Of a stretch of DNA of 45,643 nucleotides, positions 1 to 45,643 are shown piece after piece. The stretch is from Escherichia coli. GTDB lineage: Bacteria > Pseudomonadota > Gammaproteobacteria > Enterobacterales > Enterobacteriaceae. Every line of letters begins with the position of its first letter. Position 1 is the first letter of the stretch. The notes under the pieces were generated by a model, which did no database searches, was not told the origin of the DNA, and saw nothing but the letters and a program-made list of their open reading frames with translations. Both the position numbers and the translations under genes were made by a program. The stretch lies in the NCBI RefSeq assembly GCF_003334355.1, contig NZ_QOWP01000030.1. One strand, given 5' to 3'.

Positions 1-632
1 GCCTGCCGGGGCAGCAGTATGATGAGGAGTCCGGCCTGTATTACAACCGCCACCGCTATTATGACCCGCTGCAGGGGAGGTATATCACTCAGGATCCGAT
101 TGGGCTGAAGGGGGGATGGAATTTTTATCAGTATCCGCTGAATCCGGTTCAGTATATAGATTCAATGGGACTGGCATCAAAATATGGACACTTAAATAAT
201 GGCGGATATGGAGCGAGACCCAACAAACCGCCTACGCCCGATCCAAGTAAATTGCCGGACATAGCGAAACAATTAAGACTGCCATATCCTATTGACCAGG
301 CCAGTAGTGCGCCTAATGTTTTCAAAACATTCTTCAGAGCATTAAGCCCTTACGACTACACACTGTATTGCAGGAAGTGGGTAAAACCAAATCTGACTTG
401 TACGCCACAGGATGATTCCCAGTATCCAGGGATGGATACAAAGACAGCAAGTGATTACCTGCCACAGACAAATTGGCCAACAACTCAATTACCACCAGGA
501 TATACTTGTGCAGAACCCTATTTATTCCCAGACATTAATAAACCCGATGGGCCAGCAACAGCAGGGATAGATGATTTGGGTGAAATTTTAGCTAAGATGA
601 AACAGAGAACATCGAGAGGAATAAGAAAATGA
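1..632 (+). CDS. rhsO: Rhs-family protein, 3' portion (orphan Rhs core end plus C-terminal tip); 5' end lies outside the window
   Basis: Frame-3 reading from nt 3 gives [57 protein letters not shown], the conserved end of an Rhs core, continuing without a stop into the 155-codon ORF 165..632. Base composition turns AT-rich after about nt 165. Confidence 0.85.
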
Positions 633-1198
633 AAAGAGTTTTGTTCTTTTTGCTGATGATATTTGTTAGTTTTGGTGTTATAGCTGATTGCGAAATACAA
701 GCTAAAGATCATGATTGTTTTACTATTTTCGCTAAGGGTACTATTTTTTCCGCGTTTCCTGTCTTAAATAATAAAGCCATGTGGAGATGGTATCAGAATG
801 AGGACATCGGTGAGTATTATTGGCAAACAGAACTGGGTACATGTAAAAATAATAAATTCACACCAAGCGGGGCGAGACTCTTAATTCGCGTCGGGTCACT
901 ACGCCTTAATGAAAATCATGCCATCAAAGGAACGTTGCAGGAGTTGATAAATACAGCAGAAAAAACGGCGTTTCTCGGCGATCGGTTTAGAAGTTATATA
1001 AGAGCGGGTATCTATCAAAAAAAGAGCAGTGATCCAGTTCAGTTGTTGGCAGTCCTTGATAATTCAATCATGGTAAAATATTTTAAAGATGAGAAACCAA
1101 CTTATGCTCGAATGACAGCACATCTCCCGAACAAAAATGAGTCTTACGAATGTTTAATAAAGATACAGCATGAACTAATTCGTAGTGAAGAGAAATAA
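629..1198 (+). CDS. ybfC: Secreted protein of unknown function downstream of the Rhs tip; candidate cognate immunity protein
   Basis: 189-aa ORF whose ATG overlaps the rhsO stop (ATGA). N-terminus [19 protein letters not shown] looks like a cleavable signal peptide. AT-rich like the Rhs tip. Confidence 0.8.
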
Positions 1199-1279
1199 AA
1201 TCTCTTCCTGAGAAAACAAATTAATCATTGTGAAAAATTATATAACTCATGGAATAGGTGTTTATTTTGCGTTCCATTT

Positions 1280-2571
1280 GCAGGGAAAGATCACGTAACG
1301 CTACTTTTTTGTACTAAATAATTCGCATTTTATGTTTAAAAATTGAGATACTCCTTATTACCTAAAGCTGTTTTTCATAGCTTATACATGATCAAATACT
1401 CCTTACATAAATAAGGTGAACAAATGGAACTTAAAAAATTGATGGAACATATTTCTATTATTCCCGATTACAGATAAGCCTGGAAAGTAGAGCATAAATT
1501 GTCAGGCATCCTACTATTGACTATTTTTGCCGTTATTTCTGGTGCAGAAAGTTGGGAAGATATAGAGGATTTCGGGGAAACACATCTCGATTTCTTGAAG
1601 CAATATGGTGATTTTGAAAATGGTATTCCTGTTCACGATACTATTGCCAGAGTTGTATCCTGTATCAGTCCTGCAAAATTTCACGAGTGCTTTATTAACT
1701 GGATGCGTGATTGCCATTCATCAAATGATAAAGACGTCATTGCAATTGATGGAAAAACGCTCCGGCACTCTTATGACAAGAGTCGCCGCAGGGGAGCGAT
1801 TCATGTCATTAGTGCGTTCTCAACAATGCACAGTCTGGTCATCGGACAGATCAAGACGGATGAGAAATCTAATGAGATTACAGCTATCCCAGAACTTCTT
1901 AACATGCTGGATATTAAAGGAAAAATCATCACAACTGATGCGATGGGTTGCCAGAAAGATATTGCAGAGAAGATACAAAAACAGGGAGGTGATTATTTAT
2001 TCGCGGTAAAAGGAAACCAGGGGCGGCTAAATAAAGCCTTTGAGGAAAAATTTCCGCTGAAAGAATTAAATAATCCAGAGCATGACAGTTACGCAATGAG
2101 TGAAAAGAGTCACGGCAGAGAAGAAACCCGTCTTCATATTGTTTGCGATGTCCCTGATAAACTTATTGATTTCACGTTTGAATGGAAAGGACTGAAGAAA
2201 TTATGCGTGGCAGTCTCCTTTCGGTCAATAATAGCAGAACAAAAGAAAGAGCCAGAAATGACGGTCAGATATTATATCAGTTCTGCTGATTTAACCGCAG
2301 AAAAGTTCGCCACAGCAATCCGAAACCACTGGCACGTGGAGAATAAGCTGCACTGGCGTATGGACGTGGTAATGAATGAAGACGACTGCAAAATAAGAAG
2401 AGGAAACGCCGCAGAATTATTTTCAGGGATACGGCACATCGCTATTAATATTTTAACGAATGATAAGGTATTCAAGGCAGGGTTAAGACGTAAGATGCGA
2501 AAAGCAGCCATGGATAGAAACTATCTCGCGTCAGTCCTTGCGGGGAGCGGGCTTTCGTAATCTTTCCCTGC
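1280..2571 (+). mobile_element. H-repeat (ISAs1-family) element, copy 1, bounded by inverted 10-mers cagggaaaga / tctttccctg
   Basis: About 1.29 kb unit. The terminal sequence ctttttgtactaaataattcgcattttatgtttaaaaattgagata and the whole ORF are repeated again starting near 2571. Boundaries are approximate. Confidence 0.7.
1424..2560 (+). pseudogene. ybfL: H-repeat-associated (ISAs1-family) transposase, inactivated by an in-frame TAA at 1475..1477
   Basis: ATG at 1424 encodes [17 protein letters not shown] then TAA; the same frame continues as the 353-codon ORF 1499..2560. The intact paralog at 2691 reads through with Q at this codon. ybfQ is the name I recall for the short N-terminal piece. 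Confidence 0.85.
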
Positions 2572-3525
2572 TTTTTGTACTAAATAATTCGCATTTTATG
2601 TTTAAAAATTGAGATATTCCTTATTACCTGAAGCTGTTTTTTATTGCTTATACATGATCAAATACTTCTTACATAATTAAGGAGAACAAAATGGAACTTA
2701 AAAAATTGATGGAACATATTTCTATTATCCCCGATTACAGACAACCCTGGAAAGTGGAACATAAATTATCGGATATTCTACTGTTGACTATTTGTGCCGT
2801 TATTTCTGGTGCAGAAGGTTGGGAAGATATAGAGGATTTTGGGGAAACACATCTCGATTTTTTGAAGCAATATGGTGATTTTGAAAATGGTATTCCTGTT
2901 CACGATACCATTGCCAGAGTTGTATCCTGTATCTGTCCTGCGAAATTTCATGAGAGCTTTATTAACTGGATGCTTGACTACCATTCTTCAGATGATAAAG
3001 ACGTCATCGCAATTGATGGAAAAATACACCGGCATTCTTATGACAAGAGTCGCCGTAAGGGAGCGATTCATGTCATTAGTGCGTTCTCAACAATGCACAG
3101 TCTGGTCATCGGACAGATCAAGACGGATAAGAAATCCAATGAGATCACAGCTATCCCTGAACTTCTTAACATGCTGGATATTAAAGGAAAAATCATCAAA
3201 ACCGATGCGATGGGTTGCCAGAAAGATATTGCAGAGAAGATACAAAAACAGGGAGGTGATTATTTATTCGCTGTAAAAGGAAACCAGGGGCGGCTAAATA
3301 AAGCCTTCGAGGAAAAATTTCCGCTGAAAGAATTAAATAATCCCAAGCATGACAGTTACGCAATTAGTGAAAAGAGTCACGGCAGAGAAGAAACCCGTCT
3401 TCATATTGTTTGCGATGTCCCTGATGAGCTTATTGATTTCACGTTTGAATAGAAAGGGCAGCTATGGTTAGAAACTACCTGACGTCAGTCCTTGCGGGGA
3501 GCAGGCTTTCGTAAATTTGTCCTGC
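2571..3525 (+). mobile_element. H-repeat (ISAs1-family) element, copy 2, with an internal deletion of about 300 bp
   Basis: Same left-end sequence as copy 1. The ORF stops at FTFE, then the C-terminal remnant MVRNYLTSVLAGSRLS follows (compare copy 1 ...[16 protein letters not shown]). Right end approximate. Confidence 0.7.
2691..3452 (+). CDS. ybfD: H-repeat-associated protein, C-terminally truncated ISAs1-family transposase
   Basis: 253-aa ORF about 90 percent identical to the copy-1 translation over its length. Probably non-functional as a transposase. Confidence 0.85.
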
Positions 3526-3599
3526 TACAACAGGATTAACTTCACAAATATCATTTCTCAACGTCTACACTTACTCCTGTAAACCGTTCAGGAGCAGTA

Positions 3600-4109
3600 A
3601 TGAATCAGCAACGATTTGATGACAGCACCCTAATCCGTATCTTCGCCCTTCATGAGTTACATCGACTGAAAGAACATGGCTTAACGCGCGGGGCGCTTCT
3701 CGATTATCACAGCCGCTATAAACTCGTCTTTCTGGCGCATTCTCAGCCGGAGTACCGCAAACTTGGCCCGTTCGTGGCTGATATTCACCAGTGGCAAAAT
3801 CTGGATGATTTTTACAACCAGTACTACCAACGCGTAATTGTTTTGCTTTCTCATCCCGCCAACCCGCGCGATCACACCAACGTTTTGATGCACGTTCAGG
3901 GTTATTTTCGCCCGCATATTGATTCCACAGAACGCCAGCAGTTGGCGGCGCTTATCGACAGTTATCGCCGTGGCGAGCAACCACTTCTTGCGCCGCTGAT
4001 GCGTATCAAACACTATATGGCGCTTTATCCTGACGCCTGGCTTTCAGGGCAGCGTTATTTCGAACTTTGGCCGCGTGTGATTAACTTGCGCCATTCAGGA
4101 GTTTTATGA
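3600..4109 (+). CDS. ybgA: DUF1722-family protein of unknown function, co-transcribed with photolyase
   Basis: 169-aa ORF with AGGAG 5 nt upstream of the ATG; its stop overlaps the phr start (ATGA). Confidence 0.9.
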   Translation: MNQQRFDDSTLIRIFALHELHRLKEHGLTRGALLDYHSRYKLVFLAHSQPEYRKLGPFVADIHQWQNLDDFYNQYYQRVIVLLSHPANPRDHTNVLMHVQGYFRPHIDSTERQQLAALIDSYRRGEQPLLAPLMRIKHYMALYPDAWLSGQRYFELWPRVINLRHSGVL

Positions 4110-5524
4110 TTACCCATCTGGTCTGGTTTCGCCAGGATTTACGTCTGCACGATAATCTCGCACTGGCTGCCGCCTGCCGCAATTCGTCTGCACGCGTGCT
4201 GGCGTTATATATCGCTACACCACGCCAGTGGGCGACGCATAACATGTCGCCGCGTCAGGCTGAACTTATCAATGCTCAACTGAATGGGCTACAAATAGCG
4301 CTTGCGGAAAAAGGTATTCCTTTATTGTTCCGTGAAGTGGATGACTTTGTCGCCAGTGTCGAAATAGTTAAACAGGTGTGCGCGGAAAACAGCGTTACCC
4401 ACCTGTTTTATAACTATCAGTATGAAGTGAATGAGCGGGCGCGGGATGTGGAAGTTGAAAGAGCGCTGCGTAACGTGGTGTGTGAAGGATTTGATGACAG
4501 CGTGATCCTGCCGCCTGGCGCGGTGATGACCGGTAATCACGAGATGTACAAAGTCTTTACGCCTTTTAAGAATGCCTGGCTGAAACGGCTGCGGGAAGGG
4601 ATGCCGGAGTGTGTCGCTGCGCCAAAAGTTCGTAGTAGCGGATCGATAGAGCCCGCGCCATCCATTACGCTGAATTATCCTCGTCAGTCTTTCGATACTG
4701 CGCATTTCCCGGTGGAAGAAAAAGCGGCGATTGCGCAATTACGCCAGTTTTGCCAGAACGGTGCCGGAGAATATGACCAACAACGAGATTTTCCGGCAGT
4801 GGAAGGCACCAGTCGTTTGTCCACCAGCCTGGCAACGGGCGGGTTATCGCCTCGCCAGTGTTTGCATCGCTTGTTGGCGGAACAGCCGCAGGCGCTGGAC
4901 GGTGGGGCCGGTAGTGTCTGGCTTAGTGAGCTGATCTGGCGCGAGTTCTACCGTCACCTGATAACGTATCACCCCTCGTTGTGTAAACATCGTCCATTTA
5001 TTGCCTGGACGGATCGTGTACAGTGGCAGAGCAATCCCGCACATTTACAGGCCTGGCAGGAAGGCAAAACGGGATACCCGATTGTTGATGCCGCTATGCG
5101 TCAGCTTAACAGCACTGGCTGGATGCATAACAGGCTACGGATGATTACAGCCAGTTTTCTGGTGAAAGATTTATTGATCGACTGGCGCGAAGGCGAGCGA
5201 TATTTCATGTCGCAGCTGATTGATGGTGATTTGGCAGCCAATAACGGTGGCTGGCAGTGGGCCGCTTCAACCGGAACCGATGCAGCGCCGTATTTTCGTA
5301 TTTTCAACCCGACAACCCAGGGCGAGAAATTTGATCATGAGGGCGAGTTTATCCGCCAGTGGCTACCGGAACTGCGCGATGTGCCAGGGAAAGTGGTGCA
5401 TGAGCCGTGGAAGTGGGCGCAGAAAGCAGGTGTGACGCTGGATTATCCGCAACCGATAGTCGAGCACAAAGAAGCGAGAGTACAAACGTTGGCAGCGTAT
5501 GAGGCGGCGCGGAAGGGGAAATAA
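4106..5524 (+). CDS. phr: Deoxyribodipyrimidine photolyase (CPD photolyase)
   Basis: 472-aa ORF; translation recognised as E. coli photolyase, including the FAD-binding C-terminal region WREFYRH...NGGWQW. Confidence 0.95.
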   Translation: MITHLVWFRQDLRLHDNLALAAACRNSSARVLALYIATPRQWATHNMSPRQAELINAQLNGLQIALAEKGIPLLFREVDDFVASVEIVKQVCAENSVTHLFYNYQYEVNERARDVEVERALRNVVCEGFDDSVILPPGAVMTGNHEMYKVFTPFKNAWLKRLREGMPECVAAPKVRSSGSIEPAPSITLNYPRQSFDTAHFPVEEKAAIAQLRQFCQNGAGEYDQQRDFPAVEGTSRLSTSLATGGLSPRQCLHRLLAEQPQALDGGAGSVWLSELIWREFYRHLITYHPSLCKHRPFIAWTDRVQWQSNPAHLQAWQEGKTGYPIVDAAMRQLNSTGWMHNRLRMITASFLVKDLLIDWREGERYFMSQLIDGDLAANNGGWQWAASTGTDAAPYFRIFNPTTQGEKFDHEGEFIRQWLPELRDVPGKVVHEPWKWAQKAGVTLDYPQPIVEHKEARVQTLAAYEAARKGK

Positions 5525-5552
5525 CAGACGCGTCAGGCAATCGAGCCCAGAT

Positions 5553-5658
5553 GCCGGATGCGGCGTGAACGCCTTATCCAGCCTACAAATTTGTGCAAAT
5601 TCAATAAATTGCAGGAAATACGTAGGCCTGATAAGACGCGTCAAGCGTCGCATCAGGC
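5553..5658. repeat. Pair of REP (BIME-type) palindromic elements in opposite orientation between the convergent phr and dtpD
   Basis: gccggatgcggcgtgaacgccttatccagcctaca and gtaggcctgataagacgcgtcaagcgtcgcatcaggc match the canonical REP pattern. Confidence 0.8.
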
Positions 5659-5673
5659 ATCGGTGCTGGCCTA

Positions 5674-7338
<1,665 letters not shown>

Positions 7339-7425
7339 TTAATATGTCAAAAGATTGGCTATCGACGAACAGGCGAGGTAACGCTATGTTAACGGTGTAG
7401 CTATCAGAATACGGAAGGCGCGAAG

Positions 7426-8169
7426 ATGAAAAACACCGAACTGGAACAACTGATTAACGAAAAACTGAACAGCGCGGCGATTAGTGATTACGCGCCGAAT
7501 GGTTTGCAGGTGGAAGGCAAAGAGACGGTGCAAAAAATTGTTACCGGTGTCACCGCCAGCCAGGCTTTGCTCGATGAGGCAGTGCGTCTGGGCGCGGATG
7601 CGGTCATTGTGCATCATGGCTACTTCTGGAAAGGAGAGTCTCCGGTCATTCGCGGAATGAAGCGTAACCGTTTAAAAACGTTGCTGGCGAATGATATCAA
7701 CCTGTATGGCTGGCATTTGCCGCTTGACGCACATCCTGAGCTGGGCAATAACGCACAGCTGGCGGCGTTACTGGGGATCACGGTCATGGGCGAAATTGAG
7801 CCGTTGGTGCCGTGGGGCGAACTGACCATGCCTGTGCCGGGACTGGAGCTGGCTTCCTGGATTGAAGCGCGTCTGGGACGTAAGCCGTTATGGTGTGGCG
7901 ATACCGGACCTGAGGTGGTCCAGCGCGTCGCCTGGTGCACGGGCGGCGGGCAAAGTTTTATCGATAGCGCCGCGCGTTTTGGCGTGGATGCTTTTATTAC
8001 TGGCGAAGTTTCTGAACAGACCATTCATTCAGCCCGCGAGCAGGGATTGCATTTTTATGCTGCAGGTCACCATGCCACTGAACGTGGTGGTATTCGCGCA
8101 TTGAGCGAGTGGCTGAATGAAAATACCGATCTTGATGTGACCTTTATTGATATTCCTAATCCTGCATAA
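7426..8169 (+). CDS. ybgI: Nif3-family metal-binding protein (GTP cyclohydrolase 1 type 2 homolog)
   Basis: 247-aa ORF with GGAAGG ribosome-binding site; translation recognised as YbgI. Confidence 0.92.
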   Translation: MKNTELEQLINEKLNSAAISDYAPNGLQVEGKETVQKIVTGVTASQALLDEAVRLGADAVIVHHGYFWKGESPVIRGMKRNRLKTLLANDINLYGWHLPLDAHPELGNNAQLAALLGITVMGEIEPLVPWGELTMPVPGLELASWIEARLGRKPLWCGDTGPEVVQRVAWCTGGGQSFIDSAARFGVDAFITGEVSEQTIHSAREQGLHFYAAGHHATERGGIRALSEWLNENTDLDVTFIDIPNPA

Positions 8170-8191
8170 CGAATAATCAGAGGGATCGAAA

Positions 8192-8848
8192 GTGCAACGA
8201 GCGCGTTGTTATCTGATAGGTGAAACGGCGGTAGTGCTGGAACTGGAACCGCCGGTGACGCTGGCTAGCCAGAAACGGATCTGGCGACTGGCGCAGCGTC
8301 TGGTGGATATGCCGAATGTGGTTGAAGCCATTCCCGGCATGAACAATATTACGGTGATTTTGCGTAATCCTGAGTCGCTGGCGCTGGATGCCATAGAGCG
8401 TTTGCAACGCTGGTGGGAGGAGAGCGAGGCCCTGGAACCTGAGTCTCGCTTTATTGAAATTCCGGTGGTTTACGGTGGTGCAGGCGGACCGGATTTGGCG
8501 GTGGTCGCGGCGCATTGCGGGTTGAGCGAAAAACAGGTTGTTGAATTGCACTCCTCCGTGGAATACGTGGTCTGGTTTTTAGGTTTTCAACCGGGCTTCC
8601 CGTATCTCGGGAGTTTGCCGGAACAACTACACACGCCACGGCGCGCTGAACCGCGCTTACTCGTTCCGGCAGGTTCTGTCGGGATCGGCGGGCCGCAGAC
8701 TGGTGTTTATCCGCTGGCAACGCCGGGTGGCTGGCAGTTGATTGGTCATACCTCACTCAGCCTGTTTGATCCGGCGCGTGACGAACCCATCTTATTACGT
8801 CCGGGAGACAGCGTGCGCTTTGTACCGCAGAAGGAGGGAGTATGCTGA
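8192..8848 (+). CDS. pxpB: 5-oxoprolinase subunit B
   Basis: 218-aa ORF with GTG start; overlaps pxpC by 7 nt. Recognised as YbgJ. Confidence 0.9.
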
Positions 8849-9774
8849 AGATTATTCGTGCGGGCATGTATACCACTGTGCAGGATGGCGGTCGTCACGG
8901 TTTTCGCCAGTCGGGTATCAGCCACTGCGGCGCACTGGATATGCCCGCGTTACGCATTGCTAACCTACTGGTGGGTAATGACGCCAATGCCCCCGCGCTG
9001 GAGATCACGCTCGGTCAGTTAACTGTTGAGTTCGAAACTGATGGGTGGTTTGCTCTGACGGGTGCCGGTTGCGAAGCGCGGCTGGATGATAATGCCGTCT
9101 GGACCGGCTGGCGATTGCCGATGAAAGCAGGCCAGCGTTTAACGCTTAAACGCCCGCAGCACGGGATGCGCAGTTATCTGGCGGTCGCGGGTGGTATTGA
9201 TGTTCCGCCGGTAATGGGGTCATGCAGCACCGATCTCAACGTGGGGATTGGCGGGCTGGAAGGCCGTTTACTGAAGGATGGTGACCGACTCCCGATTGGC
9301 AAATCGAAGCATGATTTTATGGAAGCGCAGGGCGTTAAACAGCTGCTGTGGGGCAACCGCATTCGCGCCTTGCCGGGGCCGGAATATCATGAGTTCGATC
9401 GCGCCTCGCAGGATGCATTCTGGCGTTCGCCCTGGCAGCTTAGCCCGCAAAGTAACCGCATGGGCTATCGCTTACAGGGGCAAATTTTAAAACGCACCAC
9501 CGATCGCGAACTGTTATCTCACGGTTTGTTACCGGGCGTGGTGCAGGTGCCACATAACGGGCAGCCGATTGTGTTGATGAACGACGCACAGACCACCGGT
9601 GGTTACCCGCGTATTGCCTGCATCATTGAGGCTGATATGTACCATCTTGCGCAAATTCCGCTCGGTCAGCCGATTCATTTTGTCCAGTGTTCACTGGAAG
9701 AGGCACTGAAAGCGCGGCAAGATCAGCAACGTTATTTTGAACAATTAGCGTGGCGGCTGCACAATGAAAATTGA
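8842..9774 (+). CDS. pxpC: 5-oxoprolinase subunit C
   Basis: 310-aa ORF; overlaps pxpB and pxpA. Recognised as YbgK. Confidence 0.92.
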
Positions 9775-10498
9775 CCTGAACGCCGATCTGGGCGAAGGCT
9801 GCGCCAGCGACGCAGAGCTATTAACGCTGGTTTCCTCTGCCAATATTGCCTGTGGATTTCATGCAGGCGATGCGCAAATCATGCAGGCTTGCGTGCGTGA
9901 AGCAATAAAAAATGGTGTCGCGATTGGCGCTCACCCGAGTTTTCCCGACAGGGAAAATTTTGGTCGCAGCGCCATGCAGCTGCCGCCAGAAACCGTTTAC
10001 GCCCAGACGCTGTATCAAATTGGCGCGCTGGCAACGATTGCCCGTGCGCAAGGCGGCGTAATGCGTCATGTCAAACCGCACGGCATGTTGTACAACCAGG
10101 CGGCGAAAGAAGCACAACTGGCAGCCGCCATCGCCAGAGCGGTATACGCTTGCGATCCAGCATTGGTTCTCGTCGGGCTGGCAGGAAGCGAGCTGATTCG
10201 TGCAGGCAAGCAATATGGCCTGACAACGCGCGAGGAAGTGTTTGCCGATCGCGGTTATCAGGCTGACGGCTCGCTGGTGCCGCGAAGCCAGCCAGGCGCG
10301 TTGATTGAAAACGAAGAACAGGCGCTGGCGCAAACGCTGGAGATGGTGCAACACGGCAGAGTCAAAAGTATCACCGGCGAATGGGCAACGGTCACGGCGC
10401 AAACGGTCTGCCTGCATGGCGACGGCGAGCACGCACTGGCATTCGCCCGCCGACTACGCTCTACATTTGCCGAAAAGGGGATTGTTGTCGCAGCATAA
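9764..10498 (+). CDS. pxpA: 5-oxoprolinase subunit A (LamB/YcsF family)
   Basis: 244-aa ORF overlapping pxpC by 11 nt. Recognised as YbgL. Confidence 0.92.
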
Positions 10499-10533
10499 CC
10501 CCGCTTAATAAAGAATGAAAAAAGGATATCACC

Positions 10534-11325
10534 ATGCCTGAAGGCCCGGAGATCCGCCGTGCAGCGGATAACCTGGAGGCGGCGATCAAAGGCAAACCAC
10601 TAACTGATGTCTGGTTTGCCTTCCCGCAGTTAAAATCTTATCAATCACCACTTATCGGTCAACACGTTACCCATGTGGAAACGCGTGGTAAGGCGTTGTT
10701 AACTCATTTTTCCAACGACTTAACGCTCTACAGCCATAATCAGCTTTACGGCGTTTGGCGCGTGGTTGATACCGGCGAAGAGCCGCAGACCACGCGAGTA
10801 TTGCGGGTAAAACTGCAAACGGTTGACAAAACCATTCTGCTTTATAGCGCCTCGGATATTGAGATGTTGACCCCGGAACAACTGACCACGCATCCGTTTT
10901 TACAACGCGTTGGTCCCGATGTGCTGGATCCGAATCTGACGCCGGAGGTGGTAAAGGAACGATTATTGTCGCCGCGCTTTCGTAACCGTCAGTTTGCAGG
11001 ATTACTGCTCGATCAGGCGTTTCTGGCTGGGCTTGGCAATTATTTGCGGGTGGAGATCCTCTGGCAGGTTGGGGTGACTGGAAATCATAAAGCGAAAGAT
11101 CTCAATGCGGCGCAACTGGATGCACTCGCACACGCGTTACTGGAGATTCCTCGGTTTTCTTACGCTACGCGGGGGCAGGTGGATGAGAATAAGCATCATG
11201 GGGCGCTGTTTCGCTTTAAGGTTTTTCATCGTGATGGCGAACTGTGCGAACGCTGTGGCGGCATCATTGAGAAAACCACGTTGTCCTCGCGCCCGTTTTA
11301 CTGGTGTCCAGGCTGCCAGCACTAG
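10534..11325 (+). CDS. nei: Endonuclease VIII (DNA glycosylase/AP lyase, Fpg/Nei family)
   Basis: 263-aa ORF starting MPEGPEIRR (N-terminal Pro and Glu catalytic residues) and ending with a zinc finger CERCGG...CPGCQ. Confidence 0.95.
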
Positions 11326-12368
11326 GCCGACCGCTTCGGCGCATAGGTTGAAATAAACCGCGCAATGGCTGGCCCCGTCAGCAAAATACTGAACAGGCGC
11401 AGGGTTTGCATCGCCATAATAAGCGCCATATCGGCATTGCTCCCTGCGGCGATGACCGCCACGGTATCAAGCCCGCCGGGACTGGTGGCGAGGTAGGCAG
11501 TCATAAAATCAATATGCATAAACCGGGTCAGTCCCCACGCCATACCTGCACAAATAGCCAGCAGAGCAAAAATCGACAGCAGGATTTGCGGTAGTGGGCG
11601 TAGTGCCCGCAGTAAGATTTGTTTATCGAAACCAAGACCAATCCGCCAGCCAATTGCCATATACGCCATCGCCAGCAGCCATTCCGGTAGTTCGATGGTG
11701 ATGAGCTGACCAGACTGGAGCACTGCGCCCGCCAGCATCGGGATGAGCATCGTGCCGGAAGGAAGACGCAGCAGGCATCCCACTGTACCGGCAACGACCG
11801 CGAGCAAAATAGTAAGCAGGAGATTAATGCTCACTGGCGGGAACCAGACGATATGCTGGTTAACCGCTTCAGCGTTATCGCCCAGCATCATGCGGGTGAC
11901 CAGAACAGCGGCCCCCGCGACGAACAGCACTCGCAGATATTGCATAAACGCCACCAGGCGAATATCTGCGCCGTAATCTTGCGCCATAGCGACCATTGCC
12001 GCCGCGCCGCCAGGAGAGGAGCCCCAGGCACCGGTATTTCCAGGCAATGAGCTATAGCGCACCAATAACCAACCCACAATGGCGCTGGAAAGCAGCGTTA
12101 CCAGTAAAATTGCAAGCACGATCGGCCAGTTGACAGCCAGGGTGGTGAGAATCGAACCAGTGAGGTTTTGCGCAATCATGCAGCCAAGAATGGCCTGGGC
12201 GGCGAGAAAAGCAGAGCGGGGAAGTTGCAGAGTAATTCCGCGCATACTAAAGATGATCCCGGCAATCATCGGCCCAAGTAATAGCGCCGCCGGGAGATGT
12301 ACCGCGAGGAAACCAATAGAAAGGAGAAGTGATAGCACACATAACATTCCCCACTGCAAAACTGGCAT
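11322..12368 (-). CDS. abrB: AbrB-family membrane protein (putative regulator/transporter)
   Basis: Polytopic membrane ORF. I place the start at the ATG at 12368 (MPVLQWGML..., 348 aa) rather than the 374-codon maximum at 12446. Its 3' end overlaps nei by 4 nt. Confidence 0.85.
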
Positions 12369-12519
12369 CCTTCGCTCCCTCATTATTTTCTCTTTGGTGT
12401 ATCGATACAGCATAAAGAAAGCCGGGCCAGGAAAAAATAACAGCAATCAAGGAAAAGGGGAAAATCAGCAATTTTCTGAAAGAGATGCCCTTTCCGGCTG
12501 CAAAGGGCATCATGGCAAA

Positions 12520-13581
12520 TCAGTTATAGTTAATCTTAAAAAGCACCACTGTATCGAAGGGCCCAGCCTCGATGGGGGTACCTGCAATGGACGAAAGTTC
12601 AGCTGTATAGGTTTTTTCGTAGATCAACATGTCACTGGTGAAATCGGCGTATTCAGCATATTTATTGAAGGTATAAGGCGAGGCGTTTTCATCCAGTAAA
12701 CGTAGCTTCAGACCATTACCAATCAACAATGCTTTATCTTCTTCAACCAACGTTTCTTCGGTATAAAAGGAGGAACTAACTTTAAATCCGTCGGTGCATT
12801 GGTCATTTTGTGATTTTGTCGTCTTAATACTGAATGTTTTCGACATTGTGTGGCGACGAATATCCAGCAAATTAAATTTACCAAAATCTATCACCTGTGT
12901 TTCCGGTGAAATGGAAAAATTGACGCTGCAATCCAGCACGCGAATGTTTTCCAGACCAGTAATATGATATTTCAGGTTTTGGGCGGTAGGATCTTCGTTA
13001 ACGCTACCGGCACCGTCAAATTGCACGACGATATAGTCGCTAAGCGTACTTTGATAATCATGCGGCGGCATTTCTCGTATTTTGACGTATAACCGCATGC
13101 GAGCGAGAAAGGTACGCGACATGTGAATATTAGCGGGATCGCCCGAACAAATTTTGTTCTGCCATCCCATCGCGATGATCTGCTCAGGGGTATAAATGTC
13201 AATGTTCTTACTGTCGATACACTGGTTAGTGTCGATGCGGCTTTTTCCCTGGTTGGCGTCATAATCAACGCCATTGTAAGTTACGCCGAGTTGATAATAG
13301 CGATCCTGCACCCCCGGGTAGGGGTTTACCCAGGCGTAGACATGCTCACTTTCAAAGTTGCCGTTGGTATTGTTGTCACAATAGACGGGAATTTTAATAT
13401 CGTCAGATTCCCAAATCTTATCGCCGGGTTTGGCATTGCCTGGTACAGCAAAAGGTTGAATCACTTCTGATTTTTCTACCGAACCACCGGATGAACCAAA
13501 GTAGCAGTTCAGGGCAAGCGCAGACTTCAACGGCAGAAATAACAGACAGATGACGAGCAACACTCCCTTGCCAGCACTCAT
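12520..13581 (-). CDS. ybgO: Fimbrial adhesin-like protein, last gene of a chaperone-usher operon
   Basis: 353 aa from the ATG at 13581 ([23 protein letters not shown], signal peptide), with GGAGG 7 nt upstream. The ATG overlaps the ybgP stop (ATGA). Confidence 0.85.
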
Positions 13582-14309
13582 TTCTTCGCCTCCACGGCTT
13601 GTAAACGGCATTCTCCGCTGCAGTTGAGCGTCGTCATGCGTAACGCGCCGTAATCATCCATATAACCGAGATAAAACTGGCTGCCGCTATAACTTCCGGT
13701 GTTTGTGTTGACCGTACTAAAAGGCGCAATCATCACGGTTTTGAAGCCGGGGAAAACGCCTTTTTCATTTCTCCCCAGATAGGCAATGGTCAGATAATAC
13801 GCGGTAGGATTTTTCAGTGTCAGTTGGTTGCCCTGCTGGCTAACCTGTAACTGCAGTTCGACCTTTTCTCCTGCTTTCTTGCGTAATGCAGCCGGTCGCC
13901 AGAACACCTTGATACGACTCTGAATGGCGACTTGCAGAACGGCATGGTCGCTGTTTTTTTCCGGGGCGGGAGGAATTTCACGCATATTGTAGAAAAATAG
14001 CGTTTCGCGATCGCCCGGTAATTTCGCGGTCGAGGCTTGCTTTACTATCCGCACCTGCGTTGTTGCTTTCGGTTCCAGACGTTGTATCGGTGGCAGGGCA
14101 ACCAGAAGATCATCGCTTTTCTCCCCTTTTTCATTTTCGAGCCAGGAATAAGCGAGGTAGGGGAGTTTATCGCTACGATTATCCACGCGCAGACTGGTAG
14201 CTTTATCATTAGCGTTAAACACAATACGAGTGAGATCGGGTTGTAGTGCAGCGTGGCTGCACAGACTGGCAACCAACAACAAAAGGGGTAGTCCTTTCAT
14301 AAATGTCAT
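13578..14309 (-). CDS. ybgP: Periplasmic fimbrial chaperone (PapD-like)
   Basis: Signal peptide followed by a chaperone-like fold sequence. Start is ambiguous among ATGs at 14315, 14309 and 14300; 14309 has the best AGGA spacing. Confidence 0.82.
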
Positions 14310-14323
14310 TTTCATTTCCTTAA

Positions 14324-16783
14324 TTAATGACAAGGTAAAATCAGGCGATTTGCGGTGTCTTCCATATGTTCAGGAAGATGGAGCGAGCAATGCTGACTAT
14401 CACCCCAGACCACGGTAAACTTTTGATTTTCAGCGACTCCGCTTAACCAGGCATGTCCTTCCTCGCCAACCATCCCCACGCTAATGCCGCTGTCATCCTG
14501 GCGGATATCCGCTCCGAGGGGAGGAAACTGACCGCTGGCGTTGCGAATGATGACGTTAACGTCTTTACCGGAACGGGAAGCCAGTGATTTGTAACCTATC
14601 GCGCCTTCAATCCACGTTTCTTTGATAACGTTTTCTGCAACTGTTACGCCGTCGGGTAAGTCATTCATGTTCACCGCCACGGTGGAAGGCTGGTAACTGG
14701 AAATCAACGGCACCACCGCAATGCCAAAATGGTTGGTGTAGTCGAGATTGCCCTGAACCGGAATATCTGCCACGCCATCGGTGCTGACCATCAGGCGTGG
14801 TTCATTGGTGGAGCTGCGGCGATGAAACGCTGCACCATATTGGGTTGCGGTGAAAGAACCGCTCCAGCTGCTGCTGACGGAACTGTAATCATTGGCGGCA
14901 TAGGTACCAGAAATATCCCACTCACCCGCTGAACTCAGGTGCTGATAGTTACCGCTCACCTGGGCTCCATTGTCAGGACGGTCGGATTGCAGTCCGGCAG
15001 ACATGCCCCAGCTATTACGTTCATCCAGCGTATCGTTCCACGACATGCGGTGTGTGGTGCTGTGGCTACTGTTTTGCATGTCATAGCCAACCCGACCACC
15101 GTTACCGAAGGGGAGCGAAATCGACAGGTAAATCTGGTTGTCGCGATCTTTATCTTCGTAATGGGTTGTATTGAATGACGTCGAAATAGAGATATCTCTC
15201 CAGTCACCAATATCAACATTAAAACCTGCCGTGATGTTGGCGGTCGTGGAGGCGTCTGCATTCCACCAGGTTTGATGTAGCAGGTTGGCGTAAAGATTGA
15301 GGTTTAGTGGGGTAATCGGTTGGCCCACAGATAAGCTGATCGTCTGTTTTTCGTCCTGCGCATCGCTGTCGTTGTATTTGTGATCCAGATAGTTGGCGTA
15401 GCTGTGAAAATGACGATCGGAGAAACGATAAGCGGCGAGGGAAATCGTGCTGTTAGTGGCATCCACTTGTTTGCTGTAATTAAAACGGTAGCTTAAGCCC
15501 CGCTCGTCCTGCTGAGTATCAAAATGGCTACTGGCCCACGTGACATCAAACGACAGCGCACCAAGCCACAGCATATTTTGCCCAATACCCATTGCGGCAG
15601 AATGGTAGTCATCACCAGAAAGCAGCAGGCCGCCGTACAGCGAGGTGTTTGACAGCATCCCCCAGGAAACTTCATTGCTAAAAAAGGTTTCATTTTCAGT
15701 TTGATGTGACATGGAGGGCCGTGGCTGACCCGCGGCCAGTTTATAGCGAACCTGTCCCTGACGAGTCAGGAAGGGCGTCGATGCTGCCGAAACCTGGAAA
15801 TTGTTCACCCGACCATCTTCTTCCGTCACTTTGACATCAAGCGTGCCCTGAACAGACTGATTGAGGTCATCAATAATAAACAGTCCCGGAGGGACTTTTT
15901 TCTGGTAAATGACGCGACCTGATTGACTGATCGTCACCGTGGCATTGGTCTGTGCAATACCGCTAATTTGTGGGGCGTATCCGCGTAGCTCCCATGGCAA
16001 CATTCGATCGTCACTCGCCAGTGCCGCGCCAGTATAAGAAAAACCATCGAAAATATTGGAACTGAAATCGGTTTCGCCGAGGGTTAATTTAGAGCCTAAT
16101 TGCGGTAATGGACGAAAAAGATAGGTGCGCGATATTCCGCCTGACTGTTCATGGCTATCTTCGCTATCGGTGTTATTAAGCTGGTAATCACTGCGTAAGC
16201 GCCATGACCCGGCGTTAATTCCGGTGGTACCGTAGGCGTTCAGGTTAGTGCTGCTGCTGCCGTCCTGTGGGCGGTAGTTGCTGGCAAACAGGTTATAATC
16301 CATCAGGACCCCGGCAACACCTTCTTTCCATGTAGAGGGGGGAGCCCAGTTTTCTGAGTGCCACGCCAGCCAGGCTTGCGGAATACTAATATTCAGTTGC
16401 TGATTGGCTTGATCGAAATTGAAGAGCATTTCAGGTCGGGAACTGAAATCAATACACCGATCTATCTGTGGCAAGGACTGACGGATATCTGGTTTTAAAC
16501 CAAATTTATCGACCAGTGAATCATTGATGCATGGAATGGTTTTGTCACCCTTTTTTTGCCAGTTGATTTTTTGCCCATTACTGATTTGGTTGTTATTCAC
16601 CGCAACGCTAACAAAATATTCACCGGGAGCAATGACTCCTTTTTCCTTTAATAATGAAATATCAATGCGGTCGCGCATTGATTTATCGAGAACATTCAGA
16701 TTAAATTCGACCGCCAATGCGCAAGGCATCGCCATGACCAGGCAGGATAGAAAAGAGAGTCGATAAATATTCACGGTGTCCAT
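14324..16783 (-). CDS. ybgQ: Outer-membrane fimbrial usher protein
   Basis: Large usher-like ORF of about 820 aa. The ATG at 16783 (MDTVNIYRLSF...) is preferred; the 833-codon track start at 16825 is a TTG placed upstream of a GC-rich hairpin. Confidence 0.85.
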   Translation of the reverse strand: MDTVNIYRLSFLSCLVMAMPCALAVEFNLNVLDKSMRDRIDISLLKEKGVIAPGEYFVSVAVNNNQISNGQKINWQKKGDKTIPCINDSLVDKFGLKPDIRQSLPQIDRCIDFSSRPEMLFNFDQANQQLNISIPQAWLAWHSENWAPPSTWKEGVAGVLMDYNLFASNYRPQDGSSSTNLNAYGTTGINAGSWRLRSDYQLNNTDSEDSHEQSGGISRTYLFRPLPQLGSKLTLGETDFSSNIFDGFSYTGAALASDDRMLPWELRGYAPQISGIAQTNATVTISQSGRVIYQKKVPPGLFIIDDLNQSVQGTLDVKVTEEDGRVNNFQVSAASTPFLTRQGQVRYKLAAGQPRPSMSHQTENETFFSNEVSWGMLSNTSLYGGLLLSGDDYHSAAMGIGQNMLWLGALSFDVTWASSHFDTQQDERGLSYRFNYSKQVDATNSTISLAAYRFSDRHFHSYANYLDHKYNDSDAQDEKQTISLSVGQPITPLNLNLYANLLHQTWWNADASTTANITAGFNVDIGDWRDISISTSFNTTHYEDKDRDNQIYLSISLPFGNGGRVGYDMQNSSHSTTHRMSWNDTLDERNSWGMSAGLQSDRPDNGAQVSGNYQHLSSAGEWDISGTYAANDYSSVSSSWSGSFTATQYGAAFHRRSSTNEPRLMVSTDGVADIPVQGNLDYTNHFGIAVVPLISSYQPSTVAVNMNDLPDGVTVAENVIKETWIEGAIGYKSLASRSGKDVNVIIRNASGQFPPLGADIRQDDSGISVGMVGEEGHAWLSGVAENQKFTVVWGDSQHCSLHLPEHMEDTANRLILPCH

Positions 16784-16833
16784 ACCTGATAAATATTTGA
16801 AGAAAGGCGGCGATAGCGCCGCCAAAGTAATAC

Positions 16834-17400
16834 TTATTTATAATCCAGCACGTAGGTCGCATTCGCTGTAACTGCGCCTGGCGTTACAGGTGTAGCCTGA
16901 TCAATTTGTTCCATCCAGGCAAAGAAATTCAGCGTTTGTTCGCTGGAGGTCGGAGCCAGGTCGATATCTGGAGTAGCGGTGCCTAAAACGATATTGCTTT
17001 GATCTTTATTCATTAAACGTACGCCGACGCCGGTGGCTTCACCCGTGCTGGTGTTGTTGAGAATCGGATCTGCGCCGGTGGTTTTCGCTGAGCTATCAAA
17101 GGTGACTGCAACTTTAGAAATCTTGCCACCGGAACCGTTGCTGGAGTTTTCCAGATCACAGTTGACTAAGCGCAGGTCGACAGCAACGGCATCGCTGTGA
17201 TGTGACTGATTAATGTGGCTGGTGGTCACCTGACCGAGTTCAACCTCTTTATCAATATCATCCTGATGTATTTCACACGGTGCTTCAATAACTTCACCTT
17301 TAAAGTGAATTTCACCGGATCCTTCATCAGCTGCATAAACAGGTGCAGTGAATAGCAGAGATATGGCCAGAGCGGTCAATGTTTTTTGTCCTTTAAACAT
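16834..17400 (-). CDS. ybgD: Fimbrial major subunit-like protein
   Basis: 188 aa from the ATG at 17400 (MFKGQKTLTALAISLLFTAPVYA, signal peptide), with AAGGA 8 nt upstream. First gene of the ybgD-Q-P-O operon. Confidence 0.88.
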   Translation of the reverse strand: MFKGQKTLTALAISLLFTAPVYAADEGSGEIHFKGEVIEAPCEIHQDDIDKEVELGQVTTSHINQSHHSDAVAVDLRLVNCDLENSSNGSGGKISKVAVTFDSSAKTTGADPILNNTSTGEATGVGVRLMNKDQSNIVLGTATPDIDLAPTSSEQTLNFFAWMEQIDQATPVTPGAVTANATYVLDYK

Positions 17401-17727
17401 AACTGAGTCCTTTAAATAATGAGATAGAGTGTTGCGTGGCAAGAATATATAAAATGACAATTGAATGTATTTGGTTTTATTTAATAATATTAAAAAGCTT
17501 GTGATATAAAGAATGGAATAATTGAGTGCATAAATTTATTGTTTAATGAGATGAAGGATGGGGTGGGATGGATATGCATAATTTTCATTGGGTTAACAAT
17601 GTTACCGGCAGGGAAGTATAAAAATAAACTTATCATTCTGCTCAGTATGTGACTTGTCTCATTTTTTCACCTTATTAATGGGTATTTGCATCTGGTTTAA
17701 TTTTTACAATTTTTTATGTTCAGCCAT

Positions 17728-17759
17728 ATAAAAAAGAACCCGCTCTATTAAAGGCGGGT
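17728..17759 (-). terminator. Putative intrinsic terminator downstream of gltA
   Basis: On the minus strand: ACCCGC stem, 10-nt loop, GCGGGT, then UCUUUUUU. Lies 30 nt past the gltA stop. Confidence 0.5.
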
Positions 17760-17789
17760 CCGGAAAGTAAACGGCTTAGCAATCAATCA

Positions 17790-19073
17790 TTAACGCTTGA
17801 TATCGCTTTTAAAGTCGCGTTTTTCATATCCTGTATACAGCTGACGCGGACGGGCAATCTTCATACCGTCACTGTGCATCTCGCTCCAGTGGGCGATCCA
17901 GCCAACGGTACGTGCCATTGCGAAAATGACGGTGAACATGGAAGACGGAATACCCATCGCTTTCAGGATGATACCAGAGTAGAAATCGACGTTCGGGTAC
18001 AGTTTCTTCTCGATAAAGTACGGGTCGTTCAGCGCGATGTTTTCCAGCTCCATAGCCACTTCCAGCAGGTCATCCTTCGTGCCCAGCTCTTTCAGCACTT
18101 CATGGCAGGTTTCACGCATTACGGTGGCGCGCGGGTCGTAATTTTTGTACACGCGGTGACCGAAGCCCATCAGGCGGAAAGAATCATTTTTATCTTTCGC
18201 ACGACGAACAAATTCCGGAATGTGTTTAACGGAGCTGATTTCTTCCAGCATTTTCAGCGCTGCTTCGTTAGCACCACCGTGCGCAGGTCCCCACAGTGAA
18301 GCAATACCTGCTGCGATACAGGCAAACGGGTTCGCACCCGAAGAGCCAGCGGTACGCACGGTGGAGGTGGAGGCGTTCTGTTCATGGTCAGCGTGCAGGA
18401 TCAAAATACGGTCCATAGCACGTTCCAGAATCGGATTAACTTCATACGGTTCGCACGGCGTAGAGAACATCATATTCAGGAAGTTACCGGCGTAGGAGAG
18501 ATCGTTGCGCGGGTAAACAAATGGCTGACCAATGGAATACTTGTAACACATCGCTGCCATGGTCGGCATTTTCGACAGCAGGCGGAACGCGGCAATTTCA
18601 CGATGACGAGGATTGTTAACATCCAGCGAGTCGTGATAGAACGCCGCCAGCGCGCCGGTAATACCACACATGACTGCCATTGGATGTGAGTCGCGACGGA
18701 AAGCGTGGAACAGACGGGTAATCTGCTCGTGGATCATGGTATGACGGGTCACCGTAGTTTTAAATTCGTCATACTGTTCCTGAGTCGGTTTTTCACCATT
18801 CAGCAGGATGTAACAAACTTCCAGGTAGTTAGAATCGGTCGCCAGCTGATCGATCGGGAAACCGCGGTGCAGCAAAATACCTTCATCACCATCAATAAAA
18901 GTAATTTTAGATTCGCAGGATGCGGTTGAAGTGAAGCCAGGGTCAAAGGTGAACACACCTTTTGAACCGAGAGTACGGATATCAATAACATCTTGACCCA
19001 GCGTGCCTTTCAGCACATCCAGTTCAACAGCTGTGTCCCCGTTGAGGGTGAGTTTTGCTTTTGTATCAGCCAT
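17790..19073 (-). CDS. gltA: Citrate synthase (type II)
   Basis: 427-aa ORF; translation recognised as E. coli citrate synthase. Confidence 0.97.
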
Positions 19074-19524
19074 TTAAGGTCTCCTTAGCGCCTTATTGCG
19101 TAAGACTGCCGGAACTTAAATTTGCCTTCGCACATCAACCTGGCTTTACCCGTTTGTTATTTGGCTCGCCGCTCTGTGAAAGAGGGGAAAACCTGGGTAC
19201 AGAGCTCTGGGCGCTTGCAGGTAAAGGATCCATTGATGACGAATAAATGGCGAATCAAGTACTTAGCAATCCGAATTATTAAACTTGTCTACCACTAATA
19301 ACTGTCCCGAATGAATTGGTCAATACTTCCACACTGTTACATAAGTTAATCTTAGGTGAAATACCGACTTCATAACTTTTACGCATTATATGCTTTTCCT
19401 GGTAATGTTTGTAACAACTTTGTTGAATGATTGTCAAATTAGATGATTAAAAATTAAATAAATGTTGTTATCGTGACCTAGATCACTGTTCAGGATAAAA
19501 CCCGACAAACTATATGTAGGTTAA

Positions 19525-19553
19525 TTGTAATGATTTTGTGAACGGCCTATACT
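19525..19553 (+). promoter_or_regulatory. Candidate sdhC sigma-70 promoter: -35 TTGTAA (19525..19530), 17-nt spacer, -10 TATACT (19548..19553)
   Basis: Hexamers read directly from the sequence. The predicted start site near 19560 would give a leader of about 220 nt, consistent with the long sRNA-targeted sdhC leader I recall. Confidence 0.5.
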
Positions 19554-19781
19554 GCCGCCAGGTCTCCGGAACACCCTGCAATCCCGAGCCACCCAGCGTT
19601 GTAACGTGTCGTTTTCGCATCTGGAAGCAGTGTTTTGCATGACGCGCAGTTATAGAAAGGACGCTGTCTGACCCGCAAGCAGACCGGAGGAAGGAAATCC
19701 CGACGTCTCCAGGTAACAGAAAGTTAACCTCTGTGCCCGTAGTCCCCAGGGAATAATAAGAACAGCATGTGGGCGTTATTC

Positions 19782-20171
19782 ATGATAAGAAATGTGAAAA
19801 AACAAAGACCTGTTAATCTGGACCTACAGACCATCCGGTTCCCCATCACGGCGATAGCGTCCATTCTCCATCGCGTTTCCGGTGTGATCACCTTTGTTGC
19901 AGTGGGCATCCTGCTGTGGCTTCTGGGTACCAGCCTCTCTTCCCCTGAAGGTTTCGAGCAAGCTTCCGCGATTATGGGCAGCTTCTTCGTCAAATTTATC
20001 ATGTGGGGCATCCTTACCGCTCTGGCGTATCACGTCGTCGTAGGTATTCGCCACATGATGATGGATTTTGGCTATCTGGAAGAAACATTCGAAGCGGGTA
20101 AACGCTCCGCCAAAATCTCCTTTGTTATTACTGTCGTGCTTTCACTTCTCGCAGGAGTCCTCGTATGGTAA
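19782..20171 (+). CDS. sdhC: Succinate dehydrogenase cytochrome b556 large membrane subunit
   Basis: 129 aa from the ATG at 19782 ([15 protein letters not shown]...). The track ORF begins 5 codons upstream. Confidence 0.93.
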
Positions 20172-20512
20172 GCAACGCCTCCGCATTAGGACGCAATGGC
20201 GTACATGATTTCATCCTCGTTCGCGCTACCGCTATCGTCCTGACGCTCTACATCATTTATATGGTCGGTTTTTTCGCTACCAGTGGCGAGCTGACATATG
20301 AAGTCTGGATCGGTTTCTTCGCCTCTGCGTTCACCAAAGTGTTCACCCTGCTGGCGCTGTTTTCTATCTTGATCCATGCCTGGATCGGCATGTGGCAGGT
20401 GTTGACCGACTACGTTAAACCGCTGGCTTTGCGCCTGATGCTGCAACTGGTGATTGTCGTTGCACTGGTGGTTTACGTGATTTATGGATTCGTTGTGGTG
20501 TGGGGTGTGTGA
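20165..20512 (+). CDS. sdhD: Succinate dehydrogenase hydrophobic membrane anchor subunit
   Basis: 115-aa ORF overlapping sdhC by 7 nt; its stop TGA overlaps the sdhA ATG. Confidence 0.95.
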
Positions 20513-22278
20513 TGAAATTGCCAGTCAGAGAATTTGATGCAGTTGTGATTGGTGCCGGCGGCGCAGGTATGCGCGCGGCGCTGCAAATTTCCCAGAGCGG
20601 CCAGACCTGTGCGCTGCTCTCTAAAGTCTTCCCGACCCGTTCCCATACCGTTTCTGCGCAAGGCGGCATTACCGTTGCGCTGGGTAATACCCATGAAGAT
20701 AACTGGGAATGGCATATGTACGACACCGTAAAAGGGTCGGACTATATCGGTGACCAGGACGCGATTGAATATATGTGTAAAACCGGGCCGGAAGCGATTC
20801 TGGAACTCGAACACATGGGCCTGCCGTTCTCGCGTCTTGATGATGGTCGTATCTATCAACGTCCGTTTGGCGGTCAGTCGAAAAACTTCGGCGGCGAGCA
20901 GGCGGCACGCACTGCGGCAGCGGCTGACCGTACCGGTCACGCACTGTTGCACACGCTTTATCAGCAGAACCTGAAAAACCACACCACCATTTTCTCCGAG
21001 TGGTATGCGCTGGATCTGGTGAAAAACCAGGATGGCGCGGTGGTGGGTTGTACCGCACTGTGCATCGAAACCGGTGAAGTGGTTTATTTCAAAGCCCGCG
21101 CTACCGTGCTGGCGACTGGCGGGGCAGGGCGTATTTATCAGTCCACCACTAACGCCCACATTAACACTGGCGACGGTGTCGGCATGGCTATCCGCGCAGG
21201 CGTACCGGTGCAGGATATGGAAATGTGGCAATTCCACCCGACCGGCATTGCCGGTGCGGGCGTACTGGTCACCGAAGGTTGCCGTGGTGAAGGCGGTTAT
21301 CTGCTGAACAAACATGGCGAACGCTTTATGGAGCGTTATGCGCCGAACGCCAAAGACCTGGCGGGCCGTGATGTGGTGGCGCGTTCCATCATGATTGAAA
21401 TCCGTGAAGGTCGCGGCTGTGATGGTCCGTGGGGGCCACACGCGAAACTGAAACTCGATCACCTGGGTAAAGAAGTTCTCGAATCCCGTTTGCCGGGTAT
21501 CCTGGAGCTTTCCCGTACCTTCGCTCACGTTGATCCGGTGAAAGAGCCGATTCCGGTTATCCCAACCTGTCACTACATGATGGGCGGTATTCCGACCAAA
21601 GTGACCGGTCAGGCGCTGACTGTGAATGAGAAAGGCGAAGATGTGGTTGTTCCGGGGCTGTTCGCGGTAGGTGAAATTGCCTGCGTATCGGTACACGGTG
21701 CTAACCGTCTGGGCGGTAACTCGCTGCTGGACCTGGTGGTCTTTGGTCGCGCAGCGGGTCTGCATCTGCAAGAGTCTATCGCCGAGCAGGGCGCATTGCG
21801 CGATGCCAGCGAGTCTGATGTTGAAGCATCTCTGGATCGTCTGAACCGCTGGAACAATAATCGTAACGGTGAAGATCCGGTGGCGATTCGTAAAGCGCTG
21901 CAAGAATGTATGCAGCATAACTTCTCGGTCTTCCGTGAAGGTGATGCGATGGCGAAAGGGCTTGAGCAGTTGAAAGTTATCCGCGAGCGTCTGAAAAATG
22001 CCCGTCTGGATGACACTTCCAGCGAGTTCAACACCCAGCGCGTTGAGTGCCTGGAACTGGATAACCTGATGGAAACGGCGTATGCAACGGCTGTTTCTGC
22101 CAACTTCCGTACCGAAAGCCGTGGCGCGCATAGCCGCTTCGACTTCCCGGATCGTGATGATGAAAACTGGCTGTGCCACTCCCTGTATCTGCCAGAGTCG
22201 GAATCCATGACGCGCCGAAGCGTCAACATGGAACCGAAACTGCGCCCGGCATTCCCGCCGAAGATTCGTACTTACTAA
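20512..22278 (+). CDS. sdhA: Succinate dehydrogenase flavoprotein subunit
   Basis: 588 aa from [24 protein letters not shown] (FAD-binding GxGxxG motif). Confidence 0.97.
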
Positions 22279-22293
22279 TGCGGAGACAGGAAA

Positions 22294-23010
22294 ATGAGAC
22301 TCGAGTTTTCAATTTATCGCTATAACCCGGATGTTGATGATGCTCCGCGTATGCAGGATTACACCCTGGAAGCGGAAGAAGGTCGCGACATGATGTTGCT
22401 GGATGCGCTTATCCAGCTGAAAGAGAAAGATCCCAGCCTGTCGTTCCGCCGCTCCTGCCGTGAAGGTGTGTGCGGTTCCGACGGTCTGAACATGAACGGC
22501 AAGAATGGTCTGGCCTGTATTACCCCGATTTCGGCACTCAACCAGCCGGGCAAGAAGATTGTGATTCGCCCGCTGCCAGGTTTACCGGTGATCCGCGATT
22601 TGGTGGTAGACATGGGACAATTCTATGCGCAATATGAGAAAATTAAGCCTTACCTGTTGAATAATGGACAAAATCCGCCAGCTCGCGAGCATTTACAGAT
22701 GCCAGAGCAGCGCGAAAAACTCGACGGGCTGTATGAATGTATTCTCTGCGCATGTTGTTCAACCTCTTGTCCGTCTTTCTGGTGGAATCCCGATAAGTTT
22801 ATCGGCCCGGCAGGCTTGTTAGCGGCATATCGTTTCCTGATCGATAGCCGTGATACCGAGACTGACAGCCGCCTCGACGGTTTGAGCGATGCATTCAGTG
22901 TATTCCGCTGTCACAGCATCATGAACTGCGTCAGTGTATGTCCGAAGGGGCTGAACCCGACGCGCGCCATCGGCCATATCAAGTCGATGTTGTTGCAACG
23001 TAATGCGTAA
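22294..23010 (+). CDS. sdhB: Succinate dehydrogenase iron-sulfur subunit
   Basis: 238-aa ORF with cysteine clusters CRxGxCGSDG and CILCACCSTSCP. Confidence 0.97.
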   Translation: MRLEFSIYRYNPDVDDAPRMQDYTLEAEEGRDMMLLDALIQLKEKDPSLSFRRSCREGVCGSDGLNMNGKNGLACITPISALNQPGKKIVIRPLPGLPVIRDLVVDMGQFYAQYEKIKPYLLNNGQNPPAREHLQMPEQREKLDGLYECILCACCSTSCPSFWWNPDKFIGPAGLLAAYRFLIDSRDTETDSRLDGLSDAFSVFRCHSIMNCVSVCPKGLNPTRAIGHIKSMLLQRNA

Positions 23011-23210
23011 TTAAATGTTGATGCCGGGGAAATCCCCCGGCTATTCAGGAAATCTTTAAAAACTGCCCCTGACACTAAGACAGTTTTTAAAGGTTCCTTC
23101 GCGAGCCACTACGTAGACAAGAGCTCGCAAGTGAACCCCGGCACGCACATCACTGTGCGTGGTAGTATCCACGGCGAAGTAAGCATAAAAAAGATGCTTA
23201 AGGGATCACG

Positions 23211-45643: not shown

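Follow-up and report, generated by a model that had tools for sequence, protein, structure and literature searches.

The C-terminal tips of Rhs proteins are a main source of new antibacterial activities. The stretch of Escherichia coli DNA analysed here (the window; 45,643 nucleotides from contig NZ_QOWP01000030.1 of RefSeq assembly GCF_003334355.1) begins inside an Rhs gene and runs into a tip that matches no described family or solved structure, followed by the small gene ybfC. About two-thirds of complete E. coli genomes, including those of K-12 and O157:H7, carry this tip together with ybfC. The analyses below suggest that positions 3–632 of the window are probably the 3′ end of an Rhs polymorphic-toxin gene with ybfC as its cognate partner, the tip being an envelope-acting effector neutralised by exported YbfC.

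The Rhs core continues in frame into a 152-residue tip

Translation of positions 3–632 on the plus strand gives a single open frame (frame 3) of 209 codons followed by a stop at 630–632. The first 57 codons (3–173) encode the 3′ end of the Rhs core. These residues match the last part of NF041261 (E = 7.7e-32, profile positions 1205–1261 of 1261) as well as TIGR03696, the Rhs-associated core domain, which scores 72.7 bits (cut-off 32.5). A first-pass annotation made from the letters alone had described the frame as continuous from the core into a Pro/Tyr/Thr-rich extension. Both points were confirmed: the 39-residue string that it quoted is present exactly, and 21 Pro, 13 Thr and 10 Tyr are found among the 152 residues of the extension.

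The core ends in an aspartyl-protease/demarcation motif, DPIG-X18-DSMG-L, at 93–173, with DPIG at 93–104 and DSMG-L at 159–173. The published form of the Rhs aspartyl-protease motif is DPXGX18DPXG, and Tse5 is cut after the Leu that follows the second half of it (PMC10684867). Compared with that form, the motif in the window keeps both Asp residues and the 18-residue spacer and has Ser in place of the second Pro. By analogy, autocleavage is predicted between the Leu at 171–173 and the Ala at 174–176. The tip proper accordingly comprises 152 residues (174–629), beginning with ASKYGHL and ending with RGIRK. The length of 155 residues given previously is that of a mechanical open reading frame starting from an ATG at 165, within SMGL, and exceeds the tip that follows SMGL. 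An internal start at this ATG, which would make the tip a separate gene, was considered and dropped: no Shine–Dalgarno sequence was found upstream of it, and promoter-like sites are no commoner than in shuffled sequence.

The base composition changes at the same junction, as is expected of Rhs tips. The GC content falls from 52.6% in the core (1–173) to 43.1% in the tip and 36.7% in ybfC, and the GC3 falls from 63% to 34% in the tip and 34% in ybfC (56% in phr, for comparison). The sharp drop towards AT noted in the first-pass annotation is therefore real, the resulting AT-richness of the tip being moderate rather than extreme. The tip is not a chance reading frame, because tip and ybfC DNA is found, at a coverage of at least 80%, in 3518 of 5426 complete E. 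coli genomes (∼65%); 2768 complete genomes have a best match with an identity of 99% or more.

The tip belongs to a small family without recognisable toxin signatures

That the tip has no recognisable toxin family or fold was borne out by profile and fold searches. Searches with Pfam models left the tip and all of 22 members of its family unassigned, and NCBIfam and PADLOC recognised only the Rhs core. When the tip was used in a profile search of all PDB sequences, the best E-value was 0.72; sequence-profile searches of the PDB with tip and YbfC gave nothing below E = 0.4. Foldseek comparison of the tip model with AFDB50 retrieved only the tip's own family. Only close enterobacterial relatives were returned by a word-indexed search of 5.8 billion proteins, and an exhaustive HMM search of 1.84 billion cluster representatives yielded 28 tip-family proteins. 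A scan of 100,044 species genomes, one per species, with a trimmed 8-sequence tip alignment identified 10 tip loci.

Tip loci are present in Phytobacter, Acidovorax, Paracidovorax, Comamonas, Ralstonia and Burkholderia and on three short contigs of metagenome-assembled genomes (MAGs). The latter contigs (L018, L019 and L021; 1.4–2.4 kb) are labelled Flavobacterium psychrophilum, Candidatus Nanosynbacter and Erysipelotrichia, and their tip and ybfC sequences are 70–100% identical to enterobacterial versions; they are almost certainly enterobacterial contamination binned in unrelated MAGs. All the family members whose context was read are Rhs C-termini, either orphan fragments or the ends of open reading frames of more than 1090 codons, and full-length Rhs proteins carry the tip in Phytobacter, Acidovorax and Burkholderia as well. 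One locus adjoins VgrG, DUF2169 and PAAR genes and another lies downstream of a VgrG gene. Judged by its sequence, the tip is a putative effector domain, undescribed and very narrowly distributed, within the known kind of Rhs tip/immunity system.

The tip can be divided into two parts. The N-terminal part (residues 1–49; 174–320) is a Pro-rich linker that varies in both length and sequence among aligned homologues and has pLDDT values of 40–54 in the AlphaFold2 (AF2) model. The family alignments and the model together define a conserved core (residues 50–152; 321–632 including the stop codon), which is preserved down to 34% identity. Its conserved features are the motifs SPYDY, GYxC and A(T/G)AGxDD, a C-terminal amphipathic helix and a basic R-K end. 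Three Cys residues, C66 (369–371), C76 and C112, are invariant; the family alignments contain no conserved His and no invariant Glu. The model shows three strands and a helix at residues 132–148, with pLDDT of 80–86 for residues 60–122. A new fold is not proven by this model, which is only moderately confident (mean pLDDT 63). The tip is hydrophilic and basic (GRAVY −0.82, pI 9.1), and a 19-residue hydropathy scan, with a maximum of 0.14, detected no hydrophobic or membrane-spanning segment.

These features narrow the activities that may be considered. Cys-His amidases or peptidases, His-dependent metallo-enzymes and classical muramidases appear unlikely on sequence because the tip family has no conserved His and no invariant Glu; a Cys-His hydrolase was dropped for the former reason. 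A pore is also unlikely, as the tip contains no hydrophobic helix, and the pore former was likewise dropped as a candidate. A colicin-M-like reading of SPYDY was rejected too, since no colicin-type chain was found at E ≤ 10 among solved structures and the conserved His is missing.

YbfC is a conserved partner with a predicted signal peptide

The ybfC gene (629–1198, plus strand) encodes a 189-residue secreted protein that is the probable cognate immunity protein of the tip. Its start codon (ATG, 629–631) overlaps the tip stop codon (TGA, 630–632) in the sequence ATGA, and a Shine–Dalgarno-like GAGAGGA (614–620, plus strand) lies 8 nucleotides upstream of the ATG, inside the tip coding sequence. 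Consistently, ybfOC is given as one operon in a promoter-mapping table (PMC3946193). Residues 1–20 (629–688) form a classical signal peptide, with MKR followed by a hydrophobic core and GVIA before DCEIQ; the mature protein is encoded by 689–1195.

That ybfC is a conserved partner of the tip is supported by an HMM scan of the loci: each of the 13 independent non-E. coli loci has a YbfC homologue directly 3′ of the tip. In these loci the partner start usually overlaps the tip stop codon by four nucleotides, and the partner is strictly co-inherited with the tip and translationally coupled to it. In the five distant loci first examined, the partner is 21–33% identical to YbfC and has a signal-like N-terminus in each case; such an N-terminal hydrophobic segment is present on all the full-length YbfC homologues read, from both Gammaproteobacteria and Betaproteobacteria. 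Tip and partner diverge together, with tip identities of 34–39% against partner identities of 21–33%. Between the tip and ybfC there is no further gene that could encode an immunity protein, and the tip and YbfC families are similarly small. The sequences make it most likely that the tip and YbfC are a toxin and its immunity protein.

No Pfam family was found in YbfC or in any member of its alignment. The predicted structure of YbfC is an Ig-like β-sandwich, and the alignment has the invariant pattern C30...W52/W54...Y173-x-C175, which includes an invariant Cys pair. The Cys/Trp/Tyr-x-Cys pattern and the β-sandwich model resemble the pin of immunoglobulin V domains; profile matches to synthetic nanobodies are weak, with E of about 1 at best. 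Two YbfC-family copies follow a single tip in Comamonas sp. BIGb0152 (L009 4735–5976) and in a Ralstonia sp. MAG (L024 537–3072), those of Comamonas being 47% identical to each other, which suggests an accumulation of extra immunity genes. The sampled O157:H7 genome has a full-length Rhs protein with an intact tip, and its ybfC has a +1 frameshift in the T-run of the signal peptide; a second O157:H7 genome gives the same one-base-longer ybfC alignment. This arrangement counts against the interpretation favoured here, as an intact tip beside a frameshifted ybfC would not be expected if the toxin were expressed and self-intoxicating.

Most characterised Rhs tips act in the cytoplasm, as nucleases, ADP-ribosyltransferases or NADases. 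The present tip could likewise be a cytoplasm-acting toxin, in which case the signal peptide of YbfC would be incidental and YbfC would either intercept the tip in transit or not be the immunity protein. Among E. coli Rhs tips in particular, most of those characterised are nucleases or RNases (PMC6730261). The pI of 9.1 is like that of many nucleic-acid-binding toxins, and the ybfC frameshift of O157:H7 can be read, weakly, as a sign that YbfC is dispensable. A cytoplasmic site of action is nonetheless unlikely in view of the partner: signal-like N-termini recur on every full-length homologue read across two proteobacterial classes, the invariant Cys pair is retained, and no other gene between tip and ybfC could supply the immunity. 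The tip points in the same direction, having no nuclease, ADP-ribosyltransferase or deaminase motif or fold that the searches could find, and no conserved His. Action in the envelope is the reading preferred here, because every full-length partner read has a signal peptide and the tip contains neither a membrane-spanning segment nor a separate entry domain.

The tip is an orphan in some E. coli lineages and ends full-length Rhs proteins in others

The window covers the E. coli kdp-ybfA-rhsC-ybfC-ISAs1-ybgA-phr region, that is, the rhsC/ybfO-ybfC locus. Its first 1660 nucleotides match the K-12 locus at 98.8%, and the tip with ybfC (172–1198) is 100% identical to that of AML003_ev02. In K-12 the homologue is ybfO, an annotated pseudogene with rhsC and ybfB before it and ybfC after it. 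This orphan state, recognised by the ybfB-ybfO junction, occurs in 2639 genomes. Over 327 residues, K-12 RhsC shares 96% identity with YbfO, up to the tip junction, where the similarity stops. Such a pattern is predicted by the C-terminal displacement model, in which a new tip shunts the old one downstream to a silent position (PMC2935791).

Two copies of an ISAs1-family (H-repeat) transposase gene lie downstream in the window (1424–2560 and 2691–3452) and are about 94% identical over 886 nucleotides. The first has an in-frame TAA at 1475–1477 and the second, ybfD, lacks its 3′ end; the additional partial copy ybfQ/ybfL of K-12 is absent from the window.

The tip had been called an orphan in the first-pass annotation. 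This label is not established, since the window is cut inside the gene and since EC50, Ecol_AZ147, O157:H7 and AR_0015 carry the tip on full-length Rhs proteins. Over the window's first 25 kb, EC50 matches best (99.4%). Directly after ybfA it encodes a 1399-residue full-length RHS core protein that ends in exactly this tip: residues 1–1247 match the RHS_core equivalog NF041261 with 2645 bits (cut-off 2000) and residues 1248–1399 are the tip. The N-terminus of the EC50 protein contains DUF6531 (E = 4.8e-18), and the Pfam match to a PAAR motif is not significant (E = 0.18). Ecol_AZ147 and O157:H7 strain 8368 also have the tip on full-length RhsC, the O157:H7 tip differing from that of the window at 2 of 152 residues. 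In AR_0015 (L014 2274–7027), the tip–ybfC module, with 96.3% nucleotide identity, ends a full-length Rhs gene after nikR, which is the rhsB locus. Several NTF2-fold and DUF6258 immunity-like genes and another Rhs fragment come after the module there. A truncated fragment without the N-terminal delivery region, behind a full-length rhs gene that has an immunity gene of its own, is thus seen in K-12-type genomes and not in EC50, Ecol_AZ147, O157:H7 or AR_0015.

Related genomes show at least four states of the module, the fourth being that of FORC 064 and its relatives, the best matches over 3.6 kb, which have a 1118-residue out-of-register rhsC::ybfO fusion (L001 9276–12632). RhsC residues 1 to ∼660 are joined to the ybfO fragment through an 18-nucleotide overlap near L001 11263–11280, and the fusion deletes the RhsC tip, ybfB and ∼275 core residues. 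The junction is common to 44 complete genomes. About 835 tip-carrying genomes are neither of the K-12 type nor fusions, and the four of these that were sampled all have a full-length gene. The core adjoining the tip travels with the tip, and the pattern of insertion sequences downstream fails to separate the orphan, fusion and full-length states.

The tips of K-12 RhsC and YbfO are unrelated although the cores are near-identical, and the present tip occurs at both the rhsC and rhsB loci. From its presence on a full-length Rhs gene at the rhsB locus of AR_0015, the tip–immunity module appears to have moved between rhs loci within E. coli. The orphan arrangement is, by the sequences compared, one lineage-specific state of a module that elsewhere would be an armed tip.

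The orphan and fusion states bear on a second alternative, namely decay. The tip would then be a relic, an Rhs fragment that was displaced and silenced and is currently inactive, and ybfC would be a leftover. The pseudogene annotation of K-12 ybfO is in keeping with this, as are the displacement model itself with its silent positions (PMC2935791), a Phytobacter ursingii copy (L017) in which the tip end is frameshifted and the partner gene is split, and the 44-genome lineage whose fusion lacks part of the core. Against it, the tip frame is intact in the 2768 genomes with near-identical copies, the tip ends full-length Rhs proteins in E. coli, Phytobacter, Acidovorax and Burkholderia, and tip and partner are retained as a pair down to about 34% identity. 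The dN/dS ratios (Nei–Gojobori) are also low. For the tip, comparison with the rhsB-locus allele yields 0.10, that with O157:H7 0.19 and that with a homologue of 70% identity 0.37; the ratio for YbfC is 0.26, and all these values come from small substitution counts. The tip values suggest purifying selection, which would not be seen in a relic, and decay is accordingly a quite improbable account of the module as a whole.

The possibility that the module is no interbacterial weapon, and is instead an intracellular toxin–antitoxin-like pair made from internal signals or an anti-eukaryotic or adhesive cargo, is very remote: an in-frame ATG exists at 165 and a Salmonella orphan rhs reportedly acts like a type II toxin–antitoxin module (PMC7043789), but this ATG has no Shine–Dalgarno sequence, promoter-like sites do not exceed the shuffled level, a secreted antitoxin would be unable to meet a cytoplasmic toxin, and members of the family occur only as Rhs tips, two of them beside VgrG genes.

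A proposed mechanism

The interpretation favoured here, of an envelope-acting Rhs tip with YbfC as its exported antagonist, can be set out as a series of steps, the first of which draws on published Rhs structures. The C-terminal aspartyl protease of the Rhs protein (DPIG-X18-DSMG) would cut after Leu57 of the fragment, and the 152-residue tip of ∼17 kDa would be released but kept inside the Rhs cage. Where a full-length Rhs protein and a type VI secretion system (T6SS) are both present, the loaded Rhs would be fired into a neighbouring cell. At the E. coli loci read, no T6SS genes lie next to rhsC, so that we infer this route of delivery. The hydrophilic, basic tip with its three Cys residues would then act in the periplasm or envelope of the recipient rather than in its cytoplasm, possibly in a disulfide-dependent manner. 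Sibling cells would be protected by exported YbfC, probably a disulfide-pinned Ig-like β-sandwich, which may bind the tip directly. In K-12-type genomes the module would be a displaced orphan behind the newer RhsC tip, serving mainly as immunity and as a reservoir for recombination; in other lineages the same module would be the active tip. No report of toxicity, secretion, binding or function of the tip was found in the literature searched.

A more specific version can be offered only tentatively, with the chances somewhat against it. According to this version, the tip and YbfC form a new Rhs effector/immunity class, in which a small, disulfide-dependent domain with a new fold, neither a pore former nor a Cys-His enzyme, attacks the envelope from the periplasmic side and is countered by a secreted, Ig V-like and in this sense 'antibody-like' immunity protein. 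If true, it would provide a function for two long-standing K-12 y-genes in ∼65% of E. coli genomes.

A periplasmic site of action would have further consequences. The tip may then reveal a new vulnerable step in envelope biogenesis, with YbfC as a compact, exported inhibitor of the Ig-like type. Whether an E. coli lineage has ybfC, alone or together with an armed Rhs, would in addition allow a prediction of which lineages can kill or resist one another. The locus illustrates the displacement of a tip, its re-arming by recombination and its transfer between rhs loci, all within one species.

Comparison with known systems

The closest relatives of the system are the 'neighbourless' RhsA/B/C clade proteins of E. 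coli and their RhsI genes, which share the NF041261 core and the DPXG-X18-DXXG-L demarcation (PMC2935791). Also common to both are a tip that is swapped independently of the core, the break in composition, a small gene overlapping the stop codon and displaced orphans (PMC2935791). Unlike the tips described for that clade, the present tip belongs to no toxin clan described so far and lacks a Pfam model. YbfC is secreted, whereas the immunity proteins of nuclease-type tips are cytoplasmic. Delivery by a T6SS is presumed for this allele.

K-12 ybfO/ybfC and RhsC (z0847/z0851) with 'RhsCI' (z0853) of EHEC EDL933 are the same genes as those analysed here. The EHEC genes have already been listed, in silico, as a putative effector/immunity pair (PMC7216683), and this is the only paper found to treat the tip and YbfC in the literature searched. 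It gives only a weak threading match, to VipE (TM 0.574), and no motif for RhsCI (PMC7216683); a signal peptide of RhsCI, a definition of the family and a function are not reported there. In contrast to the orphan of K-12, the copies in the closest relatives of the window are not orphans.

Tse5 (RhsP1) from Pseudomonas aeruginosa is an Rhs effector of the envelope with a pore-forming tip, which is hydrophobic and inserts into the membrane. The tip in the window differs in that it has no hydrophobic stretch (maximal KD19 value 0.14) and no sequence similarity to solved structures. The two systems share the Rhs cage, C-terminal aspartyl autoproteolysis, a released tip of ∼16 kDa and extracytoplasmic action, presumptive for the tip described here (PMC10684867).

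The periplasm-acting T6SS effectors and their immunity proteins (Tae/Tai, Tge/Tgi and Tse1/Tsi1) differ from the present pair in two respects. The tip lacks a catalytic signature of the Cys-His or Glu type and matches those families in neither sequence nor fold, and it is part of an Rhs protein rather than a free cargo of Hcp or VgrG. The underlying logic is shared: an exported immunity protein with a signal peptide, of which Tai3 is a cited example (PMC7216683), implies a target in the periplasm.

Follow-up and report, generated by a model that had tools for sequence, protein, structure and literature searches.

The start of the analysed window, a stretch of 45,643 nt from Escherichia coli (assembly GCF_003334355.1, contig NZ_QOWP01000030.1), raises the question of where in the cell an Rhs toxin tip acts if the small gene directly behind it encodes an exported protein. 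This gene, ybfC, follows the 3' end of an rhs gene, and the first-pass annotation had proposed that YbfC is the immunity partner of the Rhs tip and begins with a signal peptide, which would place the action of the tip in the cell envelope rather than in the cytoplasm. The reasoning behind this proposal, in which an exported immunity protein implies a periplasmic target, is standard logic in the field of type VI secretion systems (T6SS). The arrangement is familiar from other contact-dependent toxins, and the compartment in which an immunity protein resides is read as the target compartment of its effector (PMC6833914).

Organisation of the locus

The first 1.2 kb of the window match the rhsC region of E. 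coli. A query of 1400 nt matched many complete E. coli genomes with 99.9% identity, and the annotation of E. coli genomes lists 'protein YbfC' here, directly behind an incomplete 'RHS repeat-associated core domain-containing protein' that lacks its N-terminus. The upstream open reading frame (ORF) represents the 3' remainder of an Rhs gene that has lost its 5' part, and is annotated as an N-terminally truncated pseudogene. Residues 1-57 of this ORF (window positions 3-629) match the NCBIfam models RHS_core and Rhs_assc_core. These matches, together with the annotation and direct reading of the sequence, assign positions 1-173 to the conserved core end of a truncated orphan rhs gene of the rhsO/ybfO type, located, like the tip, the coupling junction and ybfC, on the forward strand. 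The core includes a DPIGL motif at positions 93-107 and a second core motif, IDSMGL, at positions 156-173, which forms the boundary to the variable tip. An Rhs core with DPxGL-type motifs directly before a variable tip is the arrangement by which Rhs toxin-immunity modules are recognised.

The variable C-terminal tip, the presumed toxin, occupies positions 174-632 and consists of 152 amino acids and a stop codon at 630-632. It is followed by ybfC (629-1198), an ORF encoding a protein of 189 amino acids. In the region of the tip and ybfC the GC content drops to 36-44%, compared with approximately 50% before it. On the 3' side of ybfC the window contains two decayed copies of the ISAs1 (H-repeat) transposase gene, annotated as ISAs1 pseudogenes at 1424-3452, and then ybgA and phrB.

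The start codon of ybfC (ATG, 629-631) overlaps the stop codon of the upstream ORF (TGA, 630-632), resulting in the sequence ATGA at 629-632. Together with the Shine-Dalgarno sequence GAGAGGA at 614-620, this overlap constitutes a translational-coupling junction (614-632), whose GAGG element at 616-619 lies 9 nt 5' of the ybfC ATG, within the last codons of the tip. The junction AGAGGAnnnAGAAA-ATGA is common to 13 of the 15 related modules, so that the last codons of the tip provide the Shine-Dalgarno sequence of ybfC. Regarding the spacing between the tip and the YbfC-family gene, the same 13 modules have the 4-nt ATGA overlap, while the two others have a 14-nt overlap and a 1-nt gap, respectively. 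Both the overlap and the Shine-Dalgarno sequence are therefore real and conserved, and the coupling of ybfC to the Rhs tip, as originally noted from the window, is confirmed.

Association of ybfC with the Rhs tip

A YbfC-family gene was found directly 3' of the tip in each of the 15 modules inspected, in main as well as orphan positions and at different chromosomal loci. Full-length Rhs proteins with this tip (1379-1399 amino acids) are encoded at the rhsC locus of E. coli O157:H7 EDL933 and at the rhsA locus of E. coli WCHEC96200, and full-length Rhs with this tip also occurs in Citrobacter portucalensis, Kluyvera and Salmonella salamae. Orphan modules are located behind other Rhs genes, some of them adjoining the T6SS genes vipA-hcp-vgrG or VgrG/DUF2169/PAAR genes. 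Tandem arrangements, either of modules or of YbfC-like genes, were seen at two loci. Among 5426 complete E. coli genomes, 3615 (about two thirds) contain the module, and most of these 3615 have an intact ybfC.

The divergence of the two genes was compared in 13 modules, and the identities of the tips and of the mature YbfC proteins were found to be strongly correlated (r = 0.94, Mantel 0/5000), a value that shows inheritance as a unit but is no proof of interaction, since adjacent genes co-diverge from linkage alone. Within the enterobacterial clade alone the correlation was r = 0.72 (Mantel 0/5000). Purifying selection acts on both genes (dN/dS 0.1-0.4); for ybfC, comparison of the alleles of E. 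coli and E. albertii, orphan copies among them, gives values of 0.24-0.31.

No alternative immunity ORF is present between the tip and ybfC or just 3' of ybfC. As far as can be read from the genes themselves, the position, size, coupling and exclusivity of ybfC are those of the canonical immunity slot. Constant adjacency, co-divergence and purifying selection are in agreement with the initial view of YbfC as a candidate immunity partner, and YbfC is likely to be the cognate immunity protein of the upstream tip. An in-silico study of strain EDL933 labels the O157 copy (z0853) 'RhsCI', with no remark on its function or on a signal peptide (PMC7216683). Literature searches on ybfC, ybfO and Rhs periplasmic immunity returned no functional study of the pair, and the mentions of ybfC that were found give no function.

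The state of the locus in the window also allows another view, according to which the module is a silent relic in this genome and the signal peptide of YbfC, described below, is a fossil of past function. The 5' part of the rhs gene has been lost, the remaining ORF is annotated as a pseudogene, and the module is flanked by the decayed ISAs1 copies; K-12-like strains are not known to have a T6SS. The prevalence of intact ybfC among the module-bearing complete E. coli genomes and its low dN/dS, orphan copies included, argue against this view. Besides, a relic status would concern the current use of the module in one strain, and is compatible with any conclusion on what the YbfC protein is. Retained orphan immunity genes that guard against neighbours are a recognised feature of polymorphic toxin systems. 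That the module is only a relic is considered very unlikely.

Signal peptide of YbfC

The predicted signal peptide of YbfC comprises residues 1-19 (positions 629-685). The n-region, MKR, has a net charge of +2 owing to K2 and R3, and is followed by a hydrophobic h-region, V4-A19, of 16 uncharged residues with a mean Kyte-Doolittle value of 2.92. The cleavage region has V at position -3, A at -1 and D at +1, which by rule gives the site VIA↓D. No later membrane or hydrophobic segment is present in YbfC, and with this single hydrophobic segment the possibility of a multi-pass membrane protein was ruled out.

The signal call is based on a simple n/h/c rule. For its calibration the homologous stretch of E. 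coli K-12 was used, which has 36 annotated genes. YbfC received the top score of the 36. The rule also flagged YbgO, YbgP, YbgD, TolB, Pal and CpoB, and it flagged no cytoplasmic protein in this set; its errors were the membrane protein YbgE, which was falsely called, and the usher YbgQ, which was missed.

In order to evaluate the conservation of the signal, 21 full-length close homologues of YbfC (59-92% identity) from E. coli, E. albertii, Salmonella, Citrobacter, Kluyvera and Pseudocitrobacter were considered. The three-part signal pattern is present in all 21. The charge of the n-region is +1 or +2 in every one of them, position -3 is occupied by A, V, S or T and position -1 by A, S or G, and the hydrophobic run among YbfC homologues extends over 10-18 residues. 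Eight distant homologues with only 19-32% identity, encoded 3' of distant relatives of the tip, have the same signal architecture, including K or R in the n-region, and their cleavage sites include ALA↓CEIE, ASA↓MTDD, AIA↓NDE, AFA↓ERPQ and LYA↓EVK. Such conservation in close and distant homologues is far above chance. In three distant homologues (P0099-P0101) the mature parts are near-identical while the signal sequences are strongly diverged, and in the enterobacterial clade the mean identity of the first 20 residues of YbfC is 0.56 versus 0.73 for the mature part. The N-terminus is thus constrained in its physical character and not in its sequence, as is expected of a signal peptide. The signal peptide proposed from the window alone is therefore of the Sec/signal-peptidase-I type by rule and is conserved family-wide, and YbfC is very probably exported by the Sec pathway. 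The signal peptide is already mirrored in database names, where YbfC appears as a 'putative secreted protein' (PMC6033998).

Other routes and modes of attachment were considered as well. A Tat substrate was rejected, since the n-region is MKR and no homologue contains the RR of the Tat motif (S/T-R-R-x-F-L-K). The lipobox, [LVI][ASTVI][GAS]-C, is absent from YbfC of the window, which reads I-A-D-C, and a lipoprotein was likewise rejected here: Cys21 is preceded by D in the window and by N, T, Y, A or S in other homologues, and it is absent from distant relatives.

A related alternative is that YbfC stays tethered to the membrane and faces the periplasm, either because the signal is not cleaved and serves as an anchor or because the protein is, in certain species, a lipoprotein acylated on Cys21. 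With 16 residues, the hydrophobic run in E. coli is among the longer ones for a cleaved signal, Cys21 does not vary within the enterobacterial clade, and the sequences IAAC, MASC and IGAC of some homologues resemble a lipobox. However, the small residues at positions 17 and 19 are kept in 21 of 21 homologues, the residue preceding Cys21 (D in the window, N, T or Y in others) misfits the lipobox, and distant relatives lacking Cys21 still have AxA sites. In addition, an Asp16 in most homologues cuts the h-region to 12 residues, which is too short to span a membrane. Tethering is therefore considered improbable, and a cleaved signal peptide is the preferred interpretation.

The mature YbfC protein

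Mature YbfC (positions 686-1198, including the stop codon at 1196-1198) has 170 amino acids and is predicted to form a beta-sandwich. It contains four cysteines, C21, C30, C72 and C175, encoded at 689-691, 716-718, 842-844 and 1151-1153, respectively. Invariance extends over the whole family for C30 and C175, and over the enterobacterial clade for C21 and C72. This conservation fits disulfide bonding in the periplasm, where probably one or two disulfides would be formed.

A Foldseek search of AFDB50 with YbfC returned its own family, the top match being named 'Periplasmic protein [Salmonella enterica]', and also uncharacterised proteins of about 190 amino acids from Paracidovorax, Delftia, planctomycetes and Lentisphaera. 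Neither YbfC nor any member of the extended alignment matched Pfam at E <= 0.001, and YbfC had no match in NCBIfam or PADLOC at the same threshold. Sequence and profile searches of the PDB with YbfC gave chance-level matches only, and a profile-based search for YbfC homologues revealed no named relatives.

The C-terminal tip of the Rhs protein

The tip begins with a proline-rich linker (approximately 174-300), followed by a conserved core (approximately 300-540), an acidic helix and a basic end of the form R-G-x-R-K. Alignment of relatives down to about 33% identity revealed three invariant cysteines, encoded at 369-371, 399-401 and 507-509, and no invariant histidine, which makes a Cys-His amidase mechanism unlikely. 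The pattern of the core is SPYDYxxYCxKW...C...GYxC..PyyFPEL. Overall, the tip is rich in proline, aromatic residues and cysteine, and has no hydrophobic segments.

Searches with the tip and the members of its extended alignment against Pfam, and with the tip against NCBIfam and PADLOC, gave no match at E <= 0.001, and sequence and profile searches of the PDB with the tip gave only chance-level matches. When 1.84 billion representative proteins were searched in full with a profile, only 26 relatives of the tip were obtained; each one that was read is an Rhs C-terminus, and no known domain other than Rhs is attached to them. The AF2 model of the tip is poor (pLDDT 51.6), and Foldseek with this model returned only the tip's own Rhs relatives, via sequence similarity. 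In these searches no resemblance of the tip to nucleases, deaminases, NADases or ADP-ribosyltransferases was found.

Most characterised Rhs tips are nucleases, ADP-ribosyltransferases and NADases acting in the cytoplasm (PMC6730261, PMC10684867), and by analogy this tip could act there too, in which case YbfC would not be its immunity protein but an exported passenger with no relation to it, or an accessory factor moving along with the module. Against such a reading, the tip has no similarity to any cytoplasmic toxin family and carries three invariant cysteines. Moreover, ybfC matches the canonical immunity slot in position, size, 4-nt overlap and co-divergence, and no other ORF could serve as the immunity gene. 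A further observation that bears on a cytoplasmic tip comes from the O157:H7 lineage.

A frameshifted ybfC in E. coli O157:H7

The allele of the O157:H7 lineage, found in exactly this form in 221 complete genomes, combines an intact full-length toxin gene, whose tip is about 98% identical to that of the window, with a ybfC that is frameshifted within the signal peptide. A C-to-T change and the insertion of one T have created a run of nine T (T9) in codons 5-8, which leads to early termination. E. coli O157:H7 is reported to deliver another Rhs toxin by its T6SS (PMC6730261), so that a broken ybfC is awkward for an indispensable immunity gene.

The tolerance of an intact toxin gene beside a broken ybfC could be taken to favour a cytoplasm-acting tip to which YbfC is unrelated. 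However, a cytoplasm-acting toxin without its immunity protein is expected to harm the producer more, and the O157:H7 case therefore lends no support to this reading, which is judged unlikely on the whole. As a matter of speculation, the loss of ybfC might be more tolerable if the toxin is harmless in the cytoplasm of the producer than if it acts there.

A more far-reaching version of a periplasm-acting tip can be formulated, in which the tip would be the first known example of a new class of small toxins that depend on cysteines, are possibly non-enzymatic and act in the periplasm on an envelope target, YbfC would represent a new beta-sandwich immunity fold, and O157:H7 would keep the toxin armed with the antidote switched off by the T9 frameshift. 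This version is tentative and rather doubtful. If it were true, the O157:H7 lineage would be either self-sensitive or phase-variable for immunity.

Comparison with known toxin-immunity systems

The closest parallels in organisation are the T6SS effectors acting in the periplasm, including the amidases with Tai/Tsi immunity proteins, the lipases with Tli, the L,D-peptidases with Tldi/Tai5, and the Rhs-DUF2778 proteins (bioRxiv 10.1101/2020.02.18.954545). Their immunity genes, like ybfC, are small and located directly 3' of the effector gene. As in YbfC, the immunity proteins carry a Sec signal peptide. The corresponding toxins, like the tip, have no signal of their own; they are delivered by the T6SS, genes of which adjoin several of the ybfC modules. 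The likeness does not extend to the proteins themselves, as neither the tip nor YbfC has sequence or fold similarity to any of these families.

Another comparable system is Tse5/Tsi5 of Pseudomonas aeruginosa, where a pore-forming C-terminal toxin carried on an Rhs shell is not an intracellular enzyme but attacks the envelope from its periplasmic face (PMC10684867), which resembles the action proposed for the tip. Tse5-CT differs in being hydrophobic and membrane-inserting; the tip of the window lacks hydrophobic segments, and its partner YbfC is a predicted soluble, exported beta-sandwich protein. Homology to Tse5/Tsi5 was not detected.

The module shares with the enterobacterial Rhs/RhsI modules, such as E. 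coli Rhs-CT3 and Rhs-CT5 (PMC6730261), the DPxGL core end, an AT-rich variable tip and an overlapping immunity gene, as well as the occurrence of orphan copies 3' of main genes and movement between rhs loci. The difference lies in the immunity proteins, which in the Rhs-CT3/Rhs-CT5 type are cytoplasmic and have no signal peptide, whereas in YbfC both an export signal and cysteines are conserved. Outside the Rhs proteins, colicin M/Cmi and pesticin/Pim combine a toxin with a periplasmic immunity protein because the target of the toxin is accessible from the periplasm. These toxins are delivered by a receptor and Tol/Ton import, as opposed to the delivery by T6SS and Rhs proposed for the tip, and PDB sequence searches with YbfC and the tip found no relationship to either pair.

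Proposed function of the module

Taken as a whole, the chain in which YbfC is exported, processed by signal peptidase I and serves as the immunity protein for a periplasm-acting tip is moderately probable, and no result of the analysis speaks against it outright. Action of the tip in the envelope, as the first-pass annotation had suggested, is inferred from its exported partner; the inference gains support from the invariant cysteines of both partners and from the lack of a nuclease-like or other cytoplasmic-enzyme signature in the tip. There are precedents for such an Rhs toxin, namely fusions of Rhs proteins to L,D-peptidase domains that act in the periplasm (bioRxiv 10.1101/2020.02.18.954545) and Tse5, an Rhs toxin whose action starts from the periplasm (PMC10684867).

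In the proposed mechanism the T6SS would deliver a full-length Rhs protein to the periplasm of a neighbouring cell. After its release from the Rhs shell, the tip would act on an envelope target that can be reached from this compartment. Its three invariant cysteines suggest that folding or activation of the tip may be restricted to the oxidising periplasm. YbfC, residing in the periplasm of the recipient, would bind and block the incoming tip. Since the rhs gene of the window is 5'-truncated, its tip would be an undeployed, stored orphan, and translation of ybfC would be coupled to any read-through of the orphan ORF. In this strain YbfC could provide at most orphan immunity, guarding against neighbours that have the full-length version.

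The family-wide conservation of the signal, the uncharacterised cysteine-rich tip family, and the wide occurrence of the module in E. coli, often on full-length Rhs proteins, appear to be new. What is gained is a well-defined and easily testable candidate rather than a new principle. If confirmed, it would give a compartment and a role to YbfC, a protein of E. coli K-12 that is still without a function. It would also mean that an Rhs toxin family found in two thirds of complete E. coli genomes, and on full-length Rhs proteins of O157:H7, Citrobacter, Kluyvera and Salmonella, acts on the envelope and not on nucleic acids. Envelope toxins with no recognisable enzyme fold can reveal new vulnerable targets in the Gram-negative envelope.

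Genomic context of the tip/ybfC module

The Rhs tip and the ybfC gene directly following it form a module whose rhs locus varies between strains and genera; in some cases the main rhs gene carries it, in others a downstream orphan. The module lies at the rhsA locus, between nikR and yibA, in E. coli WCHEC96200 (locus L019, 3276-8029) and at the rhsC locus in E. coli O157:H7 EDL933 (L018, 3264-8030), while in two other comparison loci it adjoins rpmE (L004, 5859-10582) or is found in a T6SS cluster (L002, 4067-10582). These varied locations are consistent with C-terminal displacement and with rhs elements recombining with one another. Downstream of ybfC, the window contains two tandem remnants of ISAs1-family (H-repeat) transposase genes (1424-3452). 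In the first, codon 17 is followed by a TAA stop (1475-1477), beyond which the frame stays open to 2560; the second (2691-3452) breaks off after 253 codons. This ISAs1-family stretch is about 380 nt longer in K-12 MG1655 than in the window.

YbfC-family genes also occur in tandem, in L005 (8590-9174 and 10001-10582) and in L008 (4735-5301 and 5404-5976), where the second YbfC-like gene encodes its own signal peptide and has no preceding tip. In Citrobacter, an orphan module comes after a main-gene module and carries a YbfC paralogue from a different subgroup. By their arrangement, these tandem genes look like small immunity arrays.

Boundaries of the tip

The sequence AGAGGAnnnAGAAA encodes the conserved C-terminal R-G-x-R-K of the tip and doubles as the Shine-Dalgarno sequence and the lead-in to ATGA, where ybfC starts. 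This junction (window 611-632) is kept in 13 of the 15 modules, including distant ones; loci with the same junction as the window are L002, L004-L006, L008, L018, L019, L021, L024, L025 and L028. Because of this double role, residue conservation at the end of the tip may partly reflect translational coupling. At the other boundary, an in-frame ATG at position 165 provides the M of the second Rhs core motif, IDSMGL (156-173). As a putative start it would yield a 155-aa product (165-632), nearly identical in extent to the free tip; this M is not conserved in every relative.

Frameshifted ybfC in the O157:H7 lineage

In E. coli O157:H7 EDL933, ybfC (L018 7460-8030, corresponding to window 629-1198) is frameshifted within the signal peptide: a T9 run, GTTTTGTTTTTTTTTG, replaces GTTTTG-TTCTTTTTG at the position of window 641-652, and the product is MKRVLFFFADDIC-stop. 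The full-length Rhs gene upstream, carrying the same tip, is intact. Within the O157:H7 lineage, 221 complete genomes have exactly this allele. Possible explanations are phase variation, a silent toxin and tolerated loss.

Possible relatives outside Enterobacteriaceae

Foldseek gave AFDB matches to A0A1G7FWS2 and A0A1G7FPQ7 of Paracidovorax valerianellae, and to A0AAJ1IAG7 and A0AAJ1MIK5. The matches suggest that a betaproteobacterium has both a distant relative of the tip, at 39% identity, and a YbfC-like protein at 22% identity, likewise distant; the tip/YbfC pair may therefore extend beyond Enterobacteriaceae.

Follow-up and report, generated by a model that had tools for sequence, protein, structure and literature searches.

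Descriptions of H-repeats in Rhs elements go back to the early 1990s; the one by Hill and co-workers, reportedly of 1993, included tandem defective copies at RhsC. The interval of E. coli K-12 MG1655 that is equivalent to the one studied here holds ybfQ, ybfL (annotated as a pseudogene) and ybfD (annotated as an "H repeat-associated putative transposase"), which are H-rptC1, C2 and C3 of those authors; two other, intact K-12 copies, H-rptB (yhhI) at RhsB and H-rptE (ydcC) at RhsE, are called B and E below. The full-text literature on H-rpt, ISEc1 and ybfL/ybfD gave incidental mentions only. Within the ISAs1 family, to which the H-repeats belong, IS1548 is a 1,316-bp member (PMC7096684), and transposition of an E. 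coli H-repeat has not been observed (PMC3032704).

Here we analysed a 45,643-nucleotide stretch of E. coli DNA (contig NZ_QOWP01000030.1; hereafter the window), the first 5.6 kb of which are the distal end of the RhsC island. Near its start lies the RhsC-linked H-repeat array, consisting of two inactivated copies of the 1.29-kb ISEc1 that are very probably mosaic by recombination rather than simple duplicates of one another. The copies correspond to ybfL and ybfD, which are annotated in K-12 as pseudogenes, and to this extent the locus is already known biology. Its features, in window coordinates, are as follows.

Start of the window, upstream of ybfC: Rhs C-terminal tip
629-1198: ybfC
1281..2570, + strand: H-repeat unit 1, full-length, ISEc1-type, 1,290 bp, orthologue of K-12 H-rptC2 / ybfL
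1281..1295, + strand: left terminal inverted repeat of unit 1
1424..2560, + strand: transposase frame of unit 1, 378 codons with one interruption, translated from the ATG at 1424
1475..1477, + strand: TAA nonsense codon, codon 18 of unit 1
1499..2560, + strand: residual ORF after the stop, 353 codons, TTG start; the span annotated as pseudogene ybfL in K-12
2556..2570, - strand: right terminal inverted repeat of unit 1
2571..3524, + strand: H-repeat unit 2, orthologue of K-12 H-rptC3 / ybfD
2691..3452, + strand: ybfD ORF, 253 codons, closed by the TAG at 3450-3452
3457..3460, + strand: junction of the 313-bp deletion in unit 2, where unit-1 positions 911-1223 (window 2191-2503) are missing
3515..3524, - strand: degenerate right terminal repeat of unit 2, ATTTGTCCTG against TCTTTCCCTG
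3525..3561, + strand: 37 bp of island-specific sequence from unit 2 to where the RhsC island ends on the right, placed by empty-site comparison
3600-4109: ybgA, followed by phr and dtpD

Two ISEc1 copies and their lesions

The gene order ybfC, unit 1, unit 2, ybgA, phr, dtpD is that of K-12 and of thousands of other genomes. The whole stretch likewise has matches in thousands of complete E. coli genomes (99.3% for the top match), and in matching genomes RefSeq labels unit 1 "ISAs1 family transposase, internal stop" and unit 2 "ybfD: ISAs1 family transposase, missing C-terminus". Along with the flanking genes (ybfC on one side, ybgA-phr-dtpD on the other), the window has in common with K-12 the TAA, the TAG and the 313-bp deletion, which identifies the array as the one linked to RhsC. 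To its right the limit of the island could be placed. In 1,310 genomes ybfA and ybgA are adjacent and the RhsC island is absent, and when such empty sites from strains MB53 and PapRG-04-4 were aligned with the window, homology resumed at 3562. Hence the array stops 37 bp short of the right-hand limit of the island and is not that limit.

That the copies are H-repeats of the ISAs1 family, as the original prediction had proposed from the letters alone, was borne out by profile searches. With codon 18 restored, unit 1 scored 415.2 bits against NCBIfam NF033564 (ISAs1; cutoff 70) and matched Pfam DDE_Tnp_1_assoc (PF13808) over residues 8-94 (E = 1e-31) and DDE_Tnp_1 (PF01609) over residues 102-343 (E = 1e-30), while the ORF of unit 2 scored 279.9 bits against NF033564 and covered only profile positions 1-220 of 314. 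Unit 1 also has the dimensions and ends of an ISAs1 element (1,290 bp, one 378-codon frame, terminal inverted repeats). Its nucleotide identity over 1,290 bp, 95.8% to H-rptB and 95.3% to H-rptE, and its matching termini place it among the H-repeats, or ISEc1, and the RefSeq name for an intact allele at this position is 'ISAs1-like element ISEc1 family transposase'. A putative catalytic triad was assigned to D109, D172 and E306 by resemblance to motifs, not from a structure. We found no direct repeat that could represent a flanking target-site duplication around unit 1, the whole array, K-12 H-rptB or H-rptE. Target-site duplication varies within the ISAs1 family, and its absence is thus weak evidence either way.

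The two units share one orientation, lie head to tail and abut at 2570/2571, in agreement with a predicted shared boundary near 2571. Unit 1 is 99.1% identical to the K-12 ybfL copy (L002:8683-9973) and unit 2 is 99.7% identical to the K-12 ybfD copy (L002:9974-10927). In unit 1 the TAA at codon 18 is the one obvious lesion, and the ends of the element are intact. Translation agrees with the predicted contrast between this stop and the CAA of the paralog: the codon is CAA in unit 2 (2742-2744) and equally in K-12 ybfQ, H-rptB and H-rptE. Inverted 10-mers had further been suggested to mark the element ends. For unit 1 they do, as CAGGGAAAGA occurs exactly at 1281-1290 (+) and 2561-2570 (-) and nowhere else in the 45.6-kb window; the stated length was slightly short, the perfect repeat being 11 bp (1281-1291 / 2560-2570) and matching at 14/15 positions on extension.

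Unit 2 has suffered more damage than had been noticed. The roughly 300 bp reported as lacking near its 3' end amount, by alignment, to a 313-bp deletion with a 2-bp GC microhomology at its junction (3458/3459); the length is not a multiple of three and hence shifts the frame, and the loss takes out approximately codons 257-360 and with them the putative catalytic E306, which lies in an HWHVENK motif. Just 5' of the deletion, codon 254 (3450-3452) has changed from TGG, as found in unit 1, to TAG. In addition, the unit begins only at element position 25. With the first 24 bp went the left inverted repeat, and the right repeat is degenerate, so that unit 2 does not have the terminal inverted repeats of the family. 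The copies thus carry different inactivating lesions, as predicted, and judging from these lesions neither unit would be able to make a transposase.

Comparison across E. coli strains, which had been put forward for timing the lesions, showed that both sets are old alleles, close to fixed where the locus exists. A 61-mer around the TAA was found exactly in ~2,680 complete genomes, and the stop is for this reason not a sequencing artefact; the CAA version of the same 61-mer was exact in 5 records only. A 71-mer across the deletion junction, including the TAG, was detected in 2,814 genomes and was exact in ~2,685 of them. Each lesion set is consequently exact in ~2,680 of the ~2,814 complete genomes that bear the locus; all such counts were obtained with short diagnostic probes and from 12 sampled genomes, are approximate, and include identity bands that may take in partial matches.

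Near-fixation also bears on whether one of the remnants has been domesticated, that is, whether host or element has retained YbfD (253 aa, comprising the N-terminal DNA-binding region and part of the catalytic core) or the 353-aa YbfL remnant, for example as an inhibitor of transposition. Across ~2,700 genomes the ybfD ORF and the deletion junction hardly vary, YbfD is annotated as a protein in K-12, and truncated transposases serve as inhibitors in other insertion-sequence families. Low diversity is, however, expected anyway at a young species-level locus, and the polymorphisms of ybfD in 7 orthologues (2 synonymous, 3 non-synonymous) gave no sign of constraint, at very low power. Moreover, about half of E. 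coli lack the locus, and strains A65EC and 3PT, in which it is truncated or deleted, show no obvious consequence. We therefore regard retention for a function as scarcely credible. Separately, a tail-only match in strain 3PT was considered as a clue to the origin of the array and rejected; it reflects an IS1-mediated deletion and is uninformative on origin.

Divergence between the units and origin of the pair

The original prediction explained the two copies by a tandem duplication followed by separate decay. Pairwise alignment upheld their homology, with 92.8% identity over 953 aligned positions: unit-1 positions 26-910 matched window 2572-3457 at 93.9% over 886 bp, and unit-1 positions 1224-1291 matched window 3458-3525 at 85% over 68 bp. 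In-place duplication of one H-repeat, followed by independent inactivation and drift, would account for directly abutting, head-to-tail units with differing lesions, and would lead one to expect units that are each other's closest relatives throughout and have diverged neutrally. Neither expectation agrees with what we found.

The first point concerns the kind of changes that separate the units. Their ~7% divergence comprises 27.5 synonymous and 19.5 non-synonymous changes (p = 7e-9 against neutrality), which corresponds to a dN/dS of 0.16-0.20; measured against H-rptB, dN/dS is 0.10 for unit 1 and 0.31 for unit 2. Dead copies face no selection on the transposase, and decay in place would be expected to bring the ratio close to 1, yet the differences are mostly synonymous, which indicates that the divergence arose in lineages that were still functional.

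The second point concerns relationships. A four-way comparison of unit 1, unit 2, B and E was star-like: 27 changes occur in unit 1 alone and 37 in unit 2 alone, and only 1 site groups the two units against B and E. Each unit is nearer to H-rptB, which sits at another locus, than to its immediate neighbour, and the closer of the two to B changes along the element:

Block 1306-1660: identity to B, unit 1 93.2%, unit 2 98.9%
Block 1661-2191: identity to B, unit 1 98.5%, unit 2 94.7%

The private changes are distributed accordingly: of those in unit 1, 20 fall in the first block and 5 in the second, and of those in unit 2, 1 and 24, respectively (Fisher p = 4e-8), although with no references other than B and E the derived blocks are not distinguishable and the recombinants could be B and E themselves. 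Unit 1 thus holds its private changes in the first 380 bp and unit 2 beyond. The relationship switches within 1643-1666, at about element position 380, which is the exact end of the K-12 ybfQ fragment. Because the block identities flip at ~380, the B-like tract continues unbroken across the junction of unit 1 and unit 2, and because the relationship flips along the element, a single duplication without recombination cannot explain the pair. Taken together, the dN/dS of 0.16, the mosaic pattern and the single shared-derived site contradict the duplication proposed at the outset, and we consider in-place duplication very unlikely.

We instead favour an origin in which H-repeat lineages diverged under purifying selection for transposase function and the two units are mosaics of those lineages, later joined head to tail, and not recent in-place duplicates. 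From then on the array has been only a passive substrate for homologous recombination, in which unequal crossover has repeatedly given one-, two- and three-unit forms and short gene-conversion tracts have shifted markers between adjacent units.

A more specific route to such a pair is integration, by which an old, diverged resident element, represented today by the first 380 bp of unit 1 and the part of unit 2 past 380, would have gained a B-like unit through homologous recombination. We hold this to be possible, if doubtful, and the same applies to the proposed donor, a circular or dimer form with a right-end / position-25 junction that would have made the tandem pair in one step. Consistent with integration, the B-like sequence is contiguous from ~381 of unit 1 through the right end to ~380 of unit 2, which is one repeat period; the switch interval 1643-1666 contains position 380, where the ybfQ fragment ends; and the hybrid forms described below repeatedly show the converse event, in which one period is lost. 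Nevertheless, the B-like tract is not clean, since the 3' block of unit 1 (2192-2557) is moderately diverged from B again (dS 0.17), and a search of 5,426 genomes yielded no intact copy of the resident element that the model proposes. It is for these two reasons that we rated the model low. H-repeat circles are, in addition, undocumented, and a K-12 mobilome study had no clear ISAs1 circles. When the same 5,426 genomes were searched with a chimeric probe for an undeleted unit-2-type element, the best match reached 98.3% and the others were ordinary B-like copies at ~97%. Given that no full-length relative of the diverged 3' part of unit 2 was found among them, its source lineage appears to be unsampled.

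Whichever route joined the units, the origin as mosaics that we favour carries a caution: with mosaic units in a recombining array, dating of lesions from the divergence between paralogous copies is unsafe here.

Unequal crossover and gene conversion in the array

In K-12 and most strains a third, diverged left-end unit of 380 bp, ybfQ or C1, lies upstream of unit 1. The junction between this fragment and the next left inverted repeat was detected in 2,529 genomes, and the junction between the right end of unit 1 and unit 2 in only 1,376. Typing of the array in 12 genomes with the locus, drawn as a rank-spread sample, gave the following forms.

Single hybrid unit, 978 bp: 3 of 12 genomes
ybfQ fragment plus hybrid, 1,358 bp: 5 of 12 genomes
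Three units (the K-12 form), 2,625 bp: 4 of 12 genomes
Two units (the window form), 2,245 bp: 0 of 12 genomes

All four array lengths (978, 1,358, 2,245 and 2,625 bp) occurred among the 16 genomes inspected. The two-unit form is present in the genomes that best match the window and, bounded by subtraction, in at least ~28 and at most ~285 genomes, since no short probe told it cleanly apart from the remaining forms. The window carries a minority form.

The array is polymorphic, its one-, two- and three-unit forms having been made by unequal crossover between units. Hybrid units have a 5' end of unit-1 type and a 3' end of unit-2 type, and they switch from one to the other in at least two places, 1932-1936 and 2098-2161. 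As these switch points differ, unequal crossover must have happened more than once. For annotators it is useful to know that the label "ybfD" has been given to several non-equivalent hybrid units.

Shorter exchanges between units were also evident. Unit-2 markers at 1862-2005 are carried by all six other full-length unit-1 orthologues examined (K-12 and five strains) and are missing from the copy in the window, which points to a conversion patch later than the TAA. The TAA itself has been lost from a few natural strains through gene conversion by an adjacent unit. The middle unit of strain Res13-Lact-PEB14-36 is that of K-12 except at 1463-1660, a stretch identical at 198/198 positions to the strain's own ybfQ fragment. 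Here the TAA is gone, and the unit has an intact 378-aa ORF, both element ends and an annotation as ISEc1 transposase. The donor of the repair was the ybfQ fragment in both the Res13 and the CFIAFB20180511 lineages, and a 71-mer diagnostic of the Res13 repair was exact in 5 records only. Two further strains, VCSW8 and 357900, have hybrid units that are of unit-1 type near codon 18 but read CAA, which may be either the ancestral state or a reversion. In the two-unit form of the window, unit 2 could act as conversion donor for unit 1.

Since the lesions of neighbouring units do not overlap, a conversion tract can erase the TAA and restore the full-length ORF. It is conceivable, although in our judgement improbable, that the dead array is in this way a latent source of intact ISEc1, with a short conversion tract rebuilding a complete and possibly transposition-competent element. 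Should a rebuilt copy prove competent, it would provide the first evidence of E. coli H-repeat movement and an example of pseudogene arrays as an insertion-sequence reservoir. The locus has little importance beyond bookkeeping, and what our analysis adds is of modest evolutionary interest, namely the recombination mosaic, the polymorphism in unit number across E. coli and the natural repair of complementary lesions by gene conversion.

Comparison with known systems

With other members of the ISAs1 family, such as ISAs1 of Aeromonas salmonicida, IS1358 of Vibrio cholerae and IS1548 of Streptococcus agalactiae, the H-repeats have in common a single DDE transposase, a length of ~1.3 kb and short terminal inverted repeats. 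Several members of the family transpose, in contrast to the E. coli H-repeats, for which this has not been observed (PMC3032704), and around none of the E. coli copies examined is there a target-site duplication.

H-rptB and H-rptE resemble unit 1 more closely, being ~1,290 bp long, with terminal CAGGGAAAGAT, one 378-codon ORF and 95-96% nucleotide identity. Unlike unit 1, both have intact ORFs. Their inner left end differs from that of unit 1 (1294-1305) at 8-9 of 12 positions, and their right repeat has one mismatch (TCTTGCCCTG).

In its arrangement, the locus recalls yncI-ydcC at K-12 RhsE, where two ISAs1-family units, again head to tail, close an Rhs island and the upstream unit is a pseudogene. 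There, however, the downstream unit is intact and the units are only ~67% identical, which clearly marks them as independent insertions of different family members and shows that such pairs can arise from independent elements.

The closest counterpart is ybfL/ybfD of K-12 itself. It occupies the same locus between ybfC and ybgA, with the same TAA in unit 1, and in unit 2 the TAG, the 313-bp deletion and the lost left end are shared as well. The window differs from it in lacking the 380-bp ybfQ (C1) and, within unit 1, the 1862-2005 patch; the substitutions between the two number 11 for unit 1 against ybfL and 3 for unit 2 against ybfD.

Repair of the codon-18 stop in strain Res13-Lact-PEB14-36

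In E. coli Res13-Lact-PEB14-36, the orthologue of unit 1 (the upstream H-repeat of the window, whose transposase gene is interrupted by TAA at codon 18) lacks this stop codon (positions 1600-2736 of comparison stretch L011). The TAA was erased by a gene-conversion tract, which is identical at 198 of 198 positions to the neighbouring ybfQ fragment, an H-repeat remnant. Following this repair, the ISEc1 transposase gene is intact and encodes 378 aa, and both element ends are present. A 71-mer diagnostic of the repaired form found exact matches in 5 records only.

Left end and upstream surroundings of the RhsC-linked units

Comparison of the RhsC-linked units (unit 1 of the window, K-12 C1 and K-12 C2) with the intact K-12 H-repeats H-rptB and H-rptE showed that the outer 13 bp of the left end are identical, whereas in the inner part (window 1294-1305) 8-9 of the 12 positions differ. 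Upstream of the H-repeats, two features were identified:

Window start to 632: end of an Rhs core with an orphan C-terminal tip (ybfO-type pseudogene); the window begins inside it
629-1198: ybfC ORF, overlapping the Rhs tip

Together (window 1-1198), the Rhs tip and ybfC resemble an orphan pair of toxin-tip and immunity type.

Divergence from K-12 elsewhere in the window

The fimbrial operon ybgO-ybgP-ybgQ-ybgD (window 13000-18000) diverges from K-12 far more than its surroundings: mismatches rise to 212 per kb in the bin covering 17-18 kb, compared to 0-20 per kb elsewhere. This mismatch density, far in excess of that of the flanking sequence, suggests that the operon underwent allelic replacement through recombination. 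In the sdhB-sucA interval, the window lacks ~130 bp that K-12 has, and the sucB-sucC interval contains naRNA4/CssrE-type repeats in a copy number unlike that of K-12:

27359-27430: naRNA4/CssrE-type repeat, Rfam match
27450-27521: naRNA4/CssrE-type repeat, Rfam match

These two repeat-copy differences from K-12 are minor and lie at 23010-23043 (sdhB-sucA) and 27352-27521 (sucB-sucC).

Secondary damage, a probable rearrangement and recurrence at Rhs island ends

The RhsC H-repeat locus has been damaged further in single strains. In A65EC (L022 936-1454), a deletion starts upstream of rhsC and ends within unit 2, the downstream H-repeat, leaving the order ybfA, partial ybfD, ybgA, and in 3PT (L025 2749-3446) the H-repeats were removed by an IS1-associated deletion. 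Among the matches to the window, two strains carry IS1 inserted within the H-repeat array.

E. coli ARL09/232 carries a pair of ISAs1 units of the RhsE type immediately beside yafV-ivy-fadE, the min-5 locus, where K-12 contains only a 280-bp H-repeat fragment:

L008 2749-5115: ydcD, frameshifted ISAs1 unit, ISAs1 unit with an internal stop

This arrangement looks like a chromosomal rearrangement via H-repeat homology.

ISAs1-family elements recurrently lie side by side where Rhs islands end, because RhsE also terminates in such a pair: in K-12 (L004 5587-7963), two units lie head-to-tail, the upstream member being the pseudogene yncI, ~67% identical to H-repeats, and intact ydcC starting 32 bp after it.

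Follow-up and report, generated by a model that had tools for sequence, protein, structure and literature searches.

The ybgA–phr operon of Escherichia coli as a probable relic of a RudS–photolyase operon with a maintained, non-catalytic YbgA

Positions 3565-5524 of the 45,643-nt stretch of Escherichia coli DNA analysed here (the window) are the ybgA–phr operon long annotated in this model organism. Together with this identity, the origin of ybgA from a gene for RudS, the tRNA s4U8 desulfidase that is a fusion of TudS/DUF523 and DUF1722 (NAR 2024, PMC11417400), can be proposed with high confidence. We consider it probable, as a whole account, that the locus is a relic RudS–photolyase operon in which a non-catalytic YbgA has been maintained. 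The ancestor would have been an enterobacterial RudS–photolyase operon, in which RudS (a TudS [4Fe-4S] desulfidase plus DUF1722) would strip UVA-absorbing s4U8 from tRNA and photolyase would use near-UV/blue light to repair UV dimers, the two activities thus making up a light/UV-stress module. Bacteria differ in what controls this module: LitR, RpoE2–ChrR or, for Enterobacteriaceae, probably a promoter of σS type. The Escherichia lineage would then have lost the ~150-codon TudS domain through an internal, in-frame deletion that left the ancestral −10, Shine-Dalgarno sequence, ATG and entire DUF1722 domain in place. The features of the locus are listed in Table 1.

Table 1. Features of the ybgA–phr locus, in window coordinates
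Feature	Position	Strand	Description and basis
ybfD	2691-3514	+	Truncated ISAs1/H-repeat transposase remnant adjoining the ybgA promoter region; ORF and annotation (ISAs1 family, incomplete)
Putative σS-type −10, CTACACT	3565-3571	+	28 nt 5' of the ybgA ATG; sole CTACACT in the 45.6-kb window
ybgA Shine-Dalgarno, AGGAG	3590-3594	+	Aligned with the Shine-Dalgarno and ATG of Citrobacter stand-alone and full-length RudS genes
ybgA	3600-4109	+	169 aa, DUF1722 without TudS; Pfam and NCBIfam matches, alignments
Loop N88-P89-R90-D91	3861-3872	+	YbgA codons 88-91; maps to RudS_KT S243-R244-x-T246 through P0176
phr Shine-Dalgarno, AGGAG	4096-4100	+	In the last ybgA codons, 5 nt ahead of the phr ATG
ATGA, phr start over ybgA stop	4106-4109	+	ATG 4106-4108, TGA 4107-4109
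phr/phrB	4106-5524	+	Class I CPD photolyase, 472 aa; PF00875 and PF03441, E. coli annotation
REP/BIME-like repeats	5530-5670	.	Between convergent phr and dtpD; Rfam ES036 (CssrF) at 5587-5629, 75 bits

The first-pass annotation had described YbgA as an uncharacterised protein whose functional link to photolyase was not established. Both statements are outdated: in RudS, DUF1722 serves as the domain that binds tRNA (at the anticodon arm), RudS genes often lie in operons for photolyase or the light response, and the stand-alone DUF1722 protein YbgA of E. coli was itself assayed, its overexpression giving no significant change in s4U and failing to rescue thiouracil growth (PMC11417400). With the operon already known and the functional link partly published, the novelty of the original observation is small; it adds little because RudS was described in 2024 and E. 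coli YbgA was named there as a stand-alone DUF1722. What is new here is the reading of ybgA as RudS minus TudS, in frame, behind an ancestral σS-type promoter and start codon, which refines the 'gene split' speculation of PMC11417400; the pattern of TudS loss or decay in at least five enterobacterial lineages, with the tRNA-binding half under purifying selection directly 5' of phr; and the dating of the ATGA overlap, which arose within Escherichia.

The assignment of both genes is secure. YbgA matches PF08349 over the full model (E=7e-35; residues 41-158, model positions 1-117 of 117) and NCBIfam NF007549 with 349 bits (cut-off 237), and the phr product matches DNA_photolyase PF00875 (E=9e-45) and FAD_binding_7 PF03441 (E=8e-88). 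Of 5426 complete E. coli genomes, 5423 contain the 2.3-kb region at ≥80% coverage, in the annotated gene order ybfD, ybgA, phrB, dtpD, and some complete genomes (e.g. P0014, P0019, P0037) carry truncated ybgA alleles.

We then compared this arrangement across Enterobacterales, where the locus counts cover the 80 loci listed out of 396 genome matches. Among these, a DUF1722 gene lies directly 5' of photolyase on the same strand at 80/80 loci, and 62 of them encode a full TudS–DUF1722 protein (317-319 aa); both domains were found in an enteric RudS used as a control (L035), which also matches TudS 6z92. Syntenic examples include RudS–phr–ybgI–pxp–nei–gltA in Pluralibacter and kdp–ybfA–DUF1722–phr–…–ybgI in Yersinia. 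The order of DUF1722 followed by photolyase was also seen in several non-enteric contigs, and several representative stand-alone DUF1722 proteins lie on contigs too short to show their neighbours. The DUF1722 domain of YbgA is 52-68% identical to those of the enteric loci (59-63% for loci with full-length RudS), and enteric RudS genes and ybgA have in common this domain, the place directly upstream of photolyase, the promoter, the Shine-Dalgarno sequence and the start codon.

What separates YbgA from RudS is the catalytic half. Pfam reported DUF1722 alone in YbgA, with no TudS/DUF523 (PF04463), and a tblastn search of positions 1-12000 of the window with the TudS domain gave no match. YbgA contains no cysteine and thus lacks the three [4Fe-4S] cluster cysteines of RudS, together with the catalytic Glu/Ser, and it removed no s4U in the published assay (PMC11417400). 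Alignment of the upstream and N-terminal sequences places a deletion scar after ybgA codon 4, around nt 3611/3612; about four TudS residues remain at the N terminus in Escherichia, compared with the first ~17 in the stand-alone Citrobacter proteins. Since ybgA has a RudS-like −10, Shine-Dalgarno sequence and ATG but not the ~150-codon catalytic domain, it appears to be an in-frame deletion derivative. TudS is missing or has degenerated in Escherichia and part of the C. freundii complex, Trabulsiella, Klebsiella/Raoultella, Yersinia and Leminorella, and in all of these lineages DUF1722 is still directly 5' of phr among the matches listed. Loss or decay of TudS thus appears to have affected five or more enterobacterial lineages, whose independence we read from NJ trees alone. 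Insertion of ISAs1 (ybfD) was considered as the cause of the truncation and rejected, as the same architecture is present in the Citrobacter stand-alone alleles and in the IS-free Escherichia loci L005 and L006 (both titled E. coli), all of which have a terminator, not an IS, upstream of the truncated gene.

The promoter of the operon is fairly probably of σS type, a reading based on a 7-nt motif and secondary literature. The motif CTACACT agrees with CTAcacT (−13 to −7), quoted as the RpoS −10 consensus (PMC3533512), and in our alignment it is conserved at the same place across Enterobacteriaceae, whether the RudS gene that follows is stand-alone or full-length. In line with this, ybgA is among 22 RpoS-regulated genes, of which 20 (all except potF and osmB) were lower in an rpoS− strain (PMC3306417). 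A σ70 promoter/terminator scan of positions 3300-5800 gave hits not above those in shuffled sequence, with no usable internal phr promoter and no canonical terminator. LexA/SOS control was rejected as a candidate: one CTG-N10-CAG, at 4037-4052, lies within ybgA, but with 17 copies against 10.3 expected the window shows no enrichment of the motif. LexA has been reported not to bind the boxes near phr.

The ybgA stop and phr start do overlap as an ATGA, as the first-pass annotation had reported; its further claim, that this suggests obligate co-expression, holds in part. Co-expression as an operon is supported by the adjacency of the two genes (80/80 among the matches listed) and by the co-induction of ybgA and phrB (log2 2.27 and 2.15) in O157:H7 in early stationary phase (PMC2241611). 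The obligate coupling read from the ATGA, in which phr translation would need ribosomes terminating at the ybgA stop and the overlap would be the key regulatory feature, is unlikely. A coupled pair has a stop codon that overlaps or abuts the next start, as ybgA and phr do, and also a weak or sequestered downstream ribosome-binding site; phr, however, has a strong AGGAG of its own at 5-nt spacing, and no special RNA structure or RBS-sequestering fold was evident at the junction (z = 0.05). In favour of coupling, the overlap is kept in 7/7 Escherichia sequences (the window and six loci from a one-genome-per-species collection, titled E. coli twice, E. albertii, E. whittamii and two Escherichia sp.), and the spacers of relatives are as a rule short or absent, three non-Escherichia loci among the matches listed having 3 nt only. 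Yet the ATGA occurs in none of the other 71 resolved junctions, all of which, among the matches listed, have a spacer (3-40 nt in 69 of them, 65 and 163 nt in the other two), and the AGGAG-N4-5-ATG of phr is kept in relatives, there within the intergenic spacer. For C. werkmanii, a Klebsiella MAG and Raoultella, apparent ATGA overlaps were ruled out, as the tblastn alignments ran across stop codons.

Four-nucleotide overlaps are also frequent in neighbouring operons. Among the 31 adjacent same-strand gene pairs annotated in the surrounding 42 kb, 12 overlap, and in four of these the shared stretch is exactly 4 nt (kdpE/kdpD, RHS/ybfC, ybgA/phrB and ybgO/ybgP). The ybgA/phr overlap is therefore statistically ordinary and an Escherichia-specific detail: its stop/start geometry is identical to that of ordinary ATGA-overlapping operon gene pairs, three more of which lie within 42 kb, and it is distinctive only in being datable to the Escherichia lineage. 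We suggest that small deletions later took out the original ybgA stop codon, after which the reading frame would have extended through the phr Shine-Dalgarno sequence as far as a TGA that overlaps the start codon of phr. Such an overlap would allow termination-reinitiation, which phr translation would not require.

Is YbgA itself still of use to the cell? As judged from the sequences, it is under purifying selection, with a dN/dS of about 0.15 for Escherichia ybgA and of 0.08-0.11 for the stand-alone genes of three further lineages (0.08-0.14 for stand-alone genes together), compared with 0.03-0.065 for the fused DUF1722 domain and 0.06-0.12 for phr. YbgA has also diverged markedly faster since the loss of TudS: at equal Phr divergence, identity in the domain is about 65%, as against about 87% for pairs of fused proteins. 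Of 84 positions that are ≥95% conserved in fused proteins, 68 (81%) are kept and 16 are changed in Escherichia. One of these changes falls in the loop that maps to S243-R244-x-T246 of RudS_KT, the proposed anticodon contact in which R244 is the proposed contact to the anticodon phosphate, with mutagenesis data (PMC11417400). The loop reads NPRD in YbgA against a fused consensus of T-R-R-N, and R89, present in 60/60 fused proteins, is variable in Escherichia; the mapping of R244 to P89 is indirect, through a representative (P0176) that shares the RudS_KT numbering at C241, S243 and R244. With 16 positions changed, including the R244 equivalent (Pro), tRNA binding may be weakened or re-targeted.

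The properties of the protein agree with a binding role. YbgA has a pI of 9.4, 16 Arg and 0 Cys, and because it has no cysteine it cannot be a desulfidase. Its AF2 model is confident (pLDDT 94) and all-helical, as is the DUF1722 fold in RudS (two groups of four helices). We infer that YbgA, a basic and all-helical protein, most likely still binds RNA or tRNA in a role that is altered and non-catalytic; that it retains a tRNA-related function is possible, and we hold this with somewhat less than even confidence. A weak lead comes from the Keio ΔybgA strain, which is hypersusceptible to a LeuRS inhibitor (epetraborole), as are tRNA-modification mutants. It is tempting to go further and to see stand-alone YbgA as a repeatedly selected 'dead-enzyme', a non-catalytic tRNA/RNA binder that evolved at least five times from RudS in gut-associated enterobacteria and acquired a new function linked to photolyase expression, which might be to sense, shield or triage tRNA carrying s4U8–C13 cross-links from near-UV exposure, or to guide photolyase to damaged RNA; we regard this extended version as improbable.

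A simpler possibility is that YbgA is functionless and that its reading frame is kept only for its promoter-proximal translation signals and for ribosome delivery or mRNA stability to phr. This would fit with the lost catalytic domain and the absence of cysteine, with the lack of effect of overexpressed YbgA on s4U or thiouracil use (PMC11417400), with the faster divergence after TudS loss and the replaced R244-equivalent residue, with the extension of the ybgA frame across the phr Shine-Dalgarno sequence to overlap the phr ATG, and with the truncated alleles in P0014, P0019 and P0037. Nevertheless, the dN/dS values of Escherichia and of the three other stand-alone lineages are similar to that of phr, 81% of the fused-conserved positions are still present, the frame is full-length in 7/7 Escherichia sequences within a region found in nearly all E. 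coli genomes (5423/5426), exactly the DUF1722 domain was retained in at least five lineages, and a pure leader would need neither 169 conserved codons nor a confidently folding domain. We therefore think it rather unlikely that YbgA is only a leader. Co-translation could also reflect a protein that binds or assists photolyase directly, in chromophore loading, stability or targeting. Strictly conserved adjacency to phr, the legacy annotation 'photoreactivation-associated protein' and an overlap that could favour co-translational assembly speak for this, whereas YbgA descends from the domain with which a tRNA desulfidase binds tRNA, and it is the fused form that most often accompanies phr. E. 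coli photolyase, once purified, is fully active by itself. An AF2 model of YbgA–(GGGGS)6–Phr gave a pTM of 0.62 and a pLDDT of 78, as expected of two undocked domains, and thus lends a complex no support, although this was a crude test (a linker fusion with a shallow, genome-paired 24-sequence alignment and no PAE); likewise, the 150 best representatives included no natural DUF1722–photolyase fusion and no protein longer than 351 aa. Direct assistance to photolyase is accordingly very unlikely, and a maintained, non-catalytic derivative of RudS remains the reading that we prefer.

Two known systems provide points of comparison for such a derivative. In the light-inducible PplR1/LitR cluster of Pseudomonas (phrB, LitR and RudS), a DUF1722 gene and photolyase are likewise regulated together, forming a light/UV-stress module; this cluster, however, is under B12-dependent MerR-type LitR and blue light, whereas ybgA–phr has no nearby LitR gene and a σS-type −10. 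In Shewanella oneidensis, a gene named ybgA (SO_3386) heads an RpoE2–ChrR-dependent operon containing photolyase (SO_3386 … phrB … cfa), which is much longer and has an ECF-sigma promoter, the likeness resting on the gene name ybgA. A literature search linking photolyase, 4-thiouridine and tRNA photoreactivation returned no papers. If the retained half is functional, E. coli would offer a genetically easy system for studying a tRNA-modification 'reader' without its 'eraser' under UV or stationary-phase stress.

Finally, the REP/BIME-like repeats downstream of phr likely mark the 3' end of the operon, and for a query containing them the median number of matching places in an E. coli genome was 27.

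Both photolyase domains are present in the product of phr, and YbgA covers the entire Pfam DUF1722 model (E=7e-35) and also matches the NCBIfam YbgA equivalog model. By megablast, 5423 of the 5426 complete E. coli genomes contain the 2.3-kb region, with the annotated gene order ybfD (an ISAs1 remnant), ybgA, phrB, dtpD, within the broader neighbourhood kdp–rhsC–ybgA–phr–dtpD–ybgI–pxp–nei–gltA–sdh. The first-pass annotation thus described the overlap of the ybgA stop with the phr start correctly. The locus is the familiar E. coli ybgA–phr pair, whose upstream ORF reportedly appeared as ORF169 in the 1984 description of the phr sequence.

Features at and around the ybgA–phr pair, and further elements of the window
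Feature	Coordinates	Strand	Remarks
ISAs1/H-repeat transposase copy, rhsC region	1424-2560		decayed
ISAs1/H-repeat transposase copy, rhsC region	2691-3514		decayed
CTACACT, putative σS-type −10	3565-3571		sole copy in window; equals CTAcacT
ybgA	3600-4109	+	ORF, 169 codons, TGA at 4107-4109
AGGAG, Shine-Dalgarno of phr	4096-4100	+	5 nt before ATG
phr	4106-5524	+	ORF, 472 codons, ATG at 4106-4108
REP/BIME-like palindromic repeats	5530-5670		between convergent phr and dtpD
Rfam ES036 (CssrF) sRNA model match	5587-5629	+	in one repeat unit; 75 bits
ybgI	7426-8169		annotated 'radiation resistance protein'
nei	10534-11325		endonuclease VIII
nei/abrB 3' overlap	11322-11325		convergent, 4 nt; annotation of matching E. 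coli record
Other Rfam matches	27359-27521, 44085-44223, 45150-45639		two naRNA4 (REP325) units, CpoB/ybgF RNA thermometer, tRNA cluster

Among Enterobacterales sampled at one genome per species, all 80 loci listed carry a DUF1722 gene with a photolyase gene immediately after it on the same strand. In 62 of these 80, the DUF1722 protein is 317-319 aa long, with TudS/DUF523 as its N-terminal and DUF1722 as its C-terminal half; the Enterobacter locus used as control, L035, matched PF04463 and PF08349 as well as the solved TudS 6z92. The fused protein is RudS, whose activity as a [4Fe-4S] desulfidase turning tRNA s4U8 into U was demonstrated in 2024 and whose DUF1722 part binds the tRNA anticodon arm; the same study tested E. 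coli YbgA as a stand-alone DUF1722 and saw no change in s4U or in thiouracil use (PMC11417400). With the domain assigned and the protein itself already assayed, the earlier description of YbgA as uncharacterised is outdated.

Two loci are syntenic with the window, namely that of Pluralibacter (RudS–phr–ybgI–pxp–nei–gltA) and that of Yersinia (kdp–ybfA–DUF1722–phr–…–ybgI). Upstream alignments revealed a CTACACT box, AGGAG and ATG at about equal spacing in Escherichia ybgA, in stand-alone Citrobacter genes (DUF1722 without TudS) and in full-length RudS genes of Citrobacter, Enterobacter, Pluralibacter, Atlantibacter and Buttiauxella. Furthermore, the stand-alone Citrobacter proteins keep the first ~17 TudS residues (MSTRIPVGIRTCLTTEA…), joined straight to the DUF1722 part, and Escherichia YbgA keeps about four. 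Judging by these shared signals and residual residues, ybgA is RudS with its catalytic domain removed by an in-frame internal deletion. YbgA contains no cysteine, so an Fe–S cluster cannot be held.

The same upstream signals and residual TudS N-terminus led us to reject a gene split as the origin of ybgA. Truncation by the neighbouring ISAs1 was also rejected, since a terminator, and no IS, lies upstream of the gene in Citrobacter and in two IS-free Escherichia loci (L005, L006). Of the two ISAs1 copies, one has an internal stop and one is truncated (ybfD); the latter, second copy ends ~50 nt before the −10 box of ybgA, in place of the terminator of IS-free relatives.

The overlap itself is not special: 12 of the 31 same-strand neighbouring gene pairs in 42 kb around the locus overlap, four of them by exactly 4 nt. 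The phr gene has its own Shine-Dalgarno, and the junction RNA is no more stably folded than its shuffled controls (z = 0.05). Among the 80 related loci listed, ATGA occurs, besides the window, only in six Escherichia loci (by record title, two E. coli, E. albertii, E. whittamii and two Escherichia sp.). All 71 other resolved junctions have spacers (69 of 3-40 nt, one of 65 nt and one of 163 nt), nearly all with an AGGAG-like Shine-Dalgarno. Comparison of the junction in Enterobacter L035 ('…CGC TAC GGG CAT TAA TTC AGG AG…ATG') with that in E. coli ('…CGC CAT TCA GGA GTT TTA TGA') points to loss of the ancestral TAA through small deletions, so that the ybgA ORF now reads through the phr Shine-Dalgarno. 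The overlap would thus be a derived, Escherichia-specific state.

The putative −10 box matches the RpoS consensus quoted as CTAcacT (PMC3533512), and ybgA is among the RpoS-regulated genes with less transcript in an rpoS− strain (PMC3306417). Of the obligate co-expression proposed earlier, the co-expression stands, ybgA and phrB rising together on entry into stationary phase (PMC2241611), but obligate coupling is not shown. The same gene pairing is under LitR and blue light in Pseudomonas and under RpoE2–ChrR in Shewanella. Scans around the operon found no convincing internal phr promoter and no canonical terminator; its 3' end consists of REP-like repeats, and a query holding them matched at 27 places in the median E. 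coli genome.

TudS is missing from Escherichia and some of the C. freundii complex (these two group together in the DUF1722 tree), from Trabulsiella, from a Klebsiella/Raoultella group and from most Yersinia, RudS being still present in Y. nurmii; in Leminorella TudS is degenerate, leaving a 259-aa protein in which DUF1722 alone is detectable. In every TudS-loss lineage the DUF1722 gene is still immediately upstream of phr. The dN/dS was 0.08-0.14 in stand-alone genes, 0.03-0.065 in the fused domain and 0.06-0.12 in phr, and at equal photolyase divergence DUF1722 identity is ~65% for pairs with a stand-alone form versus ~87% for fused–fused pairs. Escherichia has changed at 16 of 84 positions conserved at >=95% among 60 fused proteins. 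One of the 16 is position 89, which is Arg in all 60, varies within Escherichia and is Pro in the window; via a representative that shares RudS_KT numbering, it maps to R244 of RudS_KT, the residue proposed to contact the anticodon phosphate and, of those in DUF1722, the one whose mutation had the strongest effect. Our reading is that constraint relaxed or shifted once the catalytic partner was gone, with YbgA still under selection.

Most likely, ybgA–phr would be what remains, as a σS-driven bicistronic unit, of a RudS–photolyase operon for light/UV stress; its first gene would have lost catalysis but kept a selected domain, which is probably RNA/tRNA-binding. The ybgA–phr operon and the DUF1722–photolyase association were already known; new here are the proposed in-frame-deletion origin, the recurrent retention of DUF1722 beside phr and the dating of ATGA to Escherichia.

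The AF2 model of YbgA is confident (pLDDT 94, ten helices); its structural neighbours are generic helical bundles only, and the structure search found no solved relative. A YbgA–linker–Phr model built from a genome-paired alignment gave a pTM of 0.62, as expected of undocked domains, and does not support a direct complex, although this is a weak test. Purified photolyase is active alone. Of 2762 representative clusters, the 150 best contained no DUF1722–photolyase fusion; outside Enterobacterales, RudS or a DUF1722 gene precedes a photolyase-family gene in 3 of 6 informative contigs. In a Keio screen, ΔybgA was hypersusceptible to a LeuRS inhibitor, listed with trmU, trmC and yheM, which is no more than a pointer to tRNA biology.

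In one of two non-enteric contigs (loci L087, 3892-5969, and L088, 4003-6944), the RudS gene and a ferrochelatase gene share 4 nt; in the other, photolyase comes after RudS and precedes a UPF0093 gene (PF03653), which we take to be HemJ-like. This arrangement suggests a porphyrin/photosensitiser theme around RudS. Twelve Escherichia phage records (H13-H24, mostly named Lambda_* or 1H12) hold a region 47-49% identical to YbgA, for example NC_049947 42767-43222. The 1H12 gene is described as a TudS–DUF1722 fusion, RudS_vir (PMC11417400), and the phage gene may be an accessory, phage-borne tRNA s4U eraser.

Across the relatives' loci L002-L092, TudS loss or decay was seen in Escherichia, the C. 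freundii complex, Klebsiella/Raoultella, Trabulsiella, Yersinia and Leminorella, and full RudS was kept in Pectobacterium, Dickeya, Rahnella, Brenneria, Erwinia and Kosakonia. The former genera are largely gut- or animal-associated and the latter mostly plant- or environment-associated, which is a pattern only. Close relatives in the C. freundii complex carry one or the other of two alleles at this locus, stand-alone or full RudS (L008-L012 and L052 versus L017, L028 and L033). The photolyase tree mixes the two forms, whereas the DUF1722 tree places the stand-alone form with Escherichia; this discord suggests allele replacement, via recombination or HGT, or old polymorphism. Shortened YbgA variants of 106-144 aa (P0014, P0019, P0037, P0064, P0091; 80-99% identity) are encoded by some of the complete E. 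coli genomes, so a minority of strains appear to have a disrupted or re-annotated ybgA.

The DNA-damage genes ybgI and nei cluster with phr. In Pluralibacter, phr and ybgI are adjacent, and in Yersinia one phosphodiesterase-like gene separates them; neither has dtpD between the two, so dtpD looks like an insertion. The tRNA cluster at the window end comprises four tRNA genes and an RtT element.

Follow-up and report, generated by a model that had tools for sequence, protein, structure and literature searches.

The three subunits of 5-oxoprolinase are encoded in Escherichia coli by pxpB, pxpC and pxpA, genes whose ends overlap, and directly upstream on the same strand lies ybgI, whose product (NIF3/DUF34 family) is a conserved protein without agreed function. 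Do the overlaps couple the translation of the three subunits? Is ybgI transcribed together with them? And does YbgI then belong to the enzyme, or does it travel along in the same transcript? The stretch that holds the locus, called the window here, is 45,643 nucleotides long (contig NZ_QOWP01000030.1 of RefSeq assembly GCF_003334355.1) and positions are counted from its first letter. The literature and RefSeq already describe the genes with their functions, the operon and the PxpB–PxpC structure. Our overall reading, which we hold with good confidence, is that ybgI-pxpB-pxpC-pxpA-nei form a core operon, that the pxp subunits are coupled in translation, and that ybgI is co-transcribed but lies outside the enzyme.

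Genes, boundaries and the transcription unit

The operon features described below lie on the plus strand. ybgI (7426-8169, ATG to TAA, 247 aa), the first operon gene, is followed after a 22-nt spacer (8170-8191), which holds the pxpB Shine-Dalgarno sequence AGAGGGA, by pxpB (ybgJ; 8192-8848, GTG to TGA, 5-oxoprolinase subunit B, 218 aa). Then come pxpC (ybgK; 8842-9774, ATG to TGA, subunit C, 310 aa) and pxpA (ybgL; 9764-10498, ATG to TAA, subunit A of the LamB/YcsF family, 244 aa). pxpB and pxpC share 7 nt (8842-8848), ATGCTGA, made of the pxpC start codon and the pxpB stop codon, and pxpC and pxpA share 11 nt (9764-9774), ATGAAAATTGA. The earlier note gave these three distances exactly, as the open reading frame list and the sequence confirm, and it named the four genes correctly, all four proteins scoring above curated NCBIfam cut-offs. 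YbgI is assigned to the NIF3/DUF34 family by NF008064 (531.6 bits, cut-off 414) and TIGR00486 (276.9, cut-off 130.55), PxpB is matched by TIGR00370 (355.6 bits, cut-off 145.55), PxpC by NF045499 (593.5 bits, cut-off 500, aligned over 1-306 of 306) and PxpA by NF003812 over its full length (512 bits, cut-off 378). By these family-model matches all three PxpABC subunit families are present. PxpA also matches PDB 1XW8, and PxpB and PxpC match chains B and A of 5DUD over their full length (E-values 5.7e-147 and 5.6e-213), a single entry in which both subunits of the PxpB–PxpC complex were crystallised together. The start codons are secure, since the annotated start of each of the four genes is the earliest possible one in its open reading frame, the NCBIfam alignments begin at residue 1 (PxpC, PxpA) or 9 (PxpB), and the 5DUD chains YbgJ and YbgK are full length at 218 and 310 residues. 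The pxpB start codon is GTG or TTG at every related locus.

What does the enzyme do? 5-Oxoproline forms spontaneously and the Pxp enzyme recycles it to glutamate (PMC13274462), in an ATP-dependent reaction that requires all three subunits (Niehaus 2017, as reported in PMC13274462). The PxpB–PxpC complex is thought to phosphorylate 5-oxoproline, leaving ring opening and product dephosphorylation to PxpA.

The arrangement is shared throughout the species. E. coli K-12 MG1655 has the same genes, order, strand, gaps, overlaps and start codons (b0710-b0714), strain OW1E2 is 100% identical to the window over 7100-11400, and RefSeq gives identical boundaries in a 100%-identical genome and in MG1655. 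All but one of 5426 complete E. coli genomes show 95-100% identity to the window, and 5423 of them carry at least 80% of positions 7100-11400 at 95% identity or more. The ybgI-pxpBCA-nei stretch is E. coli core genome.

But where does the unit end? The earlier note described four genes, and ybgI-pxpBCA do stand together, but nei was left out. This gene (10534-11325) encodes endonuclease VIII (NF007763, 500.3 bits, cut-off 252), lies directly downstream of pxpA on the same strand after 35 nt, and shares 4 nt at its stop codon with the convergent abrB. The unit comprises five genes, nei being the last, with junctions of 22, -7, -11 and 35 nt, and a sequence scan found no terminator-like site in the 22-nt or the 35-nt gap. 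The title of Gifford & Wallace 2000 names nei as the terminal gene of an operon and an operon table groups nei, ybgI, ybgJ, ybgK and ybgL; our literature search returned no paper text describing the nei operon. Upstream of the five genes, the divergent dtpD-ybgI intergenic region (7156-7425, 270 nt) alone is non-coding over any sizeable length, and it is the place for the operon promoter or promoters. Two sigma-70 sites for ybgI were located from ChIP peaks at 742,030 and 741,874 in old MG1655 numbering, and one of them was confirmed by primer extension (PMC3798280); we infer that they correspond to about 7406 and 7250 in the window. A simple consensus scan of 7000-11600 found no plus-strand sigma-70 site that matched at 9 or more of 12 positions, so the published ybgI promoters fall below the threshold of that scan, and by eye no placement of their -10 and -35 boxes was convincing. 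Rfam gave no known RNA family within 7156-11325. Whether ybgI shares the functional unit had been left open; as to co-transcription, the Gifford & Wallace 2000 title, the operon table and the mapped sigma-70 sites upstream of ybgI answer the question, and ybgI-pxpBCA-nei would be one co-transcribed unit. Transcription would start at the sigma-70 promoter or promoters of the dtpD-ybgI region and run through nei.

YbgI and its neighbours in related bacteria

YbgI matches PDB 1NMO across its full length, and Pfam PF01784 is recorded on its homologues. It shares the fold family and the dinuclear metal ligands with 1NMO, SA1388, MJ0927/HcgD and B. subtilis YqfO, and judged by its length (247 vs 370 aa) and a partial match it is without the PII-like domain that is inserted in SA1388 and YqfO. 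We take the ligands, in the numbering of YbgI and after the 1NMO paper, to be His63, His64, Asp101, His215 and Glu219. Among 38 diverse homologues (35-58% identity) the residues H64, D101, H215 and E219 never vary and H63 is kept in at least 90%, so that the site appears intact. RefSeq calls the protein 'radiation resistance protein YbgI' and the NF008064 label reads type 2 GTP cyclohydrolase I; the latter is rejected here, as ybgI is reported not to complement folE and the name is argued to be a propagated error (Reed et al. 2021). The same authors put forward a role for DUF34/NIF3 proteins as metal chaperones or insertases. Two further mentions of 'ybgI' in the literature were dropped, one being a typing error for ygbI and the other an unrelated localisation screen.

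Which genes keep company with ybgI? We surveyed the 80 best-scoring ybgI loci, all from Gammaproteobacteria, using a profile built from a 10-sequence YbgI alignment (the 38-sequence alignment was too divergent) and counting pxpB/C within 7 kb of ybgI. The pair is found at only 27 of the 80 loci, confined to Enterobacteriaceae, Erwiniaceae, Pectobacteriaceae, Yersiniaceae and Hafniaceae; among these 80 loci, pxp does not lie beside ybgI in Morganellaceae, Pasteurellaceae, Vibrionaceae, Alteromonadales, Aeromonadales or Orbaceae, even at E<=1. At each of the 16 Enterobacteriaceae loci, and likewise in E. coli, ybgI and pxpB are separated by 11-43 nt. The distance grows to 113-156 nt in Erwiniaceae and Pectobacteriaceae and to about 417 nt in Yersinia, and it reaches 1787 nt in Rahnella and 4232 nt in Hafnia. 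Outside Enterobacteriaceae the wide spacers have hairpins after the ybgI stop codon, and the same simple scan found no sigma-70 site in those of Pectobacterium and Yersinia. In Vibrionaceae the neighbours of ybgI, gltA among them, are on the opposite strand. The photolyase gene phr is found on the same strand as ybgI at 15 Enterobacterales loci, with gaps of -11 to +34 nt and overlap in five of them. By this spacing the tighter partner of ybgI in Enterobacterales is phr, not pxp. pxpBCA have companions of their own, namely DUF969, DUF979 and pyroglutamyl peptidase I, encoded 3' of pxpA in many relatives. The supplement of Reed et al. 2021 ranks COG2049/1984/1540 first among gammaproteobacterial neighbours of DUF34, with COG0266 (Nei) and COG0415 (Phr) in fourth and fifth place; the top rank probably reflects the number of sequenced Enterobacteriaceae genomes.

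These comparisons suggest a history. The placement of ybgI between pgm and gltA would be ancestral in Gammaproteobacteria, and pxpBCA would have become its neighbour only within Enterobacterales, where phr is the tight upstream partner. In Enterobacteriaceae the ybgI-pxpB spacer would then have collapsed to 11-43 nt, and in Escherichia, Citrobacter and Kluyvera the insertion of dtpD between phr and ybgI would have made ybgI the first gene of a composite operon.

If phr is the partner, could YbgI itself act in DNA repair? The proposal would be that YbgI is tied in function to the flanking DNA-damage genes phr and nei, pxpBCA having been inserted into a phr-ybgI-nei repair module. To our knowledge, YbgI has no biochemical link to repair. 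The directly upstream position of phr fits the proposal, as do the RefSeq name, the ranks of Nei and Phr in the DUF34 supplement and one locus (L016) that reads phr-ybgI-nei without the pxp genes; but the linkage to phr is likewise limited to Enterobacterales (elsewhere phr lies near ybgI at 2 of about 46 loci, with a divergent gene in between), and nei is often found 0.7-2.6 kb beyond pxpA in relatives, with other genes intervening. Moreover, the reported single-stranded-DNA binding later "came under scrutiny" (Reed et al. 2021). We regard a tie of this kind as rather unlikely. An extended version, in which ybgI was originally the partner of phr in a ybgA-phr-ybgI operon, has a direct role with Phr and Nei in the repair of light or oxidation damage, which the 'radiation resistance' of YbgI would reflect, and reached the E. 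coli ybgI-pxpBCA operon by a secondary fusion, is improbable when taken whole. Its two halves differ in standing. The evolutionary half (ybgI coming from ybgA-phr-ybgI, with the E. coli operon secondary through dtpD insertion and spacer collapse) is fairly well supported, and the functional half, a repair role for YbgI beside Phr and Nei, is speculation.

Overlaps between the subunit genes

How well are the overlaps kept among relatives? The pxpB/pxpC overlap is 7 nt at 28 of 29 Enterobacterales loci, even where protein identity falls to 53%, and it stays while the pxpB stop codon alternates between TGA and TAA. The pxpC/pxpA overlap varies more, with 11 nt at 15 of 23 loci and 14, 8, 4 or 1 nt at the rest, apart from one 37-nt gap. 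The stop/start overlap that is a hallmark of coupled pairs is present at both junctions and conserved among relatives. Part of this retention could come from conserved terminal residues of the proteins, as the pxpC stop codon falls within the conserved Ile/Val-Asp codons of pxpA.

The ribosome-binding sites of the three genes are of unequal strength. The pxpB Shine-Dalgarno sequence gives an anti-SD duplex of -6.3 kcal/mol, and the 11-43 nt ybgI-pxpB spacers of the 16 Enterobacteriaceae loci share a conserved G-rich motif. That of pxpC, GAAGGAGGG (8830-8838), sits within the final codons of pxpB and has the strongest duplex among the five operon genes (-12.2 kcal/mol). pxpA has the weakest (-4.8 kcal/mol), and its start region is predicted to be the least accessible, with P(unpaired) of 0.25 vs a local mean of 0.43. 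The pxpB codons that make up the pxpC site are Lys AAG at 23 of 23 loci and Glu GAG at 21 of 22, where the gene-body background is 33% and 48%, which points to selection on this site at synonymous positions. The proteins themselves are also found joined. In Thermus thermophilus TTHA0988 (PDB 3OEP) a PxpB-like part is followed by a PxpC-like part in one polypeptide, where E. coli has two genes with a 7-nt overlap, and the carboxyltransferase region of urea carboxylase/amidolyase has the two parts fused in the same order (TIGR02712 matches).

How would coupling operate at these junctions? Ribosomes ending pxpB would unfold GAAGGAGGG and the AUG located 4 nt before the pxpB stop, or would re-initiate there. 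Those ending pxpC would terminate 8 nt past the pxpA AUG and then re-initiate at it. Coupling along pxpB-pxpC-pxpA would keep the output of the subunits matched. The mechanism is one that we infer from the features of the nucleotide sequence. The earlier note had taken the overlaps to imply coupling of the three subunits; what stands is that they are conserved, that the internal Shine-Dalgarno site appears selected, that the pxpA site is weak, and that PxpB and PxpC share a crystal and are fused in Thermus. Coupling itself is plausible, and to read it from the overlaps was reasonable.

Could the overlaps instead be incidental to compact packing, each pxp gene being translated, uncoupled, from its own ribosome-binding site? 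Overlaps are indeed frequent in the window, where 9 of about 30 adjacent same-strand coding pairs overlap (by 1, 1, 1, 4, 4, 4, 7, 7 and 11 nt) and sdhC/sdhD likewise share 7 nt; the pxp overlaps are real and conserved yet, by this frequency, ordinary and unremarkable. The variable pxpC/pxpA length also fits the uncoupled explanation, and the very strong site that pxpC owns could support independent initiation. Set against this are the exact 7 nt retained at great protein divergence despite the stop-codon change, a pxpA start that has the weakest Shine-Dalgarno site and more structure around it than any other start in the operon, and the fact that all three products belong to a single enzyme, with PxpB and PxpC sharing a crystal and being fused in Thermus. 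On balance we find uncoupled translation improbable, and favour coupling of pxpB-pxpC-pxpA.

YbgI and the 5-oxoprolinase

Is ybgI then part of the 5-oxoprolinase unit in function? Clusters in other bacteria offer a comparison. Those of B. subtilis (pxpA-ycsG ... kipI-kipA), C. glutamicum (pxpTABC, pxpR) and C. difficile (pxpAGBC) have the same three subunit families, and genetic evidence shows that 5-oxoproline use or detoxification depends on them (PMC13274462). They begin with pxpA, unlike the E. coli pxpBCA, and carry an APC-superfamily transporter (YcsG, PxpT or PxpG), to which C. glutamicum adds the regulator PxpR; E. coli is without both, its pxp genes being flanked instead by ybgI on the upstream and nei on the downstream side. 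Closer to E. coli are the pxpBCA-DUF969-DUF979-pcp clusters of other Enterobacterales such as Citrobacter, Pantoea, Pectobacterium and Yersinia, with the same pxpB-pxpC-pxpA order and 7-nt overlap. In Enterobacterales such clusters usually have the 11-nt overlap too, and ybgI upstream, which outside Enterobacteriaceae is at least 113 nt away. Past pxpA they encode two membrane proteins and pyroglutamyl peptidase I, all three missing in E. coli. And which genes accompany the DUF34 family elsewhere? COG2384, which we take to be TrmK, is one. It and COG1579, not pxp, are the commonest DUF34 neighbours in other bacteria (Reed et al. 2021).

That YbgI serves the enzyme as an accessory, for example a metal insertase or chaperone for PxpA or PxpBC, forming one functional unit with it, would suit the short Enterobacteriaceae spacer, the intact metal site, the proposed family role and the listing of PxpB, PxpC and PxpA (Mg2+, Mn2+) among metal-dependent DUF34 neighbours (Reed et al. 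2021), but it is very unlikely given that 53 of the 80 gammaproteobacterial ybgI loci have no adjacent pxp, that beyond Enterobacteriaceae 113-4232 nt with hairpins intervene, that L016 keeps its phr-ybgI-nei order without pxp, that no NIF3 gene is mentioned in the pxp clusters of B. subtilis, C. glutamicum and C. difficile (PMC13274462), and that a 425-aa 'YbgI-PxpB fusion' (P0002) is a frameshifted assembly artefact from a contig with a split pxpC and further frame errors. NIF3+Pxp 'fusions' from Trichuris and Beauveria appear in the DUF34 supplement (Reed et al. 2021) and look like bacterial contamination. A tie between YbgI and PxpABC that is specific to one lineage may be compatible with the missing conserved linkage. 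Taken together, gene neighbourhoods suggest that ybgI is probably not within the 5-oxoprolinase unit in function; it looks like a co-transcribed passenger and not an enzyme component, and would be functionally independent of it.

As a discovery the locus carries little weight, and its value, a modest one, lies in the operon example and in the partner of YbgI. It illustrates why co-transcription should not imply shared function, as ybgI heads the E. coli operon only through what would be lineage-specific rearrangements. The tight partner of ybgI in Enterobacterales, photolyase and not 5-oxoprolinase, guides which YbgI phenotypes to test first.

Gene boundaries and operon extent

The genes ybgI (7426–8169), pxpB (8192–8848, with a GTG start), pxpC (8842–9774) and pxpA (9764–10498) all lie on the plus strand, and the listed ORFs and the underlying sequence both bear out the junctions described in the earlier note: a 22-nt gap between ybgI and pxpB, a 7-nt pxpB/pxpC overlap (ATGCTGA) and an 11-nt pxpC/pxpA overlap (ATGAAAATTGA). 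The same boundaries appear in the RefSeq annotations of MG1655 and of OW1E2, an E. coli strain 100% identical over 7100–11400. Are the overlaps real? Each of the four starts is the earliest possible in its ORF, and family-model alignments begin at residue 1 of PxpC and PxpA and at residue 9 of PxpB, so the overlaps are real rather than annotation artefacts. Nor are they unusual: about 30 adjacent same-strand CDS pairs occur in the window and 9 of them overlap, including sdhC/sdhD (7 nt). The pxpB start is non-ATG in all loci examined (window 8192; L003–L034 and L056, the L-numbers denoting loci with YbgI relatives or copies of the window, in their own coordinates); Enterobacteriaceae and Yersiniaceae use GTG, and Erwiniaceae, Pectobacteriaceae and Hafnia use TTG.

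The proteins score above the curated NCBIfam cut-offs for YbgI (NF008064 and TIGR00486), PxpB (TIGR00370), PxpC (NF045499), PxpA (NF003812) and endonuclease VIII (NF007763), the product of nei, which follows pxpA. Structures have been solved for YbgI (1NMO), for YbgJ and YbgK (PxpB and PxpC under their older names; two chains of 5DUD) and for YbgL (PxpA; 1XW8). At least 80% of 7100–11400 is present in 5423 of 5426 complete E. coli genomes, each at 95% identity or more, placing the stretch in the core genome. The locus is K-12 b0710–b0714; it is already known, and everything observed in the earlier note is already in databases.

That note counted four genes. All four are present, but the operon has five, with nei on the same strand beginning 35 nt past the end of pxpA. 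Neither the ybgI–pxpB gap nor the pxpA–nei gap holds a terminator-like site. Gifford and Wallace reportedly carried out RT-PCR across the operon junctions, in effect the experiment suggested in the earlier note. The title of their paper (Gifford & Wallace, Nucleic Acids Res 2000) names nei as the terminal gene of a transcribed operon, an operon table lists nei, ybgI, ybgJ, ybgK and ybgL as one unit (PMC4448311), and the five-gene operon is thus already described. Two sigma-70 binding events are assigned to ybgI, one of them with primer-extension confirmation (PMC3798280); converted through comparison with MG1655, their coordinates would put the sites some 20 and 176 nt ahead of the ybgI start codon, within the 270-nt dtpD–ybgI intergenic region. 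At the 3' end, nei shares 4 nt with the convergent abrB (11322–11325; CTAG, two stop codons with common bases), which leaves no intergenic space for a terminator.

Probable translational linkage of pxpBCA, and its companions

How closely are the three subunits tied at translation? Across Enterobacterales loci in which identity falls as low as 54% for PxpB and 53% for PxpC, 28 of 29 retain the 7-nt pxpB/pxpC overlap, which was measured in relatives by tblastn and so independently of ORF calling. The one that does not is a frameshifted copy from Yersinia aldovae, and the overlap stays intact where the pxpB stop codon switches between TGA and TAA. By the same measurement, 15 of 23 loci share an 11-nt pxpC/pxpA overlap; in the rest it is 14, 8, 4 or 1 nt, with one 37-nt gap. 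The Shine-Dalgarno (SD) site of pxpC, GAAGGAGGG (8830–8838), lies within the final codons of pxpB. Its Lys codon is AAG in 23/23 loci, against a background of 33% across the gene bodies, and its Glu codon is GAG in 21/22, against 48%, in counts that take related genomes as independent, without phylogenetic correction; this bias points to selection on the internal SD. Among the five operon genes, pxpC has the strongest predicted anti-SD pairing (−12.2 kcal/mol) and pxpA the weakest (−4.8), and the pxpA start region is also predicted to be the least accessible; for these two reasons pxpA would be the gene likeliest to need ribosomes coming from pxpC. Independent initiation of pxpC from its own strong SD could also occur. 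PxpB and PxpC crystallise together (5DUD), Thermus TTHA0988 joins PxpB- and PxpC-like parts in one polypeptide in the order of the E. coli genes, and PxpA, PxpB and PxpC are subunits of one enzyme (PMC13274462). Together these make four indirect lines of evidence for the coupling implied by the earlier note, and a translationally linked three-subunit enzyme is the best-supported picture of pxpBCA.

In many relatives, pxpA is followed by genes for DUF969 and DUF979 membrane proteins and pyroglutamyl peptidase I, or Pcp (for example L003 10070–12500; L025/L026 10575–12900; L027 10300–12910). These genes lie between pxpA and nei, or 3' of pxpA where nei is absent. Pyroglutamyl peptidase I frees 5-oxoproline from peptides. 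In function the trio extends the pxp unit coherently, away from ybgI, and is plausibly an uptake/release module for 5-oxoproline. Unlike other Enterobacterales, E. coli lacks all three genes, with just the 35 nt from pxpA to nei, and has either lost or never gained them. Compared with the pxp clusters studied in B. subtilis, C. glutamicum and C. difficile (PMC13274462), that of E. coli has the order B-C-A and no linked transporter or regulator, and includes ybgI and nei.

ybgI among its neighbours

The 80 best-scoring loci with YbgI relatives (52–97% identity, all Gammaproteobacteria) were searched for the genes that neighbour ybgI in E. coli, out to 7 kb in either direction; ORFs were called by a simple longest-ORF method that at times picked antisense ORFs. 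pxpB and pxpC are near ybgI in 27 of the 80, all from Enterobacteriaceae, Erwiniaceae, Pectobacteriaceae, Yersiniaceae or Hafniaceae; no pxp gene was found within 7 kb (E ≤ 1) in the Photorhabdus, Providencia, Pasteurellaceae, Vibrionaceae, Alteromonadales, Aeromonadales and Orbaceae loci. Clustering of flanking ORFs gave a conserved backbone, with SeqA (confirmed) and a gene we take to be pgm on one side of ybgI, and gltA (confirmed) and presumably sdhCDAB on the other. In Vibrionaceae ybgI stands alone, being bracketed by opposite-strand genes. The ybgI–pxpB spacer is 11–43 nt in Enterobacteriaceae only; it is 113–156 nt in Erwiniaceae and Pectobacteriaceae, about 417 in Yersinia, 1787 in Rahnella and 4232 in Hafnia. 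Past the ybgI stop codon come GC-rich hairpins, and in Yersinia the spacer has a long AT-rich stretch. From the backbone, the position of ybgI looks ancestral and pxpBCA looks to have joined it as a neighbour within Enterobacterales.

Six loci have ybgI-pxpB-pxpC and no pxpA in the flank even at E ≤ 1 (L009, L013, L015, L017, L031, L033); in the first three, nei comes directly after pxpC, at 9–20 nt. In Klebsiella sp. BIGb0407 (L016 7001–8617) the order is phr-ybgI-nei; 87 nt separate ybgI from nei, and the locus has no pxp genes. A 425-aa 'YbgI-PxpB fusion' recorded in the protein database (L002 445–1722, GCA_902839185.1) proved an artefact of several contig frame errors, with pxpC split in two and pxpA shortened.

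The photolyase gene phr lies on the same strand directly upstream of ybgI in 15 Enterobacterales loci (L005, L010–L012, L014–L017, L019–L022, L027, L031, L033), at −11 to +34 nt from phr end to ybgI start and overlapping in 5; phr is a tighter partner of ybgI than pxpBCA. Only in the Escherichia/Citrobacter/Kluyvera group does the opposite-strand dtpD intervene (window 5674–7155; phr, 4106–5524). In Yersiniaceae and Hafniaceae an additional gene of about 346 aa lies between phr and ybgI (L025, L026, L029, L034, L039); its product has an HxHxDH-like motif (SHAHLDH) and no NCBIfam match. The convergent phr/dtpD spacer (5525–5673) contains an Rfam match to the sRNA ES036 (CssrF) at 5587–5629 (+; 75.1 bits, gathering score 37.6), adjoining REP-like palindromes that include an inverted repeat at 5626–5658. 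Further afield, RefSeq treats mngA as a pseudogene with a frameshift in the reverse-complement OW1E2 copy (L084 13205–15110; about window 30534–32439), and its annotation of OW1E2 has several fragments of ISAs1 transposase and one of RHS upstream of ybgA-phr.

What, then, is the role of ybgI? The Reed et al. 2021 supplement lists PxpB, PxpC, PxpA, Nei, Phr and five further COGs as gammaproteobacterial COG0327 neighbours, so the neighbourhood is already recorded. YbgI may work with the flanking DNA-damage genes, a reading that agrees with the phr linkage and with the RefSeq product name 'radiation resistance protein'; no biochemical support for such a role was found, and it seems unlikely. The five further COGs are presumably YbgA, Pcp, DUF523, DUF979 and DUF969. 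That YbgI is a true accessory of 5-oxoprolinase, for instance in metal loading, appears more doubtful still. Reed et al. 2021 take the neighbourhood as support for a metal-chaperone role. The best-supported reading is a composite housekeeping operon, in which pxpBCA would encode a translationally linked three-subunit enzyme, and ybgI upstream and nei downstream would be co-transcribed neighbours, each with its own function.

Follow-up and report, generated by a model that had tools for sequence, protein, structure and literature searches.

Two genes that converge with nothing between them raise a double question: where does transcription of each one end, and does the arrangement itself do anything for the cell? 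In the window analysed here, the whole stretch of 45,643 nt of Escherichia coli DNA, nei and abrB meet tail to tail and share their last four nucleotides. The initial annotation had proposed that the facing stop codons leave no room for a terminator between the two transcripts, and that transcriptional interference or antisense overlap of the 3′ ends might be the consequence. We followed this proposal through the sequence of the junction, published transcript data and the corresponding loci of related species.

Two genuine genes interlock at a shared CTAG

The plus strand at 11320-11329 reads CAC TAG GCC G, and its CTA at 11322-11324, read on the opposite strand, is the abrB stop codon, likewise TAG. 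The stop codons proper have only the central TA (11323-11324) in common. The two outer bases each serve twice: base 11322 doubles as the wobble base of the last nei codon, CAC (His), and base 11325 as that of the last abrB codon, GCC (Ala). RefSeq starts abrB at the ATG at 12368, which gives the 348-residue product used throughout, while the mechanical open reading frame extends to 12446. The sharing of four nucleotides that had first been noticed is thus borne out by the letters themselves, by the open reading frames, by RefSeq and by the annotation of K-12. In K-12 MG1655, with which the window is collinear at ~735.4-781.1 kb, an identical 4-nt overlap is annotated (nei 745935..746726, plus strand; abrB 746723..747769, minus strand), as it is in the near-identical strain PSS-12, and the nei/abrB region was found in 5422 of 5426 complete E. 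coli genomes. Features at the junction are collected in Table 1.

The end of Nei is well defined. The protein matches the NCBIfam endonuclease VIII equivalog NF007763 with 500 bits over residues 1-263, and PDB chains 1K3W, 2OQ4 and others match residues 2-263, through the last residue of the chain. Only two residues, Q and H, follow the last cysteine of its zinc finger. Across the 80 species loci described below, a length of 263 aa, the same stop position and a C-P-x-C-Q-X-stop ending recur without exception (80/80), the last residue itself being variable (K, H, R, T, Q, M, S, C, L or I).

AbrB matches NCBIfam TIGR03082 (‘membrane protein AbrB duplication’) with 287 bits, and its residues 29-339 match Pfam PF05145; these two are its only family matches, and the sequence is strongly hydrophobic. 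RefSeq/PGAP calls the product an ‘AbrB family transcriptional regulator’ and the K-12 annotation a ‘putative regulator’, a name that, judged by the protein sequence, looks misleading. The protein has 348 aa in the species with the overlap and equally in both Salmonella in which 6 or 54 nt separate the genes, with about the last four residues varying. Extension of abrB after loss of an earlier stop codon was considered as the origin of the overlap and rejected, since AbrB is as long in the spaced as in the overlapping species; on these lengths, the overlap is a flush packing of nei and abrB and not an extension following stop loss.

Table 1. Features at and near the nei/abrB junction; positions are those of the window.
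Feature	Position	Strand	Description	Basis
nei	10534..11325	+	endonuclease VIII, 263 aa; stop TAG at 11323-11325	ORF list, RefSeq
abrB	11322..12368	-	hydrophobic AbrB-duplication membrane protein, 348 aa	ORF list, RefSeq coordinates
Shared CTAG	11322..11325	both	opposed TAG stops of nei and abrB	sequence
Zinc-finger cysteines of Nei	11245..11316	+	C-terminal ligands C238, C241, C258, C261	read from translation
Inverted repeat GCCGA-CCGCT-TCGGC	11326..11340	both	in the last codons of abrB; 5-bp hairpin, no U tract	
3′ extension of the nei-operon transcript	11326..11635	+	untranslated, antisense to abrB	PMC7815308; coarse resolution
Predicted Rho loading region for abrB read-through	11172..11271	-	C-rich, G-poor stretch, 50-150 nt past the abrB stop	composition
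CTAG sites in the window	11322-11325, 8265, 19478, 27373, 30312, 39786		first entry is the nei/abrB junction	

The overlap belongs to the smallest class of tail-to-tail overlaps

Opposed stop codons cannot, by logic, overlap by 1-3 nt, and the only solutions at 4 nt are CTAA, TTAA, CTAG and TTAG, that is, YTAR. Lillo and Krakauer (2007; PMC2174442) showed that these four tetramers explain the jump at length 4 in the distribution of convergent overlaps. Tables 2 and 3 of that study list 1890 convergent overlaps in 58 genomes, 1218 of them at least 5 nt long; by subtraction, 672 (36%) are shorter than 5 nt and hence 4 nt long. The same work counts 58 convergent overlaps in E. coli and finds predicted intrinsic terminators in only ~20% of the genes that take part in convergent overlaps. 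The nei/abrB junction has every defining feature of the class and differs in nothing essential: nei (plus strand) and abrB (minus strand) run tail to tail, exactly four nucleotides are shared, the tetramer is CTAG, and both frames are genuine genes with conserved C-termini and no mispredicted 3′ extension. The overlap is accordingly an ordinary one, no more than chance provides, of the smallest and commonest tail-to-tail kind. It is also already known, being present in the reference annotation and part of a described class.

What distinguishes it from other YTAR overlaps is the tetramer. Both nei and abrB end in the rare amber stop, and two amber stops yield CTAG, the rarest of the four options in E. 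coli. Avoidance of CTAG is a well-known trait of this species, and the window of 45.6 kb holds 6 such sites against ~95 expected from dinucleotide-preserving shuffles.

No terminator lies between nei and abrB

A scan of 10300-12700 for terminators returned 4 candidates where 3.2 were expected, none of them at the junction. When RNA of either strand was folded over the junction and past it, the result was no better than for shuffled sequences (z -0.88 and -0.95), and the combination of a GC-rich hairpin with a U tract 3′ of the stop was absent at the nei/abrB junction. In E. whittamii, E. albertii and Citrobacter the overlap is kept, but the inverted repeat next to the stops (Table 1) has decayed. 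At gathering thresholds, Rfam places no family near the junction in a search of the whole window, and promoter-like sites within nei and abrB occur at chance level (2 found, 2.0 expected). The absence of a terminator, which had been deduced from the packing, is therefore supported by the chance-level scan and by the folds, as well as by the presence of a terminator in relatives that lack abrB (see below). Transcripts could also have ended within the coding region, short of the overlap, and the idea of overlapping 3′ ends would then have fallen; the plus strand of nei holds a single terminator-like site, a weak one at 11199-11218, and the tables of 3′ ends give none within this gene.

Read-through from nei is limited by Rho inside abrB

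We take nei to be the last gene of a ybgI-pxpBCA-nei operon. Transcription beyond it can be followed in the work of Adams et al. (2021; PMC7815308), in which Rho termination regions were defined by DirectRNA-seq with and without bicyclomycin. Supplementary file 2 of that study has a Rho region at 747036 (+) of MG1655 and classifies it as antisense to abrB; it lies 310 nt past the last base of the nei stop (~11635 in the window). Without bicyclomycin, 68 reads were counted upstream and 30 downstream of this position; with the drug, the counts were 75 upstream and 95 downstream, giving a Rho score of 2.87 (p = 7.6e-5) at low coverage, with 800-nt windows and in a single study. These published data, low as the counts are, show that plus-strand transcripts cross the junction and extend antisense into abrB, where they are limited by Rho; the bicyclomycin sensitivity that marks Rho termination of read-through is documented there for the plus strand only. 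In this respect the junction resembles many other Rho-limited antisense read-throughs of the same study, in which a large share of the 1078 Rho regions are classed as antisense.

The two strands differ in composition past the stops. The plus strand beyond nei has a C/G ratio of 1.0-1.3 and is not strongly rut-like. On the minus strand beyond the abrB stop, we counted C against G in two 100-nt windows: 36 to 17 at 11271-11172 (ratio 2.1) and 34 to 18 at 11121-11022 (ratio 1.9). Since this is a composition preferred by Rho, we infer that read-through from abrB probably meets the same fate and is terminated within nei. Published tables contain neither a curated Term-seq 3′ end nor a minus-strand Rho region for nei, abrB, pxpA-C or ybgO; the SMRT-Cappable-seq supplements have no entries for nei or abrB, and PMC8469502 contains nothing on nei. 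The antisense overlap of 3′ ends that had been suggested for both genes thus stands for nei, through the bicyclomycin-sensitive region at 747036 (+), whereas for abrB no minus-strand entry was found.

Is the overlap of the genes responsible for the overlap of the transcripts? Conway et al. (2014; PMC4161252) reported that 3′ ends overlap in 276 of 370 convergent E. coli operons (~75%), by 286 nt on average, and that intergenic spacers are present in most of the overlapping ones. Because most operons with overlapping transcripts have such spacers, the 4-nt gene overlap is not the cause of the transcript overlap, and the expectation of antisense transcription, while reasonable, is generic. The transcripts of those operons run hundreds of nucleotides antisense, much as the nei transcript does for at least ~310 nt. 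They usually have an inefficient intrinsic terminator in the spacer, whereas nei/abrB has neither spacer nor terminator, and termination is Rho-dependent and takes place inside the partner gene.

A separate observation concerns the region upstream of abrB. Genomic SELEX (PMC5493296) reports a peak at 747240 (coordinates of that paper) in ybgO (~12370-13580 in the window), which appears in three of its minor-sigma promoter tables with values of 3.5, 13.1 and 9.3. This peak may be relevant to abrB transcription.

Related species trace the arrangement between nei and gltA

One genome per species was scanned, which gave 80 loci encoding Nei relatives of 75-95% identity. Escherichia, Salmonella and Citrobacter are the only genera among these in which abrB converges on nei. 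At 13 species-level loci, 5 from Escherichia and 8 Citrobacter-like, the genes still share 4 nt, and all four tetramers (CTAG, CTAA, TTAG and TTAA) occur among them. Such variety is consistent with transitions at the outer bases being silent in both genes, CAC and CAT both encoding His as the opposite stop alternates between TAG and TAA, and GCC and GCT both encoding Ala with the same pair of stops.

The junction takes other forms as well. A spacer separates nei from abrB by 6 nt in S. enterica subsp. arizonae, by 25 nt in C. sedlakii, by 54 nt in S. enterica subsp. diarizonae (locus L009, 3793-3846) and by 75 nt in one C. amalonaticus strain; the 54-nt spacer resembles a REP-type palindromic element (…gcctggtggcgctacgcttatcgggcctaca…). 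In three Citrobacter (L012, L026, L030; ~3793-4740), ~0.92-0.95 kb lie between the nei and abrB stops, and this insert contains the start of a plus-strand open reading frame (MDFRRFY...) that is signal-peptide-like. Five further Citrobacter loci (L014, L016, L018, L021, L028) share a common, different sequence directly 3′ of the nei stop. In one of these (L014, 3793-4643), a gene for an AraC-family regulator of 282 aa converges on nei and ends 2 nt past its stop, again with no terminator, so that tight, terminator-free packing at this site arose more than once.

Where abrB is missing, most genera (Klebsiella, Enterobacter, Kluyvera, Lelliottia, Raoultella and others) have a strong canonical terminator 0-120 nt past the nei stop, with the 3′ end of gltA 40-300 nt from that stop. 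This terminator is often two-sided, with an A run, a hairpin and a T run, for example AAAAACGCGCC-TTCA-GGCGCGTTTTTT. In most Enterobacteriaceae (loci L022, L029 and L032-L082, ~3793-4100), nei is directly convergent with gltA, and the spacer contains a strong intrinsic terminator, REP-like repeats or both. The nei gene of Klebsiella, Enterobacter and Kluyvera has the same length and stop position as that of E. coli; what follows it differs, a strong terminator and then gltA in those genera as against abrB and ybgOPQD with no terminator in E. coli. In Salmonella and Citrobacter, abrB alone stands between nei and gltA, with gltA ~1.2 kb from the nei stop, and in E. coli abrB together with the fimbrial operon ybgOPQD fills ~6.5 kb (11326-17792 in the window). 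Escherichia sp. MOD1 (locus L005) has abrB and lacks the fimbrial genes, which E. coli shares with close relatives, and abrB and then ybgOPQD seem to be nested additions between nei and gltA. This distribution is explained most economically if the common ancestor of Escherichia, Salmonella and Citrobacter acquired abrB between nei and gltA, an event that would have left nei with no terminator of its own. The ancestral nei terminator might have survived next to gltA in E. coli; the one-sided terminator that gltA has there (~17735-17765) bears no obvious similarity to the nei-gltA terminators of Klebsiella and Enterobacter.

One E. coli strain has a junction region altered by a prophage. In OkiPb01694 (NZ_AP042564.1; locus L083, 1-3949), a P2-like prophage with tape measure, late control D and ogrK genes has integrated into the abrB 3′ end at a distance of ~100 nt from the junction and has left abrB a pseudogene that lacks the C-terminus.

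Discussion

We interpret CTAG at the nei/abrB junction as a passive, minimal stop/stop overlap that results from tight packing of two unrelated convergent genes, with read-through cleared by Rho, and put the probability of this reading at about 0.8. Under it, the 3′ end of abrB would have come to lie flush against nei in Escherichia and part of Citrobacter, so that the stop codons interlock as YTAR. Because transitions at the outer bases are silent in nei and abrB alike, the arrangement would be mutationally forgiving, which would account for its persistence. Each mRNA would be translated to its own stop codon; since the junction leaves no room for an intrinsic terminator, RNA polymerase would continue into the partner gene, and within a few hundred nucleotides Rho would end this untranslated extension. 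We infer that the overlap has no regulatory role and that the arrangement is neutral; its conserved geometry across Escherichia and Citrobacter could, however, reflect selection instead of neutrality.

Several other readings were weighed against passive packing. That the overlap is an artefact of annotation or sequencing, with one frame in fact ending earlier, draws on the general experience that convergent overlaps are sometimes due to 3′-end errors (PMC2478687), with nothing specific to nei/abrB. We regard it as excluded: both stop codons are unambiguous in the sequence, the junction is identical in K-12, PSS-12 and other Escherichia species, solved Nei structures include the chain through residue 263, the length of the AbrB tail is common to Salmonella, and deletion of abrB in strain DGF-298 altered the end of Nei as a real overlap predicts (PMC10652928). 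Quite unlikely, in our judgement, is a junction that works as an overlapping bidirectional terminator of the SEnd-seq type, in which the GCCGA...TCGGC hairpin would pause polymerases and head-on collisions would end both transcripts independently of Rho. This model has been described for convergent pairs of E. coli (bioRxiv 10.1101/2022.10.23.513370), and the terminators of Ju et al. (2019, as summarised there) likewise have a short inverted repeat where two convergent genes meet; at nei/abrB, the stops are indeed adjoined by a 5-bp inverted repeat, which is part of the minimum-energy structure of each strand. The fold is nevertheless no better than shuffles (z -0.9), and E. whittamii, E. albertii and Citrobacter have kept the overlap but not the repeat. 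Collisions would need strong transcription of both genes, and coverage is low here. The Term-seq tables give no paired 3′ ends for nei or abrB, a negative result that counts for less at such low expression. The sensitivity of the plus-strand read-through ~310 nt beyond nei to bicyclomycin also sets this junction apart from those terminators.

The missing terminator might instead be functional, nei and abrB forming an excludon-like pair in which each transcript lowers the other through polymerase collision or through cleavage of the duplex by RNase III. The antisense extension of plus-strand transcripts into abrB and the maintenance of the terminator-free arrangement in Escherichia, Salmonella and Citrobacter would agree with this, as would the connection of both genes with DNA damage, Nei being a glycosylase and abrB having been named as a regulator of aidB. 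We consider this unlikely, as we found no expression data in the literature in which nei and abrB behave reciprocally, read counts are low at 747036 (+), and ~75% of convergent operons have overlapping 3′ transcripts without demonstrated function (PMC4161252). The junction is also evolutionarily fluid: other loci have spacers between 6 and 75 nt long, an insert resembling REP, an additional gene (~0.9 kb) or, in place of abrB, an AraC-family gene that ends 2 nt past nei. We hold as very unlikely the stronger proposal that the interlocked, terminator-free junction is itself under selection, with read-through coupling the nei operon and abrB in an excludon-like switch of genes linked to DNA damage.

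The biological weight of passive packing is small, since it adds one more overlap of the commonest tail-to-tail type with the usual clean-up by Rho. The comparison does illustrate how a terminator can be lost, from the order nei-terminator-gltA of most enterobacteria to the E. coli lineage, in which abrB and then a fimbrial operon are wedged in. The overlap matters more in practice. If the abrB coding sequence is cleanly deleted as annotated, the nei stop codon goes with it, which makes the junction a trap for genome engineering, and recoding of either amber stop alters the last codon of the partner, silently. Such a case exists: in the genome-reduced E. coli DGF-298, a deletion from abrB to ybgD removed the end of nei. 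The altered protein has His263Gln followed by a 9-residue extension, and the present annotation of this strain lists nei as a pseudogene (PMC10652928). The change follows from the overlap of nei with abrB, and the 9-residue extension adjoins the C-terminal zinc finger of the enzyme.

Other features of the window

A second tight convergent junction lies at 29649-29752, where the annotated 3′ end of the sRNA SdhX, in the 3′ UTR of sucD, is 2 nt from the stop of mngR (K-12 coordinates: sdhX 765050-765150, mngR 765153-765875). A Rho region antisense to mngR is listed at 765604 (+) in PMC7815308. Rfam further places ES036/CssrF in the convergent spacer of phr and dtpD (5587-5629), two naRNA4 (REP-type) matches in the sucB-sucC spacer (27359-27521) and the CpoB/ybgF thermometer at 44085-44223. 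At the 3′ end of the window (45150-45639), it identifies a tRNA cluster, lysT-valT-lysW-valZ in K-12, together with an RtT match.

Follow-up and report, generated by a model that had tools for sequence, protein, structure and literature searches.

The window, a 45,643-nucleotide stretch of Escherichia coli DNA (contig NZ_QOWP01000030.1 of assembly GCF_003334355.1), very probably carries ybgDQPO, a pi-clade chaperone-usher fimbrial system that this strain has in complete and apparently functional form. The evidence supports the reading of the last gene, ybgO, as encoding a two-domain tip adhesin with a presumed position at the fibre tip and a putative receptor-binding domain. The literature and genome annotation already cover the operon, its class, its cryptic behavior and the adhesin-like character of YbgO, and the operon described here is a typical representative of a well-known fimbrial kind. 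The division of the locus into deep, discrete allele classes is new here, though minor. The features of the locus are summarized in Table 1.

Table 1. Features of the ybgDQPO locus and its boundaries (window coordinates)
Feature	Position	Strand	Description
abrB	11322-12368		Flanking gene
Hairpin right after the ybgO stop	12484-12511	minus	GAUGCCCUUUGCAGCCGGAAAGGGCAUC; 10-pair stem when 12369-12530 is folded
ybgO	12520-13581	minus	353 aa, predicted adhesin
YbgO C-terminal pilin domain and stop codon	12520-12930	minus	Residues 218-353
YbgO N-terminal receptor-binding domain (putative)	12931-13512	minus	Residues 24-217
ybgP	13578-14309	minus	243 aa, periplasmic chaperone
ybgQ	14324-16783	minus	819 aa, outer-membrane usher
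Intercistronic GC hairpin with T-rich tail, ybgD/ybgQ	16806-16823	minus	GGCGGCGCTATCGCCGCC, then TTTCTT
ybgD	16834-17400	minus	188 aa, major pilin subunit, signal peptide 1-23
AT-rich regulatory spacer	17401-17729	minus	5' of ybgD, beyond the gltA terminator, about 330 bp
gltA intrinsic terminator (locus boundary)	17730-17760	minus	ACCCGC...GCGGGT stem, then T run; stem conserved in alignment
gltA	17790-19073		Flanking gene

The locus consists of four co-directional, intact genes on the minus strand (12520-17400), bounded by abrB and gltA. Gene starts were taken from the annotation of near-identical RefSeq genomes, and none of the four reading frames is interrupted. The first-pass annotation had placed the operon at 12520-17460; the operon is present, but position 17460 marks the TTG that opens the longest reading frame, whereas the annotated start of ybgD is the ATG at 17400, just preceded by AAAGGA in a stretch conserved in four of four aligned alleles. 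The proposed order of pilin, usher, chaperone and signal-peptide protein, together with the gene sizes, was confirmed by the open reading frames and annotated starts. The identification as ybgDQPO was borne out by synteny and sequence identity with the annotated ybgO, ybgP, ybgQ and fimbrial protein genes of thousands of E. coli genomes; the locus was found at the same position, covered to at least 80%, in 4160 of 5426 complete genomes of the species. Ybg has been assigned to the pi clade (PMC5216030), with which the pilin-usher-chaperone gene order is consistent, and is counted among the core-associated pi-clade fimbriae in the literature. Plus-strand open reading frames inside the operon (including 12079-12699 and 13123-13470), for which there is no support, were rejected as antisense shadows cast by its genes. 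A search of positions 12300-17900 against Rfam at relaxed thresholds returned no RNA family and thus no sign of a riboswitch or small RNA in the spacer.

The first three products have the domains expected from their names. YbgD matched many NCBIfam fimbrial-subunit models, the best being NF007276, with a score of 130 bits that falls short of the 189-bit cut-off. The protein aligns to the FimA and PapA structures from its N-terminal extension (GEIHFKGEVI) to the C-terminal ...LDYK, the extension SGEIHFKGEVIEAPC being matched to GGTVHFKGEVVNAAC of FimA; it carries a penultimate tyrosine at the C-terminus and qualifies as a donor-strand pilin. YbgQ contains the Pfam domains PapC_N (PF13954, E-value 2.1e-34), Usher (PF00577, 1.5e-185) and PapC_C (PF13953, 2.2e-12). 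Its best NCBIfam matches were StdB and related Salmonella ushers (PRK15284/PRK15273), all under the equivalog cut-offs. YbgP, the gene of which starts 14 nt 3' of ybgQ, contains PapD_N (PF00345, 2.4e-33) and PapD_C (PF02753, 1.2e-13).

YbgO had been proposed as a two-domain tip adhesin, and this reading held: the protein combines a signal peptide, an adhesin-like N-domain and a pilin domain recognizable by Pfam and by fold. A pilin-like donor-strand domain, the absence of which had been named as refuting the proposal, is present as PF00419 at residues 218-353 (E-value 2.3e-4). Foldseek matched it to PapA, FimA, PapH, PapE and the pilin domain of PapG with target-normalized TM scores of 0.57-0.67. 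No variation occurs at the disulfide cysteine pair (C218 and C262), at G340 or at the penultimate Y352. The full-length model (pLDDT 89.3, pTM 0.81) had the two-domain tip adhesins LpfD, CupB6, PapG, CsuE and CfaE as its best Foldseek matches; measured globally, the TM scores reached just 0.2-0.3, an effect of how the two domains are oriented to each other, and so the N-domain was modelled again by itself for a separate search. The N-domain is a separate beta-sandwich domain of 194 residues without an N-terminal donor strand, the mature N-terminus entering the globular domain directly. Its nearest receptor-binding domains are those of LpfD, Abp1D, MrkD, UclD, GafD and FimH. The family-level searches gave no assignment: Pfam found no family in the N-domain, and NCBIfam none in YbgO at E-values up to 0.01, with a single chance-level match (BcfD, 0.045) when E-values up to 10 were allowed. 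The protein had also been described as unusually large; its 353 residues are, however, ordinary beside the 349 of YqiI and the 343 in the solved LpfD chain.

The N-domain has been expressed alone and its structure deposited (PDB 9RX0 and 9RWW), in a form two residues apart from the window protein, which shows that it is an autonomous folding unit. The crystallized construct begins at L24, directly behind the ALA cleavage motif of the signal peptide. The two entries were not among the matches from the Foldseek library, which covers releases up to 2026-04-08, and were probably released later. No publication tied to PDB 9RX0, 9RWW, 9RWU or 9RWE was found in the literature search. The ligand specificity of YbgO had been called unknown; no ligand is reported in the literature searched, but that statement is out of date in so far as structures of the N-domain are in the PDB.

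LpfD, MrkD and Abp1D are protein binders rather than lectins, and the YbgO N-domain is not established as a lectin. It is possible, though rather unlikely, that YbgO is a tip adhesin of a non-lectin type, the N-domain of which would bind a host protein, for example of the extracellular matrix, or an abiotic surface.

YbgD is 78.2% identical to its K-12 counterpart at the protein level and 74.6% at the DNA level (dS 1.29), and 71.8% identical to the protein of the O157 allele. Identity to K-12 is 97.5% for YbgO, 97.2% for YbgQ and 89.7% for YbgP, the 5' part of ybgP (about 14000-14300) being a mosaic patch with 73-87% identity to K-12. The window and K-12 alleles thus differ by 22% of the amino acids in the surface-exposed YbgD and by 2.5% in the adhesin, across a sharp recombination boundary, whereas the O157 class shows dS values of about 1.4-2.5 across the whole operon. 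The ybgO gene is covered to at least 80% in 4162 genomes, and the window and K-12 ybgO share their neighbours. The ybgD type of the window is the commonest class, with at least 95% identity in 2825 of the 4186 genomes with a match; the K-12 and O157 types jointly account for 1338. The RefSeq entries inspected label the window class just 'fimbrial protein' and give the name ybgD to the K-12 class; typing of 'ybgD' by PCR, k-mers or a K-12 reference would miss or mis-score the commonest class.

Purifying selection acts on all four genes: dN/dS is 0.03-0.14 across allele classes whose dS exceeds 1.3, so the genes have long been kept working. Positive selection behind the divergence of the adhesin was rejected at the level of the whole domain, the N-domain having a dN/dS of 0.03-0.05. 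A genome-wide association study of 2025 linked variants of ybgP and ybgQ to cattle versus human STEC (PMC12547504). We tentatively consider a joint reading, which we hold to be less than an even chance, in which the classes would reflect balanced antigenic variation of a fimbria used in the gut and the N-domains of YbgO and YqiI would form a structurally distinct receptor-binding family, the receptor of which would contribute to host range.

The operon had been described as richer in AT than its neighbours. This is true (GC content 48.0%, versus 55.6% in abrB and 50.4% in gltA, with 50.5% for the whole window), but the bias within the coding region is small; ybgO, at 44.4%, has the lowest GC content of the four genes. 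The extreme AT-richness noted upstream of ybgD is genuine, with 29.6% GC at 17461-17700 and 31.4% in the entire ybgD-gltA spacer (17401-17789). The spacer is about 63-65% identical to that of K-12, whereas the flanking genes are 98-100% identical. Listings of H-NS-bound promoter regions include the K-12 spacer (PMC3946193, PMC3661553). The silencing proposed by the first-pass annotation agrees with H-NS binding documented at the K-12 spacer, but for the window allele, with a spacer about 64% identical, it is a prediction from AT-richness. Laboratory expression of the window operon is probably low, since a spacer of about 330 bp with 30% GC is the kind of DNA coated by H-NS. The K-12 SELEX promoter (TAAACA-16-TAAAAT) aligns with TGAACA-16-TTAAAC in the window spacer, with poorly kept hexamers. 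No promoter was assigned, because the promoter consensus scan gave 7 sites where shuffled sequence led one to expect 9.0, no sigma-70-like site above the scan threshold was found on the minus strand of the spacer upstream of ybgD, and the K-12 SELEX pattern was absent from the window spacer when up to two mismatches were allowed.

The locus has been described as cryptic in the laboratory, which would suit a relic that is never expressed, heading for loss and without present function. No ybgD match was found in about 1240 of the 5426 complete genomes, some genomes retain just a 3' fragment of ybgO and others carry IS insertions, ybgO is a pseudogene in Shigella flexneri (PMC6854044), and the locus is non-intact in many strains (Wurpel 2013, PMC3559732). 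A relic is nevertheless very unlikely. The four genes are all intact in the window, and their low dN/dS values, with synonymous divergence saturated between the allele classes, are unlike those of unconstrained genes. Transcripts of ybg are raised in HUS-associated STEC (PMC6033998), and overproduction of BolA induces ybgD. Forced expression, which had been suggested as a test, is reported to promote adhesion for the K-12 operon by papers citing Korea et al. 2010 (PMC8249706, PMC6033998). Still less probable is a role for YbgO as a minor or shaft-associated subunit, or as an initiator or terminator of assembly, in place of a receptor-binding tip: the operon encodes just two structural subunits, lacking both an adaptor and a terminator, so roles in it may differ from those in Pap or Fim, but YbgO has the architecture of known tip adhesins and, by the logic of donor-strand exchange, a subunit that accepts a strand and cannot donate one is confined to the distal end of the fibre.

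With YbgO as tip adhesin, assembly would proceed as follows. The four proteins would be exported via Sec signal peptides, and in the periplasm the PapD-like chaperone YbgP would cap the incomplete Ig folds of YbgO and YbgD. The usher YbgQ would accept the chaperone-adhesin complex first, placing YbgO at the fibre tip; YbgD would then polymerize below it by donor-strand exchange through its N-terminal extension, and residues 24-217 of YbgO would bind a putative receptor on the host or on a surface.

Subunit proportions may be set at the RNA level. The hairpin between ybgD and ybgQ has seven G-C pairs, and the 71 nt around it have a folding energy of -17.8 kcal/mol (z -2.4); the K-12 and O157 alleles retain the stem but vary in the loop. 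On the analogy of other fimbrial operons, the hairpin may act as a partial terminator or mRNA stabilizer that sets the pilin:usher ratio, and it probably maintains an excess of pilin transcript over those of usher, chaperone and adhesin. An overlap of 4 nt (13578-13581) between the stop of ybgP and the start of ybgO points to translational coupling of the two genes. The hairpin behind ybgO has a weak T tail and is unlisted by the consensus terminator scan; it is the probable end of the transcription unit.

Little is gained from the finding of the operon itself, the receptor-binding domain of YbgO having already been crystallized. The receptor of YbgO, if found, would extend the gut-colonization repertoire of E. 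coli by a further defined adhesin-ligand pair, and might explain why non-B2 lineages retain the locus while other lineages have replaced or deleted it.

Among known systems, the P pili (Pap) with the PapG adhesin are the archetype of the pi clade. LpfD, the tip adhesin of long polar fimbriae (PDB 5AFO), resembles YbgO at the level of the fold only, with 8-12% sequence identity, and belongs to a gamma-clade operon with a gene order unlike that of ybg. The Yqi system (ExPEC adhesin I, ygiL-yqiG-yqiH-yqiI) is laid out identically, with pilin, usher, chaperone and an adhesin of about 350 aa, although it lies elsewhere (zupT-ribB) and its sequences are only distantly related to those of ybg. YqiI, also the last gene product of its operon, is the paralogue nearest to YbgO (38% identity over 98%), and its N-domain has likewise been crystallized (PDB 9RWU/9RWV). 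A hairpin follows the pilin gene in both operons, that of yqi being a different one at the equivalent place after ygiL. Yqi fimbriae have a published profile of bound glycans (terminal beta-GlcNAc, Lewis A and blood group B), from a glycan-array study that included Yqi but not Ybg (PMC8545135). The ybgDQPO operon of E. coli K-12 (PMC3559732) has the same position between abrB and gltA, the same genes and the same order as that of the window, from which it diverges in YbgD (78.2% protein identity) and in the upstream spacer (about 64%).

Four long open reading frames were found on the minus strand between gltA and abrB. Their order of pilin, usher, chaperone and 353-residue protein, as given by the first-pass annotation, is matched by the reading frames and by the RefSeq annotation of ybgQ, ybgP and ybgO. 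Gene starts are those annotated in near-identical RefSeq genomes, carried over to the window; ybgD, ybgQ, ybgP and ybgO contain no internal stops. The upstream limit of 17460 in that annotation corresponds to the TTG opening of the longest reading frame, whereas the annotated start of ybgD is the ATG at 17400. This ATG is preceded by the Shine-Dalgarno sequence AAAGGA, a stretch kept in an alignment of four highly different alleles. The ybgP and ybgO genes share four bases, and the interval from ybgD to ybgQ holds a GC hairpin with a T-rich tail (stem kept in the K-12 and O157 alleles, loop variable); both details are in keeping with a fimbrial operon. No Rfam families were found in the region.

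Features of the ybg locus and its surroundings, with identity of the window allele to K-12
Feature	Position	Strand	Length (aa)	DNA identity	Protein identity
Direct repeat, first copy	1306-1721
Direct repeat, second copy	2572-2988
abrB	11322-12368
abrB-gltA gap	12369-17789
Hairpin after ybgO stop	12484-12511
ybgO	12520-13581	-	353	95.1%	97.5%
ybgP	13578-14309	-	243	88.5%	89.7%
Mosaic patch (ybgQ 3' end, ybgP 5' end)	14000-14450
ybgQ	14324-16783	-	819	96.7%	97.2%
GC hairpin with T-rich tail	16806-16823
ybgD (RefSeq 'fimbrial protein')	16834-17400	-	188	74.6%	78.2%
ybgD plus upstream spacer	16834-17789
ybgD-gltA spacer	17401-17789
gltA	17790-19073
gltA-sdhC divergent promoter region	~19280-19390

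The wider window is a well-known E. coli region (ybfC, ISAs1-like elements, ybgA, phrB, dtpD, ybgI, pxpBCA, nei, abrB, ybgOPQD, gltA, sdhCDAB, sucABCD and onward). The direct repeats, about 1267 bp apart and 90-92% identical, are adjacent ISAs1-like (ISEc1 family; ybfL/ybfD) transposase genes in a related genome, one of them partial. In related genomes the gltA-sdhC promoter region carries an annotation for a 35-aa 'hypothetical protein' (WP_001305582.1).

YbgQ carries all three usher domains (PapC_N, Usher, PapC_C), YbgP carries PapD_N and PapD_C, and YbgD matches about 20 fimbrial-subunit models. The alignment of YbgD with the solved FimA and PapA structures runs from the donor strand at the N-terminus, where SGEIHFKGEVIEAPC lines up with GGTVHFKGEVVNAAC of FimA, to the penultimate tyrosine at the C-terminus. 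Regarding YbgO, residues 218-353 match the Pfam Fimbrial domain (E 2.3e-4), and Pfam found no domain over residues 1-217. The AlphaFold model (43 homologues; pLDDT 89.3, pTM 0.81) is confident and has two beta domains. In Foldseek searches of the PDB the best full-length matches were the two-domain tip adhesins LpfD, CupB6, PapG, CsuE and CfaE, and the C-terminal part matched many pilins, among them PapA, FimA, PapH, PapE and the PapG pilin domain (target-normalised TM 0.57-0.67). The fold neighbours, each with its accompanying figure, were Abp1D (7.6), MrkD (7.4), UclD (7.3), GafD (7.0), FimH (6.7), CupB6 (6.7), AtfE (6.6) and YhlD (6.4). On the Pfam match, the model and the fold matches, YbgO is thus a two-domain adhesin, as the first-pass annotation had proposed, and is built in the way typical of such proteins; the description of YbgO as unusually large does not hold, 353 aa being ordinary for the class (YqiI, 349 aa).

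In a 2026 copy of the PDB, a sequence search identified 9RX0 and 9RWW ('Fimbrial protein') as YbgO residues 24-217/222, differing from the window protein at two residues (A for V40, L for P52); K-12 YbgO differs from this construct at five positions. Related entries are 9RWU/9RWV, the YqiI N-domain (334 bits), and 9RWE. These five crystal structures cover the N-domains of YbgO, YqiI and a third relative under generic molecule names, and no paper citing them was found in the literature searched. The series is probably very recent, since it is missing from fold libraries ending with the releases of 8 April 2026. The receptor-binding domain has the common fimbrial fold but no close match among the structures released by April 2026.

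On either side, abrB and gltA show 98-100% identity to K-12; within the operon, identity falls sharply where ybgD meets ybgQ and in a patch covering the end of ybgQ and start of ybgP. This mosaic patch is 73-87% identical to K-12, the rest of usher and chaperone 96-99%, and it coincides with high ybgP variant density in a 2025 STEC GWAS (PMC12547504). The O157:H7 allele shows about 78% DNA identity across the whole operon, its boundaries falling within the 3' part of abrB and at gltA. Among 5426 complete genomes surveyed for ybgD and ybgO alleles, ybgD identity to the window was bimodal: at least 95% in 2825 genomes, 80-95% in 23, and 60-80% in 1338, the last band including K-12-type (74.9%) as well as O157-type (71.4%) alleles. 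The majority thus have the window type, and the K-12 type is a minority. ybgD with its upstream spacer forms discrete allele classes, intermediates being almost absent; ybgO classes are less well separated, apart from the O157-type genomes (n=412). Window-type ybgD scores under the NCBIfam cut-off, and in the RefSeq records inspected it is called just 'fimbrial protein', the name ybgD being left off. Nei-Gojobori dN/dS was 0.03-0.14 for all four genes and both YbgO domains, with no domain-wide positive selection on YbgO, and dS between allele classes was 1.3-2.5; these sequence comparisons show long-standing purifying selection, not decay. The allele-class structure is the only result here not evident in the literature searched.

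Published work assigns the ybg fimbriae to the pi clade and counts them as core-associated in E. coli, the locus being often disrupted (PMC3559732; PMC5216030); ybgO is a pseudogene in S. flexneri (PMC6854044). About 1240 of the 5426 genomes gave no ybgD match. At one such locus (L004, 2566-3238) a deletion leaves only a 396-bp ybgO 3' fragment; at another (L005, 9066-17096) ybg is replaced by an unrelated 8-kb island with a GntR/FadR regulator, an RraA-family protein, two dehydrogenases, a split UxaA-family hydrolase and a TRAP transporter. The gap between abrB and gltA is a hotspot of replacement.

The operon is AT-richer than its surroundings (48.0% GC; whole window 50.5%, abrB 55.6%, gltA 50.4%), ybgO being lowest among the four genes (44.4%). 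The spacer has 31.4% GC, and its part 17461-17700, already noted as extremely AT-rich, 29.6%. Silencing had also been proposed. For K-12, one study describes the spacer as a 'promoter island' bound by H-NS (PMC3661553), and another lists it among constitutive-promoter regions associated with H-NS (TAAACA-16-TAAAAT; PMC3946193). For the window allele, H-NS silencing is a reasonable inference only, because the spacer is just 63-65% identical to that of K-12, the hexamers become TGAACA and TTAAAC, and a consensus scan of the spacer found no good promoter on the correct strand.

Assembly is proposed to follow the standard chaperone-usher mechanism. All four products would be exported by Sec; YbgP would cap the subunits, YbgP-YbgO would be recruited first by YbgQ, and donor-strand exchange would then polymerise YbgD. 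YbgO would be displayed at the fibre tip, since by donor-strand-exchange logic the distal end is the only possible place for a subunit without its own donor strand.

PMC6033998 and PMC8249706, citing Korea et al. 2010, report that K-12 ybg, when expressed, promotes attachment both to epithelial (bladder) cells and to abiotic surfaces. ybg transcripts are raised in HUS-associated STEC (PMC6033998), BolA overproduction induces ybgD, and a GWAS distinguishes cattle from human STEC by signals in ybgP and ybgQ (PMC12547504). No report of a YbgO ligand was found in the literature searched, in line with the first-pass annotation, and Ybg is absent from a 2025 review on the fimbrial lectins of E. coli. 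Taken together, the original observation is confirmed and its interpretation supported. The literature and genome annotation already cover the ybg system, and its adhesin domain has been characterised by crystal structures.

The closest comparison is with ygiL-yqiG-yqiH-yqiI, located between zupT and ribB, which has the same layout as ybg, including a hairpin 3' of ygiL as the counterpart of that 3' of ybgD. YqiI, the product of its last gene, is 38% identical to YbgO. Protein binders are among the best structural neighbours of YbgO, and the paralogue YqiI would argue for glycans by analogy: terminal beta-GlcNAc and certain fucosylated glycans are reported as ligands of Yqi fimbriae from an array study that did not cover Ybg (PMC8545135).

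What the first reader, a model, noticed from the sequence alone, without database searches (positions are those of the whole stretch)
16806..16823. GC-rich hairpin between the major subunit gene and the usher gene
GGCGGCG-ATAG-CGCCGCC (7-bp GC stem), read on the minus strand, is followed by UUUCUUCAAAUAUUU and then the ybgQ ATG at 16783. This resembles the intra-operon attenuators that set subunit to usher stoichiometry in other fimbrial operons. It also argues against the TTG at 16825 as the ybgQ start.
Basis: partly seen in the sequence, partly recalled or inferred. Interest (0 to 1): 0.35.

Follow-up and report, generated by a model that had tools for sequence, protein, structure and literature searches.

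The report
Leaky terminator hairpin after ybgD pilin gene
A small, conserved GC-rich RNA hairpin sits right after the main fimbrial subunit gene of the E. coli ybg operon; it is an ordinary example of the leaky stop signal that lets such operons make much subunit and little assembly machinery.

Summary
The hairpin is real. On the minus strand, 16823..16806 reads GGCGGCG-CUAU-CGCCGCC (7 G-C pairs, -13.1 kcal/mol). It is followed directly by UUUCUUCAAAUAUUU. It lies in the 50-nt gap between the ybgD stop (16834) and the ybgQ ATG (16783).

It is not chance: about 3e-4 such hairpins are expected per 50 nt. Across 10 ybg alleles the 12 core stem bases are almost invariant, while the rest of the gap varies freely (p=0.006). 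The seventh pair shows one compensatory G-C to U-A change, and one allele has a G.U wobble. The three U right after the stem never vary.

The same layout occurs in all nine chaperone-usher operons I examined (ybg, fim, yad, sfm, elf, yeh, yra, yfc, pap). The junction after the first subunit gene always holds the most stable hairpin. YbgQ is closest to PapC, and partial termination between papA and papH is published.

Best reading: a leaky intrinsic terminator that also protects the mRNA 3' end, giving more ybgD than ybgQPO message. This function is inferred. The U-tract is weak, and no 3'-end data exist for this silent operon.

The TTG at 16825 is not the ybgQ start: two alleles carry in-frame stops in the loop.

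Ordinary; a new member of a known kind.

The parts
16834..17400 (-). ybgD, the major fimbrial subunit gene (188 aa from the ATG at 17400; stop TAA at 16836..16834)
   Evidence: ORF and sequence. RefSeq annotates the gene as a fimbrial protein / ybgD in allelic loci. NCBIfam fimbrial-protein models match it.
16806..16823 (-). Terminator-type hairpin GGCGGCG-CUAU-CGCCGCC (7 G-C pairs, tetraloop, -13.1 kcal/mol)
   Evidence: Across 10 alleles only 1 of 12 core stem columns varies, and that change gives a G.U pair. The seventh pair is G-C in 7 alleles, U-A in 1 and unpaired in 2.
16791..16805 (-). U-rich tail UUUCUUCAAAUAUUU. The first three U (16805..16803) are invariant; the distal part varies.
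   Evidence: Alignment A3. The tail score nT is 2.5-3.3, which gives borderline d-scores of -3 to +19 (the formula was recalled from memory).
16765..16798 (-). Second, weaker hairpin AAAUAUUUAU-CAGGUAUGGACACC-GUGAAUAUUU. It encloses the Shine-Dalgarno-like CAGG, the ATG at 16783 and the GTG at 16774 of ybgQ.
   Evidence: RNAalifold consensus on 10 alleles. Folding gives -7.3 kcal/mol, z -2.2. The 91-nt region folds as two hairpins with z -3.1. Its 3' arm is coding, so conservation there is ambiguous.
14324..16783 (-). ybgQ, the usher gene (819 aa from the ATG at 16783; the GTG at 16774 is an alternative start; the TTG at 16825 is rejected)
   Evidence: PGAP start. NCBIfam usher models match it. 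It is 37% identical to PapC. In-frame stops lie upstream of the ATG in two alleles.
13578..14309 (-). ybgP, periplasmic chaperone gene
   Evidence: RefSeq annotation mapped from L001. NCBIfam chaperone models match it.
12520..13581 (-). ybgO, the last fimbrial-protein gene of the operon
   Evidence: RefSeq annotation mapped from L001; ORF list. It has no NCBIfam hit.
12484..12511 (-). Hairpin at the operon end, GAUGCCCUUU-GCAGCCGG-AAAGGGCAUC, then UCUUUCAG
   Evidence: Sequence. The surrounding 56 nt (12525..12470) fold at -19.9 kcal/mol, z -3.4.

Best explanation
The hairpin with its adjoining UUU is a weak (leaky) Rho-independent terminator at the 3' end of the ybgD cistron. It lies inside the ybgD-ybgQ-ybgP-ybgO chaperone-usher fimbrial operon of E. 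coli.

Proposed mechanism (inferred):
- When the operon is transcribed from the promoter upstream of ybgD, a fraction of RNA polymerases release at or just after the U run.
- This yields a short ybgD-only mRNA whose 3' stem-loop also protects it from 3'-to-5' exonucleases.
- The remaining polymerases read through into ybgQPO.
- The result is more message for the polymerised subunit than for the usher, chaperone and tip protein.
- A second, weaker hairpin that buries the ybgQ ribosome-binding region and start codons probably lowers usher translation further.

Shown here:
- the structure and its position;
- its non-random occurrence;
- its conservation with structure-preserving changes;
- the same architecture in eight other operons, including pap.

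Inferred, not shown: actual termination at this site, its efficiency, and its effect on stoichiometry.
For: - Anatomy fits an intrinsic terminator: a 7-bp G-C stem, a 4-nt loop, U directly abutting the stem, 10 nt after a stop codon, in the sense orientation.
- It is not chance: 3.4e-4 such hairpins are expected per 50 nt.
- It is a single-copy locus element. It is present in 3772 of the 3774 E. coli genomes that carry the locus.
- Conservation: 1 of 12 core stem columns varies against 21 of 38 elsewhere in the gap (Fisher p=0.006). In Escherichia sp. E1V33, the upstream spacer is 3/10 identical and the loop 1/4 (by eye from the alignment), and neighbouring DNA is about 77% identical. There the stem core is still 12/12 and the closing pair changed G-C to U-A.
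- Allele L020 has C to U in the stem, giving a G.U pair.
- The three proximal U never vary.
- No promoter-like site lies between the hairpin and ybgQ.
- In 9 of 9 chaperone-usher operons the strongest hairpin follows the first subunit gene.
- The pap homologue has a 14-bp hairpin followed by UUUCU. Published work reports partial termination there (PMC6524683) and an RNase-resistant 3' terminator structure on papA mRNA (PMC5927463).
- In K-12, a Term-seq 'primary' fimA 3' end lies in the fimA-fimI gap just 3' of its hairpin (PMC7815308 supplement). fimI mRNA is about 2.5-fold lower than fimA mRNA (PMC9277811).
Against: - No experimental 3' end for ybgD was found in the Term-seq supplements that could be searched. 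The operon is silent in laboratory culture, so this absence is uninformative.
- The U-tract is poor. Only 3-4 consecutive U are present, and 4-5 U in the first 8 nt. The distal part is not conserved as U-rich.
- d'Aubenton-Carafa-type scores are near threshold: +13 for this window and -3 for the K-12 allele.
- Formal covariation is not significant. Five of seven pairs never vary, and 86 of 500 shuffles reach the observed score. The evidence for structure is therefore mostly sequence conservation.
- The K-12 and E69 alleles have lost the seventh pair (6-bp stem, 6-nt loop).
Confidence: 0.66

Rival explanations
1. The hairpin is mainly an RNA-stability element. Polymerase reads through; the polycistronic RNA is cut downstream (for example by RNase E in the AU-rich AAAUAUUUAU stretch) or ends diffusely. 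Exonucleases then trim back to the stem. This yields a stable ybgD message with little true termination.
For: - The U-tract is weak and variable, and terminator scores are borderline.
- Several paralogous junction hairpins (fimA, elfA, ygiL) have no U run. Even so, fimA has a defined 3' end at its hairpin.
- Differential decay is documented for the papBA and cfaAB fimbrial messages (PMC5927463).
- The linker after the hairpin contains sequences that fit the RN|WUU RNase E motif. It also resembles the pap linker (shuffle p about 0.003).
Against: - The three U that abut the stem are invariant in all 10 alleles, which an exonuclease barrier does not need.
- The pap homologue is reported to terminate partially (PMC6524683).
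- The two mechanisms are not exclusive.
Confidence: 0.22
2. The hairpin is a full terminator. ybgD would then be monocistronic, and ybgQPO would be silent or transcribed from its own promoter.
For: - It is the strongest terminator-like site on this strand in 9 kb.
- Many strains keep ybgD and the hairpin while ybgQ is broken: IS1 insertions in L006 and L018, and an internal stop in L020.
Against: - Only 22 nt separate the stem from the ATG, and no promoter-like site lies there.
- The U-tract is too weak for efficient termination.
- A subunit without usher and chaperone cannot be assembled (established chaperone-usher biology).
- ybgQPO is intact in this window.
Confidence: 0.06
3. The sequence is a neutral palindrome, a repeat-element remnant (REP-like), or a DNA site for a dimeric protein. 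It would have no role in RNA.
For: - Five of seven pairs are invariant, so conservation of the sequence itself (GGCGGC/GCCGCC) cannot be formally separated from conservation of pairing.
Against: - The chance expectation is 3.4e-4.
- It is single-copy per genome.
- It is unlike the true REP elements of this window at 27332..27513.
- Rfam finds nothing.
- The G-C to U-A and G-C to G.U changes preserve pairing but not sequence.
- Unrelated sequences form hairpins at the same position in eight other operons.
Confidence: 0.04

Closest known systems
Partial Rho-independent terminator between papA and papH in the pap (P pilus) operon of uropathogenic E. coli (Baga et al. 1985, as summarised in PMC6524683; the 3' terminator structure of papA mRNA is described in PMC5927463)
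   Same: - The position is the same: directly after the major subunit gene and ahead of the assembly genes.
- It is a hairpin followed by UUUCU.
- The ushers are related: YbgQ is 37% identical to PapC.
- The gene order is the same (subunit, usher, chaperone).
- The linker after the hairpin is similar: UUUCU..CA...UAUUUAUCA (shuffle p about 0.003).
   Different: - The pap stem is longer and AU-richer (14 bp, UAAACAGCGGAA/UUCCGCUGUUUA). The ybg stem is 7 bp and pure G-C.
- In pap the next gene is the minor subunit papH. In ybg the usher follows directly, only 22 nt after the stem.
- pap has the upstream papB cistron and RNase E processing; ybg has no such cistron.
- The pap terminator has been tested experimentally; the ybg one has not.
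Hairpins after the first subunit gene in other E. coli chaperone-usher operons (fimA-fimI, yadN-yadV, sfmA-sfmC, elfA-elfD, yehD-yehC, yraH-yraI, yfcV-yfcU, ygiL-yqiG)
   Same: - Each has its longest intercistronic gap and its most stable local structure at this junction.
- yehD, yraH and yadN have U runs after the stem.
- The fimA junction has a mapped RNA 3' end.
   Different: - The sequences are unrelated, apart from a short TATCAGG motif shared with yad and yra.
- The ybg gap is the shortest (50 nt against 64-219).
- In most of the others the next gene is a chaperone or a minor subunit, not the usher.
Canonical strong intrinsic terminators, for example the gltA terminator in this same window (stem 17761..17736, then U6)
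   Same: A GC-rich stem-loop followed by U, located just after a stop codon.
   Different: The gltA terminator has six consecutive U and ends a transcription unit. The ybgD element has three U and then mixed sequence, and it lies inside an operon.

Membership tests
Intrinsic (Rho-independent) transcription terminator | GC-rich stem of about 5-14 bp with a 3-8 nt loop | tested here: met
   The stem has 7 G-C pairs and a 4-nt loop, at -13.1 kcal/mol. In other alleles it has 6-7 pairs.
Intrinsic (Rho-independent) transcription terminator | A U-rich tract of about 7-9 nt immediately 3' of the stem | tested here: inconclusive
   UUU abuts the stem in all 10 alleles. Only 4-5 of the first 8 nt are U, and the distal part varies. 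Scores sit near threshold.
Intrinsic (Rho-independent) transcription terminator | Sense orientation, downstream of a stop codon, outside coding sequence | tested here: met
   The stem starts 10 nt after the ybgD TAA. The upstream extension of ybgQ is not coding.
Intrinsic (Rho-independent) transcription terminator | RNA 3' ends map to the U-tract in vivo, or polymerase releases there in vitro | not testable with these tools
   The searchable Term-seq supplements have no ybgD entry. The operon is not expressed in laboratory culture, so this is no evidence either way.
Pap-type intra-operon attenuator after the major fimbrial subunit gene | Lies between the major subunit gene and the assembly genes of a chaperone-usher operon | tested here: met
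   The order is ybgD (subunit), hairpin, ybgQ (usher), ybgP (chaperone), ybgO.
Pap-type intra-operon attenuator after the major fimbrial subunit gene | Downstream genes depend on read-through (no promoter of their own) | tested here: inconclusive
   No sigma-70-like site is found in the 22 nt before ybgQ or nearby on the minus strand. A consensus scan cannot exclude a promoter.
Pap-type intra-operon attenuator after the major fimbrial subunit gene | Two transcript classes (a short subunit mRNA in excess over the long operon mRNA) | not testable with these tools
   This needs a Northern blot, Term-seq or long-read RNA sequencing under inducing conditions.
Pap-type intra-operon attenuator after the major fimbrial subunit gene | The operon belongs to the same fimbrial lineage as pap | tested here: met
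   YbgQ against PapC gives 37% identity and 492 bits. Against FimD it gives 28% and 275 bits. The best NCBIfam matches are StdB, Stf and Ste ushers. The gene order is also that of pap: subunit, then usher, then chaperone.
REP/BIME repetitive extragenic palindrome | Many copies per genome with the REP consensus | tested here: not met
   There is one place per genome. The sequence differs from the REP copies at 27332..27513 in this window.
Any Rfam family | Covariance-model match | tested here: not met
   Only sub-threshold chance matches were found.

The most novel reading that the evidence does not exclude
The ybgD-ybgQ gap may be a conserved two-tier throttle that is shared by descent with pap. 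Tier one is the leaky terminator. Tier two is a linker (UUUCU..UAUUUAUCA) that serves as an RNase E entry site and also forms the 5' arm of a hairpin burying the usher start codons. The AU-rich linker can pair either upstream with the ybgD stop-codon region or downstream with ybgQ codons 4-7. Ribosomes finishing ybgD could therefore influence usher translation.
Probability: 0.12. Interest if true: 0.35.

Novelty: new member of a known kind. Interest (0 to 1): 0.15.

Why it matters
- **Operon model and gene start.** The result tidies the model of a widespread but cryptic E. coli fimbrial operon. It fixes the ybgQ start: not the TTG at 16825, but the ATG at 16783 or the GTG at 16774.
- **Generality.** Every E. 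coli chaperone-usher operon examined places a hairpin after its first subunit gene. This is consistent with the textbook idea that subunit excess over usher is set at the RNA level.
- **Practical use.** Anyone expressing ybg fimbriae from a foreign promoter should keep or remove this element deliberately.
- **No new mechanism.** The finding does not open any new mechanism.

Tried and rejected
- **Rfam** search of 16000..18000 at a permissive threshold gave only chance hits.
- **Term-seq supplements.**
  - Adams 2021 has no ybgD or ybgQ entries. It does list fimA, so the absence reflects a silent operon.
  - The TERMITe supplements contain none of ybgD, ybgQ or gltA, so they are uninformative.
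  - No supplements are held for Dar & Sorek 2018 or for PMC9023263.
- **Wider orthologues.** The genome-contig scan with YbgQ returned three loci: E. coli E69, Escherichia sp. E1V33, and a record titled Collinsella sp. MAG whose sequence here is identical to the K-12 allele. Deep covariation analysis was therefore impossible.
- **Formal covariation** on 10 alleles is not significant.
- **Lower stem.** I considered an AU-rich lower stem pairing the stop-codon region with AAAUAUUUAU. The consensus fold across alleles prefers the downstream start-region hairpin instead.
- **REP element, chance palindrome, bidirectional terminator.** All rejected. The plus-strand reading is followed by AAAGTAATAC, which has no U run.
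- **TTG at 16825 as the ybgQ start.** Rejected.
- **Literature access.** Several searches failed for lack of server slots. Jordi 1993 (PMC206977) is not held.

Full report
**Observation**

The window is E. coli chromosome covering abrB, ybgOPQD, gltA, sdhCDAB-sucABCD and on to tol-pal. Its ybgD-ybgQ junction (401 nt) is 99.8% identical to BL21 and 89.8% to K-12.

On the minus strand:
- ybgD ends with TAA at 16836..16834.
- Ten nucleotides later comes GGCGGCG-CUAU-CGCCGCC (16823..16806).
- Then UUUCUUCAAAUAUUU.
- Then AUCAGGU.
- Then AUG at 16783 and GUG at 16774.

The loop on the minus strand is CUAU, not AUAG. The terminator scan lists this site first of 19 in 9 kb. The hairpin alone folds at -13.1 kcal/mol.

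**Chance**

The whole window holds three perfect all-GC 7-bp hairpins with a 3-8 nt loop. Simulation expects 0.31 per window, or 3.4e-4 in a 50-nt target. The other two are:
- 23023..23041, which lies 13 nt after the sdhB stop;
- 44248..44264, which lies early in cpoB, just after pal.

**Conservation**

- The locus is present in 3774 of 5426 complete E. coli genomes, once per genome (two places at most). The 76-nt junction is covered in 3772 of them.
- I aligned 10 distinct alleles, including E. coli E69 and Escherichia sp. E1V33, whose usher is 84% identical in protein.
- Only 1 of 12 core stem columns varies, and that change is C to U, giving G.U in L020. In the rest of the intergenic region 21 of 38 columns vary (Fisher p=0.006).
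- The seventh (closing) pair is G-C in seven alleles and U-A in E1V33, which is compensatory. It is unpaired in K-12 (A/C) and E69 (G/A), leaving a 6-bp stem and a 6-nt loop.
- Loop bases differ in most alleles.
- The three U next to the stem are invariant. What follows is not: UUUCUUC, UUUCAUA, UUUCCUC, UUUCACA, UUUCUGC, UUUUGCG.
- The formal covariation test is not significant, because five pairs never vary (86 of 500 shuffles reach the observed score). The evidence is therefore conservation plus two structure-preserving changes, not covariation proper.
- Rfam has nothing here.

**Is it a good terminator?**

I used a d'Aubenton-Carafa-type score with ViennaRNA energies; the formula was recalled from memory. 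The alleles score between -3 (K-12) and +19 (L004), and this window scores +13. That is close to the decision threshold. It is what one expects of a leaky terminator. For comparison, the gltA terminator 900 nt upstream has six consecutive U.

**Context and comparison**

- NCBIfam identifies YbgD as a fimbrial subunit, YbgQ as an usher (nearest StdB, Stf and Ste) and YbgP as a chaperone.
- YbgQ is 37% identical to PapC and 28% to FimD. The gene order subunit-usher-chaperone is that of pap.
- I fetched eight other chaperone-usher operons: fim, yad, sfm, elf, yeh, yra and yfc from a K-12 genome, and pap from CFT073.
- For every intercistronic junction I computed the most stable 40-nt local fold. 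In 9 of 9 operons the junction after the first subunit gene is the most stable. The mean is -16.2 kcal/mol against -5.1 for 36 other junctions (Mann-Whitney p=2.6e-6). It is also the longest gap in eight of the nine; pap is the exception. Longer gaps give more windows to sample, but the hairpins are plain in the sequences.
- ygiL, fetched from the same K-12 genome, also has a hairpin after its subunit gene.
- The papA-papH gap folds as a 14-bp hairpin followed by UUUCUCAGGGUAUUUAUCAUG.

**Published evidence on related operons**

- Partial termination between papA and papH reduces downstream transcripts (PMC6524683, citing Baga et al. 1985).
- In K-12, Term-seq maps a 'primary' fimA 3' end at 4543708. 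This lies inside the fimA-fimI gap, just 3' of its hairpin (PMC7815308 supplement).
- fimI mRNA is about 2.5-fold lower than fimA mRNA (PMC9277811).
- No 3' end is listed for ybgD, yadN, yehD or elfA. This fits operons that are not expressed in culture and says nothing about the element.

**Start codon**

The mechanical ORF begins at the TTG at 16825, which overlaps the first stem base. Translating the same frame in other alleles gives an in-frame TAG in the loop in E69, and TAA and TGA in E1V33. No other start codon lies before the ATG. The TTG extension is therefore not coding.

ATG at 16783 and GTG at 16774 are both invariant across alleles. PGAP uses the ATG. The AGG of CAGG lies 1 nt from the ATG and 10 nt from the GTG, so Shine-Dalgarno geometry slightly favours the GTG. 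I leave this open.

**A second structure**

RNAalifold and single-sequence folds put AAAUAUUUAU (16798..16789) in a stem with GUGAAUAUUU (16774..16765). This stem encloses CAGG, the AUG and the GUG (-7.3 kcal/mol, z -2.2). The 91-nt region folds as two hairpins with z about -3. Two A-to-G changes keep pairing as G.U, while E1V33 breaks two pairs. The 3' arm is coding, so its conservation is ambiguous. It may lower usher translation; this is an inference.

**Conclusion**

The finding is a genuine, selected hairpin of a well-known kind. It is most likely a leaky intrinsic terminator and 3'-end protector after the major subunit gene, homologous in position to the papA-papH terminator.

Confidence:
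- about 0.66 for leaky termination;
- about 0.22 that it acts mainly through RNA stability;
- small residues for a full stop or for no function.

It has not, as far as I could find, been described for ybg, but it adds no new principle.

Noticed in passing
window 16765..16798 (-): A second hairpin encloses the Shine-Dalgarno-like CAGG and both candidate ybgQ start codons (ATG at 16783, GTG at 16774). It folds at -7.3 kcal/mol and is predicted in the consensus of 10 alleles.
   Followed up: partly
window 16860..17790 (-), compared with L002, L007, L009: The gltA-ybgD intergenic (promoter) region and the mature part of ybgD are hypervariable between E. coli lineages (51-86% identity to K-12). Flanking gltA is 97-100% identical and ybgQ 93-100%. 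The ybgD ribosome-binding site and signal peptide stay conserved. This looks like allelic diversification of the major subunit.
   Followed up: partly
L006 3197..3260; L018 1592..2400: There are two independent IS1 insertions at this junction. In L006, IS1 sits two bases after the hairpin (..GCCGCCTT|GGTGATGCTGCC) and ybgQ, ybgP and part of ybgO are deleted. In L018, IS1 sits in the 5' part of ybgQ. L020 has an internal stop in ybgQ. ybgD and the hairpin are retained in all three.
   Followed up: no
window 16785..16791 (-); L011 6704 (-); L015 9430 (+); L021 31896..31925 (-): The motif TATCAGG(T/G) lies between the hairpin and the next gene in ybg, yad and yra. The ybg and pap linkers share TTTCT..CA...TATTTATCA (shuffle p about 0.003; ybg against yad 0.016). 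This could be a shared ribosome-binding or RNase E region, or chance after multiple tests.
   Followed up: partly
window 23023..23041 (+): A perfect 7-bp GC hairpin, GCCGGGG-AAATC-CCCCGGC, lies 13 nt after the sdhB stop (23010) and before sucA (23211). The 56-nt stretch around it (23005..23060) folds at -17.9 kcal/mol. No U run follows. It is another intra-operon hairpin, here in sdhCDAB-sucABCD.
   Followed up: no
window 44248..44264 (+): A perfect 7-bp GC hairpin, GCGGCCC-CCT-GGGCCGC, followed by TTTTGCTCAG lies inside the first 70 nt of the cpoB (ybgF) reading frame, just after pal. It looks like a terminator inside coding sequence.
   Followed up: no
window 27332..27550 (+) and 5633 (-): REP/BIME-type repeats (GCCTGATG.GACG...CGTCTTATCAGGCCTAC) occur in three tandem copies just upstream of sucC. 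They are unrelated in sequence to the ybgD hairpin.
   Followed up: no
L001 3646..4167, compared with window 16834..17400: Strain PSS-12 is identical to the window in the 401 nt around the hairpin. Its annotated ybgD is 45 nt (15 codons) shorter than the window's: 173 aa against 188 aa.
   Followed up: partly
L008 (record titled MAG: Collinsella sp.): A 3.2-kb contig assigned to a Collinsella metagenome bin carries K-12-type E. coli ybgD-ybgQ (usher match 98% identical to the window's; the junction sequence is identical to the K-12 allele). This is probably binning contamination.
   Followed up: no
window 12484..12511 (-): The end of the operon after ybgO has a 10-bp hairpin. The 56-nt stretch around it (12525..12470) folds at -19.9 kcal/mol, z -3.4. 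Its tail UCUUUCAG is poor in U. So the terminal signal of the operon also looks like a weak intrinsic terminator.
   Followed up: partly

Follow-up and report, generated by a model that had tools for sequence, protein, structure and literature searches.

The divergent control region between gltA and sdhC of Escherichia coli (Wilde and Guest 1986; Park et al. 1995) is the closest described counterpart of the DNA studied here, and a promoter, a transcription start 219 nt before the gene and sites for ArcA and CRP have been described in it (Shen and Gunsalus 1997; Nam et al. 2005; Park et al. 2013). The locus is a textbook shutdown switch of the TCA cycle, responding to anaerobiosis (ArcA), glucose (CRP, Spot 42), iron limitation (RyhB) and stationary phase (sigma-S). 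Other described systems bear on parts of the region. In the non-canonical repression of sdhC by Hfq recruitment (Desnoyers and Masse 2012), the literature has Spot 42 bind the mRNA ahead of the start codon and bring in Hfq, and an AU-rich Hfq site has been described in the sdhC 5' UTR near the initiation region. ERIC/IRU elements (Sharples and Lloyd 1990; Hulton et al. 1991) are intergenic, transcribed repeats with the arms of an imperfect palindrome; they form a multi-copy family, are polymorphic for presence or absence at orthologous sites, carry a core matching the ERIC-PCR primers in their full-length copies and also exist as short copies with an internal deletion. Furthermore, leaders combining upstream open reading frames (uORFs) with premature RNA 3' ends were put forward as candidates by Adams et al. 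2021.

The window, i.e. the whole analysed stretch of 45,643 nt of E. coli DNA, carries this intergenic region at positions 19074-19781. It corresponds to MG1655 754469-755176 with 3 SNPs and no indels, and there is no difference in kind from the known sdhCp region. Its 708 bp extend from the gltA ATG (19073, minus strand) to the sdhC ATG of the K-12 annotation (19782), with an AT-rich core at 19271-19559 (GC 0.33 against 0.50 for the window), and it was found in 5426 of 5426 complete E. coli genomes. One SNP against MG1655 replaces A by G at 19544, within both the sdhC promoter spacer and an ArcA site, and another replaces G by A at 19480, in the spacer of the CRP site; both positions vary between species. 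Conservation was scored across 78 other Enterobacteriaceae species, giving 79 aligned regions with that of the window included. The flanking genes are as follows:

17790 to 19073, minus strand: coding sequence of gltA (citrate synthase), a 427-aa open reading frame with its ATG at 19073-19071, annotated as gltA in ATCC 8739 and MG1655
19767 to 20171, plus strand: coding sequence of sdhC, with two in-frame ATGs at 19767 (134 aa, PGAP) and 19782 (129 aa, K-12 annotation)

We are highly confident that the region is the known divergent control region of the TCA-cycle genes gltA (minus strand) and sdhCDAB-sucABCD (plus strand), with a three-module sdhC leader. An earlier note on this DNA had named a divergent gltA-sdhC control region, an identity that the MG1655 match and the annotated gltA bear out, and had described the long sdhC leader as a target of small RNAs (sRNAs), in line with the regulation of sdhC by RyhB, Spot 42 and RybB and the compensatory base-pair mutants reported in the literature. 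The main points of that interpretation were right, but it was incomplete in taking the region as non-coding spacer plus promoter, and it overlooked ybgU and ybgV, the gltA promoters, the Spot 42 site in the gltA leader, the ERIC insertion and the structured 5' domain. The promoter and the long sdhC leader are already known; the modular anatomy proposed for the leader is a modest new layer, obtained by computation.

The leader of about 219 nt consists of three modules, namely a 5' domain, a short ERIC and an initiation module, the first of which comprises:

19563 to 19696, plus strand: conserved 134-nt 5' domain, predicted to form a single closed irregular stem of 41 pairs, with no Rfam match
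19620 to 19642, plus strand: central hairpin of the 5' domain, in which 13 bp are complementary to the RyhB seed (CUGGAAGCAGUGU) and 8 nt match the 5' end of RybB
19696 and 19703, plus strand: two RNA 3' ends within the leader (Term-seq, MG1655 755091(+) and 755098(+)), not Rho-dependent

With the exception of the central hairpin, the 5' domain is mostly 80-100% conserved per base. Its predicted fold, on which alifold and MFE agree, pairs the mRNA 5' end UCUCCGG with CCGGAGG at 19684-19690, and a covariance model returned one match in each of 81 sources. The strongest covariation came from the alignment fitted to the structure, in which the fold is 92% paired, compensatory double changes affect 12 pairs (59 cells) and extra pair types number 41, each value being reached in 0 of 500 shuffles and exceeding all slid-partner controls. 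The unfitted MAFFT alignment gave weaker covariation, with a score reached by 1 of 500 shuffles.

The 134 nt might alternatively be conserved as DNA, for factor sites past +1 or promoter-proximal elements, the RNA fold being incidental. Such a reading would accord with folding energies no better than those of shuffled sequences (z=-0.16 for the 5' domain, z=+0.60 for the full leader), with the best covariation stemming from a structure-fitted alignment, and with reports of four ArcA sites at the sdhC promoter and of a proposed CpxR site downstream of +1; it also leaves room for the nearly invariant outer three helices, where 16 of 23 pairs never vary and thus carry no information either way. 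Against it, the compensatory changes surpass every shuffle and every slid-partner control, and the effect is already present in the unfitted alignment. Both ArcA ChIP-seq peaks, moreover, are centred upstream of +1, and the two RNA 3' ends lie 6 and 13 nt past the closing helix, at the junction of the 5' domain with the ERIC, the domain end coinciding exactly with the mapped 3' end at 19696. On balance, we consider conservation as DNA unlikely and favour a conserved RNA fold.

It should be added that in the MFE structure of the full-length E. coli leader GGAGG pairs with the left arm of the ERIC and not with the mRNA 5' end, and that a permissive Rfam scan of 18800-20100 returned only a chance match (E=8.7) to a human lncRNA model. 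An intrinsic terminator at 19696/19703 was rejected, as there is no U-tract and the sole terminator-like match is weak and on the opposite strand.

A helix at the mRNA 5' end impedes 5'-end-dependent attack by RNase E, and the 5'-terminal stem-loop of the ompA 5' UTR reportedly stabilises its mRNA. As in stabilisers of the ompA type, the helix of the sdhC leader is predicted to begin at the mRNA 5' end or within 1-3 nt of it; unlike in ompA, the strand with which it is predicted to pair is a Shine-Dalgarno-like GGAGG at a distance of 120 nt, and the domain is predicted to be a long irregular stem instead of a small hairpin. If the stretch is conserved as folded RNA, its first helix would pair the extreme 5' end with the Shine-Dalgarno-like CCGGAGG, and the domain would presumably serve to shield that end and stabilise the mRNA, a stable 5' fragment up to 19696 being left behind.

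The initiation module lies at the opposite end of the leader:

19748 to 19766, plus strand: AGGGA and A/U-rich AAUAAUAAGAACAGC, ribosome-binding region and likely Hfq site, 80% conserved
19763 to 19785, plus strand: RyhB pairing site CAGCAUGUGGGCGUUAUUCAUGA, spanning both candidate start codons and predicted to pair with RyhB nt 34-55 (E=-16.5)

All sRNA sites given here are energy predictions, computed by windowed local duplexes with the E. coli sRNA sequences used for every species; folding of full-length sRNA-leader duplexes was dropped, having produced unrealistic end-to-end duplexes no better than shuffles. The RyhB target in the initiation region is essentially invariant across the 79 species and 96% conserved, third codon positions included. 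This module would be paired directly by RyhB, and probably by RybB, leading to a translation block and RNase E decay.

The complementarity at 19621-19633 in the central hairpin could represent a second functional site for RyhB (and RybB), where sRNA binding could unfold the 5' domain or be a decoy interaction. It offers the strongest local RyhB interaction in the leader (E=-24.3 against -16.5 at the initiation region, with 2 of 60 shuffles as good), Escherichia, Citrobacter, Salmonella, Enterobacter, Lelliottia and Leclercia all keep a pairing of -20 to -24 kcal/mol, and the RybB seed matches the same 8 nt. However, other genera show compensated substitutions in the hairpin, and Klebsiella, Raoultella and Buttiauxella no longer have the complementarity (-6 to -14), while the initiation site is invariant throughout. 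The statistics are marginal for RyhB (p~0.03) and not significant for RybB in the leader (p=0.17), both before correction for three sRNAs, and the site is reported in no accessible paper. A functional role of this second site therefore seems to us rather improbable, and direct pairing at the initiation region is retained as the site of RyhB action.

The middle module and the sRNA site predicted in it are:

19697 to 19751, plus strand: 55-nt block within the sdhC 5' UTR, read here as a short, internally deleted ERIC/IRU repeat
19717 to 19739, plus strand: predicted Spot 42 pairing site with core CCUCUGUGCCC (19729-19739), spanning the right arm of the short ERIC and its new loop

Of the 79 aligned regions, 59 have 0-2 nt at the place of the insertion, 14 have 53-58 nt and 6 have 120-125 nt, and all length variants share one precise junction. 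The 14 short forms are those of the window and of 13 Escherichia, Salmonella and Citrobacter species, and the short insertion is fixed in all 5426 E. coli genomes. The long form belongs to a multi-copy family with 13,128 matches spread over 4324 E. coli genomes, a median of 3 in each, and none of the 12 matches listed falls under an annotated feature. It aligns end to end with an ERIC carrying both ERIC-PCR primer sites, the reference aceF-lpdA ERIC showing 1 and 3 mismatches to them; the long copies at the sdhC junction in six species keep the core, with the ERIC2 region at 4-6 mismatches. Arm identities to the long form are 24/25 and 23/27 in Citrobacter, 23/25 and 21/27 in Salmonella, and 20/26 and 18/27 in the window.

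The block could, on the other hand, be a fast-evolving, unconstrained spacer whose resemblance to ERIC arms is coincidental. The arm identities of the window only equal the best of 2000 random windows without going beyond it, BLAST searches with complete ERIC copies detected nothing similar in the window, and the canonical palindrome of about 126 bp with its ERIC1R/ERIC2 core is absent from the window copy, some 65 nt of core with the primer sites being gone. What a spacer does not account for is that the block is all-or-none at one junction, that six species hold there a 120-125-nt element alignable end to end with a bona fide ERIC and belonging to a multi-copy family, and that the short forms of Citrobacter and Salmonella bridge the gap, with identities of 24/25 and 23/27 in Citrobacter. 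The flanks, moreover, are nearly invariant, which makes local fast evolution unlikely. Coincidence is, in our judgement, quite improbable, and we retain an ERIC origin.

Since BLAST finds nothing in the window, the ERIC identity is argued via the orthologous long forms, and the homology of the window element is inferred from these intermediates and the shared insertion site. The window copy shares with ERIC/IRU elements the intergenic, transcribed setting, the imperfect palindrome arms, the presence/absence polymorphism at orthologous sites and the multi-copy family with a core in its full-length copies. In contrast to full elements it is 55 nt long, coreless and too diverged for BLAST, and should therefore be called an ERIC derivative and not a canonical ERIC. 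Its folding stability does not differ significantly from shuffles (z=-0.7). On present sequence comparisons, the insertion appears to have been co-opted as an sRNA target.

Spot 42 nt 4-25 are predicted to pair with the sdhC leader at E=-26.4, with 0 of 60 shuffles as good. Strong pairing is confined to the 14 short-ERIC sequences, the window included (mean -22.9 against -15); the genera with such a prediction are Escherichia, Citrobacter and, at lower strength, Salmonella. As in the Hfq-recruitment case of Desnoyers and Masse 2012, the predicted pairing is located in the 5' UTR at a clear distance upstream of the ribosome-binding site, and an A/U-rich Hfq site adjoins the initiation region; beyond that case, the predicted site is placed here inside a lineage-restricted, ERIC-derived insertion of 55 nt. 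In the accessible literature no source was found that places the Spot 42 site within an ERIC insertion, and the main text of the RIL-seq study does not mention sdhC. The 55-nt ERIC, acquired in the Escherichia/Salmonella/Citrobacter lineage, would supply the complement of the Spot 42 seed, and Spot 42 bound there would recruit Hfq to the A/U-rich site beside the ribosome-binding region. The Spot 42/Hfq mechanism is published, and it is the ERIC origin of the site that we infer.

Taken jointly, these data suggest a reading that we advance tentatively, rating its chances a little short of even: an ERIC that lost its core would have created the Spot 42 site of sdhC, and the 5' domain would be an undescribed structured RNA of Enterobacteriaceae. 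The ERIC part would mean that only the Escherichia/Salmonella/Citrobacter lineage has brought succinate dehydrogenase under the CRP/Spot 42 loop of catabolite repression. As for the other part, the domain would cap the mRNA 5' end, sequester GGAGG and accumulate as the fragment ending at 19696. The ERIC-borne site would also mimic an ancient CUCUGUACCC site in the divergent gltA leader, whose features are:

19385 to 19390, minus strand: perfect TATAAT, candidate -10 of the distal gltA promoter P2 from sequence and conservation, overlapping the ybgU ATG
19279 to 19386, minus strand: ybgU, gene of a 35-aa small protein (MG1655 b4735; SPA tagging)
19275 to 19280, minus strand: AATAAT, candidate -10 of the proximal gltA promoter P1, with a start near 19269, within ybgV
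19263 to 19295, minus strand: ybgV, 10-codon upstream ORF with GTG start (MG1655 b4768; protein seen by tagging)
19252, minus strand: abundant RNA 3' end in the gltA leader (Term-seq, MG1655 754647(-), flagged 'uORF'), not Rho-dependent
19194 to 19216, minus strand: predicted Spot 42 pairing site in the gltA leader with core GCUCUGUACCCA, at -143 to -121 from the gltA ATG

The existence of two gltA promoters, gltAp1 and gltAp2, has been reported. The candidate for P1 was placed with a position which we take to be -196. For P2, the published start maps to 19372, as derived from the '-68 to -37' given by Park et al. 2013 for the site 754027-754058. The products of ybgU and ybgV are documented in the literature by chromosomal tagging and immunoblots. 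Beyond Escherichia, the ybgU ORF is poorly conserved, with the start codon lost in about 18 species and many early stops; ybgU was thus rejected as a conserved protein, its ORF decaying outside Escherichia while the DNA stays conserved. The GTG of ybgV is retained in 78 of 79 sequences, with a peptide length from 1 to 32 aa, and the abundant RNA 3' end lies 11 nt past its stop codon. Like the uORF candidates of Adams et al. 2021, ybgV is a validated short ORF with a 3' end nearby; it differs from them in that its peptide is conserved in neither length nor sequence and that the proximal gltA promoter starts within it. Spot 42 nt 4-24 are predicted to pair with the gltA leader at E=-21.1 kcal/mol (0 of 40 shuffles as good; 82% conserved), and gltA is a reported Spf target. 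Transcription of gltA proceeds from two promoters, the distal transcript bearing the uORF ybgV and the conserved predicted Spot 42 site.

Between the two leaders lie the sdhC promoter and the factor sites:

19409 to 19440, unstranded: ArcA-P binding site on the gltA side, three direct repeats, from ChIP-seq and PWM (Park et al. 2013), TTGTAACAACTTTGTTGAATGATTGTCAAATT, 80% conserved
19472 to 19487, unstranded: CRP site CGTGACCTAGATCACT, an 8/10 match to TGTGA-N6-TCACA centred at -83.5 from 19563
19492 to 19545, unstranded: ArcA-P binding site on the sdhC side, four direct repeats over the -35 hexamer and spacer (Park et al. 2013), 91% conserved
19525 to 19553, plus strand: sigma-70 promoter of sdhC, -35 TTGTAA at 19525-19530, 17-nt spacer, -10 TATACT at 19548-19553
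19554 to 19563, plus strand: GC-rich discriminator GCCGCCAGG and transcription start, with the published +1 at 19563

In the gltA-sdhC region, the two ArcA ChIP-seq regions of Park et al. 2013 match footprints, and both PWM sites, placed in the window, are degenerate TGTTA-like direct repeats at 11-bp phasing. In an arcA mutant, sdhCDAB is up 133-fold and gltA 7.1-fold. The earlier note had described the region as AT-rich with multiple GTTAAT-like ArcA half-sites: the AT-richness and ArcA binding stand, whereas an excess of such words does not, as exact GTTAAT (2 against 0.6 expected, p=0.13) and GTTAA (4 against 2.5, p=0.25) occur within chance and just one GTTAAT (19520) falls within an experimentally defined ArcA site. 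The support for ArcA is experimental, from ChIP-seq and footprints. By covering -71 to -18 through four direct repeats, ArcA-P represses sdhC anaerobically. The CRP site, for which the word count is not significant (p=0.28), has half-sites about 100% conserved across species and a variable spacer; it is a TGTGA-N6-TCACA-like palindrome of class I arrangement, on the correct helical face and upstream of the -35, and the literature puts a CRP site about 94 bp upstream of the sdhC start. From the site centred at -83.5, CRP-cAMP activates sdhC. Motif scans of the region for Fur boxes and FNR sites stayed within chance, and direct Fur or FNR sites are not claimed.

The same note had proposed TTGTAA-17-TATACT as a promoter about 220 nt upstream of the sdhC ATG, with a start near 19560. 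These hexamers match the consensus at 9 of 12 positions with a spacing within 16-18 bp, and are the sole sigma-70-like match in 18900-19950. As this single match is not above chance (mean of 1.4 in shuffles), sequence alone proves nothing about the promoter. Both hexamers are, however, 100% identical across the 78 other species, and the discriminator is 99% conserved. Furthermore, Park et al. 2013 give the ArcA site U00096.2 754110-754163, equal to 19492-19545 of the window, as -71 to -18 of the sdhC start, which sets +1 at 19563, 219 nt upstream of the K-12 ATG at 19782 and 3 nt from the proposed position. The proposed promoter is thus the known one, and the outcome named in the note as refuting it, mapped starts away from 19560, did not occur. 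A +1 at 19563 places the -10 at -15 to -10, a distance 2-3 nt longer than it should be; transcription may therefore begin at 19560-19561, since A19560 or G19561 would suit the -10 spacing better. In Salmonella, where a single promoter was mapped, mutation of the orthologous -10, identical in alignment to the TATACT of the window, lowered sdh mRNA at least 10-fold, and a role in sigma-S occlusion was assigned to the discriminator.

That the hexamers are a chance match, with sdhC transcribed from elsewhere in the AT-rich region, would fit a count not above shuffle expectation and a published +1 lying 9 nt past the -10, where 6-7 is usual, but this is scarcely credible and effectively refuted by the 99-100% conservation of hexamers and discriminator, the published start directly downstream of them, the single Salmonella promoter whose -10 mutation abolishes sdh mRNA, an ArcA site overlapping the -35 as a repressor would, and the fusion name SdhC258, which fits a 219-nt leader plus 13 codons if its number, as we presume, counts nucleotides from +1. 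At the known promoter, sigma-70 RNA polymerase starts sdhC transcription at about 19560-19563, and the GC-rich discriminator lets the sigma-S holoenzyme occlude it.

The locus makes a useful positive control, its start site having been predicted from raw sequence within 3 nt. Two-thirds of the sdhC leader form a conserved domain with a predicted fold which, if confirmed, would be an unstudied layer of sdh mRNA control. The sRNA sites of sdhC appear to differ greatly in age, that of RyhB being ancient and invariant and that of Spot 42 recent and repeat-derived, and in genera without the insertion, such as Klebsiella and Enterobacter, control of sdhC by the Spot 42 mechanism should not be taken for granted. 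If true, the leader would show concretely how a bacterial repeat element can be turned into an sRNA target and, if confirmed, would offer a testable example of mobile repeats rewiring sRNA networks.

The 708-bp intergenic region at 19074-19781 is flanked by a minus-strand ORF of 427 aa, which is gltA (citrate synthase), and by a plus-strand ORF, which is SdhC. It aligned without gaps to MG1655 754469-755176, differing at three positions (G/T at 19156, A/G at 19480 and G/A at 19544), window positions being MG1655 (U00096.3) coordinates minus 735395. The region was present in 5426 of 5426 complete E. coli genomes, in 5370 of them with at least 99% identity. It should be added that it was single-copy per genome, except for one genome that carried it in two places, and that one copy was found on a plasmid record. 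In a gap-free comparison of 16605-21605 with MG1655, most of the 402 mismatches came from the fimbrial-like gene adjoining gltA (ybgD region, 16834-17460 and upstream), highly diverged from MG1655, with gltA-sdhC being nearly identical, which points to a boundary, recombinational or hypervariable, immediately past gltA.

Species alignment comprised 79 intergenic regions, the window and one from each of 78 other Enterobacteriaceae species. Of 80 loci, 79 retained the divergent gltA/sdhC arrangement, the two genes lying 637-1159 bp apart, and nearly the entire region was highly conserved across genera, with a sharp exception at about 19697-19751 (identity of about 0.15). Some public records appeared to be mislabelled (loci L051, L059 and L072), e.g. 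a “Chryseobacterium sp.” contig carrying an enterobacterial gltA-sdhC locus. The finding of the earlier note, a divergent gltA-sdhC control region with a long sdhC leader, is real and was rightly read; the region is among the best-characterised in E. coli and is therefore already known.

The sdhC promoter hexamers TTGTAA (19525-19530) and TATACT (19548-19553), separated by 17 nt, are present exactly where they had been claimed. This was the sole sigma-70-like match in 18900-19950; shuffled sequence averaged 1.4 matches in the same scan, so that the match was not above chance and alone is not evidence. Park et al. (2013) placed an ArcA site at U00096.2 754110-754163 and gave its position relative to sdhC +1 as -71 to -18; these coordinates correspond to window 19492-19545 (sequence verified), and sdhC +1 is therefore at 19563, 219 nt before the K-12 ATG at 19782. 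The start predicted at about 19560 was thus only 3 nt off, and the refuting outcome named in the note, mapped starts away from 19560, did not occur. With +1 at 19563 the -10 hexamer would occupy -15 to -10, and A19560 or G19561 would fit the -10 spacing better as the start. The number in the Masse-lab fusion name “SdhC258” equals 219 + 39 nt and would agree with this start provided that nucleotides are counted from +1. Both hexamers were 100% identical, and the GC-rich discriminator 99% identical, in the 78 other Enterobacteriaceae species. In Salmonella a single promoter was mapped; with its -10 element mutated, sdhCDAB mRNA falls 10-fold or more, and sigma-S holoenzyme occludes this promoter by way of the discriminator.

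Transcription factor sites in the region are as follows:

19409-19440, ArcA site on the gltA side, three degenerate direct repeats
19472-19487, CRP site CGTGACCTAGATCACT, centre at -83.5, half-sites about 100% conserved, spacer freely variable
19492-19545, ArcA site on the sdhC side, four degenerate direct repeats, extending over the -35 hexamer and spacer

Two ArcA ChIP-seq regions coincide with older footprints, and in an arcA mutant sdhCDAB was up 133-fold and gltA 7.1-fold. The multiple GTTAAT-like half-sites proposed earlier did not hold up statistically: GTTAAT was found twice where 0.6 occurrences are expected (p = 0.13), for GTTAA the count was four against 2.5 (p = 0.25), and among the GTTAAT words only that at 19520 fell within a defined ArcA site. 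The conservation pattern of the CRP site shows the classic signature of function; the literature puts a CRP site about 94 bp upstream of the sdhC start. Word scan of the region returned no more Fur-box and FNR matches than expected by chance; Fur control is documented as acting via RyhB. Two of the differences from MG1655, both variable between species, fall within these sites, namely 19480 (A in the window, G in MG1655) in the CRP-site spacer and 19544 (G in the window, A in MG1655) in the promoter spacer and last ArcA repeat region; both are probably neutral.

On the minus strand, the gltA side carries two small genes annotated in MG1655, which the first reading did not mention:

19279-19386, minus strand, ybgU, 35 aa
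19263-19295, minus strand, ybgV, 10 codons, GTG start

Both proteins have been detected by chromosomal tagging. The distal gltA start implied by the data of Park et al. (2013) is 19372, 299 nt from the gltA ATG. A perfect TATAAT (19390-19385, minus) overlaps the ybgU ATG (19386-19384) and is more conserved across species than that ATG, and a perfect TTGACA (19437-19432, minus) lies within the ArcA site. Further downstream, AATAAT (19280-19275, minus) fits the proximal gltA start, which is reportedly located near 19269. Existence of gltA P1 and P2 is confirmed in the literature. Given these start positions, ybgV is a uORF of the distal gltA transcript only. The ybgU ATG precedes the published distal start by 12-14 nt, and the detected YbgU therefore needs a more distal minus-strand start. 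Across species ybgU was not kept as an ORF, its start being lost in about 18 and stops occurring at codon 10 or 14 in many, and the ybgV GTG was kept in 78 of 79 sequences with lengths ranging from 1 to 32 aa. Since the ORFs are not maintained, the strong DNA conservation here is regulatory and not protein-coding; decay of ybgU within conserved DNA would be an addition of this computational analysis. Term-seq (Adams et al.) revealed an abundant Rho-independent RNA 3' end at 19252, 11 nt past the ybgV stop, flagged by the authors as a candidate uORF-linked event.

The sdhC leader consists of a 5' domain (19563-19696), a variable block (19697-19751) and the initiation region. The 5' domain was mostly 80-100% conserved per base, the central hairpin excepted, and had no match in Rfam. 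RNAalifold and the E. coli MFE agreed on a single closed irregular stem, in which the mRNA 5' end UCUCCGG is predicted to pair with CCGGAGG (19684-19690); further in come CUGC/GCAG and CAGCGU/ACGCUG, then inner helices and lastly the central hairpin. In the full-length E. coli leader, GGAGG has an alternative partner in CUCC of the left arm of the block. Folding stability of the domain was not above shuffles (z = -0.16). In an unfitted MAFFT alignment 90% of cells paired versus 29-50% for slid partners (pairing controls), and the covariation score was reached by 1 of 500 shuffles. A covariance model built on this fold hit each of 81 sources once and no more, Serratia included. In a second alignment, with the caveats that it was fitted to the model and that the three outer helices are nearly invariant, 92% of cells paired, 12 pairs and 59 cells showed double compensatory changes and there were 41 extra pair types, all of these values lying above those of each of the 500 shuffles and of each slid control. 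Term-seq Rho-independent 3' ends at 19696 and 19703 lie 6 and 13 nt past the closing helix, exactly at the junction with the block, a pattern hinting at exonucleases trimming back to stable structure. The domain may protect the mRNA 5' end and stabilise the mRNA; that the leader starts with a conserved structured domain, and that an in vivo 3' end matches it, would be a further computational addition of this analysis.

The initiation region (19752-19811) was 80-96% conserved, third codon positions included. Annotation of the sdhC start is ambiguous between ATG 19767 of PGAP (134 aa, MWALFMIRN...) and ATG 19782 of K-12 (129 aa); the two ATGs, like the 15 nt that separate them, were about 96% conserved, and three divergent species (L080, L084 and L085) lacked the inter-ATG stretch and had GTG at the upstream-ATG region. 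The RyhB seed pairs with CAGCAUGUGGGCGUUAUUCAUGA (19763-19785; -16.5 kcal/mol), essentially invariant in all 79 sequences, and the adjoining A/U-rich AAUAAUAAGAA matches the described Hfq site. The strongest RyhB complementarity of the leader, stronger than this known site, was a 13-bp match (CUGGAAGCAGUGU, 19621-19633; -24.3 kcal/mol, equalled by 2 of 60 shuffles) in the central hairpin (19620-19642), some 150 nt ahead of the start codon. Several genera retain this match; Klebsiella and Buttiauxella have lost it but keep the hairpin, with another sequence, and we consider the match unlikely to be functional. The RybB 5' end (seed) matches the same 8 nt there, its second-best predicted site being 19748-19771.

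The variable block was absent (0-2 nt) in 59 of 79 aligned regions, 53-58 nt long in 14 (the window and 13 Escherichia, Salmonella and Citrobacter species) and 120-125 nt long in six scattered species (two Lelliottia, Huaxiibacter, a Leclercia MAG, Klebsiella spallanzanii and strain RIT714), short and long forms always occupying one and the same junction. “Citrobacter freundii M-21”, with an Atlantibacter-like leader, and “Citrobacter sp. 18056”, both among the records that look mislabelled, were without the short form. The 125-nt form had 13,128 matches in 4324 E. coli genomes (median 3, maximum 7 per genome), the 12 matches listed all being outside annotated features, and folds into a long imperfect hairpin (z = -2.0). 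Its copy in the aceF-lpdA spacer contains, back to back, the two ERIC-PCR primer sequences with 1 and 3 mismatches; these sequences appear together in 233 papers, and we take them to be the standard ERIC1R/ERIC2 primers. Long leader forms aligned with this copy end to end, and short forms aligned to both of its arms, with the core of about 65 nt missing; arm identities to the long form were 24/25 and 23/27 in C. youngae, 23/25 and 21/27 in Salmonella and 20/26 and 18/27 in the window, the latter equal to the maximum of 2000 random windows. We conclude from these comparisons that 19697-19751, which has no annotation in MG1655 and which BLAST fails to detect, is an internally deleted derivative of the intergenic repeat ERIC/IRU.

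Of the local Spot 42 pairings computed for the leader, the best, that of nt 4-25 with 19717-19739 (-26.4 kcal/mol; 0 of 60 shuffles as good), involves the new loop and the right arm of the short ERIC and agrees in position with the published pairing in the sdhC 5' UTR upstream of the start codon, which deposits Hfq at the initiation region. Computed with the E. coli Spot 42 sequence, predicted pairing was strong in all 14 short-ERIC sequences, the window included (mean -22.9; weakest in Salmonella, -18.2), and at background in the six long-ERIC (-14.9) and 59 ERIC-less species (-15.1). For the same seed a pairing site is also predicted in the leader of gltA, a reported Spf target; this site (minus strand, 19216-19194) has the core GCUCUGUACCCA and an energy of -21.1 kcal/mol, which none of 40 shuffles reached, and was 82% conserved. 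Both divergent leaders thus share a nearly identical 10-nt Spot 42 seed complement, that of gltA being ancient and that of sdhC carried by the ERIC. Among the papers accessible to the search, none tied ERIC to the sdhC leader. That the Spot 42 site derives from an ERIC and is confined to one lineage would be computational additions, which may already have been described in classical ERIC catalogues or in the primary paper on Spot 42 and sdhC. The sole regularly spaced ArcA-like repeat pair found by regex (GGTTAACTTTCTGTTA, 19713-19730, minus strand) also lies in the Escherichia-specific loop of the short ERIC, as apparently does the putative CpxR site that Tsviklist et al. proposed. Any ArcA-like or CpxR regulation in this loop would be lineage-specific.

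Follow-up and report, generated by a model that had tools for sequence, protein, structure and literature searches.

The best-known example of an intercistronic RNA element that stabilises the 3' end of an upstream message is the REP/BIME sequence of malE-malF, where the barrier raises the amount of the preceding mRNA. Long helices that are processed by RNase III are found in rRNA operons, in the early mRNA of phage T7 and in the rpsO-pnp leader, and a typical substrate of the enzyme extends over roughly two helical turns. In the leader of adhE, cleavage by RNase III is reportedly needed for translation from an occluded ribosome binding site, with less protein being made in rnc mutants (Aristarkhov et al. 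1996). The sucA RNA motif, an Rfam entry from other Proteobacteria, illustrates the presence of a conserved structured RNA upstream of sucA. The most direct precedent for the present study is the sdhB-sucA region of Escherichia coli K-12 (Cunningham & Guest 1998; for GlnZ: Miyakoshi 2022, Walling 2022). As relayed in PMC9731577 and PMC5371410, this region harbours three RNase III-specific processing sites (Cunningham & Guest 1998), and detection of the 10-kb read-through transcript was restricted to mutants of rnc or rne. The three sites are placed upstream of the target of the sRNA GlnZ. Literature data also describe a lowered level of SucA but not of SucB in an rnc14 strain, a positive effect of RNase III whose mechanism has not been elucidated according to PMC9032294.

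The spacer investigated here is contained in a window of 45,643 nucleotides, the whole stretch of E. coli DNA that was analysed, and it is flanked by sdhB and sucA, in line with the original prediction (Table 1). Its length of 200 nt compares with 300 nt in K-12. Both alleles share 100% identity between positions 23046 and 23210, a segment that includes the hairpins H2-H5, the GlnZ target, the internal transcription start site (TSS) and the Shine-Dalgarno (SD) sequence. They differ in the first ~35 nt (23011-23045), which contain hairpin H1 in the window and whose place is taken in K-12 by a 135-nt array of three REP elements. Both the 3' end mapped in K-12 and its coverage dip that depends on rnc fall within the part that the window allele lacks. 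The H1 allele was identified in 1761 of 5426 complete E. coli genomes, with a median of one copy per genome, and one third of the sequenced strains are without the array that is central to the end-mapping and RNase III data of K-12. Such REP-less strains offer a natural test of the separate roles of the REPs and of H2. The 200-nt allele is also carried by strain SMS-3-5, at 99.8% identity. The spacer is an already-studied region of cutting, stabilisation and regulation of the operon transcript, and our finding is in this respect real and largely known. What is new is of modest extent and concerns the map of a five-module leader, the recognition of H3 and H4 as selected RNA structures and of H2 as a family-wide invariant; in the literature examined for K-12, the five-hairpin architecture is not described. 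In our view, the Enterobacteriaceae share a modular, structured intercistronic leader of which the spacer is the E. coli form, with the roles of H1-H5 as proposed below, a reading to which we assign a probability of about 0.55 and in which the function of each individual hairpin, including that of H2 as RNase III site, is what we infer. The spacer would act at the level of the + strand RNA, in the sdhCDAB-sucABCD read-through transcript.

Table 1. Features of the sdhB-sucA spacer and its flanking genes, in coordinates of the window.
Feature	Position	Strand	Description
sdhB ORF	22294-23010	+	stop codon TAA at 23008..23010; from the ORF list and from the annotation in identical E. coli records
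H1	23023-23029 / 23035-23041	+	GCCGGGG/AAATC/CCCCGGC; starts 13 nt past the sdhB stop
H2	23048-23065 / 23081-23097	+	arms GGAAAUCUUUAAAAACUG / CAGUUUUUAAAGGUUCC; 18 bp and one bulged A; 15-nt loop; AU-rich
H3	23101-23106 / 23123-23128	+	GCGAGC / GCTCGC; 6 bp, 16-nt loop
Anti-SD segment	23131-23138	+	GUGAACCC; predicted anti-SD, conserved; complement of both GGUUCC (23092-23097) and GGGAUCAC in the SD region (23202-23209)
H4	23142-23149 / 23154-23161	+	CACGCACA / TCAC / TGTGCGTG; 8 bp, 5 of them G-C; RNA form CACGCACA/UCAC/UGUGCGUG
Internal promoter	23160..23176	+	extended -10 TGgTAGTAT at 23160-23168; TSS G23176, 35 nt before the sucA ATG
GlnZ sRNA target	23168-23177	+	UCCACGGCGA; pairs over 10 bp, including one G.U, with the seed 5'-UUGCCGUGGAAA-3'
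H5	23180-23186 / 23194-23200	+	TAAGCAT / ATGCTTA; loop AAAAAAG; within the purine-rich tract
SD sequence	23200-23205	+	AAGGGA; together with the sucA start the invariant block AUGCUUAAGGGAUCACGAUG in the alignment
sucA	23211-26012		start codon 23211-23213

The original prediction had listed three inverted repeats in the spacer, all of which are present as H1, H3 and H4 after small corrections of their coordinates, with the 6-bp version CCGGGG-AAATC-CCCCGG residing at 23024-23040 instead of 23027..23043. As a complete set the list falls short, since it misses H5 and the largest hairpin, H2, and the spacer RNA contains a total of five hairpins, all of which are conserved. That this structure exceeds chance is reflected in the comparison with shuffled sequences and in the count of perfect stems. 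The 220-nt spacer RNA folds with a minimum free energy (MFE) of -75.1 kcal/mol compared to -51.6 +/- 4.3 kcal/mol after dinucleotide shuffling (z = -5.46), a value that none of 200 shuffles matches, and it contains four distinct perfect stems of at least 7 bp. If nested stem and loop variants are included, 7 matches are found, whereas the same counting in 2000 shuffles gives a mean of 0.18 and none that reaches 7. H2, which is unique in the window, folds with -18.4 kcal/mol (z -4.2), and the corresponding values are -16.0 kcal/mol (z -3.6) for H1, where 6 of the 7 bp are G-C, -12.9 kcal/mol (z -3.0) for H4 and -5.7 kcal/mol (z -3.4) for H5. The core of H3 (-9.4 kcal/mol, z -1.8) is on its own not beyond chance, with 11 of 200 shuffles folding equally well.

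The same order of modules is found across 79 Enterobacteriaceae species, and no spacer is shorter than 198 nt. A covariance model detects a single site in the window, as it does in each of 78 further sequences. In a MAFFT alignment, 93.5% of the cells are paired and 10 pairs show compensatory changes, values that are reached in 0 of 500 shuffles. The numbers increase to 95.8% and 15 compensatory pairs in an alignment of 79 sequences that was fitted to the covariance model itself, where pairing drops to at most 52% when the partners are slid. RNAalifold applied to the MAFFT alignment missed H4 because the variable loops shift its arms out of register, which was mended by use of an explicit structure and the covariance model. 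Covariation supports a structured RNA for H4, H3 and the apex of H2, whereas H5 and a long-range helix between the anti-SD segment and the SD region are invariant and show no covariation signal in the alignments. A search of positions 22500-23700 against Rfam by cmscan at E <= 10 returned just two chance-level matches far under the gathering scores; the Rfam families known upstream of sucA in other Proteobacteria, the sucA RNA motif among them, are of unrelated architecture, and no family matches the window spacer at this threshold beyond the level of chance. Small reading frames were also considered and rejected as explanation: overlapping ORFs of 32 aa (+) and of 38 and 25 aa (-) exist, but no frame is conserved, since loop lengths differ by non-multiples of three across species and even between E. 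coli alleles.

At the place of the first module, between the sdhB stop and H2, a hairpin region with an MFE of -16 kcal/mol or below is located in all of the 78 sequences compared, which represent 76 species in addition to the window and a second allele of E. coli (median z -5.5), and these hairpins belong to unrelated sequence families, including the H1-type, a CCCTCTCC-type, REP-like and other versions. Hairpins of the H1-type are found at the equivalent place in Citrobacter, S. enterica arizonae and an Erwinia MAG. As in REP/BIME-stabilised messages, H1 is a stable hairpin right after the upstream cistron, at the site that is occupied by REPs in K-12, and it differs from these by the absence of the REP consensus, its occurrence about once per genome and its orthologues in Citrobacter and S. 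enterica arizonae. An assignment of H1 as REP/BIME or other repeat could be ruled out, as it is a single-copy element without REP consensus that does not align with the REPs replacing it. A stable hairpin that follows soon after a stop codon and whose position is conserved among relatives is what would be expected for an exonuclease barrier, and by analogy H1 most likely serves as such for the sdh mRNA. It would block 3'->5' exonucleases and thereby define and stabilise the 3' end of the sdhCDAB message, a task that in K-12 would be carried out by the REP array.

The second module, H2, resembles RNase III stalks in being a long helix with conserved arms and an insert of variable length in a spacer that is a documented target of the enzyme in K-12. 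In 78 sequences its arms are nearly invariant, with 94.6% of cells paired and a loop of 9-169 nt, and in other genera the helix is lengthened further by inserted palindromes. While compensatory changes are found in 2-3 pairs of the apex, the invariant main stem has no covariation support. Uncompensated C.A and A.C mismatches are as frequent as G.U pairs, with no strand preference, and the combination of conserved sequence with mismatches that are as common as wobbles points to a constraint other than, or besides, pairing. With 18 bp and a bulge, H2 is slightly short of the two turns (~20 bp) of an RNase III substrate, compared to 7, 6 and 8 bp in H1, H3 and H4, and it is the sole long, RNase III-sized duplex of the window allele. 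H2 is a candidate for an RNase III stalk. It would constitute the probable cut point that splits the transcript into its sdh and suc halves and in this respect would differ from known stalks, since it would separate two mRNA halves and release no stable RNA. The idea of the original prediction that structure in the spacer uncouples sdh and suc by processing is experimentally established in K-12, whereas its assignment to H1, H3 and H4 has found no support.

The central part of the leader is formed by H3 and H4. H3 shows 98.5% paired cells across 79 sequences, with a G-C to A-U swap in 15 and G.U pairs in 36 of them. Its covariation concerns 1-2 pairs and one exchange within the species, as the second E. 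coli allele carries GCGGAC/GUCCGC with an unrelated loop. For H4, each of the 6 core pairs displays compensatory changes, 96.8% of the cells in the 79 sequences are paired and G.U pairs are numerous, and the second E. coli allele retains the stem with a loop of 12 nt. As far as can be told from the alignments, both are hairpins that are maintained by compensatory evolution, and their frequent G.U pairs point to the + strand RNA as the relevant molecule. Since both are upstream of the internal start at 23176, they are only contained in read-through or processed transcripts, and their position and predicted thermodynamics suggest that they are most likely structural elements of the read-through sucA leader. 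By pairing of GGUUCC with GAACC, H3 can be extended to a form at 23092-23137 (-18.5 kcal/mol, z -4.0) that competes with the base of H2 and that could give the suc mRNA a 5'-terminal stem after processing. H4 in turn may keep the neighbouring GlnZ/Hfq target single-stranded, as its disruption in silico lowers the accessibility of the site from 0.72 to 0.40.

The final part of the leader would proceed from the GlnZ site to the purine-rich tract with H5 and from there to the SD sequence. The GlnZ site is conserved in the alignment, with the predicted unpaired probability of 0.72 stated above. The stem of H5 is invariant and 98% paired across 79 sequences; it adjoins the SD sequence, and the transcript made from the internal promoter has its 5' terminus 4 nt away from the start of H5. 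This promoter shows the hallmarks of the extended -10 class, with a TGn preceding the hexamer and a mapped 5' end within the typical downstream distance of 5-9 nt, in conjunction with a poor -35 element (GGCACG). A scan for consensus promoters returned 0 promoters, and the internal -10 was read directly from the sequence and a published TSS, which was placed at 23176 by use of what we take to be a 777-bp offset between genome versions. The start in question, at position 757894 of MG1655 U00096.2, is the only spacer TSS listed by Cappable-seq (PMC4782308 supplement). Matches to 'Psuc' in a preprint on UPEC quiescence refer to the expression plasmid pSucAB and not to a promoter. The GlnZ seed and its pairing at sucA were validated in E. 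coli by compensatory mutation, and a purine-rich stretch of 15 nt near the TIR is required for basal translation and for GlnZ repression (both PMC9731577). GlnZ repression of SucA was also described to depend on RNase III.

Other explanations assign different roles to the same hairpins. Following the original prediction, H1, H3 and H4 could act as partial intrinsic terminators, so that only some polymerases pass from sdh to suc. This would be consistent with the GC-rich stems of H1 and H4 (7-8 bp) and the 6-bp stem of H3, with the mention of 'internal termination' between sdhB and sucA in PMC6393394, and with the UAUUC following H1, a poor U-tract that might permit a few per cent of termination. 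However, a terminator scan of 22500-23700 returned 0 sites, the tails UAUUCAGG (H1), AAGUGAAC (H3) and GUAGUAUC (H4) contain no U run directly 3' of the stem, and the post-sdhB hairpins of the other compared species are equally devoid of U-tracts. Since transcription of sucABCD is said to start mainly at the sdh promoter, strong termination would also be counter-productive. The predicted ends in the spacer do exist in K-12, where Term-seq lists 3' ends in this area only at 758531, the dominant site located 5 nt past REP3 and 12 nt ahead of H2, and at 758707 (sucA +2), but none of them follows H3 or H4, which are both identical in that strain, whereas H1 is absent from it. None of the hairpins has the look of a terminator, H1 is probably not a real one, and we regard partial termination by any of the three as highly improbable. 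H3 and H4 might instead be sites of nuclease entry or recognition, either for RNase E in the AU-rich single-stranded linkers or for RNase III in a coaxially stacked extension of H3. The 15-nt arms of extended H3, with 80% complementarity and the energy of -18.5 kcal/mol, would suit the latter, and the 10-kb transcript is reportedly also stabilised in rne mutants. The core stems are, however, just 6 and 8 bp long, and their variable loops and freely covarying pairs are features of a generic hairpin rather than of a sequence-specific cleavage site, which makes such a role unlikely.

A more serious objection concerns the relevance of the K-12 data, since RNase III processing could be a property of the K-12-type REP/BIME alleles, in which case the REP-less window allele would remain uncut and H2 would have another role. 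Several observations are in line with this possibility: in K-12, REP1 and REP2 fold into an interrupted helix of ~30 bp that is longer than H2 and may be the real substrate, the REPs are three in number, as are the reported sites, RNase III extensively cuts a REP within GlnZ in vitro, and the RNase III-dependent loss of coverage described for K-12 is centred at 758515, within the third REP and not in H2. The dip is, on the other hand, of low resolution and just 28 nt away from H2, which is present in 79 of 79 sequences while REPs are lineage-specific, and the SucA-specific positive regulation by RNase III is more easily reconciled with a cut near the sucA leader. A paper on the capture of dsRNA by p19 contains no mention of the sdhB-sucA locus. 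On balance we find it doubtful, although well worth considering, that processing is confined to REP alleles and favour H2 as the family-wide candidate site. Finally, the palindromes could act as DNA, by binding IHF or Nac or as a component of the internal promoter, with RNA folding as a by-product. The invariant, non-covarying arms of H2, with mismatches that show no preference for a strand, would be compatible with this view, and so would the location of H4 at -34 to -15 of the internal promoter, exactly in its -35/spacer region, and reports in the literature of a suc promoter that is repressed by IHF and bound by Nac. Against it stand the compensatory changes of H3 and H4 and their G.U pairs, which on the opposite strand or in DNA would correspond to A.C, and the failure to recognise an IHF consensus by eye. 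The spacing of the H2 half-sites, which varies between 9 and 169 nt, is incompatible with a dimeric DNA-binding site and rules out such a palindrome as sole explanation. An action as DNA in place of RNA thus appears very unlikely, although both can co-exist.

Within the favoured reading of a modular leader, the arrangement of complementary segments suggests a further, rather speculative and on the whole unlikely function as a switch of sucA translation, in which RNase III triggers a change of conformation. As long as the RNA is uncut, H2 would sequester GGUUCC, and GUGAACCC would be available for pairing with GGGAUCAC in the SD region, whereas upon removal of the 5' arm of H2, the pairing of GGUUCC with GAACC would extend H3 and liberate the SD sequence. 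Such a switch would account for the decrease of SucA, and not of SucB, in rnc mutants and, if true, refolding after cleavage of H2 would supply the mechanism, missing so far, through which RNase III acts positively on SucA. Its closest precedent is the adhE leader, from which it would differ by a cut ~110 nt upstream whose action is indirect, in that GGUUCC is set free and can capture the anti-SD segment. The long-range helix between the anti-SD segment and the SD region is contained in the MFE structure and in the RNAalifold consensus, and it can form in 98.2% of cells, with all partner sequences being invariant. Among 77 sequences, the helix is predicted in 64, of which 44 show its collapse after removal of the 5' arm of H2, while unmasking of the SD is predicted in just 22 sequences. 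For the window, ViennaRNA calculations assign a probability of 0.88 to the anti-SD:SD pairing with H2 intact, where the SD is unpaired with a probability of 0.26. With a 5' end anywhere between 23055 and 23092, the former decreases to 0.02-0.05 and the latter increases to 0.5-0.7, and if GGUUCC is removed as well, the probability of the anti-SD:SD helix returns to 0.83-0.91.

The spacer of 200 nt that separates sdhB from sucA encodes an extensively structured RNA. The window comes from E. coli: positions 22900-23320 match several complete chromosomes of this species at 100% identity, and the annotation there names the flanking genes sdhB and sucA. The spacer RNA is predicted to fold with -75.1 kcal/mol, compared to -51.6 ± 4.3 kcal/mol in shuffled sequences (z -5.46), and it contains four distinct perfect stems of at least 7 bp, with seven stem/loop variants, nested ones included, against 0.18 expected by the same count. 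The three inverted repeats listed in the original prediction (H1, H3 and H4) were all recovered by sequence inspection, with H1 about 3 nt away from its proposed location, and the list proved incomplete since it had overlooked H5 and the largest hairpin, H2. Folded alone, H1 (-16.0 kcal/mol, z -3.6), H2 (-18.4, z -4.2), H4 (-12.9, z -3.0) and H5 (-5.7, z -3.4) are each more stable than shuffled sequences; taken singly, H3 (-9.4, z -1.8) is not beyond chance. The spacer matches no Rfam family. The three small open reading frames crossing it are very unlikely to be genes, because differences in loop length among species and E. coli alleles break their frames.

Features of the sdhB-sucA spacer in window positions
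Feature	Position	Sequence	Remark
sdhB end	23010		
H1	23023-23041	GCCGGGG/AAATC/CCCCGGC	
H2	23048-23065, 23081-23097	GGAAATCTTTAAAAACTG, CAGTTTTTAAAGGTTCC	18 bp, one bulged A
Small ORF	23056-23172 (-)		38 codons
Segment shared by H2 base and H3 extension	23092-23097	GGUUCC	
H3	23101-23106, 23123-23128	GCGAGC...GCTCGC	
Small ORF	23109-23186 (-)		25 codons
Small ORF	23131-23229 (+)		32 codons
Predicted anti-SD	23131-23138	GUGAACCC	
Partner of GGUUCC	23133-23137	GAACC	
H4	23142-23161	CACGCACA/TCAC/TGTGCGTG	
Predicted partner of CCACG upon H4 disruption	23158-23162	CGUGG	
Extended -10	23160-23168	TGgTAGTAT	
GlnZ target	23168-23177		complementary to seed UUGCCGUGGAAA
Segment of GlnZ target	23169-23173	CCACG	
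H5	23180-23200	TAAGCAT/AAAAAAG/ATGCTTA	directly adjoins SD AAGGGA
SD region	23202-23209	GGGAUCAC	
sucA start	23211		

The organization of the spacer is conserved. A scan anchored on proteins recovered the locus in 80 genome records, all of them GTDB species representatives and almost all Enterobacteriaceae. Both genes could be placed in 78, where the spacer spans 198-660 nt and the order of its modules is constant: a hairpin following sdhB, H2, H3, a conserved GUGAACCCCGG segment, H4, the target site of the small RNA GlnZ, and H5 with the Shine-Dalgarno (SD) sequence. A covariance model built on 31 sequences finds a single match in the window (23046-23213, 161.7 bits) and matches all other sequences searched. 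In a MAFFT alignment, 93.5% of cells are paired with 10 compensatory pairs, equalled by none of 500 shuffles; in the model-fitted alignment of 79 sequences, whose counts lean towards the structure it was fitted to, 95.8% are paired with 15 compensatory pairs, compared to at most 52% with partners slid. All six core pairs of H4 covary and G.U pairs are common, and in H3 98.5% of cells are paired, among them G-C pairs swapped for A-U and 36 G.U pairs; this abundance of G.U pairs in both hairpins argues for structures of the + strand RNA. H5 is invariant and thus uninformative in this respect. One record, CACSKA010000002.1, titled 'Chryseobacterium sp. 18061', contains a typical enterobacterial locus with all spacer modules, and its SucA N-terminus shows 89% identity to the E. 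coli one; mislabelling or contamination of the assembly is probable.

The proposal that H1, H3 and H4 act as partial terminators is not borne out by the data, as consensus scans of the spacer found no terminators (and no promoters) and K-12 Term-seq contains no 3' ends after H3 or H4, although both are identical in that strain. Its second part, an uncoupling of sdh from suc through processing in the spacer, was already established in outline by published work on K-12 but had been tied to the wrong hairpins. As related in citing papers, Cunningham & Guest (1998) described three RNase III-specific processing sites in the K-12 spacer, upstream of the GlnZ site (PMC9731577, PMC5371410), a 10-kb read-through transcript seen only in rnc or rne mutants, and the repression of an internal suc promoter by IHF. 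The locus is well studied and the novelty of our observations is low; of use are the map of modules, the evidence from covariation for H3 and H4, the finding that H2 is invariant, the polymorphism between H1 and REPs and a hypothesis on leader refolding.

From 23046 to the start of sucA the window is identical to K-12, whereas the preceding sequences are wholly different, with 35 nt containing H1 in the window and about 135 nt of three palindromic REP elements in K-12, whose spacer measures 300 nt. There, REP1 and REP2 are predicted to form an RNase III-sized duplex in place of two separate hairpins, which is missing from the window allele. Of 5426 complete E. coli genomes, 1761 have the H1 allele, at about one copy each, the remainder carrying REP arrays of varied length (spacers of 300, 349, 361 and 550 nt). 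The stretch from the sdhB stop to H2 has a folding energy of -16 kcal/mol or lower in each of the 78 sequences compared (median z -5.5). Its hairpins fall into unrelated families (H1-type, CCCTCTCC-type, REP-like and others), all of them lacking a U run downstream. Hairpins of the H1 type, CCGGGGAA...UUCCCCGG, are also found in Citrobacter, S. enterica arizonae and an Erwinia MAG. Such fixed position of interchangeable sequences is expected for a generic barrier to 3' exonucleases, which is also in line with the dominant K-12 3' end in Term-seq at 758531 (Adams et al. 2021 supplement; sdhB end confirmed at 758405 and sucA start at 758706 in MG1655), mapping 5 nt past the last of the three REP hairpins and 12 nt short of H2. 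On these grounds, H1, which is unlikely to be a terminator, can be read as a stabiliser of ancestral type for the 3' end of sdhCDAB, whose place REPs have taken in two thirds of E. coli. Polymorphism extends into the core, where a second E. coli allele class contains GCGGAC/GUCCGC with an unrelated loop as H3 and the same H4 stem with a 12-nt loop. About 1116 genomes fall into the 90-95% identity band for the core. The comparison (L003 and L004 from E. coli, L005 from E. albertii, L007 and L023) shows this class to be common to E. coli and E. albertii and to resemble sequences of Citrobacter amalonaticus and S. enterica arizonae, which suggests an old polymorphism or recombination.

The arms of H2 are almost invariant, with 94.6% of cells paired in 78 sequences, and enclose a loop of 9-169 nt, as fits a helix bracketing variable inserts; the same variable spacing excludes a dimeric DNA site. 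Since the arms lack covariation and contain C.A/A.C mismatches as often as G.U pairs, something appears to recognise the sequence of H2 in addition to its helix. In many genera, the loop harbours an imperfect palindromic repeat of about 127 nt (at 938-1072 of locus L009, also in L014, L021, L028, L032 and others), which in some Citrobacter (L060, L062, L006) lies inverted between the GlnZ site and H5. Each E. coli genome has 1-6 matches to it in unannotated intergenic positions (60-82% identity), which identify it as a dispersed repeat that we take to resemble ERIC/IRU elements.

Universally conserved and the sole long duplex of the window allele, H2 is a candidate substrate of RNase III, and we assign a probability of roughly 0.45 to its cleavage. 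If instead all K-12 sites were located in the REPs, the window allele may escape the enzyme altogether, as would be consistent with the mutual pairing predicted for REP1 and REP2 (30-110 of the K-12 spacer), which yields one interrupted helix of about 30 bp that is longer than H2, with the rnc-dependent loss of RNA-seq coverage centred at 758515 (PMC5371410), thus within the REP array, and with the cleavage of REPs by RNase III in vitro. In light of the conservation of H2, we consider such escape somewhat less likely.

Cleavage of H2 might also bear on the sucA leader. RNase III is required for GlnZ repression, and in rnc14 SucA is decreased and SucB is not (PMC9731577), an effect whose mechanism was stated to be not elucidated (PMC9032294). 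In the predicted structures, GGUUCC is claimed both by the base of H2 and by an extended form of H3, where it pairs with GAACC (-18.5 kcal/mol, z -4.0). The anti-SD can alternatively pair with the SD region, in a helix present in the MFE structure and the RNAalifold consensus. For RNA starting at or upstream of 23048, the partition function yields a probability of 0.88 for this helix with the SD 0.26 unpaired; for 5' ends at 23055-23092 the values are 0.02-0.05 and 0.5-0.7, and upon additional removal of GGUUCC the helix probability is 0.83-0.91. The helix is predicted in 64 of 77 sequences and lost in 44 of these upon removal of the H2 5' arm, which increases SD accessibility by more than 0.2 in 22 sequences and decreases it to that extent in none. 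As all partners are invariant, covariation cannot test this refolding. An unmasking of the SD upon loss of the H2 5' arm, as modelled here, seems rather improbable; if true, it would account for the drop that rnc mutants show in SucA specifically.

At the 5' edge of the GlnZ target, an extended -10 motif can be read in the sequence. With an offset between genome versions that we assume to be 777 bp, U00096.2 position 757894 corresponds to window G23176, at the 3' edge of the target, 8 nt downstream of the motif and 35 nt before the sucA ATG. This position is the one primary 5' end detected in the spacer by Cappable-seq (PMC4782308 supplement). Transcripts from this promoter would start 4 nt before H5, lack H1-H4 and retain two bases of the GlnZ target, from which we infer that control by H1-H4 and GlnZ concerns only read-through or processed RNA. 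Internal-promoter transcripts should consequently escape GlnZ, a point that we did not find stated in two GlnZ papers. The target has been validated by compensatory mutation, and 15 purine-rich nucleotides near the ribosome-binding site are required for both basal translation and GlnZ repression (PMC9731577). When H4 is disrupted in silico, CGUGG pairs with CCACG and the accessibility of the GlnZ site drops from 0.72 to 0.40, which suggests an insulating role of H4 in these models. A further dominant Term-seq 3' end falls on base two of the sucA start codon (758707; window 23212) and was not called Rho-dependent in the sole condition with a listed Rho score; devoid of a U-tract, it is located 36 nt past the internal start site, 12 nt past H5 and 3 nt past the predicted helix between anti-SD and SD.
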